Source: Vermamoeba vermiformis (taxonomy: Eukaryota). From it: 64,000 bases of DNA. The notes below the pieces were generated by a model, which was given only the letters and a program-made list of their open reading frames with translations, was not told the origin of the DNA and did no database searches. Both the position numbers and the translations under genes were made by a program. The stretch is from contig JBEWZL010000006.1 in the NCBI GenBank assembly GCA_045837725.1, positions 62,001 to 126,000 of the forward strand. The letters run 5' to 3'. Positions 1 to 64,000 of the stretch are shown here, in pieces (positions within the stretch are counted from its first letter, which is position 1; each line of letters opens with the position of its first letter).

Positions 1-618
1 ACCAAAACGGTGTCGCGCACGAGCTAGTACCCACCCAAGCACTCGAACGTTGTGAAGTTAGATCTAAGGACCGCGTTTTTTGAATTTGCAAAGAGGAAAG
101 AAAGAGGGAAAGGGTGGATTTGGTTTGGCACGTACCACTGCGTTTTGAATCTCGGCTTGCTCTTCAGCTTTTCGAATCTTTCGGTCTGCATCATTGACCA
201 TGTTCTCCAAAAATCTAATAAACCGTTCCTCATATCCGTAGCGGTCCTTCTTTTCTGAAGACAGCTGTTCATATCTGTCGATGATCGAAAAGGGTAAGTG
301 GCTGCTCCTTATACGCAACGCAATATTTTATTAAGGTTGTACTTACTCTTTTCTACACTCTTCGTCGTGTTCTTGGCGACAGGGACCTACACATTATTTA
401 TATATAATTTTTTTATTGTCGAATCTCCGCTGCTTTTGCTTACCAAGATGGTCGCTCTTCGTATTTACGAAGAGCTCATGCGGACAAAAACCGCATAGAA
501 AGAATTTGCATACGCGCTCATCGTCGAAGTGCTTCTGCTTGTTCTTTTTCTCTTCTGGAAGCAAGTCACGATCCGCTCCCAAGAGCTCATCCAATTGCTG
601 ACGAAACAGATCTACCAT
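1..618 (-). CDS. LUC7: LUC7-like U1 snRNP protein (5' part; gene runs off the window start)
   Basis: Spliced translation MVDLFRQQLDELLGADRD...VCKFFLCGFCPHELFVNTKSDHLGPCRQEHDEECRKEYEQ...YEERFIRFLENMVNDADRKI matches the LUC7 N-terminal zinc finger; GT-AG introns. Confidence 0.93.
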
Positions 619-738
619 TGTGTGATAGGTCCAGTAGTGGTAATGAGTGTGGTACAAACGAGCTAAGAAAGGAGCAGCGAACAGAGACAGGCACGCTAAT
701 TTTTAGCAGGCCAAACAGTTTTGACCGTCAAATTATTC

Positions 739-746
739 TTTGCCGC
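739..746 (+). promoter_or_regulatory. Possible E2F-type site TTTGCCGC in the LUC7/RPA1 divergent promoter
   Basis: Matches TTTSSCGC ~120 nt upstream of the RPA1 ATG; short motif, could be chance. Confidence 0.25.
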
Positions 747-861
747 CATTTTACCGTTACTTTTTCCAAGTATTTTTGAATCAACAAGAGCGAAGTTCGT
801 TTTTTGGCCATCGCTCAATCAACATTTTTTATTACAAACTCAATACCACAAAGCTACAATA

Positions 862-2885
862 ATGCAATTCCCTGGTGGTCAATTATCAGCCGGATTTATT
901 GCGGGCATCTGTCGCGGCGATCCTCGCTGGCAAGGTGCTACGCCTTATGTTCAAATTCTCGAGGTTAAAAAACTCGCTAATACTAATGCCGCGAACGCTC
1001 AAGGCGAGAAGCACAGGTAAGCAAGAAACGAAATTAATCCACGAAAAAATAATAATTAATAATTCTTATTTATTCGAAATTTGCAGATTACTTGTTTCCG
1101 ATGGCGTTCACTTCATGCAATCCATTCTTGCCTCTCAATTATCACATTATGTTGCTGACGGAACTGTCGCTGCTCTCTCGATCTTAAAGATTACTCAATA
1201 CAACGTCAACGATGTAAACAACAGAAAGTAAGTATCGATTCGCGGAATTATGATTTCCAATAATTTACTAACGGCGACCTAGGTTGCTTTTGTTGCTGAA
1301 TATCGAAGGCGTCCACCCTTCTTTCCCCAACAAGCTTGGCTCGCCCAACAGCATTGAAGGTGGTGCCCTTCCCGCGCAACCACAACAACAGCCTCAACAG
1401 CCTCAGCAACAATACGGGCAACAACCTCAACGCGCTGCTCAGCCTCAACAAGGTGGTGCTCCTCGCAACAACAATTACGGCCAACAACAACAGCAGCAAG
1501 GTCAACAACAGTTCCACGCAGGCGGCGATTCCATTCACCCGATCTCTGCTTTGAATCCTTACCAGCCTCGCTGGACCATTCGCGCCAGATGCACTTTCAA
1601 ACCCGAGATCAAGACCTTCAATAACGACAAGGGCGGAGGCAAGCTCTTCAGTGTTGATCTTTTGGACGAGTCCGGCGAGATTCGTGCCGTCGCATTCGGT
1701 GACGCTGTGGACCAGCTCTACCCGGTCTTCCAAGTAGATCAGATTTACAAGATCTCTGGTGGAACTCTTCGCTTTGCCAATAAGAAGTTCAACTCTCTTA
1801 AGAACGACTACGAGATCGTCTTGGACACCAATTCACTCGTGCAACGCGTCGACGGTGCTAATGTCAGAGTGCCCAAGGTTCTCTACAGCTTCGTCAACAT
1901 CGACCAAATCAACGATGTTGCCGCTAACGAAGTCATCGACGTCATTGGTATCGTGAAGGAGGTTGGCGAGCTTGGCACAATCAAGACCAAGAAGGACGGC
2001 AGAGATCTTGCCAAGCGCAACATCACATTGGTCGACACTACTGATCGCGCTATCGAGGTCACTTTGTGGGGCGATCAAGCGACCAACTTCCAACGCCCTG
2101 ATGGCGAAGAGCACCCTGTCTTAGTTGTCAAGGCTTGCAAAGTCTCCGACTACAACGGCAAATCTTTGGGTTCCTCCTTCAACTCTCGTATCGAGTTCAA
2201 CCCTGCTATTGAAAAGACTCGCGAGTTGCGTGAATGGTGGGACAACCAAGACGTCAGCCAAATCACAACCCGCATTCACTCGCTCACTCAGCCTCGTGCT
2301 CCGTACACTGGTGCTGCTCGTGGTGACGGTGCTGGCTCTGCAAGAAACGCTCCTGAGAAGACCTTCGAGCAAGTCAAGAATGAACAACTTGGCGTTGATG
2401 GTCCTGCTACCTTCAAGACCCGTGCCACTGTTATGTTCATCAAGCAAGAGCCTCTTCACTACGACGCTTGCCCTGAGTGCAAAAAGAAGGTTTCACAGTC
2501 GAACGGAACTTGGTTCTGCGACAAGAAGTGCAACAAACCTGTGGTCAGACAATGCCGTTACGTCGTCAGCTTCACTGCTTACGATCACACCAACTCTCGC
2601 TGGTTGAGCGCTTTTGACGAGGCCGGTCAAGTGCTCTTTGGCATGGACGCTGATCGCATGGTTGCCATCAAAGAGAGCGGCGACGATTCTCAGTTGCAAA
2701 CTGCCATTCAAAACGCCATGTTCAAGACATACAACTTCACAATCAGAGCCAAGACGGAGGACTTTGAGGGCTCCATGAACGGTCCCATGCTCAAGTGCAG
2801 CGTCGTTCACATGTCTCCTGTGGACTACGTTGCTGATAGCACCAAGTTGATTTCATCTATCAACGCTATGTTGGGCACAGCTTAA
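862..2885 (+). CDS. RPA1: Replication protein A 70 kDa subunit
   Basis: 3 exons (862-1016, 1087-1227, ~1283-2885). N-terminal OB fold (RLLVSDGVHFMQ), Q-rich linker, OB-A (PISALNPYQPRWTIRARCT, GKLFSVDLLDESGEIRA), OB-B and C-terminal OB with Zn ribbon (YDACPECKKKV...C..KC). Confidence 0.97.
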
Positions 2886-3018
2886 ACCGTCCCTTGTTAA
2901 TATATATTTTTTTAATCTTATTACCAAAAAGCTAAAAATATGATGTATAGATCCAGCATTCTTGGAGGATGCTTTACCTGAATGTAATAAAGTTTTATTT
3001 ACATAATCGCATGTTTTA

Positions 3019-4101
3019 TTAATAAATCCACGGGATAATTATATTTTTGGTGGAGTGTTTTGTTTTGTCGCTAATTTTGGTTTTGTACCAGAGATCGGTT
3101 TTGGTTGCAGAATCCGCCAAGTTGACGAATACAAAAGCTAAAATTAGCCATAGGGTAACGCACCGACCCGCAGTCATGGTAATAAACGAGGTGTATATCA
3201 GTACCTCTGCGAAGTAATGTGGTGCTGTCAGGGTTTTGAACCACTTTTCGTTCGGGATCTTGTACTCTTTGTCTGCCGGTGATTTTCGGAGTGACGCTAG
3301 TATCTTATGGCATACGTGCTGCATGTAGTTCCCATAAGCAAAAATCACGAGTCCTACGAGGATATAAGGCGCAGGCAAGTGCTCGCTGCCAAACGTAACC
3401 TCCACATCTGTCGCGATAGCGATGGGCGCAAAGACATAATACGCAACGGCTGATAATAGACATTAAATTAGATCATCGTGAGACTAGGATTGCGGGAGAC
3501 TTACCCATCAGGAAGTTGAAGGGGTGTGTCATGCGATGGCTAAATTTGTGTATAAAAAAGCACTCGTACAATCTCCGAAAAAGATGAGATTGATACAAAA
3601 ATAGAATACAGAGAACTGCAGCGTGACTGGAGAGGGGTTGGGTCTGAAAATAAAGAAAATGGAGTGGTTAGCCCAGAGGATTGTTGCCTTTTATGGTAGA
3701 TGCTGGATCGCGTGCGAGGTACCTTGATAATAAAAGCAATGATTGGGAGATTAATAGCAGTGCCTACAATATAGCAGCTGGTAAAGACCCATTCATGAGG
3801 CACGAAGAACTTTGCAAGGAGGTCGTGTTTGGCAGGTGTTTTGAACGACGATAGTTTGCCGTACGTTGTTAATTGATTTAGCTATTTAATAAATGGATTA
3901 GGAATAGTCTAATAGCCTCTCTTAATAAGTTGACGGTATGAAAGCGACATCCAAATTATAAAAAATTTGGAGACTTACCCACGGGATAAAGAATCTGATT
4001 ATCAATAAAATCAATGCCACAGACCATGCAGTAATTGATAAAAAATAAGTAATATTTAAAGCTTCTCTAGTAAGCAAGTTTTCGAATCTGAGCCATGTCA
4101 T
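3019..4101 (-). CDS. SRD5A3: Polyprenol reductase / steroid 5-alpha-reductase family membrane protein
   Basis: Motifs YGKL, VPHEWVF, QHVCHKILASLR, YKIP..WF..LTAPHYFAEVLIY, IIIPWIY; multi-exon. Confidence 0.85.
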
Positions 4102-4291
4102 CTCTGTACTGCCATCAAACAATCATGTTAAATATGGTAGGTGAACTGTGATATATGGCGTGAAGTTCTTGTGCTTATTTACATACAACAACCGCCTGTG
4201 TGGTTGTGCCAAAAACAAGAAATAAAATAGATCAGTTTTGTTCTGCCACGCAGCTCTATCAGCACAAGCTTAAAAATAGTAAAATTATAAT

Positions 4292-7200
4292 ATGGGCTCA
4301 GGATTATCGAAGAAGGCTGAGGAACGGATCAGCACCGCCAAAAAGAACAAATCCAAAGAAATCAATCTGAGGGACTGTCAGCTCAAAAAATTACCTCATG
4401 TCGTTAAAACAGCATTAAAGGGACTCAAGATCCTTAATATTTCTCAAAACTACATTGTAGAGCTGCCTCCAGCTATTGGCAATTTTGTGGATCTGGAAGA
4501 GTTCTATTGCGATACTAACGAAATTGATGAACTTCCAGCCGAATTATTTACACTAAAAAAATTATTGGTATTAAATGTGGCTCGTAATCCTCTCACTTCA
4601 TTGCCCGGTAAGATATTGAAAAAAAAAAAATAACAACAATAATTTGTTATAGGCTTGGCATGTTACCATAGTAATATTATACTGCCATTAATTTATACTT
4701 TTACATTTTTTGTTAGTAATTGAATTAGTTGCTCTCTTCCAACGGCTCAGCCTTTGATCCGTTTTCTCCACTATTTAAATCGAATCATGGCGTCGAATGC
4801 TAATATATTTGCATATTAGATCAATATATCGCCGAACTTGGTGCTCTTACCACGCTGGATTTGTCAGGCACTTCGATCGAAAAACTTCCTCCTAACCTCG
4901 GCAAGCTTCAATCGCTCACTACTTATATTCACCAATCTTGCGGCTTAGCAGAGGTACCTCCTCAAATCCTTCATTTGAAGAACCTTCGAGTACTGGATTT
5001 GTCAAGTATGTGCGAATAACCGAAAGTTATTCTTGGACCCTCGATCTCCTATTCTTACGAAATATGAACCCTACCATAATTCAATAGGAATTTACGTCGT
5101 TAATGCAATTTTCAATCATTACTGTATTGATTATTCCCTTTTTTGAAATCTTTTACGTTGCGGATCAGCACGTTGGCAATTAATTAATAATCTGTGTTTT
5201 TGTAGATAATAAGATTACGACTCTACCCGTCGACCTCGACAAGCTCGTGAACTTGGAGCGATTAGATTTGTCTAACAACCGATTGTCAAAGCTCGAAACA
5301 CCCGTTGCAGCACTCAACAACCTTCGAACGTTAATTTTGAATAATAACCCTTTGAGTACGTCATATTATGTGCTATATGATTATGACGCTAACGAGGTAT
5401 TATAGCCGATGTATCCAACTTCCCGTTTAGCAAGTTGGGTAACTTGATTGAATTGAACATGAACGAGTGTCACTTGGAGAAGATCAGTCAAGAGATTGGC
5501 ACGTTAACAAAGCTGCAAACATTGGAACTCGGAATCAACAAGCTCAAAGTCATTCCGCGACAGATAGGTATGAGATTTTATATAGCGCGGGAATTTTTGT
5601 TCGCGTGCCATGCATGTTGGAAATCTCGTGTCAAAAGGCCGGATCAAGCTGTTTGGACCAATCGTTTACAGCCACATGACGCAATCTCGAGATTACGAAT
5701 TTATTGTTAAATTGCGACCCGTTCATACATAATTACCATTTTAGTCAATTATTCCGCTTGTCTCGACAGTTACTTAATTATTTTGAATATACTTAAAGAA
5801 GCTACAAAGCTTATGATATATAATAGATTTAAGCGAAAGTTACAGAGTCGAGATTTAGGGAGATTATACTTGAACTCCAGATACTAATTATATTTCAGGA
5901 CACATTGGAACGGGCTTACGAAGGCTCAACTTGAGAAGTAATCAAATTGAAGATGTGCCTGGAGAATTCAGCTTTTTTGAACCGGCTATTGATCTAGATT
6001 TATCAAATAATCCGCTCCGCGTAAGTAATGATTTCATGCTCGATAAAAATAGATCCGCGTTGTGAAATCTTTATGACTTTGATAAATTGAAACAAACGAT
6101 ACTTATATAGAAATTTGCGGTGAAATATAATCACCTTGTTAAGGGCTTAATTTCTCGCGAACGGATCTTGCTTTCTTACGAAGATCGGTCTTCGATCTTG
6201 CTAGGGCAACTTGTACTTACGTCCTTTCTATGACAGGGTCAACAACAGCAATGGCTCGACCAAGGAGCTCCTGTATTAATCGAGAACTTAGCGCCGTTTA
6301 CTAAGGGTAAGGGGTTTCTCTATTTCGCGTCGGTTAGGATCCACGTCGGGCAAGCTCACTGAAAGTATACCATCTTCGTAAGGCTTCGGGTGTATATCGA
6401 CGAGATGTACTCCGTGGTGCTATCGTATTGCTTTGTCTAGGGTGGCTCAATTCAATTTCGGAGTTTTCAGATTCAGATGCGAATCCGTTTCTTACAGTTA
6501 TTATCTGTAGCTTGGCCAGCTCACTGCGAATGCACCGGCGACAGCTTGAACACAGCACCGGCGAAGCAAGGTGTTTCATTCTTTATCAACGCTAAGGACT
6601 TCAAGGTACGTGAAACGAATCGCTCAATCTCCGCTCATTTTCGTGGATGCACCGAGCGTTCATGAACCAATCTCAAATTTTCTGGCAAAGCAAACAAATA
6701 GCCGATTCGATCCTTTTATGGATTGTGTGGGCCAGCACCCGAAATTTAACTTTCATGAACGAAATTTTCCTCTTCCAATCGTTATCGCATGCGATAACCA
6801 CCAAGATCTAACCGGTATATCGCCTTAGGGCAAAAAACGTACGACTGGCAACGATAAATTCGACGTGCTCTTCGTTAGACAAGGCTCAGAACTCGATGTT
6901 GGCGATAGCAAGTACTACCAAAATGAAGGCATAGTCAAGGATCTCAAGAACGGCACTTACGTAAGTCTCAATTATTATTACTCCAATAGTACTCTACACG
7001 ATTACTTAAGTCGACGGCTATTTGCCGATAGTTTAATATTATTTCTCGTTCTATGATAAGGGTCAAAAATAGCTCGTGGATTAAGCGTTAAACCCCGGAG
7101 TTTTTTTTGGCCTTGAAAAAAATGAAGGAACGCTACTCCGAAAATAACTTTTATGATATACTATACTATATGCTATCCACGTTCTATAATCGATCTTGAA

Positions 7201-7355
7201 CTCCTACAATTTAATCCAAATTAGTTTCTGATCGTATTTTCGTTTGACATTAGGAGGTGTTTTTCAACTTGGCTTATTCTGGCACTTATAAAGTGACGGT
7301 GCTTTGTGAGGGAGTCGAAATTAAAGACAGTCCCTACACAATGACTGTAATTTAA
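4292..7355 (+). CDS. N-myristoylated leucine-rich-repeat protein with C-terminal filamin/ABP280-type repeat
   Basis: Starts MGSGLSKK; many LxxLxLxxN repeats over several exons; C-terminus AWPAHCECTGDSL...FFINAKDFKGKKRTTGNDKF...DLKNGTYEVFFNLAYSGTYKVTVLCEGVEIKDSPY is a filamin repeat. Confidence 0.85.
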
Positions 7356-8159
7356 AGCACAAGCCAGAACTATAAACGACTCCACATCGGAAGCACATCC
7401 GACAAGTACAAAGTATCGTACATTAAATGTTAGTTTTAATTAAACGCTATTGAAAATTAACAATAGCCTTTCTATCGATCATTGCTATGAAAATCGACCC
7501 TGTCATCTTAGAATTCTTCGAGATCCACATCCGATCGAACACGAACGTTAGGGTTAATTATAATTTCAAAAAAATGTTACCGACCCTGAGAAATTACACT
7601 AATTAGCGTATTGCGTTTCGTATTCTCTGTGTTCACACATTTCCGACGGCGTGATGTGATTCGAGAATTATTCCGCGACTGGGTTCAATCGAGATGGCCG
7701 TTATTTGAATCGAACTAAAGAGAATTTCGGAAATCATGAAAATATTTAGCACCAAATCGGCATAATCGTAAACTCCTTCGACGATGGATTAAGCCACTTT
7801 TGGGATCGGGCATATGAACCCAAAGGAATACAAACTCCTCTGGCTTTAGTTTCGGTTAAATGATTCACTAGACCTTAAATATTAAGTAAGACACTATCAA
7901 GTATTATTATGGTAAGGAAAATTTGGTTGTGCCATTAATTAACCTCGGTCGGAGGAAAGATAGAAAAATCCTCTATACCTAAATTAGTCAAAACTATTGT
8001 TCCGCGGATTGCGGTTATAAAAAGAGTCGGTTCCAAATTTTCACACTATTGTAACAATTTTGTGAAGCGATAACCACACGAGCTCGTCGTAAAATAATTT
8101 GAACGGGTTTTTTTGGAGCCGATCTGCTTCACTTGTCTATGATATAATATTTATACAAT

Positions 8160-10643
<2,484 letters not shown>

Positions 10644-10850
10644 TACTAGTTGTAAATTATTAACCTTATATAATGACCGAGACAAGCCTCGGTCATACCC
10701 TTGTACATAGGCAACAGCGAAAATTGACAAAATCTCGTTGTACATACAAATTTTCCGAGATAATAAATCGTTCGTTGCAAAGAATTTCCTCTCCTCATTA
10801 TTTCGTTGTAAATACTCGCAACGTAAATCTAAAAATGCATTTCAACTTCT

Positions 10851-10992
10851 CGGTATTTCCCAGCGGAGATTAACTTGCCGCGGGAAAATTTGTGTACCGT
10901 TTCCACTGGTTATAATTTATTAATATCACCTCATGGGAGGCTCCTCCGATTGGAGCAAAAATCCATACGGCGAGGTCACGGATGGGATACTG
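10851..10992. ncRNA. Candidate structured ncRNA (two GC-rich hairpin domains with an AT-rich hinge) between convergent genes
   Basis: Stem CGGTA-TTTCCC-a-GCGG / CCGC-GGGAAA-(bulge)-TACCG at 10851-10899; hairpins CCTC/GAGG and GCTCC/GGAGC at ~10929-10956; Sm-like ATTTTTG on the minus strand. Confidence 0.3.
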
Positions 10993-11041
10993 CTTGTTTG
11001 AGTATAAAGTGCGCTTTATTAACAAAAAAGGTGGATCTAGT

Positions 11042-14000
11042 TTAGATCGTGGCGACAAATTTTTTAGCCTCTGCAAGCACTTGTTCGACGAGCTGTGGTG
11101 TAGCGCTCAAAGTACGAGTCAAGTACTTCTTAGCCTTGCCGCCAATCAAGTCCCACTCGTCACGGCTGTTAGCTTCACGTGCTCTCCAAGAAGCTCAATG
11201 CGATAGCCGTGGCCCACAAGAGCAAGCTGGTCTCAAGTGCAGCCAAGAACGCTGGGAGTGCTTGTTTGACACGTGTCACATCGACGCCAAGAGCAGCAGC
11301 AATGTGCTCGACAACAAATGATCCGTTGGCTGCTTGTGCCAACACGATACGATCCAAAGGACGTTGCGCACTGGTGATTTGTTTGATGACTGGATCTACC
11401 ACCTCAGTGCTTGACGCAGCTTTGAGCGAACGGGGCGAGTTCGATGGTGAAACGCTACCACGGCCGCTAGTGGAGCTAGAAGGCGCTCGTTTGGGAGATG
11501 GCGGGGCACCTCCGGGCTTTGGAGCAGGAGCAGCACCATAGCCAAGCAGATTAGTCGGACTACCGTTGCTTTGTGGCACATTGAAGCTTGAGCTCGATGA
11601 TCTGGAGAGTGGCGCTGAAGGCGGTGCAGCAATGCCAAAGTTAGCACTATTACTTTCAAATGTAGCCATGGGAGGTGGTGGCGGGGCCGCGCTAGGTTTG
11701 GCCACCTTAAGTTCTTTCTTGGACTCCTTTTCTGCGTCCTTGTCTTTCTTTTCTTTCTTTTCTTTCTTATCTTTAGCTTTCTCGGAGGTACTTTGCTTCT
11801 TCTTCAATTTGTCCTCGCTCGATTGTTTTGCCTTCGTTCTGCCCTTCTTTGCAGCGCCCTCTTCAGGAACCAATTCTTGTTCCATTCTCTTCGACTCCGG
11901 TCTTTCACCGGCAACAAACAATTCATCAACGACCATTCGGTCCAACGATTCATTCTGTTTTTGTGGCTCGTAAGTGAATCCACTGAAATCATCACCACTG
12001 GCGCTCCGTGCGGAGGGGACGACAGGCGCTGGTTCAGTGAATTCTTGGTCAAAGTTGCTGGTGTCTGCGGCAAGCTTGTACGAGAGCAAATTGGCGCCTT
12101 CAGCAACTTTTTCATTGTCTTGTAAGCTATCCTCAGATGCATCTTCACTTTCAGCGGCCATCATGTCATCTGTGTCACGGTAATATCTGTATTTGTCTTC
12201 TGAAGCTGGTGCGGCAGAGGTGGTGGTGCCAGTCACGCTGGACTTTCTCTTGCGCGAATGCGAGGATCCTCCTTTTTCCTCTGCTTTTTCCTTCTTGTCA
12301 CCGCCACTGAACCACGAACCGATCTTGTCTAAAAATGGAAATTTGTTAATGCCTAATTTGGAATATTTGGAGGTATCAGGCACTCTCATCGCTGAAGGCG
12401 ATAATCTTTTGTTTCGAGGAAACATCCGAAACTTGACTTATTTGGCAATGACATTGCCAAATATGGAATAAAATTGTCACATGACTTACTGAAGAATGCA
12501 CCAGGACCGCCAGATTTCTGTTTGGCAGCTGCCAATTGCCCGAACGCCATTTGCTAAATAGGAAGTCGTTTAATACACTACCACTCTTAATAATATTCTT
12601 ATTATAATAGTCACTTACAGGTTGTGCCATTTGAACTTGTTGCTCAGGCGCAATAGCGTCGCTTCTACTGTCTAACATTGCAGAATTTTTTCTTCGAACA
12701 TTTTCGATTTGGATCTGCTCGGAGTTCTAAAAATAGTTATTATTAGTTGAGTGCTAAGAATATAAATTAATATCTGTTTGTTCATACCTCAGCGCCGAAC
12801 ACTTTAGTCGCCTCGTTGACGTCCATGGGTTCCATGTTGCCTTCAGTAGCATCTTTGCGCATTTCAACGGCAATGTACGACGTTTGCGAGCTGACGAGGC
12901 CCCAGCTATATTTGGAAATGACTATATTAATAACTAGATCTGACCGACGGAAAGTAAATTTTCACTGAAATTGATCGATTTTCTGGGCCAGATCCGTTAC
13001 TTTAACGTATATCTAATATCGATGATAGTATTAAATGGAGGGTACTTACACAGCGCCTAAATCAGCAATTTCCTTTTTAAGGTTTTGAGTCTTATTCTTC
13101 TCGTAGTCTCGGATCAACTTCATCGCGGTCAATTTATGCGCCAATTCACCGTCAATTGTCTTTTGCAGATCAAATTCAGCGCGCCATTCAAAGCTCTCAT
13201 TGCCTGATTTGGCTTTAATCGTCACTTCGTTCTTGGTCGGCGATTGGTCGACAGCATTGTTGACTTGTGCTGTTGAGTCCAAAAACGTCGAAACAACGAG
13301 CTTGTCTCCGTCGAAGATTGGTGGAATATCGTGTGCTGTTTTTCTGCGAATAAATGGCATTAGTCAAAAATTTTAGATGCGGCGATCAGATCAAAACAAC
13401 AAAGCCCAACATCATACGAACGCAATACTAAAATTTAAATATTATTCGACACTATCGATGGTCGTATTTCTCTAATATCGATAAAGTGTCGAGTTAAAAT
13501 TGTTCGTGGAAGAAAAAAAGTTGTTGGATCTGGTCAGGTTCGGAGGAGTTTCGGTAGAATAGTAATGATACTATATGAATATAATACATACCTTTCGGCA
13601 ACAGGCAACGGCCCCCAATTGATGTTTACGTCGCGCAACACGGGCTGCAAAGCTCTCTTCAGCTGTCTCATGACAACAGGCTCGATGCGCTCACCCGATC
13701 GAATAAATTCCGCTTTGCCATGACCATATTTGGCAATACCCAGCACGAGGGCCTTGCTCGCATCAGCTCCGATGCCGAATGTAAATACACGACAGCCATG
13801 TGCGTTGTTTTTGACGAATTCAAGCACTTCTTCAGTGTTTTTGACTTCACCGTCCGTCTGTTGAAAGAAATTCAGTATAAGGACTAGTCTCTTTTTTGTT
13901 GTAATATAGAGTAAGAGCAAGATGCTGTGAAATGGATATAAGGAGGAAAAAAGTGCGTCCTCCGAACAAAAATTTTAGGTACATCCGAAAAAATTTTTTG

Positions 14001-17000
14001 CCTGAAAAGAAGGCAGAACCTCCGTTTAATGGATATATGATTTATAAGCAATAAGATAATATATTGATCTATAAGGGTACTTACTAAGCAGAAAACTTGG
14101 CGCGGATATTCTGGATCAGCTTCACGCGTTAAAATATCCCGCAGCGGAGGTAAGATGCTAAAATTAAGTGAGTCAATCTTTCGAAAGTTAATTAAAACTG
14201 ATCGATGAGGCTATAATAGTAAAGTATAATTATTCCGATCGTAAAATTAGCCTTTTTTGTCCTGGATGTGGTACCAGAGTAAAATTTAATTCTGAAGCTA
14301 TTTTTAAGTGAGGCAAATGGTAGATATGGACTTACTTAGTTCCGATAAGATTAGATTGAATATTTAGCACATGATTAGTAGCAGTATTAAGGCTGCGATC
14401 GTCGAAGAAAACACTGGATGGGAACAACTTTTCGTAGGTGTCGCCAAATCCAACAACTAAACGCACATAATTAGCATTTGTATAGCATATTTAAATGTAA
14501 TATAATATATATGAACAATAATTGAGCCTATTAATGGATGTAAATCGATTTTAAGGATGATCCGCAATTTTTTAAATTTCATGAAACAAGAGGTCGGATC
14601 TAATCTCTGTAAAGTCTAATATTACAATATATGCGTATTATAGTACTTACTATTGAACTTTGTACCGACTGGCAAACTTCTCAAGAAGATCTGCAGGGCG
14701 TTTTTCGTTTGATTCATTCTACTGCCAGCCATACTTCCAGATCTGAATAAAAGTTAAAATATGTATCGTAAAGTAATTATAAGGCCACATGAGAGTTATG
14801 AACTAGCCCACTTAATATATTGAAATGCTTTTTGAGAGCGTTTAGAAATAAAGTCAAATCCGTGTTCAATTTCAGCTTAAAGATCCAAAGCCGTATTAAT
14901 AGCAGTGGATAATATTAATATGTACTTAAAATCTGTAAGAAGTTATAACGCTTACCTATCAACAAGGAAGATGATTTCGCAAACCGGATCGTCTTGGATT
15001 TCGACTTTAGGGAACAAAGAGACTGTAACAGCATCTTGCTTCACTCGCTTCTCTTCGCGCTCAATTTCAGCAGCAGGTCGTTTTTTCTCCGCATTAGCAT
15101 CGGTGCTCTGCGCTGACTTGTACTTCTCGATAGTCACCATGGGCGCATGCGGATTCGCAAGTTTGATTAAGATGACCATTGCACGGCCTCGTTGTTCTTG
15201 ATTAGGCTTCAAGTCAAGTGTACCCTAGTAATATAAAGTATTACTATCAATTACTAACTAAGCACTAAGGTGCGTGTAACGGATCATAAAACTCGCTAGA
15301 ATTGAATTTTAGAACGATTGGCGTCATTAATTAATACCAACCAAGCCAGTCATTATAATAAGCATATAGTAGGAATAGGCAATTAGATTTAACGTACCTT
15401 TTTGCCGTCGAGTTTGACCTCGATCTGGTGCGTAGGTGAAGTAATTTCAACGAGGTCGTGGTTCATTTCGAGATCCAAGTGCACATTCAAACCACTCAGC
15501 GCAGCACTGCCTTCAATTTGTTGGTCTTTGGCGCCACTCTTGCTGTACACTTTGGTACGAGTTGCTGGCAAGACTAAACGCAGTGAATCACCTAAGAGAC
15601 CAAATTAATGTTATATAATACTCATATTAACTATATTAAGCACTATAAGATGCGAGAAACTAAATTTAACATTTTAGAATCTAGATCCGCTAAAGAGAAA
15701 TTTCAATTGAACTCTCTTTAATATCGTAATAGAGGACCATTATCGTTATGTATTAACATACCTTCGGTATCCAATTCGGTTAAGTAATAAATGCGCAGCG
15801 TTGCTTCTTTGCCAGGTGGTAAGTTTCCGACATTGATCCGGTACACATCGTCTCTCGTCTTGTCTTTTTCAAGCAAATATGCTCCGTGGCCAGAAGCAAT
15901 GGTCTATCATATAAATAGAAAGTATCAGCCATAAATACTACCAGTATTAAAAGTTTGAGATCGCATCCGGTAAAGTAATAGCGAGTAATATCTTGAATAA
16001 AATTATTGCGATCATCATGGCAATAAATAGAATACATACGTCATCATATTCCTCCAGAGCCTTTTGTTTGCTCTTTATTTTGCCTTTGTAGATTTTGCCG
16101 TCAACTTCTACGTCAAAACCATGTAGCGCACTGTCGTATTGTTGGAATTGAAATCTAAGAATTAAATTAGCTAATGTGCATAATAATGGAACGTTACACT
16201 AGCAAAAATTTTATATAGGATCGAAGCGTAAGCTAAAATTTGAAAACGTAACAGTATTATTATAGTAAATGAGCTTTGGTAGTGTTTTAAATGCGATATG
16301 ATGTGCGTTCGAACTCTCATTATATTATATAAAGATATGAGGTACTTACACAGCTTCAATAGGATTCTTGCCATCATTTACAAATCGTTGTGCCAATTCG
16401 ATGTTAGCCACAAAGTTCAGTACTTGAGCCTTAACACTGACTCCTAAAAAATGAATGGTGTGTTTAGTAAATATAAGTACGATCTGGTACTCTTATGCTG
16501 TTGTTGCGTGTTTGAACGCGGATTTGACAAAAAAAGAAAAGTCGATTATTTAAGATTGATAAGGAAAATCAAATTAACCAAATATTATTATAATCATATT
16601 TGATGCTATTAGAGCATACCTTGAAGCGGCAAAGGCTTATCTATGGCTTGAGACGGATACAAAGCAGGAGCAACTTCGAGTGGCTCAGGCTCTTCTGCAG
16701 GCTCTTCCTGCTCTATCAGCATTACATCTTCCTAATAAAATTAATATATTAATAATTTTGATGGTCTTTTAATCGAGTTTTCTCGTGCGTTCTGGATCGT
16801 AGGTAACTTGCACAACATTGTAATTCATTGAATTTTTGACACTTATGACGACGAATAATAAATATTCAATAATATAGGAAAGTAGGGTATTATAAGGCGT
16901 TAATTACCTGGATTGGTGGAGGCGGTTGGAAAACAGATGGATGTAAGTCTTCAGGCGGAAGAGCTCCACTATCAAAATAATTGCTCAATGCAAGCTACGA

Positions 17001-17238
17001 TAAATATATTAGTGGACTTGATCGTGATGAAATAATAATTATTAAATTTCAAAGCCAGATCTGAGTATCAATTTAAAATTCTCTTTTTTGAGGCAGAAGA
17101 GCAAGCTCGCAAATATTACGTAGTATTTATAGTATATACCTCTAGGTTACCATGAGCATCGTTTATGAATTTTTTACATTTAGCTTGATCATTAAGGCCA
17201 GTAATAGCCTGGAAAGATGCGATCAATTCAGCCGACAT
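11042..17238 (-). CDS. UBA-like + VIT + vWA protein (VWA5A-like), multi-exon, with an embedded AGC-kinase-tail motif; +1 frame disruption near 11175
   Basis: VIT (FVNDGKNPIEAVFQF...DAIASGHGAYLLE...INVGNLPPG); vWA (EIIFLVDRSGSM, TDGEV..TEEV, RVFTFGIGADAS); C-terminal WATAIALSFL...DEWDLIGGKAKKYL, the last part in the +1 frame. Confidence 0.88.
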
Positions 17239-17653
17239 CTTTCACGTGTATTTACAATAAATATAATACAGATGAGTTGTGTGTGTGATGGTGTAATAAA
17301 TAATAGAAATGAAACTGTTTGAGATTTTTCTGTTTAGTTTGACCCAGGTCCAAATTTAGTAAACAGCCCTGCTTGACGGATCAAAGAACACAAACTTACG
17401 TCAGGTTCGTTTTTTCATTACCTACGCAATATAGCACAAACAAACATAAAGCTGAGTGCTTTAATTTGCATTACGAGCTTAAAGTCCGATTTTCTGACAG
17501 ATTAACTCGTTCACGAAAGTAAGATTGATTTTGGCACTTTCCTATTATTAATTAATTAAGGTGGTCCATTGCCGTTTGTCTAAATTTAATTTTTAAAGGT
17601 CCAGAACAGCGTTAATTTTCGTTGGAAGAATCTTTTAATTTCAGTTTATTGAA

Positions 17654-20637
17654 ATGGCCACGCAATCAACACAACAAGGCACGCATATTTATGATATTGC
17701 TATAATCGGCACGGGCATCGTTGGTAAGTGCTTATTTATGAGGCAAATTCAAGTGGATTTGCGACTGTCCAGAAAATAATGCCTCTGCTTAATTCAATCG
17801 GCGTATTAATTAATAAATATTATAGGATGCTCCGTGGCACGAGAATTAACGCTTGGATTTTCCGTTGCAAAGCGAGGAATGAAGATAATCAAAGATAATA
17901 GAGGGCGGATTTACCGAACCGGTGGATGTGTGATTTTAGAGAAATCAACAGACGTGGTGCGTAATATTAATTACAAGAACATTTATCATTTAATAATTTC
18001 AAATCATTAAAGTAATTTACCGTTGCGAACTTCAATTTCGGGCTGATTTTCGTAGTCCGAAACACTTGCAAATTAATTCGCGGCAAAATAGCTATTTTTT
18101 ATTTAATTTATTCAATATTAATGCTAATATTAGGTCGTTGGTGCCTCGCGCGGCAACAGCGGTATACTTCACACTGGATTTGATGCCACTCCTGATACAC
18201 TCGAATCGTCGCTAATACGAGTAGGATATAGGTAATTTTAAATATCATTAAATGATATTACATTGCTATTAATTTACGGAGGCTGGGCGAAAAATTATAA
18301 ATAAAAAATGTAATTTTTCCATATTAGGAAATTCCTGAAGTTAGCTTCAACGCCGCGTTCAAATTTAAAATGCAAGCAGACTGGAGCACTTATGGTCGCA
18401 TGGCACGAAGAGGACTTTAAAAAATTTCCACAAATATTAGAGAAGGCCAAAAAGAACGGTGTAAACGACGTTATTCAACTTACAAAAGAAGAGCTATTGC
18501 AACGCGAGCCTAGTTTATCACAAAAGGCGTTGGGAGCTCTATTTGTCCCTGGTAATTTATATCTATTGGATGCGCCTTTCGAATTTTTTAGCTAATATTT
18601 CTTGATCTGCAGGCGAATGCGTTAGTGACACGTGGTTGCCGTGCATATCTTATTTATATCAAGCTATTAATAATGGCGCCAAAGTAAGTTCCAAATCCCT
18701 CTGCAAAAATTGGCGGATGTGCCGTTCAGATTTGCCTTAAGGACTCAGAAGAACCAAGAGACTAGGCTCTTTTGAATAACTGCTATATTATATTCATATA
18801 TGCAAATATTTTTGCTCGATGTTTGAGCGTTTCTAATCATTCTAACAATATTTTTTGTGTGCAGTTGCTGACCGGTTTTGAAGCCAATGGTGGTCGCTTA
18901 GTGCAAGTGAACAGCGAGCTCTCTTACTGGGAAATTTCATCGCCTACTGGCCGCACTGTCCGGGCACGTGTGGTGGTTAATTGTGCCGGCAACTATGGTG
19001 ATATCGTTGAGACCAAAGTACGACACGTCGCGAGGCATCGGTTCAAGATTACACCCAGAAAAGGTAAGCGCTCATATCTAAAATATCCATACAAGTATGG
19101 TATTTAAGTTTTTGTGTGGATTACATGCCCCATTTGTCTTTAAGTTTTAAGGTTTTTATACCGGTTTTGAAAAAAATTCACAGATCGGTCAAATGAACGC
19201 GCTTCACAATTTTTATCTTATTAATAAGACAATATACATATAATACATATATTAAATATCTTTTGTGAGCCGTTGAAAAGACAACTAGAATCCGGAACTT
19301 TCGGAAAGTTTTTTTACTAATTGGTGCCAAATTGGTTAATAATGTTTTTCACATGCCTCGATTTGATTAATCAATTAATTTTCCATTAACTACATTAAAA
19401 AAAAACCGGATGATCGCAGCTCGTGTTTGGAACCGGATCGGCCCCGTAAGGAGACGTCCGATGCCGCTAGCTAGGGATCGAACCTAGAACCTTAAGATTA
19501 AAAGTCTTATTCTCTACCAATTGAGTTTCAAGCGAAGTAACACAAAGCACATGCATCCGCAACCTTTTCTACAATTTTTCACAAGCATTTATTTTGGCCA
19601 AAACATGCCGTTGAAATTTGTTCTGGGACATTAGAAAGGCACTCTAAGCCTCATCTTATTACTTGAAAATATCCGGAGTGCTAACGGGGTAGTCTCCGTT
19701 CACCTAACAACGGTCGCAAAATTTCGATTACGAAATCTACTGCGAACTCGATCTATTCCAAAAAACTTCGATAATGCATAGGAAAGACTCTAATTATGTA
19801 ATTCATAGGACAATTCGTGGTTATGAACAAAGTGCACGAGCACAAAGGCTTGCAATTGTCATCAATTCTTGCGCCAGTACCAACAGATCGAACGAAAGGA
19901 ATTCTCATTTATCCGTCATACTACGGTCACTTAGTTATAGGACCTACTGCTGAGGACCAAACGGACCGCGAAGTTGCTTCTGTTGATAAGGTACGTAATT
20001 CGGAACTTTAGATCGGCCTTTAAGATTTAGTTTTTTCTAGCTTATTAATAATATTATTATATAGGAGGTTATTCATAGGTTGTTGGCGAGGGGTAAAAAA
20101 ACTTTGCCAGGATTAGATCTGAACTTGATTATTGGCACTTACGCTGGATTGCGACCTGCTACTCAGTTTAAAGACTACGTCATTGAAGCAGATAAAAACG
20201 ATCAGTGGGTCACTGTTGCAGGCATTAGGTACATAATAATATAGTAATATACTATTTATAGCGAATTTATTAGGTTTTAAAAGTTTTTTGATGGATGCGA
20301 TACTCGATGTTGTCGCACATAGCACTCTGACTCATGATATCTTTATAGGTCAACGGGGTTCACTTCATCACTAGGCATCGCAGCACACGTGCTTGAAATG
20401 TGTCACGAAAGATTTCCATTTTTGGAATTGCCGCTCGAGGTTCCTGAAGATGATGAGATCCAGTTTCAAGGTTGGCCCGCTGAAGTGATTCAAAACACTC
20501 GTGAGAACTATGTGACAGTTAATGGCAAGCATAGACATCGTGTTACTCATCCTTTGACTATTATTGGAGGTGAAATCGTTAACAGTACTCAGATGCGATT
20601 GCGACCAAAAATCGCTCCGATAACCTCAAAATTGTAA
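17654..20637 (+). CDS. FAD-dependent oxidoreductase (GlpA / L-2-hydroxyglutarate oxidase-like DAO family) ending in SKL
   Basis: YDIAIIGTGIVGCSVAREL, GASRGNSGILHTGFDA, VVNCAGNYGD, PRKGQF, TKGIL...GHLVIGPTAED, YAGLRPA, AGIRSTGFTSSLGIA; C-terminus ITSKL*. Confidence 0.88.
19463..19535 (-). tRNA. Degenerate tRNA-Lys(UUU)-like gene or pseudogene, antisense within an intron
   Basis: Anticodon arm TAAGA-CTTTTAA-TCTTA, T arm CTAGG-TTCGATC-CCTAG, D loop AATTGGTA. Defects: A instead of U8, A10/A25 mismatch, T-T mismatch in the acceptor stem. Confidence 0.7.
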
Positions 20638-20713
20638 ATATAGATGTTAAACTGTGTTATTTATTTAAAATAAGAGTTTTAAACGAAAGTAAAACAATAG
20701 TTAAGACGAATTA

Positions 20714-21735
20714 TGGTAAAACGACAGCGCAGGGGGAAAAGTATTAATGTAAGGCATATAATAGTAGAAATAGTAGATATAACTTTATATTGTAGTTATT
20801 AGTAAGTGCTATACCTCAAAGTGTTAAAATCAGATCAGAAATAAAATTAACTTATTTTATCTCAGATCTGACATGTCAGCACCACAAATGCACAAAAAAG
20901 AGATGCATAAATATAATATCAAATGGAATGATTTTATTTGTAAGATGCTCATGATGCAGATGATTAGAAAATTTATTTATTATTCAAATAATAAAATTAG
21001 TAATAATTATTATAATAATTTATAATTGAGCATACATATTAAAGCCTTCATATAATTTTATTAATATATAAATTAATTTAATAATAAATAATTTTTTAAT
21101 TTTATTATTTTATTTACATAATGGGACACTTTGCTTGGTTCAATCTCTCACCACAATGGCAACAACTCTCACTGTAATGGTGACAGCTCTCTCACCGCAA
21201 TGGTGACGACTCCCTCGCCGCAATGGTGACGACTCTCTCACCGTAATGGTGATGGCTCTCTCACCGCAATGGTGACGACTCTCTCGCCATAATGGTGATG
21301 GCTCTCTCACCATAATGGTGACGACTCCCTCGCCGTAATGGTGACGACTCTCTCACCGTAATGGTGATGACTCCCTCGCCGTAATGGTGACGACTCCCTC
21401 GCCGTAATGGTGACGACTCTCTCACCGTAATGGTGACGACTCCCTCACTGCAATAGTGACAACCCTCACTGTAATGGTGATAACTCTATCACTGCACTGG
21501 TGACCTCTCACTGTAATGGTGACTTTACTTGACTGAGTGCCCTTGCTACCCCACTAGCAATAAGAAAGAGTGAGAGGTGACTCCACTCAAGGTCTAGCAC
21601 CCTACAGCTTAGTGTCAGTGCTAGTTCCTCACTTAATCTTATTGATTACCAGATATCCCATTGTTAATTTGCCAATAAACTTGTATATATATTTCAGTAT
21701 AAAACTTTTTCCCTCCATGCGCTGTCGTTTTACCA
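20714..21735. mobile_element. Non-autonomous TIR DNA transposon (MITE-like, ~1.02 kb), probable TA target-site duplication
   Basis: TTATGGTAAAACGACAGCGCA (20711-20731) is the exact reverse complement of TGCGCTGTCGTTTTACCATAA (21718-21738) and extends imperfectly inward (GGGGGAAAAGT / ACTTTTTCCCTCC); TA on both sides; no transposase ORF. Confidence 0.8.
21145..21523. repeat. Minisatellite, ~17 copies of a ~23-bp unit CTCYCTCRCCGTAATGGTGACGA
   Basis: Tandem copies directly visible; each has an internal inverted repeat TCACC-N5-GGTGA; edge units are degenerate. Confidence 0.95.
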
Positions 21736-21861
21736 TAAAATGTGTTAGTTTACGTCCTAAAGCGAAGTCGAACAGTTACTTTCAATCCGGATGTGGCTCC
21801 CTTTCTTTAAGAATACACCACTTATTTGCTTTCTATGAACATTCCATAAGTTTATAAATAT

Positions 21862-23342
21862 TTACAAGCCAAACACAGCCGTAATAGCTGAATGTAATGA
21901 ACACACGACTTTAGCTTTGCCTTCGCTTCCTGCGCCTGCAGCTACATAGATCGGGATAAAATGTTCTGTGCGAGGATGAGCCTTGCGGAAGAACGGGTGT
22001 TTAGTGACAGCAACGAGAGCCTTATTTCTTTCTTCGACCTAAGAGGAGAAATTTCGTTAGATCAACTCCAGTACGTGATGAAAAGAAAAGTTTGCTCGTT
22101 ATACTATACTATACTATTATATAATACGTATAGTACATAAGTCGCGCATAGATAATGAATACTTACGCTATTAGTATTGTCGATGCTTTCTTTAATTTGA
22201 GTTTCAAAGTCCTTGTAGCCTTGCGCAGCGGTATCAGGATTCCAAGCAGACCAGTCTTGGAATGTGTGGATAGTAAGACCACCAGAAATGATCAATATAC
22301 CCTCGCTCCTATTGTTGGAAGCATTGTTAGTTAATGAGTAGAGATCCCGCTTAAAATTTTCAATCCATTGAAGGAGAATTGTAAGAAATTATAGAATATG
22401 AGCCTATTATAATTACGTACCTTAGGGAGTCAAGAGCTTTGCCAATAGCAATATGACGTTCAGGATCCAAGCCTTCGTCGATCGAGACTTCAACCAGAGG
22501 AATTTCTAAGGGGTCAGGGAACATAATCTTGAAGGGAATAAATACACCATGATCAAGACCTCGTTGATTCTTGCTAGTCTTGGCTGGAATATTGCTCTAT
22601 AAAAAAAGTTAGTACTCATGCTCGTAAAATAAACGGATGTGGCACAAAGCAGGGATTTAATTGTGTTATCATGGGATAGTAGGTACCTTTTTGAACAATC
22701 CGACGATTTTCTCGGCTAATTCGTGCGAGCCTCTGCTCTTCCAAGTGATCTCGTACATTTCTTTAGGGAATCCGTAGTAGTCGTAGTATAATTCATTTTC
22801 ATCATTGCTCATGACTATAAAAATATGTTTTGTTAGTAAAAACATCTTATTTATGCTTTGAATTTGTGGAATAACGTGGATTTGTTAAATTGCTTACCTT
22901 CGATGGTGCCACGAGTCTCCCAATGCGCTGAAAATACGACAATAGCCTTAGGTTTGTACTTTTTCAACAAGAAAGGGCCAAATTGCTTCAAAAATTGGGC
23001 GTGCAAGCCTCGGGGACCTCCGATCGAGCTTAGCGAAGCCATTCTTTTATCTTCCTTTTCAGGTGAAAGAAGCATCGGCGCTAAAAAATTAACCATATTA
23101 ATATTCCAGTAATGTAATTAAGGAGTCATTGATGCTGTTCAATTCCAGTTCGAAATCCGCTGCAAGAAACGATTTAAAAAAAAATTCGATTGATCGCGAG
23201 TAAATTATGATCGTATTTGTAATATTAATTACGCAAGTTACTTACATCCATGAGCTAAGAAGATTGCGGGTAATTTGTCGACTGGATCTGGCAAGCTTTT
23301 CAGTTGCTCGGTCCATTGTTGCGGAGTTTGTTGATGTTCCAT
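21862..23342 (-). CDS. Extradiol ring-cleavage dioxygenase, LigB / 4,5-DOPA dioxygenase family
   Basis: LPAIFLAHGSPML, PKAIVVFSAHWET, LIYDYYGFPKEMYEITW, RGLDHGVFIPF, IISGGLTIH, AHPRTEHFIPIYVAAGAG. Confidence 0.92.
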
Positions 23343-24016
23343 TGTGTATGTGTTGTCTATAGTACTCTATAAAATTAGAATTAATTGCTGACGTCCTTTT
23401 TGTTGACCAGGTTCTTTCCTTAAAAGGAAACTTCCTGAAGATGAAAGAAGGAACGGAACCTGGTTCAATCTTCTTCACGTGGTTTGAAATTTCACGTTTG
23501 TTCCGAAGGTTTGAGGCTTCGTACTATTTTTGTACAACCGAAGAAAAATAATAAAGCTTCGGTAATGAAGAAATGCCTCGTTCGGCTTCGGAAACTCGAT
23601 CTCCCGAAAATTTGCGTAGTTTGAAATATCATTCATGAAATATTTACCGATGCGTTCGCGTTTATTGAGCTAGTGTATTTTGCTGAGTTTTTGGGACGGA
23701 TCTGGTTCCAATCTACTTTCAAAACAACGGCAATAAGCAAGCAGCACAGAGCTAAAATAAATAACATTTTTTTTGACATTTGTGGTCATCTATTTGTTCA
23801 CTATTAGCGAAATAAAATTACTCCGAGTCCGCAGAAGTAAAACTTCGGATTCTGCTATCAGAAACTTACTAATAACGCGAGTCCTTCGAGGCTTTACAGT
23901 CACTGATGTAAATAACTTAATGGGTGTATTGACTAATCGTCCTAACATTGGATCTGACCTGCAAGGTCAAAATTGAAATGATTGATTAATTTTTTGATTT
24001 TTGACCAGCAAACAAC

Positions 24017-24876
24017 ATGTTGAGAGGATTTACTCGTGCTATTGCTGCTACTACGACTAAGCGCACTACTACTACCAGTGTTAAGGCTGGTTTGTTCGCG
24101 AGAAAGAATCATTCAGCTGCAGCAAACAGCGTAAGCACATCTGTCACAAAATTATTCAAATAATTATTTTATTATTATATTTGATTATGCGGACCTAGAA
24201 TTAATAGTAGAAATTATTTAGGTATTTTCTAAAATTAAATTGGGCCGATTGAACCATGTTGCTATTGCAGTTCCGGATCTCAACAAAGCCGTTTCATTTT
24301 ATCGTGATATATTAGGCGCTAGTGTTAGTGAGGCCAAGGTAATTAATACTATCAATAATAATCTGCTTTCTAAACGGTAATATTTTTTCTGAACTAATTT
24401 CATGAAACGTCGTCCAGGATCAAGTCGAACACGGCGTTACTACTGTATTCGTTAAGCTCGATAATACCAACATTGAATTATTATTGCCTTTGGGCGAGAA
24501 GAGCCCGATTGGCAACTTTTTGAAAAAGAAACCCGATGGCGGAGTTCACCACGTTTGCCTTGAGGTAATTAATCAAAATTTAGCAATTTAATTATATTTA
24601 CTAATTATATATTCCTATATGATGTTATTAAAAAATTATTACTTTTGGCCATTTTACGTAAGATTTTTTTCGTTGCGGATGTGGTACTTCTTCAGCTTGT
24701 TTTTGACTTACTTTGCAAATTAGGTCGATGATATTTATGCCAGTGTTGACGAGCTGAAGGGTCGAGGCATTACACCGATCGATCCCAAGCCTAAGATCGG
24801 TGCTCACGGTAAACCAGTCGTGTTTTTGCACCCTCGCGATTGCAACGGAGTGTTGGTCGAATTGGAGCAGAAATAA
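24017..24876 (+). CDS. MCEE: Methylmalonyl-CoA epimerase, mitochondrial
   Basis: Arg/Thr-rich presequence; LGRLNHVAIAVPDL, EHGVTTVFVKLDNTNIELL, GGVHHVCLEVDDI, KIGAHGKPVVFLHPRDCNGVLVELEQ. Confidence 0.95.
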
Positions 24877-25079
24877 CAGTAACTATTGCATTGTTTATAA
24901 TAAATAGGTTGGCCTATCCCTGGTGCCTAGGCATCGTTTTATATTATTGGATCGAAGAAATCAAAATGAAGATCCGCAATCTTGTTTTGGATGCGGTACC
25001 AAGATCTTCAATCCTTTCGGAATTCAAACAGTATCTAAAATACAGAGACTTAATCTTATCGATATCATTTATTAATTTG

Positions 25080-25819
25080 CTAAAGTAGCGTACGGCCACT
25101 TGTCGCCACTGTGGTAACCAATACATTCATACATAGCGCCATTACCACAAACGTCCACATCCACAGTTGAGGATACCTTGCAGTTGCTGCAGTTAGGGTC
25201 GGAGCACGAGTAAGTGTAGATAGTCTCGCCAGGAGCGTCACATTTTTATAAGAAAAGTTGAATATTCCAGTGCACATCAGAGGAGTCTCGTAGTACGCGG
25301 CATACGGTCTGAAAATATTAGTTTAAAATTAGCGGCGCTCGTGTACTTTTGCCACTATTATAACTATGAGGGATAATACTGTTGGCAAGCGTCGTCGTTG
25401 TAAAAAGTAGTTCCAATCCACCGTTTACTAGACACGTCAACTTCACTCGATCACAAACTATCATGGTGCACTGCCCGTTTTCAGCAGTGCGACCAGGCGT
25501 ACAAGTTTCCGTGCGATTAACGTCCACAGTGCGTAGTATGCAGTCATACTGGCATTGTTTGTAGGAGCTGGGGACCAGATTCGTTTGGAGGCGCCCGTCA
25601 GCGGTGTACGTCACGGTAATGTGGTTCCATCCATCTGGTGCTTGCAGATCGCGAGTTGGACAATTAGACCAACAAACAAGATAGTTCCAGCGAGTAACTT
25701 TAAGTTAACACCGTACTCATTTGCAGCACGCCACGCGCCATTAGTATTTACCAAAGAACGAAGTTTGGATAAGATTTGAAAGTTGTTTTTTTAAAAATGT
25801 AAATTTTGATTTCATTCAT
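25080..25819 (-). CDS. Hypothetical Cys-rich protein with hydrophobic C-terminus (GPI-like); N-terminus uncertain
   Basis: ORFs 25318-25614 and 25080-25277 can be joined by GT-AG introns; many Cys; C-terminal LWMWTFVVMALCMNVLVTTVA. Confidence 0.4.
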
Positions 25820-25892
25820 ACAATAAGAGCTAATCCTATTGTATTAAAAACGAGTACTATACAAAATTGAAATAAAGGTGATATACATTCGG

Positions 25893-27525
25893 TTACTTAT
25901 TTCTCGCCATTCCGATCCGCAGGCTTGACCTCGGTAAATTTTCATCCGATGCAGGTCCAACTTCATATGAAGCTTCTGAAATGCCCGAAGCAGTTGTCGG
26001 CAAATTGGAATCGATGTCTTCGGAGCGTTCCGACGCGTCTAATAATTGCTGTTTGTTCGTTTCATCGCCGCCAACACCTTTGAAGAGTTTTTTGGTGCGC
26101 TGAAAAGATTCGAGTAAGATTATGTCATATAGATATAGTAAAGTACATATAAGTAAGTCATAATTTGCATTTGCGAGATGAAAATAATAATTACTAAACG
26201 AAATTTCGAATTTGCAGTGGATGCGGATCCGATCCATTTCGGCTCCAAAATTACCTTTTTAAATGACGAGAATAACCCGATGACGAGTGCAGCAGGCGCT
26301 ATCTCAGTGACCACGAGATAAAAGAACCAAATTACGAGGAAATCTGTTCGTGAAATTGTGCCGTCACGTCGCAATTGCATCAAGACAGTATTGAGCGTCA
26401 AAATGAAGATTGATTTGACAAGCATGCTGATAATAGCAAAGAATACTAGGGCTGAGGTCTATAAGATTATACAAGGTATTAGAAAGCTATTCAAGTTGGT
26501 TTGGGAACTAGATTCGGATTTGACTAAAATGGATCTTGCTTACTTTTTTAGTACGCGATTGTAATTCGGCGGAAAGAATTCGCATTCTTCTGAAAAATAC
26601 TAATAAGGAAATTCCAAAAGCAAGAGCGCCAGCTAAAAGTAATGCAGCCACAACGCAGATGTAGATGCCTTCCCATTTGCTGATTGTCGCGTAAGTTAGC
26701 TCCTCTTTTGGTGTAATTGCAATGACTATAAATAGGATCATTACGCCAATAACAAAGAAACCATAAATAGCCAAGTACGCGATCCAAAATAATCGTTTTG
26801 GCAATTTTTTCGACAGGGATCTGGTTCTAATGTAGATATGGACCCTATTATTTATTAATTAACGTTAATTATGCATAAATACCTTATTAAGAGCACTAAA
26901 TAAATCAATCTAATTATAGCAACACAATTTTTTTGTCCGCTGCCCGTAATTTGATAATTTTTTGTCTTGGCAATGGGAATTATAAGAATGCATACCATAC
27001 GCATACTAATAGGGTAACAATAGCCAAGAATAACATTTCGGGAAGCAGATCCATAAAGACTTGGGTTCGATAAGAGTCTTCGCGCGCAAAATTACTCCAG
27101 AACTCGACTGGAAGAAAGCAATATACAGCGCGAACTATAATATAGAATGAATAAGTTATACTGCATTAAATGATACCCATTACTATAGTAAATAATTAGT
27201 TCTTACCAAATGAAAAAGCGAAGGTTTGGAATAACATCATTTTTTTGGCTTCAATTCGGCGTTTTCGCGTGAAAAAGAAAATCAGCATCGCCAAGGCAAC
27301 CGCGGCTGTCTAAATAATACTGTAATTAATTTAATTTTTTTTGATTTATTTAATTTAATTTTGCGTCCGGATTTCGAGACTTACGGTTATATATAGCGCT
27401 CCAAGCAGCCTGTTCAATATTAATGCTGTGGAAGGACCTGACGGAGGCGCAACAGGGGCTGCGACGGGCATAGTTTCATTCATGAAGGGCGCTGCAGCCG
27501 GATCGAACGCCGTTGGACCCGACAT
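25893..27525 (-). CDS. Seven-TM protein, THH1/TOM1/TOM3 (GPR137-like) family
   Basis: Spliced hydrophobic helices; FMDLLPEMLFLAIVTLLVCVW, FFYLVVTEIAPAALVI; acidic C-tail. Confidence 0.7.
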
Positions 27526-27801
27526 CCAGAAGTGTCGCGTTATTTATATATAAAAATTACTATTCTTTTTATTAGACCTTGAGTGGTCTTAACAAAAATA
27601 AGAATTGAATAAAACCAAAATTAATCTCGTAACGGAGTTTGACATTTTGATGACACGCGTCAAAGATTTGTCAACGTGTACTCGCATGGATTGTTCGAGA
27701 AGTTCTTTATGCTCCATGGATTATAAAAATATTCATTTAAAGCAAAGTCTCGTTTAGTAACGCATGACTTGGATCAGGTGTTAACAAACAGATTTGGACT
27801 T

Positions 27802-30800
27802 TTATTTCTTCTTCGACATGGTTTTGTGCTTCGATCCACCTTCTTCGACCATTCTTTCTTTGACTGGCAATCCCTATACAAACTGGTGAGTACGTCCGCG
27901 TACTTGATGGAGTCTCACGGGTGCTTGAAGTGAGCGTCCCTATCGCTGCTTACCTTTCGTTTGCGAACCAAATCAACGTGTTTTCTAGCAATATTAACGC
28001 CAATAGCAACAATATTGTCGCCGTATTGTTCGATCTCTTCTTCGGTCAACGGCACGAAGTTCGGATCTTCGTTGAGCACTTTCCAGCCCCAGTATTGCAA
28101 CTGACTATGTGCTGCACCTGATGTCTTTGCGAACATATCTACGAATAATATTATTAGAATAAAGCCAACGGACGGATCTTAGTTGTTTTGGATGTACCTT
28201 CAACGAATCCGATCGACTCCACTGCTGGTAGTAAAGCTTGAACGGAGTACACATAACTTCCTTCTTTGATTTCTTCACGCAAAATGTCTGCTCGACGCTT
28301 TGACAGCACACCATAAGCCTTGCCCAAGTTTTCAGATCCGTCAATCATCAAGTCGCACAAGTACATGACTTCAACTAAGCGTTGACTGTGACGAGCAAAA
28401 GACTTTCTGCATGCCTATAGCATTCATATATAGTTAGTTAATGAATAAAAGACATGACCGGAGTGAGATCCGGATCTACGTGAGAGCTCGATTTCCTTTT
28501 ATGGCAAGTGCGAACGTACCTCTTTGACAGTTGAAATGACTTGACCAGCAAAAGGACCGTGTCGCTCGTCGTCAGATTCTTCTTGTTGAGTGAACTTGAC
28601 ATCTGTCACAATGAAGGCCACGCCCATCATTGGCTCCTCACACAACGGTCCACCTTGCGTGGCCAATTGAAATCCCGTGATGATGCTGTTGTCCAATTGT
28701 TGCAACTCTTGCAATTCTTTCAACGAGTACTTGGAGTTCTCAGGCCCGGCTTGTCCTTCGCTAGCTTTGACTTCTGACTCCGCAATCTGAGTTTCAGTCT
28801 CGCGCAAGGCCACGGTCTTCCAGTACTTCGACGTGGAATAGAACGGAACTTTGTTCAGCAAGAGGTTGGCGCCAACTCTGTGCGGTCCAAACGACCAGAT
28901 GTGATCGAATTCTTTCTCCCACTCTTGGCCTGCTGCTTTAAATGCTTGCAACAAGTCACTGCGGTACTCTTCGGTGATTTTGCTTTGTTCGCTCTTGGAT
29001 TGACCCTAAAGAATATCATGGATTAGAAATTGAAATGCACTTGTTGGATCGAGATCTGACGTACTCTAACACGATCCACGAAGCGTCTAGTACGATCGTT
29101 ATTAGCCTCCAAGAAGTCCGTGATCTGCTTTGGCAGTGGCTTGGAGGTGATAGTGATCGTTAGGTGCTTGTTAGCTGTTGAAGCCGTAATGTCAAATGTC
29201 ATCGTCTTGTCACGTGGCTCGTGCTGGGCATTGCTCAAGTCAATCACCGCGTCTTCATCTTCGTTACGCTTAGCTTGTTGATGCTGGTGTTGAAGTTCTT
29301 GTGCGGCTTTCTCTTCCTTTCGGAACTCTTCAATGTACAATCGATCGAACTCTGCTGTGATTGTTTCTCTAAAGGGCACCAACGGGCGTGAAACATTGAA
29401 CGGCACTTTAGCGTACAGCTCGCCTAGGTCTTTCAAACAATGGTTCAAGTGCACTTCACCACTAGCAGCCACGATCATTTCGCCACTGGCCTCGTGATAG
29501 GTCAGCACACCAGGGTCACTCAAGTTCAACAACTTCATGCCACGGAGCAAGGCCAACAAATCTGAAGGGTTCTTGGGCTCGACAGCGACACGGATGATCG
29601 GTGCCACTTGGTTCTTGATGCCTTCCATCGTGTTGCACACTTCCACGCTGCTGAGAGTGGCGGTCTTAACGATGACAGGCTCTGCTGGGACATTGGTAGT
29701 AGCGCCGTTGGTGTTGTTGGCATCACCAACAGGACGGTCGATAAAGTTGCTTTCAGCGGGCAAAGCAATGCCAAAGACACAGCCAGCCGGCACGGAGGAC
29801 AGTCGAACCATGCCGCGACCCATCAACATGAACAAGTCCTTCACGGTCAACATGTTGTGGAACTTGCTCGGGTTGAGTGGGTTGTATTTAGGCCCGAGCA
29901 CGTGTATCGTTGCGTCTTGTTTCAAAGTTCCGCTGAAAATTCTGGCGAGAGCAATCAACGTGTGACCATCAGGGTCCAATTGAACGCGTGGCTGTTGCAC
30001 TGGTTCTTCAGTCTTAGGTGCGTTAGGATCTCGTCGTGGAGGTACACGTGGTCTGCTAACATCGATCAAAAGATCGTTCTTGACTGAGAACACTTTCGAC
30101 ACAAAGGCCACAATCTCGCCGTTGGGATTGCAGTCCAGCATGTCTTGCTTGAGTTTCTTGGTTTGTTCTGAGGATGCGAATGTTAAGAATCATTACCAAA
30201 TATGGAAATTACGATGTTTTTACCCTTTTGGGCGTCGCTGAGTTCTCCGCGGATCGGGCGCCAAAGTCCGGGAATGCGTATCTTTTGGGCGACTTTAGGG
30301 TCGGGAATTTGATCGACGACCATGTCTAAATAAGGAAAGTGAGTAAATTATTGCAAACATTATTTTTTTCGTACCTAATAAGGCCTTTGAAATGGGCAAC
30401 CAACGAGTCATAACGGATTGCAAAACATTGTTCGAGTCTTCATTGCGCAATTCTTTCTCGGTGACTTTGAGCTCCAATGCCTTGACGATTTTTTCAATCT
30501 TGGTTTGATCTCTATTAATTTTAACGGCGTTGTAGACGTCCCAAATGTTCTTCAAAACTAATTGCGCGAATAACGGCATTGGTCTTGATTGACCTTGAGG
30601 AGGTTTGTTATAGACCTTCTTAGTCTTAGGGTTCAAGTAGAAGTCGCCCCAAAGTGTTTTTTCGAGCAACGACTTGCGCATCCCGAGTTTTCTCGCGTAA
30701 AGAGCGCAAAACTGATCGATCTTGAAGCCCCATCCATGGTAAGCACTAGCGAATGCAACGTTGCCATATAAAGGACTGAAATAGACTTCTTCGTCCTTAA

Positions 30801-31605
30801 GCTCTTCTTCGTCGTTCTTTTCCATAATGAGATCCTCATCGGCCAAATCTGGTTTGTTCAGTGCGTTCATCTTCAATTCGAGGTTCTTAAATTCATCTTC
30901 GGCTCTAAGTGATCCAGCCAATTGGTTTACAGTCTCTAATATCTTCTTAATGTGGATGTAAGCGTCGATCGGATCCATGTTGAGCTGCTCGATCAGTTTG
31001 TCCATCTTATTGATTACTAAGACTACTTTAAGTCTCTCCATCCAAGCTGATCTTAATACGACTTTAGTTTGAATGCAAACGCCTTCAATAACGTCTACAA
31101 TCAAAACTGCACCGTCGCTGACTCGTAAAGCAGATCCGACTTCGGATGTGAAGTCCACGTGGCCAGGACTATCGATTAAATTCACTAAGTATCTATCTTT
31201 AGGAATATTAACCACATTATTTTCGCTATTTTGGTCTTCGCTGGTCTTCGGTGCCGAATCCGTAGATGGCGAAGGCTTTTCATGAAGTAAAGCAATAGAA
31301 CTGGATTTCATAGTAATTCCTCGCTCTTGCTCTTCTTGCGTGTAATCTAAATACCGAATTTTGCCTGCTGATTTGCTGGAAATAATTCCATTTGTTGAGA
31401 TCAAGCAATCCGACAACGTAGTCTTGCCTAGCCGAAAAATAAATTCCTATTAATTTTGCGTACGAATATATATGCCTTTTTATACGGCCTCATAACTAAT
31501 TGAACGTTTCTTACCGTGATCTACGTGCGCAATAATGCTGATATTTCGGATCCTTTCTGTTTGCGATTGAAGCGCAATTAAATCTTCGTTTGATACTCGA
31601 ATCAT
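27802..31605 (-). CDS. EFL1: Elongation factor-like GTPase 1 (RIA1), 60S maturation
   Basis: [83 protein letters not shown]; long EFL1-type insertions. Confidence 0.93.
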
Positions 31606-32366
31606 TTTCTTATATGTCTAATAGTAAACGTACGTTAATGATAGATGTAAATAAGGTTGGATAAGATAGATCCTGTTTTTCTGATCGCGGATCCAAAATA
31701 AAAATTATTTCTCAAAATTTGCATTGCACTTTATATTACCTCCATTTCTTATTATAATACAATTCGAATTAATATCAATATTTACAATTTTTGGAATAAA
31801 AATACATTGGATGTCGTCGTGTTACCAACAAACAAAATTCAAGAATAAGAAAGACGCTCTTTATATTAAGTACGATAAGAAAAGTTGCAGAATTCGCCGT
31901 TGTCCACCCTCGGTACCAGACGTTCTCGTAAAATTATTGATCTAATTGGAACCGAGAAGAACAACAGAAATGGAGATATTTGGTCTTTAACACTCCTTAC
32001 CTATGATATGCTATTACAATTAAATTGACGCGGTACTTGTGGTCTACCGGCGAAAAGGACGTGAAAAACTCCGATCGAGAAAAACGGTGATTTATTTTAT
32101 TTTTTTGTTTGTCAACATTCCAACAAGAGGAAGCATGATATGAACACGATACAGCTAAAATATTTGCTTGTTCCATTTATGTATAGTGCAGGGATAGATA
32201 GCCAGCAAAACGTAAAATAATTTTAGTTATGAAATAATTGGTAATTTGTTTTTTGTTTTTGCGCAAGTGTTGTAGGTAAGCCCTTCAAATTAATTCAGTC
32301 ATTTACATTACATTTTGTACAAGAATACAATAATTTACAACAGTCTTTTAAGACGGGCAAGTTGAA

Positions 32367-34226
32367 TTACTTCGGCAACAGATCTGTTTCTTTAACCGCT
32401 TCCATGAGGAATTTCCAGGCAAATTCAAAACCTCGTGGAGTCATTGAAAAAGTACGATAACTGTCCTTAAGGTAGAAAGGACGATAAGACGTTGAAAACA
32501 TGATCGATCCGCAGAATGGATCGCTGACTGTGTGGCAGTCCTGCGTAATTTTGTCTTTCTCTATTCGTAATCTTTCTTTTTCGGTGAGTCTTGATTTTTC
32601 AGTATTATCTCGGCAATTACGGACTTTCTCGAGGACTTCAAATTCGTTGAAAAATTGTTGAAGTTTCTTAACGTCAGGATAACGCAGTGTCTTCTCATAA
32701 AACTTTGTAATTTTGTTTCCGCCAGTTCGTCGGTATAGCTCTAGCGATAATTCCCCGTCGAAGAAGACTCGGAATCGAACTGTTTCTCGGCGAGCCTTTT
32801 TGCTTGTACATCCACCAAAGTACATCGAAAAAATGCAAGACATGCCTTCGTCTTTCAAACTTGACTGAAGTTTAATCGGCTGGATTAAGAGTGGATTCCT
32901 ATTTAATGAAAATATTCCGATCAGATCGGATCCAGCAACGAGATTAGTCAGTTTCTTACCAAGGAGTGGAAAATGTAGCAGTAGAGGCCCAATCATTCAT
33001 TTCATATCGAGTCAGCGAGCCAGTCATTGCATTTGATACTAGTCGAATTATTTTCGTTATCGCGTCTTTTTTGTAGTCATTTGTAACGACGGATGCAACT
33101 TCTTCTTTATACTGCACTTCCTTTGTCACAATTAAGTGCTGGATCTGATACGTCTCTGAAATAAATAGGTAGAGTAAGTACGAGTTGTAGGGCTCGTAAA
33201 CCTAGCATCCAGGAAATTTCGCGAAAATAAAATTGATAAAATTTTGTACTGGCGATACAGCTCGAATTGGCAGGCATAAGTTATTTCAAGCTTAATAATG
33301 CCATGCTTGTTATGTTATAATAAAGTCACTTACTCTTCGCATCGTGTGAGACGTACGTTGCTCGAAAGCTTCGGTGATCTTCGTTGTTTTCTTCTTTAGG
33401 AAATACTACTGACTTGGCATGCTTAGGATAGACTAAGATATCTCTTAAGTCGAAAAAAAGCTTCGGATCGCGCTTGAGTCGGAATTCTCTCCTTTTTCCA
33501 GCTCTACACCAGACGTAGGAGTACTGAATGTTGCCCCATATATCGACGTATATTTCGAGGACTGTACTAGGGGAGGCAGAATGGCATATATCGATTTTGA
33601 TAACGTTGCCAGGTCGTTGGTCCAAAAACTCCGGATTCGCTTCATTGTGGATCACATCGTTAGTTAGAAATGAATTGACGAGACTAATCTTCAATGAATT
33701 ATCTGCGTTATCTCTAGCTATAAACAATGCTTCTCCATTGACCTCTCTAATCTTCATTACAGTTGCGGTGTCGGATGCAGATTCCGTGTAGCGATGGATC
33801 CTTTCTTCGTTTTTCAATCCAGCTTGGTAATATTCTTTGAATTGTAATATTTCTTTTATACTGTTGAACTCGTAGTCCCGAACAACGTCTCCTCCGCCAC
33901 CGTAAATCTGGCCTCGACGGAACATCCACCACTCATCCCGCATGAGCAGAGCGATCATTGGATGAACAATCTTCTCGCGAAATTCTTTGTACCAGTACTT
34001 GCAAGATAAAGCTACTGCCATCGCTCCTCTCCAGTTACTTTGAAGCACGATCGGCCTCATTAGATCCGCTGGAAAGATACCAAGCGAGCCTAAATTTGAT
34101 TTTAGTATTTATATCGATATACTTATTAATATGGCCCTTAAATTGAGTGATTTACGCTGTTCAATTATTTGTTGCTGAATTCTCGATCAGATCGCACTTA
34201 CAATTATCAAGTAGAATGCACTCCAT
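32367..34226 (-). CDS. F-box-like hypothetical protein locus (one gene or two; junction near 33160-33330 unresolved)
   Basis: First exon MECILLDN at 34226 splices to SLGIFPADLMRPIVLQSNWRGAMAVALSCKYWY (F-box pattern); long ORFs 33326-34060 and 32367-32899 with GT-AG signals. Confidence 0.5.
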
Positions 34227-34469
34227 TATTAAATCGTGAGCCGAATGCTACCTAACTATCATGCAATTGTGTTAATTCGTCCAAGGACGGGAACGAGAAT
34301 AGGCAGGATATTAAATTTAGGTTTTGTTCCTCCCTTTCTCGTCAATTTCGCGAGTTTGGTGGGACCAACAGAACACTAAAAATAATTGATTAAACTCTTC
34401 ACACGATATGAATACTTATAGAGGCCCGTAGAGATTTAATTTTTTCGGTCCAAAAAAAACAGCCTTATT

Positions 34470-34824
34470 TTATTCATTAAATGTTTCAAAAACTTTAAAA
34501 TAATAGCACAAAGGGTGCCATATTATTTGGGTCGTAGTCGAACGTTCTGCAGGTAAGCTGCTTTTGTTCTAAAAGATACCATTTATACGAGTTTTTGAAG
34601 CGGATAATATCATACGCACGTAGCATTATTTTAAAAATATTTTTCTATAATTGATGAGTAAAAAAATGACTTACATCCGAGCTGCTGTAAAAACACAATT
34701 GATCGGCATCTAGCTCACAGTAATATTTTTTCCACGTCTTTCTAGATAAATAACCAGTGAATCTGATATCGTAGCCACTAGATTTTTTGGTGGCTGTTCG
34801 AGCCTCGACATCAGGTCCTTGCAT
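34470..34824 (-). pseudogene. Truncated PH-domain-like gene fragment
   Basis: FTGYLSRKTWKKYYCELDADQLCFYSS resembles PH strands 1-3; after one intron it stops without the rest of the domain. Confidence 0.4.
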
Positions 34825-34990
34825 TCCCGCCCAAAATGGCGTCGCTTGATTCATTTTTCCTGGGCCAAATTTTCTCGGCGGATTCAGCCTGCCACCGTAG
34901 AAACCGTGGAGCAATCACGTGATTCCGAGTTTATTTGTGTCCGAAAAAGCGAATTCAATCGCCAATTCGCCTTCCGTCACACAACAACAA

Positions 34991-36071
34991 ATGAATCAAA
35001 AACGGCTTGCCATAAGATCGTATGTTATTATTCTCGTATATTTAGCAAAGTTAAACCAAGGTAAAGTTAAATTGAATTCACGAGCGGTTTCTAACATTGA
35101 TTCATTAAGCTCAACAATGCTCATCCGACCAATTTTCGGTGAGGAATAATAACGGCGAAGAATATCTGACAATATCTACTCCAACTGAAGTCAGAACTTG
35201 CGGAGGACTTAACATCTGTGACGAGATCAAAAATGGAAAACAGTCCTTATCCATTGGAAGTAACGGCGAGTTGCAGATTAGCAGTGGCAACTCAGTCCAG
35301 CTTCCTGACTCTTCAGCGACTAACGAATTGCAGTCTCTCACGCTCTCTTCTGATGGAGAATTAGGCATCTCCAGTGGAAATTCAGTGAAACTTCCTGACT
35401 CTTCGCAAACTAACGAATTGCAGTCTCTCACGCTCTCTTCTGATGGACAGTTAGGCATCACTAATGGAAATTCGGTGAAACTTCCTGACTTTTCACCAAT
35501 TAATGAATTGCAGTCTCTCACGCTCTCTTCTGATGGGCAGTTAGCCATCTCCAGCGGAAATTCAGTCCAGCTTCCTGACTCTTCGCAAACTAATGAACTG
35601 CAGTCTCTCAACCTCTCTTCTGACGGACAATTGGGCATCTCCGGTGGAAATTCAGTGCAACTCCCAACAACCTGGACCAAATTTTGGAAGCAAAGCAAAT
35701 CTGATACTATGTCTATTCAACCAACGTGGACCACTCTGACAGGCTACGTCGTTCCATTTACGGTATTAAGCAATACCAGTGCCTTTCTTATTAGCACTAA
35801 TGTTCGGTTTGCGCTAAATCCCTCTGTTAGCGCACTTACACTCAGCTTTATTATCGCTAATGAAGTTAACACCCATGTTGATTACGTCGACTTTTACAAC
35901 ACGGATTATCAGCCGCCAGTGACGAGTGTAATGACGTCTCAATCTATGGTAGCACTTGGCTTGGATCCAGGAAATTATAGAGCTGAAGTACAAGTTGTAA
36001 CGAATATAGCGACTACTCTTACCTTCTCTACTAGTAACGCAAGGCTCACTGTATCAAAGATATCCGATTAA
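34991..36071 (+). CDS. Putative secreted protein with 30-aa TNELQSLTLSSDGQLGISSGNSVxLPDS repeats and a beta-rich C-terminal domain
   Basis: Signal-peptide-like exon 1 (MNQKRLAIRSYVIILVYLAKLNQA), intron 35061-35109, then a 310-aa ORF. Confidence 0.75.
35245..35666 (+). repeat. Coding 90-bp tandem repeat (~4.5 copies)
   Basis: Near-identical units start at 35322, 35412, 35502 and 35592, with a diverged partial unit upstream. Confidence 0.95.
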
Positions 36072-36168
36072 ATAAAACGTTATTTACTCGTTAATAATGC
36101 ATCAGGAGTGAAGCGAAATGCTTTTTTTATTGGTGAGGCTCTTGGTACTGGCTCGAAGATGGTCCCAA

Positions 36169-39100
36169 CTATTCCGAATCTGACTCAAAAATGAATTCTT
36201 TCATGAACACGGCGCTTATATCCAGCGGCAACGTCTTCATAAGTGACTTGGCCCTAATTCTTAGGTCTGTAGCTGAAGTGTCAAATTAGTTGCATTAAAC
36301 AAGTCAACGTACCTTCGATCGCTACTCCCGTTCGAAATTTTATTCGGATCCGTAAGTCCTGCACGATAAATTACTCCGTATTTTTTATTTGTATAGGCAT
36401 ACCTGGAAATTTTGATGGTCTATTCTTGAACTAAGTATCGCGCAAACTCGTGTAGCGTCGTTCTGCATCCGTTAGCCAAATTTAAATTTGATTTAAATAT
36501 TATACCTTATCTTCTTCGCTCCCTGCTTCAAAAGATTCGACAATCCAATTGTCTAGCGTTGAATCATGAACAGAAGCCGATGATATGTCTTTAGATCTCA
36601 ACGCCAAGATCAAGCCGATGAAAGACGCAAACTAAAAGGTGCATAATTAGCAATCCATATTCTATTGTATTAATTATACTTACTGATACGGGTAAAGGAT
36701 ATGGTTCAGCATACGCGAGCTTCAGGCAATCAATTAAGCCGGAGAGCTCAGCTCTGTTTACCACCGGGTTGAGCAACATGGATCTCGCAGCCTAAGCATA
36801 AGTTAGCTACTCAAATAAGCCAAATGATAGTAGCCGACAAGCCCATCTTACTGTAATGATAAGGGAGGTATAATCGATATGTCTTCTGTATCGAGCATCC
36901 ATGTTTCTGCTGCTCGAGATCCGTGCCCTAACGACTTCAATAGTCTTCTTCGCGAAAAAAGCTCGTTGTCCGAACGACAAAGAAGGTACAAGATCTTCAT
37001 ATAGCATATTAATAGGACCGACTTTGCTCTTTTTGTAGTGGTCTTGAGATTGGTACTGGAGGCAACAAGTTAAAATTTTTGCTCGAGTGCCTAACATTTT
37101 GGGATCGGATCTGAGATCCATCGCAATATGAATCAGACTCTTAATACCCGCTTTGCATAAGGCATCCTTGTCCGGCTAAATAGCTGTCGTTAAAACCGAT
37201 TGACTAATTACGTAATAAGTTCTTACCCTCGTAATTTTGAGGTACGAATGAAACACCTTAATTTGAGGTTTGATTTCTGGCTCATTTTTGAACAATCCGC
37301 GGATAAATTCCATCGTATTTTGATCGATTTGTTCTTTTTTGCAAGCCTTCTTTAATCTCCGATATCTTTTTCGAATTTTCTTTTCGTCTTGGGGCTCGGT
37401 GGTCGGTTCCTTTGTTTCGAGTAACTTGAATAGCTCCAATATAGCCGATATCATGCTATTAATTTCTTCAGTTTTGTTCTGATTCTTGAAAACCTCGTAA
37501 AATATGTCGCCACAAAACGCGTACAAGTGCGCCATCGAAATTGCCTTGTTTTCCTTTGCCTCTTCGATAAACTTAATGACATCGTCTTGAAATTTCATGC
37601 CGAGGGCGTTATAACCTAATTAATAGCGTTCAACCAAATCAGTACTTATATGAAAATTTGGCGGACATCACGTACCAGCGCGGATGTAGAATGAAATGTA
37701 CTGTTCTGGAGAGCTGGGTGGGAAACTGGACTTAAGGCATTCATATGCCCTTTTTAATATTCTAATGTCCTAAATAAAAGCGCGTTATGTAACAAATGCC
37801 AATTTTAATAATTTTTTTCTTACTGTCATTCGTTCTTTCCAAATAAAGGCAATTTTATGTATGTATTTGACATTTCTCAAAATAGAATCAGACATAGAGC
37901 CGTTGATACTCATTGCCAGCCCACATCGACTTGTGAATTTTTCGATCTGCTTGTTCGATATGAATTCACTCGGAAATCTCGAGACTAACCTATAGACAGG
38001 TTCCATAATGTAATAATATCTATATACAAGTTAGTTATCAAGAAAAATACTAAAATGTACCGTGGGACAATACCTTGTTCGCGCCCTTTGTTCAGCGGAG
38101 CACAACAACTCGTCAAATAAAAAGCTCACGTCACGCTTTTTCAACTCTAACTGTTGCTTTGACAATAACAATTTGACCGCGAGGACCAAGCCTGCATAGC
38201 GCACGTCCTCGGACTTCTTGCGTAACGCTTCAAGGGCCAAACTACAATTCGGTAATTAGACAAAATATAAATATCTTAATATCGTGGTGAAAATATGTGC
38301 AGTCTCTTTGAAAGGGAAAGGGCTGCAGTCGTAATCGTTACTGTGAAAAAATTGTTGACACGTGTCAAAATGTCAAAAGTGTCAAAAAACTTACGCAATT
38401 AACCTAGCAGGCAGTTGATGCGTATCATTTAGCATCTGGAACACACCAATCGCTGACGTTTGTTGCAGCTCGTTGTCTGTTTCATGAAAACTCTCGAGAA
38501 TGATGTCCGACAAATACTCGATCATTTCTAAATAAGGAAATTCTCGTTAATGACACTGAATGATCGTTAAAGTTTCGTACCGTTTAATTGCGGGGAATTT
38601 TTGTTCAAAAGCGGAAAAACGATGCAGCTGCCGAATTCTCTGCTCGGGTAGATCCAATCCCAATGATCACGCCACTGATCATTTTGTCTCGGTTCTTCTT
38701 CAACACCATGTTGTATCATTTGTAATACTAGGTTCTTAAACACCGCTTTTGATTCTTCGTTGTATTCTTGGATCAGCTGAAATTGTTTGCACGTGCTATG
38801 AAAATATTCGTATTGTAATTCAGGAACGTCAAGTTCTTGTGATATTTTCCATAACTGCTTAATTAATCTAAAAATTATAATTAGTATTTATATAATCAGA
38901 ATACTGTTAGACTTACTCAAGATCCGCCGAATCCGATCCGAAATACTCCATGTTCGAAAAGTAGGCAGCTGTATGCGATAAAAGGCCAAGTTTTCTATTG
39001 CTTATAAATATAGGCAGCAATTTAAGCAAAAAACTCGTTAAACTGTACTCGAAGTGGTGGATGTACTTGAAAAATTGTTGAAAGTTCTCGACCGACAATT

Positions 39101-39814
39101 CGGAGTTCTCTATCTAACCAAATCGAAGGTATTATAATACTATATGAATATATGATATGTATTTTAGATCTCTTACCAGGAAATCACGCTCCATCTCCTT
39201 CCATTCGTTAACCTCGTGGAGGATCAAGCAAAAATAAGATCTGAATAACAATAAATTTAGTGTATAATGCTGTATCGGTGCGATATATATATACCTGAGA
39301 CTATAGTATGTTTCCCAATCCGCCTCATTGCCATCTAAAGTAATAACGTCGATTGTTAACTACCAGTCCAGAGATGTGACCGGTTAAACGACTTACCTGA
39401 TGGAAACACGTATGGATGGGCATTATCATACATCCACTTTTTATTTGTAATGTTTTTTATTGGCAAATCTTCGCCCCATCGAGCGAAGCAAGCTGATCTC
39501 CAAAACTGCCTATTCCGGGTGACGTTTCTGAACCTCGAACAGACTAAAAAATATTTTTATTTAATTTGCAATATTAAATAAACGAATAAGAATGCAAAAA
39601 TTTTAAGTTAGGGTTTTCTAGAAATAAAAAAGAAAATACATCCGTAAAATAATTCAATTTAGCAAGATGTCGTACCACCTATTTCAGGCGAGTAGGCTAA
39701 AATTTGTTGCAGCAACTCGTCAGGGAGCATATCAAAGTAATTTAATTGAGACTTGATCCGTTTGGTGGATCTATCGTCGATCGAGTCCTTCGCGGGTCTT
39801 TTGTTACTACGCAT
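36169..39814 (-). CDS. Large multi-exon F-box protein with helical C-terminal region
   Basis: NLS-like KRPAK..KRIK, F-box YFDMLPDELLQQILAY...VCSRFRNVTRNRQFWRSAC; many short GT-AG introns; exon structure approximate. Confidence 0.65.
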
Positions 39815-40048
39815 GATTAAATATACAACTACGCATGCAAACTCGAGTGCCACACAGTTTTGAAGTGGTACTAGTGTGTCAGCTCAAAATAGAAAAGTGT
39901 GCAAACGAAAAAAAAAATTAACGCGCCAACCCTGGTTAATTTTTTTAACCATTAGACCACGATTTAAGCACAACATAACGACAGTACTAATAACTATATA
40001 ATTTGCACGCTGCCAATTTTGTGTTCAACCAACGACTGTGGCTTGTTA

Positions 40049-42089
40049 ATGGAACATAGTAGAGAAGGTTCGTACAACAGTCATTCCTCTTTAATTTTCA
40101 GAATTTGATTCTGGACATTGTTTTGCAGCTGAAATTATCATTATTTAATTTATTGCCACCAGCACCCACTAAAAATTGGACAACAGCCCAAGTTGTAAAT
40201 TGGGCTCAAAGATGCAATTTTACTGAGGCTGAAATCCAACTGATTCAAGAACACAGATTGAATGGAGTCAAACTTGCAGCCTTGCCAGATAGGCAGTTCA
40301 TCCAAGACTTAGGCTTTGCCAAGACAACATCCCACCTAATTTGGGCTGTCATTGATTCAATCAGTAAGCACAAAGTGCCACATTGCCACATAATTGTACT
40401 GATTATCAACTTTTCAGAGCAAAGTTCAGAAGGGTCAGAAATCATGCAGTTAAAAACACAAGTCACAGCATTGAAAGAACAAGTGGTTGCATTGACAGGA
40501 CAGTTAACAGTGCTCAAATTAAAGGACTCCTCACCTTCATCAGCTGCACAACTTGTTGCTGTCATTACCAAGGAGGATACTGCAGAATGCTTCAAAGGCT
40601 TACACAATGCAACTAACTATGATGAATTTCAACCAAATGAAGGCAATCTCATCCAGCAAATAATTGAGCACTTCTGCTCTGCCAAGTTGAAGCTGATTGA
40701 CACCCATGAAAGAGGTCTAATTTCAATGGAAAACAAACCTGGCATTTGTGTGGTTGTGAACAAACCAAAAAGTCAGCTATCTGCTCTTTCAGTTGTAGCT
40801 GTTATGGAATTGACAAAAGTGAACTTAACAGCTGCAAGAGGACATGTAGTCAAGGACCTGTTGGAATTAGCTGATTTGCAGCCAAATAGGGCAAGTTTTA
40901 TGGGAATCTTTGCAGACAAAGAACAAGTTGGATTTTTAAGACTTACCAAAACTGCAAATGCTGCAAATCCAATCACTTTTGTCCAATCTTCAATGATGCC
41001 CTGGTCTGAAGGTTTGCACTTTTACTTTACAACCTTGGCTAATCATACTTGTAGGATCAACTTGGTTGTGGAAGTTGTTGAATTCAGGTGCAGACCTTCT
41101 TGGTTTCATTCCTCCAGGGGCATTGAAAATAGACACTACCATCTTCACAACACAAAGGCACAAACATTCTGACAGCATGATTTGCAGACTTGAAGATCCA
41201 TTGGTTGATGGGACAAGTAAAGGTCATGCTGTCATAGCACCATGCTGGATTGAAGACTCAGCTCACATGTCTCCAGAAGTGGGAGTAATCAAGTACAACA
41301 AAACTGGAGATAAAGAAGAAATTGCCAGAGAAGTGCAAGCACTTGAGAGACTCCAAGATGCAAATGAATGGGTAGATATAAGTGCAAGTCATCCATTGTA
41401 AGTTGCTTGCTTTTGTTCAAAACTTGACTAATTCTAGATTACTTCCTGTTCCAATTCTTCTTGGACATGGTACCACACCAGTGGAAAACTATCCATACAT
41501 TGTAACCTTACCACTTGGAGCCCCACTCACTGAGATTCAAGACTTTGTGTCTTTTGCCAATGAGCTGAACTTAGCACTTGTGTATGCACACTCAAAGGGC
41601 CTGTATCATGGGGATGTTGCTCCAAAAAATGTGGTGATGCATTGCAACAAGCCAGTGTTGATTGACTGGGGCTATGCAATGACTATAGGAGAGGTGATTT
41701 TAGGCTTTACAGGTACATTGACCTTTGCATCAGTTGCTGTCACAAACCTTCATGGGAAAATCAAGGCCTACACCTATCAGGCACGTGATGACTTTGAGTC
41801 ACTGTTTTTCACACTGCTGTATCTTGCCTCAGGGAATTCTCTGCCTTGGACTAAGAATGACCTGCCTCCAGGTACTAGTTTGGCTTACATGAAAAAGTTG
41901 GCTGTTACCACAGAATGGAAGAACACTGCAAAAGCCATTGTGAACATGGACTTACTTACTTTGTTTGATACCATGCAAATCAAGCTGTTTGGTGATTTGT
42001 CAGCACCAGTGACAAGTTTGATTGATGGTGCAGAAGAAGAGATCAAGAGGCGCATGGATGATCCAAAATCAAGCTTGAAAGTTCTTTAA
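40049..42089 (+). CDS. SAM + coiled-coil + degenerate restriction-endonuclease-like domain + FunK1-type kinase (Crinkler/CR-effector-like)
   Basis: Introns 40068-40162, 40364-40417, 41012-41054 and 41398-41437 join all ORFs in frame. SAM (WTTAQVVNWAQ..IQEHRLNGVKL); DTH..KPGI..VVAVMELTK..GHVVKDL..LQPNRASFMG; kinase HGDVAPKNV, LIDWGYA, GTLTFAS, RDDFESLFFTL. Confidence 0.8.
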
Positions 42090-42170
42090 AAGGCTAACTA
42101 GTGAATCATTATAAGTATAAACATTTAGTAATAGTACAATGTATAGTATTTATCAATTAGTGTCCTTGTT

Positions 42171-44790
<2,620 letters not shown>

Positions 44791-44919
44791 GTTGCTGATT
44801 CAATAGCACTCGCTCAAATAATATAATACAGGTAAAATATACAAGTCCTTTTGTCGTCAATAAAGGCTCGGCGGTCCAATAATTGGGCTGGAGTTGCGTA
44901 AACTAATTTGAATAAAAGC

Positions 44920-44927
44920 GCGGGAAA
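44920..44927 (-). promoter_or_regulatory. Possible E2F site (TTTCCCGC) in the katanin/ASPDH divergent promoter
   Basis: Exact canonical octamer in a ~180-bp divergent intergenic gap. Confidence 0.3.
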
Positions 44928-44968
44928 AACTCGCTAACGGTTCCGCGGCTCATTTTTTGCAATCCAAA

Positions 44969-46095
44969 ATGAGCAAGAGAAAAGTTGGTATTGTTGGCTA
45001 TGGTAGCTTAGGTCAATTCTTGGCCCAGAAGATCATAGATGATCAAAAGATTAATGCAGAACTTGAGATCGCATTTATTTGGAACAGATCGGTAGACAAA
45101 ATCGCCAATGACTCAAAAATTGATAAAAAATTAATTTTGGAAGATTTATCACAATTCCCTTCGCGAGGAGCTGGTATGGTGATTATTGATACACCCCTCA
45201 CCGATCTAAAATTTGATCTCGATCATTTTAGACATCATTGTCGAAGTAGCTCACCCTGATATCACTGCTAAATACGGAGGTAATATTATATAATTTTGAA
45301 ATGATTTTCCTGCCTAAACTAACGTGACATGTTGCAGTTGAATTTTTGAAACACGCGGACTTTTATGTCGGATCTCCTACAGCCTTTGCTGACCCTGTTG
45401 TCGATAAATCTGTTCGCGAAGCTGCTACTAAATACGGTAAGCATGACTATTAATTACTGCAAAGCTTAGCTAAGACGTTCTGGATCAGGAATTTACGTTC
45501 CCGCTGGCGCGTTGTGGGGTGCTGAAGACATTAAGAAAATGGCTGATAGAGGCACTTTGAAGGGCTTAACAGTCACAATGAAGAAGCACCCCGACAGCTT
45601 GAAGGTCTTGGGGCCTTTGCAAGCTAAACTCGATGCTTACACACCTGACGCCGAGACCGTTTTGTTCGAAGGTAACACGTGCCCGAATTTTCACTTGCAA
45701 GGTCCTAAATTAACAATCATAATGCAATATAGGAAGCGTTAGAGACTTGTGCCCTCTTGCACCCAACAACGTCAACACCATGGCATGTGCTTCATTGGCT
45801 GGACATAACTTGGGCTTCGATGGCACCAAGGCAAGATTGGTCGCGGATCCAAGATTGAACTCCCACGTCATCGGTAAGATACCACTTTTAATGCCTAAAA
45901 ATACTAACAATGTTATGCACTTTAGTTATTGAAGTCGTTGGTCCCTCCGTTGATGGTTTGGGCAACTTCACCGTCAAGACCGAACGTGTCAATCCTGCTG
46001 CTCCTGGCGCAGTCACTGGCACTCAAACTTACGTTTCATTTTTGAGCAGTTTGTTGAAGGCTCACGGCAGAGGACGCGGTCTTCATTTTTGTTAA
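44969..46095 (+). CDS. ASPDH: Aspartate dehydrogenase domain-containing protein
   Basis: RKVGIVGYGSLG, IIVEVAHP, VGSPTAFAD, GALWGAEDIKKM, VTMKKHPDS, LCPLAPNNVNTMA, NPAAPGAVTG. Confidence 0.92.
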
Positions 46096-46147
46096 TAAAT
46101 TTTTCAATCTTTACGGGTAATTATGTACAAGCGGTTTTATTGTATTT

Positions 46148-48162
46148 TTACTGCGGTTCTACTATCGCATCAAAACTAAACGTTATATTGGTGTAATCGA
46201 AGTTATCGTCTACGAGTGAATCGGGCGATACTGAGGTAAAGGCATTAGGACTTTCATTACTTTCTTCGGATGCGGAACTTGGCACAGCTTCCAATCCCAC
46301 AGCTGGTAATTCAACGATTGAAGGATGGGCAACTTGGTGATTCGGCGACAATACTAGGTCACCATTAGGGTAAAAGTTCAAGCCTCGTGATACTGAGGCG
46401 TAAGGAATAACAGTTTCATCGACCATTTGCATAATTTTGTCTGCGGTCATAATTCTACTTCCATCGGGTGCAAAAAGCTAAAATAAACAATTATTAGTAT
46501 TAAAGTCTCGAGAAGAGTAGCTTTTGACACACTTACTGAAGATAGACCGCGCATGGCCTTTCGGAAAGTGATGCGAGGCAGCGAGTAGTAACGCATCAGT
46601 GTCTCTTTGAAAGCAAGTTCGTGCTCGCGCATGTTGTTCAGTCGGAAGTAGATCTCGGCCTTAGCCATACTGAACCACACAGAGAAGAACGACTTCGTCT
46701 CGTGCGTCAATCTGTCCGTGCCAAGCATGAGCTCTGCAACATTAATCCTGCCTTGAAGCTCGTACAGCATTTCCGTTGAAAGTGCTCCAGGGACTAGTAC
46801 TCGTAGTGCTGAATAAATGACAGAGAATTCTTTCATTACTTGGTTCAACGGCTCTTTCTGTAATAGCAAAACCGTTAGTAAAAACTTGACACGTGTCACA
46901 AAGTGTCATAATAGGTCACTTACCGCTGTTACAGCACTCATCTTAGTCATCCAATAATCGCGTTCTGATGGTGAAGATGACTTCGACAGCAAGAAGGACA
47001 AGGCGCTAATAAAAATTAGCAATTATTCTCGTTCATGAACGAATCAAGTTAACGTACTTTGCCAGTAGCTCTGGATCGTCAATATACGATTCAAATTGTT
47101 GGACCAGTTGAATCAAGTACGGAGATAGTTGTTTGACGGCGTCGCCAGTACCAGTGTATTTGAGGTAATTCGATAAACTCATCAATTCGTGGACCAATTG
47201 TTTGGCGTATCTCGGAATAAAATGAACTTCTCTTTGATGGAATAAAATATTGAAGGCAGCGTTAATGACGAGCAGTAAATGATTCGCCACGTCCAAGTAC
47301 GTAATTTCTTCGTCGATAGCCCGAATGCCTATGCAATTAAAGTAAATCAGTATTTTTCTACGGAGATCCCGCATAAAATAAATTTTAAAAATAAATCGAT
47401 TAATTAATAGACCGACGTACCGTGTGCATATACTAATGAGGATTGGAAGAATTGCATGACAATGCCACTGCTTTCTTGCTTTAAAAATTCGTTGATCTTC
47501 AAGGGCGTATTGTACATGATGACTCTCCATATCAATTGATTAACTGAATCAGCTGCGTCTATATTTAAATTGTATGTAGGAATAACGCCGCAGTTGAAGC
47601 AAGTAATGAATGCTTGGCCTAATCGATAAACAATATTTTCATCGCGGATGAAGCTCCAACTGATGTCTGAAAATTGATCCATCATCGGTGATTGGTCAGC
47701 ATTGAGACATAGACCAGTATTATTTGGATTTAATAGCAAAGTTCGTAAATAACTCGCTGGATCTAGGCTGGACAGCGATAATGATTTTGGTGTCGGATCT
47801 TCTTGTTTTTGTAAAAGGTCGAAATATTGTTTCTTCCAATGTTCTTCTAGTCTTTTTTGTATTTCTAGTTCCACTTTCAACTTTGACACGTCTTCTCCGC
47901 CCCTGCGTTCACTGATCAGATTTACTTCGGATTCATCATCGTGGTCTGCAGCAGCTGTAATAGTCTCTCGTCTCTTTTTCTTAGGCTTAGGTCCACGTTT
48001 ATGTTGCTCGCTAGTAAAATTACAAGGGAATCCTCGTCGTTGACATTGGATGCAGGGCATCACGCCTTCGCAGCGGATCTTGCGCTTCTTGCAAAAATCG
48101 CAGGCCTTAGCAGCGAAGGGCATCACTTTGCGTACTTCTGAAGTCGAGCTTTCGTCACTCAT
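46148..48162 (-). CDS. Zn(II)2Cys6 (GAL4-type) transcription factor
   Basis: ACDFCKKRKIRCEGVMPCIQCQRRGFPC followed by KRGPKPKKKRR and a coiled coil; multi-exon. Confidence 0.9.
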
Positions 48163-48932
48163 CGCTGTTTTAAAGTATTGTCAGAATTTTTTAAAATTTG
48201 AAAAACTCTCGACAAGAAAATATCTTATTATTATTAGTATTTATCTGTTAATTATCGCGTAATTAATGGATTTATTCGCAAGGTCATGAAAATTTAATTA
48301 ATTTAAAGCGGATCTCTTTTCCCGTTCAATTTGGATCAATAAATAACGTTCGGAAGTAATACTAAATTATTTAATTACTAATTATTATAATTAACTCACC
48401 TTTTATTCGAATCTTGTTGTGATCTGATGGTTTATAATGTCTGAAAAGGAAATGTGTGGACGTTCGAGAGTCTCTGAGAACCGGAGAAACGGAGAAATTG
48501 AAATCCATCAGATCGGACTCCCACATAACGCTGTCTATACGATGGTGCTAATTATTCGATCATAGAACTCCATTGAAAAAGAAGCGAGCTAGGATCAGTG
48601 GGAAATCCACGAGCACGAACACTTTTCATTGTCAATAAGGGCTACTGGAGGTTAATTATGCAATAAAAATTCAAAAATAATCCATGGTAAAATATTTTAG
48701 CCCTCAGAACGGAAAAGTTGCTGTACCCACGTAATCTATTTCAACAAACGGTCTGCACACTCCCCGTGCGACCTCTGGACTAGTCTATATTACTTCCTGT
48801 TTAAACCATATTTAGTAGCGAGTGTTAAGTTAGGCTTTTGTGGTGATTTATTCAATCGTATCGAATAAAATCTTTTTTTTATCGCTTCAAGTACGAAACA
48901 ACAGCTCGATCCAATTAATAACAAATAACAAT

Positions 48933-49939
48933 ATGGCTTTAGCTAAGATGCACGATGACGTTCGAGAAGATCTCACTGAGAGCTTCAATATGTTTGCCAA
49001 GAAGGATGGCCAGATCACTGATATTGTCAGTTATGCCAAGCTAATGCGCCAAATCGGTCAAAATCCCACTCCTGCTGAATTAGTTGATCAATTCAGAGGT
49101 CCATTGACATTGAATGCATTTTTGGAACGGATGGCCAATACAATGGTAACAGAATCTGCTTTATTTGAATACCCAATAACGCCAAACTATTTCAATTAAT
49201 TATACTGTGATCGTATAAAGCGGTTTTTACGCTTAAAGGCAAACAGAATCATTATTCAAATTATGCTGGATGCCAACCCAAAAAATCTTCATAAAATATC
49301 GGTTAAAGATTTTCTAAGTATATAACAAGCGTAATAATAATTCCATAATAATTGTAGTACTCGTATTTTCAAGTTTATAATAATTCTTTGACCTTAATAT
49401 CGTTATTTTACTGATGCCGATCTTTGTAAATTTCAGGTGAAAGAAGACACCAAAGAGGATGTTGTTGAAGGTAATATTAATCATTCATATATCACTATTT
49501 ATGCAAATTCGCATTTTACCTGCTCGTCAAATTTCTTACTGGCGACATCAAGCCAGATCTCAATTTTTGACATTCTTATTGCAGCGATCGCTTTATAACC
49601 AATTTATTATATATGGCTAGTATATGCATCTACTAATATTGTTTTTAAACAGCTTTCAAGGTCTACGACAGGCAAGTTTCGGAAACAAATCCATGCAACA
49701 ATAGGCCTACGCTTTATTGGCGACCAAATAATTATTATATATATGATAGATCATAATATTAACGATATTATTCGCTTAGTGCTGGTAACGGAACGATTCA
49801 AATGACAGATCTTCGATTTTTGTTGAAGAACCAAGGAGATAAATTGGACAGCGATCAAGTCGAAGAAATTATGAACAGATTGCCTTCGCGTAACGGTGTT
49901 TTGCATTATAGAGACGTCGTCAACCAATTCTCAAATTAA
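48933..49939 (+). CDS. Myosin light chain / calmodulin-like EF-hand protein
   Basis: LMRQIGQNPTPAEL; AFKVYDSAGNGTIQMTDLRFLLKNQGDKL assembled through a 34-nt exon, a 19-nt exon (49653-49671) and a GC-AG intron (49672-49779). Confidence 0.88.
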
Positions 49940-50295
49940 GGAAGTTTTTGTTCGAACGAGATCCAAGATCGAACTTCAGTATTGCTTGTCTGTCGTGGCG
50001 TAGCAGTACAACTTATTTAATTATAATATTATAACCCTTGTACTAATTAATAAACATATTTCAAATCGAGATCCTGCAATACAATTCACTGAAGGAAAGA
50101 TCTACCTTAATTTTGCTTATTCGTCGCTCTCATCCGCCTATTAGTGCTTTATATATAATAACTACTATATAAAAGCGATAAGTCATTCGAATTTGAACTT
50201 TTTTGGTCGTACTAGCCGTTGCAAAAAAAATGAAAAAATCATTGCCGCATTATTTTCGAGTTATTTTTATTATAATCGAGCGAATATACAACATA

Positions 50296-51782
50296 ATGTC
50301 GCAAGATAAGAAAGGAAAGACTAAAGTCGTTGAAGAACACCACTCCGCTGAAGAATCTGATCAAACTTCGGCGAACGAAGAGGAACACGATAACAACTTT
50401 GATAAGACCGAAGATAAGGACGGTATTCCTAAGAGTGCACGCAGCGCTTTTGCATTTTATCAACGCGATGCTAAAGCCAAGATCTTGAAAGAAAATAAAA
50501 ACCTCTCCGGTCCTGAAGTCCAAGCGTTAATTAAAGCCAATTGGGCCGCATTAAAACCTTCCGATAAAGAGGTAAATAATATTAACGGTTTTAATGAAAT
50601 TAATTTAGCGATAATATTATTTTTTCCCCGATCGCTTGCATCCAGAATTTCTTATTTCTGAACTTTTCATAATAGCGATAGTCATCTTTGCACTCATAAA
50701 TAATTTTAATAATATTTATTCGCAAATTAATCGATTTATTTTTCATCGATCGCGACGACAGATCTTTCGTAGATATTTATTATTTCCGTATAAAGCACCG
50801 ATACTAATTATTTGCATATTTAGTTTTACGAAAAGCTTCACGCCACCGATACTATTCGATATTTGAAGGCTATGGCTCAATTAAAGAATAATCACCCAGA
50901 GTTATTCGAGAGCAAAAAAGAAGCTGCTAAAAGCTCGCCTAAGAAACCTCCAGCAGTCAGTGCCTATTCTCTTTTTACTAAGGATTGGAACAAGAAGGTG
51001 CGTAGCAAATAATTAAGCGCGTCTTTAATTGATTTCTTAATTTTATCAAATCAGATGGCAAACCAGTCAGAAAAATTGCCCTTCAATGAAGCCTCAAAGG
51101 CTTGCTCTATTGCTTGGCGCGATTTACCTGAATCTAAGAAAGAGGTATGTATATTATTAGCTCTATCTAAGCCATGCAAACAGAGCTTACGGAGCCCGCG
51201 CAAAAGATCCGGGATCCGCAATGCTCAGCAACTGTTATTTTTTGCAAAATACCATCAAAATGTCTTATAGTCTAACCTGTTATTAGCCCTATATCAAGGC
51301 CGCCGCTGCTGAAAACGAGCGACGCAAGACTATGACGCCTGAAGAGATCGAAAAGGAGAGGAAAGCTGCCGTTGCTAGCAAAAGCAAGAAGCGAAAGGCT
51401 GAGGGCTCTGTTGATGGTACGTTATAATAATAATATAAGAGGTATCAAACGAACCCAACTGCTGCTTAGATTTTTGTGGATCTCAACTCGAGATCTTTCT
51501 TGAGCCTCAAACATTAATTTAACTTATACGCTATATATATTATCAATATTATTAACTTATTAACGCGATTTAACTACAGAAGAGCCTGCTGCTAAGAAAG
51601 CTAAGACCAGCGACAAAAAGGACGAGAAGAAGGCCGACAAAGACAAGCAAAAAGAGAAAGAAAAACAAAAGGAGAAGGAAAAAGAGAAAGAAAAGGAAAA
51701 GAAACGAAAAGAAGAGCAAAAGAAGAAAGAACAACAAAAGAAAAAACAAAGTTCGTCATCTGAAGAGTCGGATTCTGACTAA
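50296..51782 (+). CDS. Double HMG-box protein with acidic N-terminus and K/E-rich tail
   Basis: PKSARSAFAFYQRD...NWAALKPSDKE and PKKPPAVSAYSLFTKD...AWRDLPESKKEPY. Confidence 0.85.
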
Positions 51783-52082
51783 GAAGTGTATTAAAAGTAT
51801 TAATAGTAGCCTGACTTGCACCGCTGTATAGCAAGTCAGTCATTGTAGTTGTGCTCAAACATCGCAGTTAGTAAATAATAACAAATTCATTTCAACTTTC
51901 GACAACATAAAAAATCGTTTGGATCTGAAATCCGCGTGCGGCTTGTCTATACGTCGAAGCTCTATGTAATTGTAGTACTAAATAAGGCTAAAAACAGTAT
52001 TAAACAGATTTTCTCCGTTCACTGAAATTCGCGTTGATTTTCTGATTTTTGGAAGCGCGCAGTATCAGTTATATTTTTACTT

Positions 52083-54449
52083 ATGAACAAGATATTTGAA
52101 GCACTAAGACAATTTATGGAGAAGGATCAAGCCAGCGCCGAAACAAGACGAAAGCTGTTATCGGAAGATCCATCCGAACAAAGCGAAGGCCTTATTAGCC
52201 TTTATATTGAGGCCCAATCCAGTAAGAATATTTTTATATAATTATTTAATTAATAGTATGGCATTATAGATGAAGATTCAAGTTCAGAAGATGGAATAGA
52301 GATTGATCGAGATATTATCAAAAAATTAATTCAAATTGCGGCCTCTGATAAGATCAAAGAGATTAATATGGCATTCACGATCTTGGCAAATGCCGCAATG
52401 ACGGGTAAATATTAATTTAAATTCCTCTGCAAATGTAAAATTCATTTTCGAGATGCGTTTAAATTGGGCAGCTTTTTAAAATTAGCAATACTACGGCTAT
52501 ATAATAAATTTAATAATAAATATTTCAAAAATTACAAGATTACGAATTTCTGTGCTTTCATAAAGGCGCGTTTAAATTTTTTTCGATTATTCACAATTTC
52601 AGACTTTGGAGTTGATCCATATATTTAATTTTATATAGATGCGACAATACCAGTGCTTCTCGAAGAAAAAGTGTTGGATCCAATGGTCAATTTCCTCTCA
52701 ACGATCGATCCGAAAGAAGTACCAAAGAAACCTGCCAAATTATCCGAAGCCGATGCTAATCACCAAAAAAGCGCTTTACTCGCTTGTTTAGATGCCGTTA
52801 ATAGATTACTTGAAGATGGTAAGTTAAATTTATTTTCCTTACAACCGAATCCAAAAGTTCAATTTCGTGCACCGGTCAATCAAGCGCTTAAAAACTCTTT
52901 TTATTTCCGAAAATGGTCATATCACGTGATAATTAGGCCATATGTCCTTTTGTAACCAAAAGTTACTCATCTAAACGGTTTTTTTTATAGCTGGTGCAGT
53001 GGTCACTTTCGGCAACCTTGGTGGTGTTAGACCTCTATATAGAATGTTGTATTATAGAGCCCCGTGTATGGAACGACAAGTAGCAGTTGAAATTTTGGAT
53101 AAAGTCGCTGAGAACGGTACGTAACAAAAATTATCGTGCGCTAAAGTGACCGGATCTAATTTTTGATTTTTTTGCAGCCCTTATTCGCGACATAGTTATT
53201 CCGCAGTTCAAAGAAGAATTACCTGGAAAATTCAACGAAATTCAAGAACGAATATTAGTGAGCCCGTACACGAAGAGTGAAGCCGACTCGTTCCGTGAGA
53301 TGTTGCGACACTTGGATCTATTGACAGGTATGACTAACTATAACAACAATATGATATACTTAATATAGACCCCGGCTTGTTACTAATTATGTTATATTAG
53401 ATTTGTACAAACCTGGTGTTGCGTTCTACGAGTTGGATGAATTCCCATGGACAAAAATGCTCGAAGAAAATTACGAAGTAAGTTATCGATAAATTCAAAT
53501 TTTAACGTTAAAATCTCCATCAATATGATCTAATCGATTATTATAGACTATTAAACAAGAGTTCTTAACGTTACAACAACACAATTTGGTCGCGTGGCCC
53601 GAGAAGTATTTGTGCAAGAAGGGCTGGGACGTGTTGGGTTTGTACGCGTTCAACAACAAATTCGACGACAATTGCAAGCTGTGTCCGAAGACCACTGAAA
53701 TAATCGAGAAGATTCCTGGCTTGACAACTGCGCTCTTCTCGTGTTTGCAGCCTCGTACTCACATCAAGCCTCACGTAAGTCAAACACCTCTAAAAGCACC
53801 AAACATCAACCCAATCGTTACAACGAAACATCCCTAAGCTGCAAATGTTGATTCTATTTTGCATGACACTTTTTTGTGCAAAAATGAGATTGACACTTTT
53901 GACAGATCGGTTACTACTCGTATTCCGAGAAGATTCTTCGCTGCCATATGGGTGTATTAGTCCCGCCTGGCTGTGCATTGAAAGTGAACGGAGAGGTACG
54001 TCGAATAGATCTACTCGTTGCTAGTGAGACTTCAAGTTGACACGTGTCATAGGTACAACAATGGCAGGTCGGCAAATGCATGGTATTCGATGACACTTTC
54101 AGACATGAAGCCTGGTAAGATAAGTCGCTAGCCTTAGTATCGCAAGCTAAAATTTCCTTTTTAGGAATAAATCTGACGAAATGCGTGTCGTGTTGATGTT
54201 GGACTTTGCGTACACGGGCGACCAATCAAAGAGAAACCAAGAGTTCTTGAAGTATGTTATATTATTATAGGTCCCTAGTATAATACAACCATACTCAACC
54301 GATGTTATTATAGGACCGCTAAGCTGATGGAAATGATGAACAAGAACAACCCTGACGAGGATGAAGATGCGTTGATTAGCGGTGATTTGGTCCGAGCATT
54401 GAAGATGTTTGGTGCTTCAGAGAACATTAAGCAGCAAGAAATGAAGTAA
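52083..54449 (+). CDS. Aspartyl/asparaginyl beta-hydroxylase-family 2OG-Fe(II) dioxygenase with N-terminal ARM-like helical region
   Basis: GWDVLGLYAF, CPKTTEIIEKIPGLTTALFSCLQPRTHIKPH, LRCHMGVLVP, GKCMVFDDTFRHEAWN..RVVLMLD. Confidence 0.85.
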
Positions 54450-54721
54450 AAGGGTAGGATTTTTTCATGAGTATTAATGACACGTGTCACTTTGGTGGAT
54501 GTCGTACTGTTCGTTCATTTTAAATGACTTTAATGGGTGAAAAGTACTAATATGACACCCATTACATTATACGTTGAGAACGCGATCCGTTCGATGGTTC
54601 CTTAGTTTGCACTGGGGCATCATATTCTATTTTTTGGATCTCAGCTAACTTATTTATTTAATTGCCAAAGTTCTGTACATGCATTATAATTACGCTTCAA
54701 TAAGTTTCAAGCATTGATTAT

Positions 54722-55512
54722 CTAATCAAATTTTGGTGGGTTTGCGAGAAGGCGTTCCGTTCCAATGTTAGGCAATACTCGGCCCACAAGTGCTGAAAGG
54801 ACGTTCGTAACAGGTCCACTTTGATCCACTATTGCTGGTTGTCCAGGTAGTTGAATGCCTGCAGTCACGTGTACGTGTGCGTAAGGGATGCCTTTGGATT
54901 CGGCAAACTTTTGGACTTCTTTATTTGTGTTCTTATCAATTGATACTATAGACATAGGGCAGGTTTGAAGTGTCTTCTGTTCAAACCTGAGCAAGATTAT
55001 AAGGTCAATTCTCGGATGTGGCAGAAAATGGATTTGGAACATAATTTGTTATAATTGCTTTAATACTTACGTTAATATGTTTGCAATTAAGGCTTCAAGT
55101 TTCTCTTTCGTATAATGCGTAGAATCGACTAATAAGACGTAACCGTCGCAGTTTGTAGTGTAAGCGAAAACTCCGTGCTGCTCTTGATGGCTAATCGTGT
55201 GCATTTCAAAATCAATTTCTTGATTATTAGCTCTGACATGGCCTCTATATATCCACGTTATTGTATGAGCTTACTCCAGAAAAATGAGCTCGATCTGATT
55301 TATTTAAAAATAATGACGAAATTTTTACTTACGGCCAAATCGCCGGTCCGACGCCACGAGCAAAGATTACTCTTTTCGCGTGTCTATCTGACGTGCCGCG
55401 AGCAGCGAAAGACTTTTCATATCCATCTGGCGTCAAAAACTTAGAACAGATCTTTTCGGAACGTTTTCCAGATCTACTTGCCTGTTAAACCAGTGATGCC
55501 GATCTTGATCAT
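54722..55512 (-). CDS. Ras-superfamily-like protein with degenerate G motifs, paralog A
   Basis: 4 exons: MIKIGITGLTDGYEKS...NNQEIDFEMHTI...CDGYVLLVD...CPMSIVSID...EVQKFAESKGIPYAHV; first intron is GC-AG. Confidence 0.65.
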
Positions 55513-55968
55513 TTTAGCTATGTAGATTTGTTGTATTATTAAGCAATAAGACTGGCAAAAGCGTCATTTTGTCAATTTAAATTCCCGTTGTACATAAAGC
55601 TTTCACCACCATGTGATTCCGTGTCTACTTTATGCGCTTCTACCTACGTTTTCTATGAAAGTTATTATAATAGCATGACGCAATAACGATCATTCTTTCT
55701 CTTTTCATCAAGTAATGGAGAATAGGACCTTACTCCTTAATACAGCGAGATCCACTTTGGTGAGTACAATAGAGTTGAATTAATATAGGCTCTTTTACCT
55801 GGAAATTTAGGAACTTATTTCGGCACAAAGAGACGTGCAGCAATAATAGTTGCAAAATTAAAATAAATCTTTAATTACGCAGGCATCTGCTCGATCCCTG
55901 CCGATGATAGCTGATCTAATACAAAACTATACAAGTTAATTCATCTCTTGCAAGATATGGACATTGTC

Positions 55969-56749
55969 TTATTTGGGAGCCTTGAGAACACGATCCGTTC
56001 CCAAGTTAGGCAATACTCGGCCAACAAGAGACGACAGAATATTTTTAACGGGTGCTGTTTGATCGGCACGATCGTCGCCTCCCAAAATAGGACTAGCAAT
56101 TATCTGCACATGCGCGAATGGAATGCCTTTGGATTCGGCAAATTTTTTGACTTCGTTATTGCTGTTTGCATCAACTAATACAATCGTGATAGGGCAATCT
56201 TGTAACGTCTTCTTTTCAAAACTGAATAATTACGTATTAAATACGGTTAAAATCCAATCTGGCTTAAGACCCAGATTTCAAATCTGAACTTCAGTTACTT
56301 ACGTCAAGATATTCGTGATTAATGTATTAAGTTTATCATTTGTATATCTTTGTGACTCGACTAAAATGACATAGCCGTCGCAGCTAGTTGTGAAAGCGAA
56401 AACACCGTGGTTTAGCTGATCGCCAATTACGCGCATTTCAAAATCAATTTCTTGATTATTAACTGTAACGTGACCGCTATAATAAATAATATTAGAATAT
56501 TGTAATTTAAATTATTAACCGCACTTGACGCTAAGCCCTTTTTCATTTTCGAAATAATTTATACTTACGCAGCAGTCTGTGGAGTTACGCCACGGGCAAA
56601 TGCCAGTGTCTTAGAAAAAGATTCTACCATTCCATAAGCGGCAAAAAATCCCTCAGCACGAGCTAAATCAATTATTACAACCGAATCCAAAAAAGAGATT
56701 TGACTGCGCGTTTCTTACCTGTCAAACCTGTGATGCCAATTTTAATCAT
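55969..56749 (-). CDS. Ras-superfamily-like protein with degenerate G motifs, paralog B (tandem duplicate)
   Basis: Same intron positions as paralog A; MIKIGITGLTARAEG...VTVNNQEIDFEMRVIG...CDGYVILVE...CPITIVLVD...EVKKFAESKGIPFAHV. Confidence 0.65.
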
Positions 56750-57385
56750 TTTTTGGTAATGCTTATTTGTTGTTGTTATTGTTCACGTTAATTAATTAGA
56801 ATGGGACGAACGAAAGCAGCTTTTTGTCACTTCGGTTCCCAAAAAAACACTTTGCTTGTCAAGCTATCCAACTTAAAAATTTACGAGGCGATGTCTTTAC
56901 CTACACTTTCATCGAACATAGCATTCCGAGAGAAAGATACAAACAGCGTAACTCTTTTGAGCTTGACACGTGTCTAGTCCTTGCTGAACTCAGTACAACC
57001 TCGTTGACAAAGCGTGTATTCCGCGCTTATTTACGTAGATTTATTGTACATTGTTCTCTCGTCTCAATACTGGCTTACACTCTCGATTTGCGCAGGTTTA
57101 AATTGTTCAGACCAGAACTGTAAGGCTTACATCCTTTCATTAGCAGCGCACTATCTAAATATGATGTTCAAACCTCTTAGGTTAAAGGAGAGAAGGCAAT
57201 GAACCTTTCCTTTTTGTTTCATTTCCCGAACTGAAATTTCTTCGAGCAGCTCAAAAAAAAAAGCCCGTTCTTTAATCATTATTATTAAATGATCTCTCCA
57301 CACCACAACATCACTGATTAGTGAATAGCAATGTACCGACATTAAACTGAAGCCGAAGAAGACACATCCCGAAGCAAATTAAAGA

Positions 57386-59133
57386 ATGCCGTTTACTCCA
57401 GAAGAAACTGGTATTCTTGAAGTATTATTATATTGCACCAGTGTAGCAGGGATGCTAGGTGCTTTATTTGTATTTGTAAGTGTTTCTAACGACTCAGAAC
57501 ATTAAGATTTTTCAATAATTAGCACATCCGCATGCTCAATGCGTAAAACTATTATTATAATTAATATCAATATTACGAAGGAATATATATCGCTTTTATA
57601 TTAAAATCAAGCAAATACCGATTCATAAAATCAGAATGACACCAAAAATTCACAGATCGGCATTATTTTTTCGATTTCTAGACTTGATCATTATTATCCT
57701 ATATTACTATAATAATTATTGATTATTTAAACGATAAATTAACAGCAGAAATCTCATTAAACTTTTCAATTAACAGATCACATATTTGGCTCTAAAATCA
57801 CGGCGGTCCTTCGGCACCAATCTCGTATTCGTGATGAGCATTGCTAATTTTGGAGTCTCTGTATCATTTTTGCCTATATTTTGGAAGGACAACGACATTT
57901 TTTGTCAGGTTGAAGGCTCCATCCACCACGTTTCGATGATCGTCAGCTACATATGGTAAATATATATATATACTACCTTACATTAATATTTCTTCAATAA
58001 TACTGCAGTATCCGTCTCATAATATCTTCGGAAATTTCGGATTCGTAACCATACTTAATTGGATCTTACTTAGGGGCTTGTTTATGGGCATAACATTCTA
58101 TGCAGTATTCAGTCAAAAATTCGAAGAACCAAAAATGAGGCTCGCGCGCATTGTATTTTTAGTTGGAGCGCTTGCTTATGGCGGGATCGGCGCTGGGGTT
58201 GTTTTTGGATTAGAAGCTTACGATTCTGAACGACTCTCGTACGTTTAAAAAATATCAATATGGTATATATATTACTATTACGTATTAATTATAATGTTTT
58301 ATTTAGTTGTTGGATAGATCCAAAGCATTTGTTGTACATGATCTTATTTTACTTCCCTTGCTTATTAGCGCCATTGATCAATATCCTGGCCTTCCTTGCT
58401 ATCCTAACACGTCATGGCAGAGCGACATTTACGACCAAATATAGGTTTAGCATGTACTTGCTGATCTTCATCGCGTCGCATACTTTTGATGCGCTAAATA
58501 AGATCCACAGTACGCTATACCCAGCATCACCGAACTTCGCGTTTTATATCCTGCAAGCAATCACATTCCCTTGCGAAGGTCTTTACGTGGCGATAATGTT
58601 CATTCTGACCGAGCCCGAGATCGTGGACAAGTACAAAGAATTCTTCTCGCGGTGTTGTTGCAGATCTAGTCCTTATGGAGTGACTAAAGCTTGGGAAGAG
58701 ATGGATAGTGGATATAGAGAGACTAGAGGGGTAAGTTTAATCGATTTTGAACGCTTTGTAACGACCACGAAATTTCAAAATTTTATCAATTTTATTTTAT
58801 CAGCTCAAACCGCTTAATAACACCTTATATGACTATCCAAACAATGCCTACATTATAAGTCGTTCATATTATTGACATTTGCGTCTTTAGGCATCGCGAT
58901 CTCGCGGCATCTATGAACCGAACCAATCCAGTACAAGTACTGATACGCCAATGTCCATGTCGCTATTATCGCCTCTACCCAGCCTTCCAATGTCGAGAGC
59001 TAGCTTTTCGTCAGATATAATGGACTACGACATTGATTATGACGCAGATAATCAGACTGGAAGCGGCGTACCTTATCAAGCGTTAGAACCTGAATCTAAA
59101 GCACCGCAGAATGATTTTAGCCACATTTTGTAA
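57386..59133 (+). CDS. cAMP-receptor-like (CAR/GCR1/GPR157) G-protein-coupled receptor
   Basis: Seven hydrophobic helices; NLVFVMSIANF, FCQVEG, CWI in ECL2, YLLIFI, LQAITFPCEGLYVAIMF; Ser-rich tail. Confidence 0.85.
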
Positions 59134-59383
59134 GCGCGTAGGATGTATAGATGCTACTCGATGTAAATAAACCTCAGAGAAAATTCAATCCATCTGGATC
59201 ATCACCGAAATAGCCGAACTAGTTTCCTTTAGATTATTGAACGATAGTATAGTCACGAAAACTTCGATCATTAGTTTTTATTGTACAAGATTTACAATTT
59301 ATAAATACAGCGGCAATAGTTCTGAATGATTCAATTAAGCAGATCAAAATGTCAGAAATCTTGATATCCTTTCGGTGGAGCAA

Positions 59384-59908
59384 CTATTCTACGGCCTCGA
59401 GAGTTCGAATCAGCGCTGAATAGCATAGGCCGTCGGCTGGCTTGATTTGCATAGTTGGTGACTTTTCGAAAGACTCTTCAGATCCAGACTTGGATAGAAT
59501 GGATGGCTTCCTGAGAAATAGCGGCTTCGATTTTTTTCGTTTCCTCGACATTACTACGATCTCTATTTTACAATTTCCATCCAATGACGAGTATTTGACG
59601 CCAACAACATCGTTCTGAGATTGAATTCCTTTTCCATTGCCAGAATCGGTCACGTTATTGCTATTATGCGAATTCTTGTCTCTATTTAGTATTATTGGCG
59701 CAATAAGAACGTGTTTGGTATTATTTGAAGAGAAGATCTCTCTCGGGCTAATGCTACTTCCATCCACTGAAAATGCATTAACGTCGAAACAGTAGCTAAC
59801 TGCTTGGTGAAAGCTAACGAGCTCTGAGTGACCTTTTTCATCACTTAATTTGAACGTAATCTTCTTGGCAAGTCCATCGACTTTGGAGTAGTCTAGCACT
59901 AACGACAT
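59384..59908 (-). CDS. Hypothetical protein, 174 aa, single exon
   Basis: Uninterrupted ATG-TAG ORF with acaaATG context; no family recognised. Confidence 0.5.
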   Translation of the reverse strand: MSLVLDYSKVDGLAKKITFKLSDEKGHSELVSFHQAVSYCFDVNAFSVDGSSISPREIFSSNNTKHVLIAPIILNRDKNSHNSNNVTDSGNGKGIQSQNDVVGVKYSSLDGNCKIEIVVMSRKRKKSKPLFLRKPSILSKSGSEESFEKSPTMQIKPADGLCYSALIRTLEAVE

Positions 59909-60490
59909 TTGTGCTGTTCTTCGAAGTTATTTTGTACTGCAGTATACTGACGTGTTGTTTGTGGTGCGGCACTGTGCAATTAAATCAAGAAAGCAAGAAA
60001 AATAAGAAAAAGAGTCGGATATTTTGATGAATTTGGCAATAATTCCGAAAAGCAATCTTAGCGCGTGGCTTGATCGGTTCGAATGTCCATTCAACTCGCA
60101 CAATAGCCCCTCCCTGGACCACCAAAGACCAGCAATAAGGTCAAGATACCTACTGACGAGATACTAGGGCCATTTCGGAGCGTCTAGCGCAATCAATAAA
60201 CTCGGACCAAAATAGATTGAATTTCATCAAGATGGTGGCACGTGGTCATTTTCATTAAGTTGAGCACGTGCTCGAACTCGTACAAGCGTTATTCTATTGA
60301 CCTATTGACCGCAATACGTGAGTAACAATGGTAACTTAAGTAAGAATACGTATTGAGTTATTATGGTAATTATTCCTTTTATTATTTTCAAGATTGAGAA
60401 TTCATAGCGCTAGACTAAGAACTCTCGTTAATTTTGCAAATTACTCTCGATCTGTTTCATCGAAAAAATAAATTATTTTTGAAGCGCAAC

Positions 60491-61810
60491 TTATTTAGCA
60501 GCAGTCTTTCTGGTTCTCAAAACAGGTGACTTCTTGCCAGTGTTGACGTTAGTACCCTTGAGCCATTCGCTGCTGTCACCAAGACTGCCAGAAGTGGAGT
60601 CAGTGGTGCGAGTGGATCTCTTGCCACCCTTCTTGCCGAGACCCAACGAGTTGAAGACCAAGAAACCAGCCAAACCGAGAATAGCCGCGGCCAACAAGTA
60701 AGTGAAGATACTATAAAAAGAAAAATATTATTAGTAAGCCATAAAAAGCTATTCAAAGTGCACGACACGAATCATCGAGAATTTCGTTAAAAATGTCCAA
60801 ATAAATACCAAAAAATAAGGATAATATAGTACTTACTTGCGAATATCGAAACCAGTAACAGCCTCTTCAATATCGATGGTCTTGTTCATAAAAGTGGTAG
60901 CGTAGTTGACGCCAGCCTCATCTGAGTAGAAAACAACACCAACAAAGCCAACCTTCATAGCGTCGAACATAGGATCGGGTCTGAAGTAGTAAGTGAAGCT
61001 AGTTTGTTCGTTGGGGTTCACAGCGACGTGGTAAGGAACGCGAGTGAACTAGATGAAGGAAATTTGTTAAAATTATTCCATTGTTCGAATATTAATTGCG
61101 AAAAAAATAGTATAAATATTGTAATAATGTGTTATAAAATCAAATATTGTGCAAAGCGGAATAGTTCGTTTTTTGGCAGAGGAAAAATATCTCTGCGCAT
61201 CCAAAAATAAAACTTGACCTAATCAAGCCTAAGACACCGATGGAGCTATATTAACTTACGTTTTGAATGTAGTAAGACAAATCTTGAGGATAAGTGAAGC
61301 CAGCTTCGATGGCAGTAACGTTGAATTTTTTATCGCCATTATTGCTGAAAAGCATCAAGAAATCATTGATCTCACCAATAGTAACCTCTATAATACGAAA
61401 ATAATTATTAATAAACAATCCCTTGCGTAAACAAGCTAAGAACAATAGATGAGTTGAAAAAAGTGCATTTGGAAAAATTTTCTGATATCAATTCAAAATT
61501 CAGCCATAATATTAAAAATGAAATCCATAATCATATTAGTAGACTTACTGCCTGCGGGGAAAATAGACACGACATCAGCGTCTTGAGAGGCGCCAGCGAA
61601 AGATTCAACAGTTTCAGTATCCTCAACTTCAACATATTCGACTTCAGCGTCGTCTTGGGCGATAGCGCCTACATTTGCATAATATTATTAATATTTCTGG
61701 ACGTGATTGCGAGCTAAAAACGAAAAAGAAAGTGAGTTTGTGTAGTAGATGAGCTTACCGAAGACGAGGCACATAAGAAAAACAGCAAATAACTTCAATT
61801 TATTGGCCAT
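60491..61810 (-). CDS. SSR1: Translocon-associated protein alpha (TRAP-alpha)
   Basis: Signal peptide, acidic N-terminus, FTYPQDLSYYIQNFT, EQTSFTYYFRPD, TTFMNKTIDIEE, one TM helix, basic tail with EWL. Confidence 0.92.
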
Positions 61811-62089
61811 TGTGGCTTTTGTTTGTAATAATAAAGACACTGTCGACAAACCACGATATCATTTATGAGGCCACGTTTCTGTTAGGCAGGTCAAAAAAAG
61901 TCAATTGAAATTTTCAGGTCATATGACTAAAATTAGAACATACTCTTATGAACTGACCTTACGCGGCAACGTAGCGATGACGAGACACCACAAATATAAG
62001 TTCAGAGGATATTTATTTTAAAACATTAAATAAGTAAACCACAAAGTGGCAGGACAAAAAAGTTCGCGTTGATCCGCTTCGAATCCAAT

Positions 62090-63752
62090 CTAGTTCTGCA
62101 TGTCCAAGTTGATTTCTAACGAGACATAAGGGTAGAACTTTTCGTTGGTGACCAAACCAGAAGGAGCTTGAGAATCCAAGTCTTCATCATTAGCCAAATT
62201 GCGACCCATGTGCTTGTACATTTCATTCAGAGTGTCACGCAACTTCTTCTCTTGCCTCTTCTTGGGCTATAATAGTATAATACGTATGAGACCGACGGGT
62301 ACTATTAATTCATATAGGTCTCAAGCCTTACCAGAATCAACATAGCTTGGAAATCTGCGGGCAAACCGAAGCGCAAAACTGATTCAACGAAGCAGCGAAT
62401 GCACTTCAAATGAATCCAAGCAATAAATGCTTCAGCAAAGTTTGTCTTACACCATCGAGAAAGATTTCGCTAAACAAATAACATTAATATCCCTCTTCAT
62501 GTAATGTTGTCAATGTGACAGCAATGAGATCCGTTATTGTTATGTAGTAATATTTGAAACACGTACCTTTTGTCTATCTCGCTCGGTGATTTGTTTTTTC
62601 TTGGCCTCAGGATCGATAATGACAGCAGGCTCATATTTACGAACAATAAACTTGTGTTCACGAGCAGCGTTCTTAAAATCATCGACAGCGCGCTTGAACA
62701 GAACAACGCACCACAATCCGTTTTCACCGTCTTCGAATACTTTGCGACTTGAACGAGGCACGACATATTGAGCCAATGTCTCGTATTTTGTGAGCCATGT
62801 TTGTTCTTCGGATCTGGCGGCAAATTTAAACAATAAATATCATTGCAAATTATCAAAATATTATTTCGGCATTATTTACCTGTTGACTACAACGAAGAGA
62901 GTTGTAAGATTTGTGCTTTCAGTAACGTCTTCTTTTTTAACAATATTTCCAAGATCTCGGGCAATAAGTGAGCCACTACATTTTAAAAAATTAGAAAAAT
63001 GCTCAAGAGCAGCAAAGTAAATATTATGATACGAGGGAATTAATATTTTGACGAGATCCGTTAATTAACGTAAACGTACCTTTCTTTTTTCTCTTGAGCG
63101 TGAATAGATTGATTCAAAGTGTTGTATTCCACGGCTTTTTGTCTCAATTCTTCGTCCAATTTGCCCACGTTCTAATAAACCATTTAGCAAATATTTATCG
63201 GATATTTTTTGAAAAGTCGACTAACTTCTTTCTCGCGTCAATTCCAACGGATGTATCAATTTGTACAGCTCTAAAAATTGTATAAATGCGTCCTATACTT
63301 ACGGCATGAACTAAATCAACGAGCTCACGCAGGGATTTTCGTCTCGGGAAGCGAGCATCCTCCCACTTGAATCGTGTCAAGTATTGATCGGCGTTGGCTG
63401 TTTAAAACAATTCGGAATGATAATTAACATCAGGAAAATTATAATTATTATAGCAGAGCAACTTACTGTCAATAATAGGGATATTAAACTTCTCTGGCTT
63501 TTTTTCCATTAAATCAAATAATTGTTTGGCGATCTTTCGAGTCATATTTTCAACGTACATATCGATTTTGTTTAATTCATCGCTCAATTCCATCAATGAG
63601 TTCAATGTGCCGACTTTGAGGTCTGGTATTTCAAATTTGTTATTTTCCTGCGATAGATCCTTGAACTGCATTGTTTGTCTGTTCAGGTCACCGAACACAT
63701 CCGGAGATGTCTTCTTAGGCACTGATATGAGCCAGAATAATTTATCCTCCAT
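62090..63752 (-). CDS. ATP6V1C1: V-type ATPase subunit C
   Basis: [89 protein letters not shown]. Confidence 0.96.
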
Positions 63753-64000
63753 ACTTTTGTTGCTTGAAAGAGCTCTACAACAACAATATCGTCGTTGGCG
63801 TATTTCCGTTTACTTTTCAGATGGATTTGCCCGTCAAAATTTTCTCGTTACAAATTTGACGACCAAATTTTGCTCGGGATCGAGACCGTTCTCTGAAAAA
63901 ATTTTGCTTTGCCGGACATTCTTATAAGTTATTTAGTTGTAAAGGTGACCACGACTGGTTTTTATCATTATACAAGAACTCGATCAGGAGATCTAGATGT

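Follow-up and report, generated by a model that had tools for sequence, protein, structure and literature searches.

The 64,000 nt of DNA analysed here (referred to as the window) raise the question of how a single gene can lose nearly all of its CpG dinucleotides, keep an intact reading frame, and leave the flanking DNA untouched. As a rule, germline cytosine methylation is recognized by the CpG decay that it leaves. To our knowledge, such decay is known in fungi for transposons and repeats and not for single intact genes, and very little 5mC has been reported in early-diverging fungi. The explanation we prefer, with a probability of roughly 0.55, is that the CpGs of a gene native to a deep-branching, fungus-like organism and encoding a SAM-like domain, a coiled coil, a degenerate REase-like domain, and a CK1/FunK1-like kinase were converted in place by deamination confined to the gene, with selection keeping the frame.

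Extent of the CpG-free tract

Between positions 40072 and 42226 (a tract assigned to neither strand), two CpGs (41784 and 42051) were counted in 2155 nt compared with about 92–100 expected. The observed/expected ratio (o/e) of the tract is 0.02 versus 1.17 for the window. The base-by-base count agrees with the original prediction, in which the same two CGs had been noticed in the gene region. At the rate of the window (2924 CpGs in 64,000 nt), the probability of finding two or fewer CpGs in 2155 nt is approximately 9 ∙ 10−40. An excess of TpG and CpA is present in the tract (1.57 and 1.60 versus 0.99 and 1.01 elsewhere in the window). The GC content of the gene, earlier described as moderately high, is not elevated; the tract was measured at 40.2%, similar to the window.

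The CpGs between 39900 and 42300 are located at 39906, 39922, 39924, 39960, 39979, 40008, 40033, 40071, 41784, 42051, and from 42227 onward. The gap of 1713 nt from 40071 to 41784 is the longest CpG-free gap in the window; the runners-up (468 and 283 nt) are both located within one repeat-like element, the further gaps of the tract itself measure 267 and 176 nt, and all remaining gaps in the window are 137 nt or shorter. The 1-kb bins 40001–41000 and 41001–42000 contain three and one CpGs, respectively (o/e 0.08 and 0.02), and the remaining 62 bins contain 27–66 each (o/e 0.81–1.70). The tract also stands out in a sliding-window analysis of the 64 kb: 300-nt windows (n = 1275) with an o/e below 0.45 merged into four segments, one of which is the tract. 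Two of the others lie within the repeat-like element at 20711–21738 and the last one at 4001–4300 (o/e 0.44). Outside its own tandem array, the element contains no CpG (18 expected), which is a hint that a CpG-decay process may be at work in the host genome.

The neighboring genes are full of CpGs, as had been predicted. Nine ORFs of at least 600 nt sampled in the window have o/e values of 0.84–1.31, and none of the other window ORFs sampled, including the housekeeping genes for RPA1, EFL1, and V-ATPase C, is CpG-depleted. The gene affected is one among about 25 in the window. No pair of direct or inverted terminal repeats brackets 40072–42226, no target-site duplication was found at the tract edges, and a paralogue of the gene is absent elsewhere in the 64-kb window.

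Gene model and neighborhood

The tract is co-extensive with one gene of five exons, introns included, on the plus strand. Exon 1 (40049–40067) comprises the ATG and six codons; the start was assigned to the sole ATG opening the frame. It is followed by intron 1 (40068–40162, 95 nt), exon 2 with the SAM-like domain (40163–40363), intron 2 (40364–40417, 54 nt), exon 3 with the coiled coil and the putative DUF6826/restriction-endonuclease-like domain with a degenerate active site (40418–41011), intron 3 (41012–41054, 43 nt), and exon 4 (41055–41397), which encodes a linker and the kinase N-lobe including the VIKY lysine. Intron 4 (41398–41437, 40 nt) precedes exon 5 (41438–42089), which encodes the kinase C-lobe (HGDVAPKN, DWG, GFTGT, ARDDFES) and a C-terminal tail. 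All four introns are of the GT-AG type, and the resulting frame is open over 602 codons, in line with the intact frame and the four introns of the original prediction. In a homologue from a metagenome (L003/L001), the tblastn alignment is interrupted at the positions of introns 3 and 4. The introns of the host RPA1 gene are likewise short (about 67–70 nt) and contain CpGs. By its short introns and the two apparently shared intron positions, the gene looks native in kind.

The tract begins 23 nt past the ATG and stops approximately 137 nt past the stop codon; the last normal CpG (40071) is situated 4 nt into intron 1. At the other end, the final 56 nt of the last exon of a convergent minus-strand neighbor (42171–42380, Vps4_C/AAA lid) fall inside the CpG-free tract. 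Upstream of the gene, a spacer of 234 nt (39815–40048, assigned to neither strand) with nine CpGs (o/e 1.15) extends to a divergent, F-box-like minus-strand ORF and presumably serves as a promoter common to both. No reads of the RNA runs X6 and X8, which bear the same species label, were found over the whole 3.2-kb stretch; as the neighbors likewise had none, these runs are uninformative on the expression of the gene.

Both surviving CpGs belong to arginine codons of exon 5 on the plus strand. The CpG at 42051–42052 is part of a CGC codon in the C-terminal tail. The CpG at 41784–41785 is part of the CGT codon in ARDDFES and corresponds, as had been recognized before, to the arginine of the RDDxES motif. 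Of the 16 other sequences in the kinase alignment A1, 11 share this residue; one of the two remaining CpGs is hence the codon of the family's conserved arginine.

An assembly chimera or a contamination is hardly credible as the origin of the tract. No point in support of it was found among the data considered. A record of run X1 (record 2, 39807–40310) spans the left edge with zero differences, the depth in X1 extends across all 30 bins of the stretch, and run X5, which stems from another study, links the 3′ end of the gene to its neighbor; of these two runs, X1 may be the source of the window's assembly and X5 alone is independent, at low depth.

Domain composition of the protein

The predicted protein begins with a weak SAM-like region and a coiled coil, followed by a putative DUF6826 domain and a kinase of the CK1/FunK1-like type. 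Exon 5 alone scored 25.7 bits against Pkinase_fungal (PF17667), a borderline pass of the cut-off (24.1) that bears out the proposed profile match. Of 20 relatives scanned, 16 matched this family with E ≤ 0.01; 12 exceeded 24.1 bits, and the highest scores reached 60 bits (P0012, P0009, and P0008: 55–60 bits). The catalytic motifs VIKY (β3 lysine), HGDVAPKN (HxD…N loop), and DWG (DxG) are all present, and the putative kinase agrees with alignment A1 in every column that is invariant or nearly so. When the A1 family profile was compared with solved structures, CK1 alpha was the best match (1.3 ∙ 10−19), followed by CK1 delta, TTBK, and VRK (overall range 10−19 to 10−11). ARDDFES is presumably the CK1-type RDD(L/F)ES segment after the activation loop.

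The N-terminal region scored 21.1 bits against SAM_PNT, below the cut-off of 24, and its nine PDB matches have E-values of 0.2–0.9; by name, seven of the nine are CNK2, aveugle, or SARM1. The DUF6826 (PF20713) score of 17 bits is also below the cut-off; in the relatives P0009, P0012, P0032, and P0064, a DUF6826 domain stands before the kinase. An AF2 model of this region, obtained with a 25-row alignment (pLDDT 78.3, pTM 0.77), was compared with 48,161 chains using VIA-align. It matched nucleases of the restriction-endonuclease fold with Z 6.3–7.3 (BpuSI 7.3, HsdR 7.0, TT1808 7.0, 3ijm 6.8, DrdV 6.7, 9y1l 6.3), where no Z value reached 8 and a mitoribosomal protein ranked first (Z 7.8). At least 28 of the best 50 rows carry titles of nucleases, restriction enzymes and resolvases among them. 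Foldseek with the same model gave no match at E ≤ 0.001. A single-sequence fold of exon 3 (pLDDT 44.8) was unusable.

The original prediction of an inactive REase, based on KPG in place of KPD, is supported by the alignment. The PD column contains glycine in the window protein versus aspartate in 20 of 23 aligned relatives. Beyond this position, the lysine of the ExK column (Lys in 15 of 23 relatives, Glu in 7) is replaced by threonine and the conserved glutamine of the GQ column by histidine; the glutamate is retained, as in 21 of 23 relatives. Because the PD-(D/E)xK motif is found in the relatives, the family looks nuclease-like and the window copy inactive. Judging from the model and the alignment, the DUF6826 domain thus looks restriction-endonuclease-like and, in this copy, catalytically degenerate.

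Scanned against Pfam (E ≤ 1), the four larger exons matched SAM_PNT, DUF6826, and kinase families only, with no Crinkler or other header, and the protein of 602 residues contains neither LFLAK (LxLFLAK in Crinklers) or FLAK nor HVLV or HVL..VP. The protein is therefore not a Crinkler, as which it had been classified at first. The SAM-REase-kinase order proposed at the same time is plausible; the kinase is supported by the borderline Pfam score and the CK1 match of the family profile, the SAM part stays below its cut-off, and the REase part is indicated by the Z values given above.

In a word-index protein search, exon 5 gave no match to longer proteins, and residues 120–330 of P0012 retrieved P0012 itself and P0009 only. 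No mention of DUF6826 was found in the open-access literature searched. A paper on stripe rust in which FunK1 genes are targeted by small RNAs (PMC4578785, available part) was considered too remote to apply, and the teleost Crinkler-like proteins in the available part of PMC12957317 not relevant.

Base composition after in silico conversion

To compare the gene with converted native sequences, all CpGs were changed in silico to TpG/CpA in 16 selected neighboring stop-to-stop ORFs (4195 codons). The converted host ORFs displayed TG 1.63, CA 1.48, TA 0.54, 2.2% Arg, and 2.6% His; the respective values of the window gene are 1.65, 1.59, 0.43, 2.5%, and 2.8%. In terms of 16-dinucleotide distance, the gene is 0.38 from the centroid of nine converted host ORFs and 1.38 from the unconverted centroid, and the nine converted ORFs are 0.49–0.74 from one another. 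Since the gene is nearer to the converted centroid than these ORFs are to each other, CpG conversion appears to be all that separates it from native genes.

The introns and the 3′ spacer contain one CpG versus 9.6–11.6 expected. Within the exons, neither NCG codons nor CpGs across codon boundaries occur, and AGR accounts for 13 of 15 arginine codons. The equal loss of CpGs in coding and non-coding DNA points to a process acting at the DNA level and not to codon choice. About half of the arginine codons expected from host usage are absent. At 15 sites, arginine is found in the homologue L003 and not in the window protein; five of these carry His, Gln, or Trp, the one-step deamination products of CGN codons. 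In the reverse direction (arginine in the window protein only), this applies to none of eight sites, with small numbers in either case. In the absence of selection, a full conversion would alter about 55 residues in a gene of 602 codons and introduce about three stops, so that a single conversion burst would need luck or selection. The composition favors a deamination-type decay of a native gene in place over import. The original prediction had offered two alternatives, locus-specific decay and a CpG-poor donor; it is the former toward which the composition test tips the balance.

CpG content of related loci

Among 35 metagenomic loci surveyed, the lowest matched o/e was 0.28, and the window gene is below all of them. 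Whole-gene values are 0.94–0.95 for L001/L003, 0.59 for L004, and 0.32 for L005/L006. The most similar relatives, with 54% identity over exon 5, are located in CpG-normal contigs; the L003/L001 homologue has kept its CpGs (o/e 0.95) in a contig with a composition like that of the window. The L005/L006 gene belongs to a contig that is CpG-poor throughout (downstream genes: o/e 0.36 and 0.08), in which gene bodies are depleted and the presumed promoters reach 0.65–0.74 and, upstream of the ATG, 1.10. Because the closest relatives are unerased, erasure is not a family-wide rule. The notion of a family that has long been targeted is only partly supported, as the relatives extend from normal CpG content (L001/L003) through L004 to L005/L006 in its CpG-poor contig. 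The gene itself was the sole match in synteny comparisons of L003, L001, L004, and L005 with the window. A giant-virus origin was rejected, as viral contigs gave two loci with a kinase core just 33% identical.

The sharp, gene-sized edges of the tract could also be insertion edges, left when a piece of this length was recently transferred or introgressed from a CpG-poor relative, and L005/L006 represents a family member in such a CpG-poor setting. We regard a transfer as unlikely. Outside CpG and its products, the composition of the gene is indistinguishable from that of host genes, and its TpG and CpA values (1.65 and 1.59) correspond to a complete, undecayed conversion, whereas those of the CpG-poor L005 gene region are lower (1.26 and 1.09). 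None of the 35 metagenomic loci represents a donor near an o/e of 0.02; the best relatives are in CpG-normal surroundings, and giant-virus contigs contributed the two distant kinase loci only. The edges show neither a target-site duplication nor a terminal repeat, and the gene has the same neighbor in a relative that is 90–97% identical and comes from a different study (X5 record 13, 41971–42247, low depth).

Ordinary mosaic gene-body methylation, with this gene as the sole methylated one in the window, would agree with a tract running from just inside the transcription unit to near its 3′ end, as in animals and plants (PMC7862722, available part), and with the depleted gene bodies and higher promoter CpG content on the L005/L006 contig. 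It is nevertheless very improbable, given that none of the other depleted loci (0.28–0.59) comes anywhere near an o/e of 0.02 and that the other ORFs sampled in the 64 kb, RPA1, EFL1, and V-ATPase C included, are undepleted. The accessible sections of two reviews also describe this type of methylation as largely missing from fungi (PMC7862722; PMC13297926).

Second haplotype and read depth

Run X1 contains a second haplotype, roughly 9% divergent, with one CpG in 258 nt. Since it is CpG-poor as well, the erasure appears to be older than the haplotype split. In the one comparable stretch, 11 nonsynonymous versus 5 synonymous codon changes indicate weak constraint on the compared part, and 1 of 22 substitutions between the haplotypes creates a CpG, which does not differ significantly from the 2.9 expected. 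The X1 depth of the gene's contigs was 272–357 versus 370–430 for the flanks (per record, depth not being copy number). With no paralogue in the window and a gene depth not above that of the flanks, a repeat as trigger is unsupported.

These data also bear on selection against CpG, with methylation as the mutagen or not, for example in a selfish or toxin-derived gene evading silencing or a CpG-reading host factor. The erasure is 98% complete, below the loci of all 35 relatives, and the tract has two CpGs where about 12 new ones would be expected since the haplotype split (4.5% change per lineage over 2155 nt, 13% of random changes making a CpG), an estimate extrapolated from just the 258 nt compared. 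Such selection might also account for the lack of CpGs inside the element at 20711–21738. However, one-step transitions yield the same TpG/CpA products, which hence cannot separate selection from mutation pressure, the shortage of CpG-creating changes is not significant, and the loss of arginine and the excess of histidine look like mutation overriding selection and not like careful synonymous recoding. We know of no selective agent against CpG in such a gene and consider this explanation distinctly unlikely.

Proposed mechanism and significance

If the native gene was converted in place, a process of the cytosine-deamination type, confined to this gene, would have turned nearly all CpGs across its transcribed body into TpG or CpA. 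The likeliest agent would be CpG methylation followed by deamination of 5mC; CpG-specific RIP-like hypermutation is an alternative agent. The gene may have been singled out by a transcription-unit-directed or homology-directed marking. The open frame and the motifs of the kinase would have been held by selection, whereas the active site of the nuclease would have been lost. The cause is apparently a C-to-T decay aimed at this gene alone.

A further-reaching version, which we consider doubtful, is that a still active cytosine-marking or -deaminating system targets the toxin-derived nuclease-kinase gene and maybe also small repeats, of which the element at 20711–21738 would be one. The CpG-free and thus unmethylatable state, with a kinase still working, would then be an epigenetic quarantine that ended in escape, while the rest of the genes are CpG-rich and apparently unmethylated.

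Should the process be borne out, it would mean that a mechanism akin to genome defence is able to target one cellular gene related to toxins and yet leave it undestroyed. The locus would then be a natural example of mutation pressure rewriting a gene whose kinase core is held by selection. In addition, it provides an entry point to the methylation biology of a lineage not yet sampled, whose RPA1 is only 36–40% identical to that of any named species.

Comparison with known systems

A described case like the window gene was not found in the open-access literature searched, and the following comparisons therefore concern its parts. Like the window protein, CR effectors such as CRN8 of Phytophthora infestans are described, in the sources accessible in part, as carrying a domain of the restriction endonuclease superfamily followed by a kinase in one polypeptide. 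The REase plus protein kinase type makes up about one sixth of CR effector C-termini (Zhang et al., 2016, as cited in the available part of PMC5289972), and the CR header is characterized there as a Ubl fold with LxLFLAK, ending in HVLVxxP. In place of this header, the window protein has a SAM-like domain and a coiled coil, and it lacks the catalytic aspartate and lysine of the nuclease; the likeness to CRNs is one of architecture, drawn from descriptions. As to FunK1 (PF17667) and DUF6826 (PF20713), exon 5 passes PF17667, and the DUF6826-kinase order recurs in relatives. The family profile is nonetheless nearest to CK1 alpha/delta, TTBK, and VRK among solved structures, and the DUF6826 score of the window protein itself is below the cut-off.

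At the DNA level, methylation induced premeiotically (MIP) in Ascobolus and Coprinopsis requires a duplicated copy. The gene-sized marking with sharp edges resembles the tract, but the copy that MIP needs is not present within the 64-kb window. Gene-body methylation with CpG-poor methylated genes is known from animals and plants. It shares with the window gene a spared promoter, spared first few tens of nucleotides, and the span over the transcription unit; the window gene is far more extreme (0.02) and is one gene in about 25.

In fungi, CpG depletion of transposons through 5mC deamination is described, e.g., for Austropuccinia psidii (PMC12774611, available part). CpG-biased RIP-like hypermutation is described for Basidiomycota (Horns et al., 2012, PMC3318451, available part) and in Rhizoctonia solani AG8, where it is not confined to repeats but also affects coding genes (PMC4014442, available part). 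The host of the window gene is not a basidiomycete according to its RPA1, whose best named matches (36–40% identical) come from fungi and animals alike; sister species have an RPA1 that is 76–81% identical. These fungal processes and the tract have the C-to-T change at CpG and the excess of TpG and CpA in common; what sets the window apart is that a single intact and apparently single-copy gene is approximately 98% erased between untouched flanks.

Extent of the CpG erasure

The kinase gene on the plus strand (40049–42089) consists of five exons (40049–40067, 40163–40363, 40418–41011, 41055–41397, and 41438–42089), which give an open frame of 602 codons; as in the original prediction, the frame is kept intact by four GT-AG introns, which measure 95, 54, 43, and 40 nt. 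The homologues encoded at the metagenomic loci L003 and L001 align in separate segments with breaks at residues 272/273 and 386/387, where introns 3 and 4 are located in the gene. The RPA1 gene in the same window contains introns of ~67 and ~70 nt, as judged by aligning it with a transcript-derived protein of 81% identity.

The window is CpG-rich (2924 CpGs, observed/expected ratio (o/e) 1.17). The CpG erasure of the tract at 40072–42226 is real and extreme: the consecutive CpG positions are 40071, 41784, 42051, and 42227, so that the earlier count, which allowed only 41784 and 42051 between ~40073 and 42089, was accurate almost to the base. At the window's own CpG rate, the Poisson probability of finding at most two CpGs over 2155 nt is ~9 ∙ 10−40. 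The two 1-kb bins covering the gene contain 3 and 1 CpGs (o/e 0.08 and 0.02) versus 27–66 in the remaining 62 bins (o/e 0.81–1.70). TpG/CpA values of 1.59/1.62 and 1.63/1.57 were obtained for these two bins, compared to 0.66–1.37 (TpG) and 0.74–1.46 (CpA) elsewhere. In the proposed sliding-window analysis, run over the window with 1275 windows of 300 nt, those with an o/e <0.45 merged into four segments: the tract, 4001–4300 (0.44), and two stretches belonging to a single repeat-like element (~20.7–21.7 kb). The gene had also been described as moderately GC-rich, which is incorrect, as the GC content is 40.2% in the tract and 39.6% in the rest of the window.

The left edge of the tract lies 23 nt past the ATG and 4 nt inside intron 1. 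The right edge is located ~137 nt 3′ of the stop codon and overlaps the final 56 nt of a convergent Vps4-like gene. The 234-nt spacer between the gene and a divergent ORF is normal (9 CpGs, o/e 1.15). The first 51 residues of this ORF (39662–39814, minus strand), which begins at that distance upstream of the ATG, include LPDELLQQIL, presumably an F-box-like motif. Neither a paralogue within the 64-kb window nor terminal repeats bracketing the tract were found. The sequencing run X1, which may represent the assembly's own sample, covers the whole stretch, and a single X1 contig (39807–40310) spans the left edge with zero differences, which leaves an artefact as the source of the erasure with hardly any probability.

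CpG content of related loci

Relatives of the gene are encoded at 35 metagenomic loci. At L001 and L003 (54% identity on exon 5), the o/e of the gene is 0.94–0.95 with flanks of 1.13–1.35, except for the 371-nt 3′ flank of L003 (0.54); L003 shows no synteny with the window. L004 (49%) displays a value of 0.59 in the gene and 1.11 in the flank, and L005/L006 (39%) 0.32 in the gene, 1.10 upstream of the ATG, and 0.36 and 0.08 downstream. The other 29 loci match only 26%–42% of exon 5 and range from 0.45 to 1.55 within the match. Because the closest relatives keep their CpGs, the erasure is confined to the lineage of this gene, although some relatives show hints of a partial loss. The earlier assumption that this family has long been targeted is only partly supported, as the relatives range from normal CpG (L001 and L003) to partial depletion (L004).

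Since the region downstream of the L005/L006 gene, which carries KilA-N and HEAT-repeat genes, is also CpG-poor, the depletion extends over the entire contig and does not follow individual genes. Along L005 (1–6829) and L006 (1–2969), the o/e is 0.08–0.36 over at least 6.4 kb and 1.10 in the 445 nt 5′ of the first ATG, with smaller peaks of 0.65–0.74 at presumed promoters. This pattern resembles that of a genome whose gene bodies are methylated. For the tract itself, a mosaic form of gene-body methylation was weighed and is considered improbable.

Route of CpG loss

The non-coding part of the tract (373 nt) contains 1 CpG, compared to 9.6–11.6 expected. In the coding part, TCG, CCG, ACG, GCG, CGA, and CGG codons as well as CpGs across codon boundaries are completely absent, and 13 of the 15 arginine codons are AGA or AGG. 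Codon choice cannot explain a loss that affects non-coding DNA and codon boundaries, too, and was excluded as the cause. Selection against CpG is unlikely, ranking slightly below an import of the gene. NCA codons are enriched in the gene over the comparison (TCA 0.46 vs. 0.18, CCA 0.71 vs. 0.29, ACA 0.44 vs. 0.21, GCA 0.50 vs. 0.26). The arginine content is 2.5% versus 5.2% in the host set, which comprises 16 stop-to-stop ORFs picked by the author (4195 codons), most of them with Pfam hits and none a verified exon.

Each CpG of the host ORFs was converted in silico to TpG or CpA at random. The converted ORFs resembled the gene in TG (1.63 vs. 1.65 in the gene), CA (1.48 vs. 1.59), TA (0.54 vs. 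0.43), arginine (2.2% vs. 2.5%), and histidine (2.6% vs. 2.8%). Based on all 16 dinucleotides, the distance of the gene to the centroid of nine converted ORFs was 0.38, with mutual leave-one-out distances of 0.49–0.74 among these ORFs, and 1.38 to the unconverted host centroid. The gene thus has the appearance expected of a native gene fully converted from CpG to TpG/CpA, the products of which have not yet decayed. This match speaks for a conversion that occurred in place, or else in a genome sharing this composition. Import of the gene from elsewhere is unlikely, and a long residence in a CpG-poor donor is disfavoured because TpG and CpA would then be expected at lower levels, such as the 1.26 and 1.09 of the L005 gene region.

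Since conversion without selection would introduce about three stop codons and 55 replacements over 602 codons, the open frame, the retained kinase motifs, and the CGT that survives at a conserved arginine suggest that selection acted while the conversion took place or afterwards. The halved arginine content indicates that mutation prevailed at many sites. At 15 sites with an arginine in L003 that is absent from the gene, His, Gln, or Trp is found in five, compared to none of eight in the reverse direction, although these numbers are small. In the family alignment of kinase relatives, one relative (P0002) has a cysteine in the column preceding DDFES, where the conserved arginine retains its CpG; this one-step CGY-to-TGY product is a single anecdotal case.

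Taken together, the best reading, to which we assign a probability of roughly 0.55, is that a native nuclease–kinase gene would have undergone deamination-type CpG decay in place, confined to the gene and under partial selection.

Host lineage, second form, and repeat-like element

Other genes of the window encode a replication protein A subunit, an EFL1-like GTPase, a MARK/KA1-type kinase, a V-ATPase C subunit, and a fungal Zn2Cys6 domain protein. Relatives of the RPA1 ORF (1272–2885) with 76%–99% identity were found in assemblies and one transcriptome only. Since its best named relatives are 36%–40% identical and fungi of several phyla and animals score alike, the host is read as a fungus or fungus-like opisthokont of an unsampled deep lineage.

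X1 also contains a second form, which is ~9% different over 40860–41117 of the gene and has roughly two thirds of the main form's depth. Both flanks differ as well (39664–39725 and 42251–42350; 5 of 14 listed differences are CpG↔TpG/CpA transitions), which suggests a divergent second haplotype most likely, or else a co-occurring strain. With 1 CpG in 258 nt of this form, the erasure predates the split. The exonic codon differences (11 nonsynonymous, 5 synonymous) indicate that this part of the protein is only weakly constrained. In X5, an aquifer metagenome of a separate study, pieces with 90%–97% identity were detected; one of them, at a depth of 2–4, spans the junction between the 3′ end of the gene and the neighbour that follows it in the window.

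Perfect inverted repeats of 21 nt (20711–20731 and 21718–21738) delimit the repeat-like element of ~1 kb, in which a tandem array of 23-nt units (21196–21437) separates an AT-rich arm from a second arm. The array contains 21 CpGs (o/e 1.13), the two arms none versus 18 expected, and within the array, units at the edges and in the core are distinguished by CG versus TG/CA. The element has the appearance of a MITE-like repeat affected by CpG decay, and the CpG-free arms and the array differences hint at a decay process acting on some sequences of this genome.

Domain architecture of the gene product

An exon-by-exon Pfam scan yielded Pkinase_fungal in exon 5 above its cut-off (25.7 bits, cut-off 24.1), while SAM_PNT in exon 2 (21.1, cut-off 24) and DUF6826 in exon 3 (17, cut-off 26.6) remained below theirs. 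An exhaustive HMMER search with exon 5 retrieved 715 proteins at E ≤ 0.001 (best 59% identical), and full-length relatives of 514–588 residues combine DUF6826 with a following Pkinase_fungal or Pkinase domain; DUF6826 reaches 39.9 bits in the relative P0064. A protein-atlas look-up with exon 3 likewise led to these families, most members of which carry the label Zoopagomycota (score 0.88, a lead only). No mention of DUF6826 was found in the open-access literature searched. The solved structures nearest to the family profile are CK1 alpha and delta (10−19 to 10−17), followed by TTBK and VRK, and the motifs VIKY, HGDVAPKN, DWG, GFTGT, and ARDDFES are kept.

The middle domain was modelled from a 25-row alignment (pLDDT 78.3), as the single-sequence fold was unusable. 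Foldseek gave no match at E ≤ 0.001 for this model. A Foldseek-independent structure search returned BpuSI (Z 7.3), an HsdR fragment (7.0), TT1808 (7.0), a "restriction endonuclease-like fold" protein (6.8), DrdV (6.7), and many lower-scoring resolvases and restriction enzymes; a mitoribosomal protein ranked first (7.8), and every Z lies below the caution line of 8. The family consensus is HDTH...PD...ExK...GQ. In the gene's protein, Gly replaces the Asp of the PD column (20 of 23 relatives), Thr the ExK Lys (Lys in 15, Glu in 7), and His the Gln of the GQ column (20 of 23), while a Glu found in 21 of 23 is retained. Because of these replacements, the nuclease of this copy looks dead, as suspected originally; the family member at L005/L006 has intact nuclease motifs.

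Most of the earlier SAM–nuclease–kinase annotation holds, the exception being the Crinkler label: the N-terminal header of Crinkler-RHS-type (CR) effectors was detected neither by the Pfam exon scans nor by a motif look-up in the protein, and the assignment was dropped for this reason. The product is likely a SAM and coiled-coil oligomerising kinase, whose predicted nuclease-fold domain could at most bind nucleic acid.

Comparison with known systems

Judged by alignment and model, the family resembles the nuclease–kinase combinations reported for the C-termini of CR effectors (PMC5289972). The open-access literature searched contained no account of one intact gene stripped of its CpGs to such a degree. 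CpG depletion via 5mC deamination is described for transposons of a rust fungus (PMC12774611), and a CpG-biased, RIP-like change that hits genes as well is described for Rhizoctonia solani (PMC4014442).
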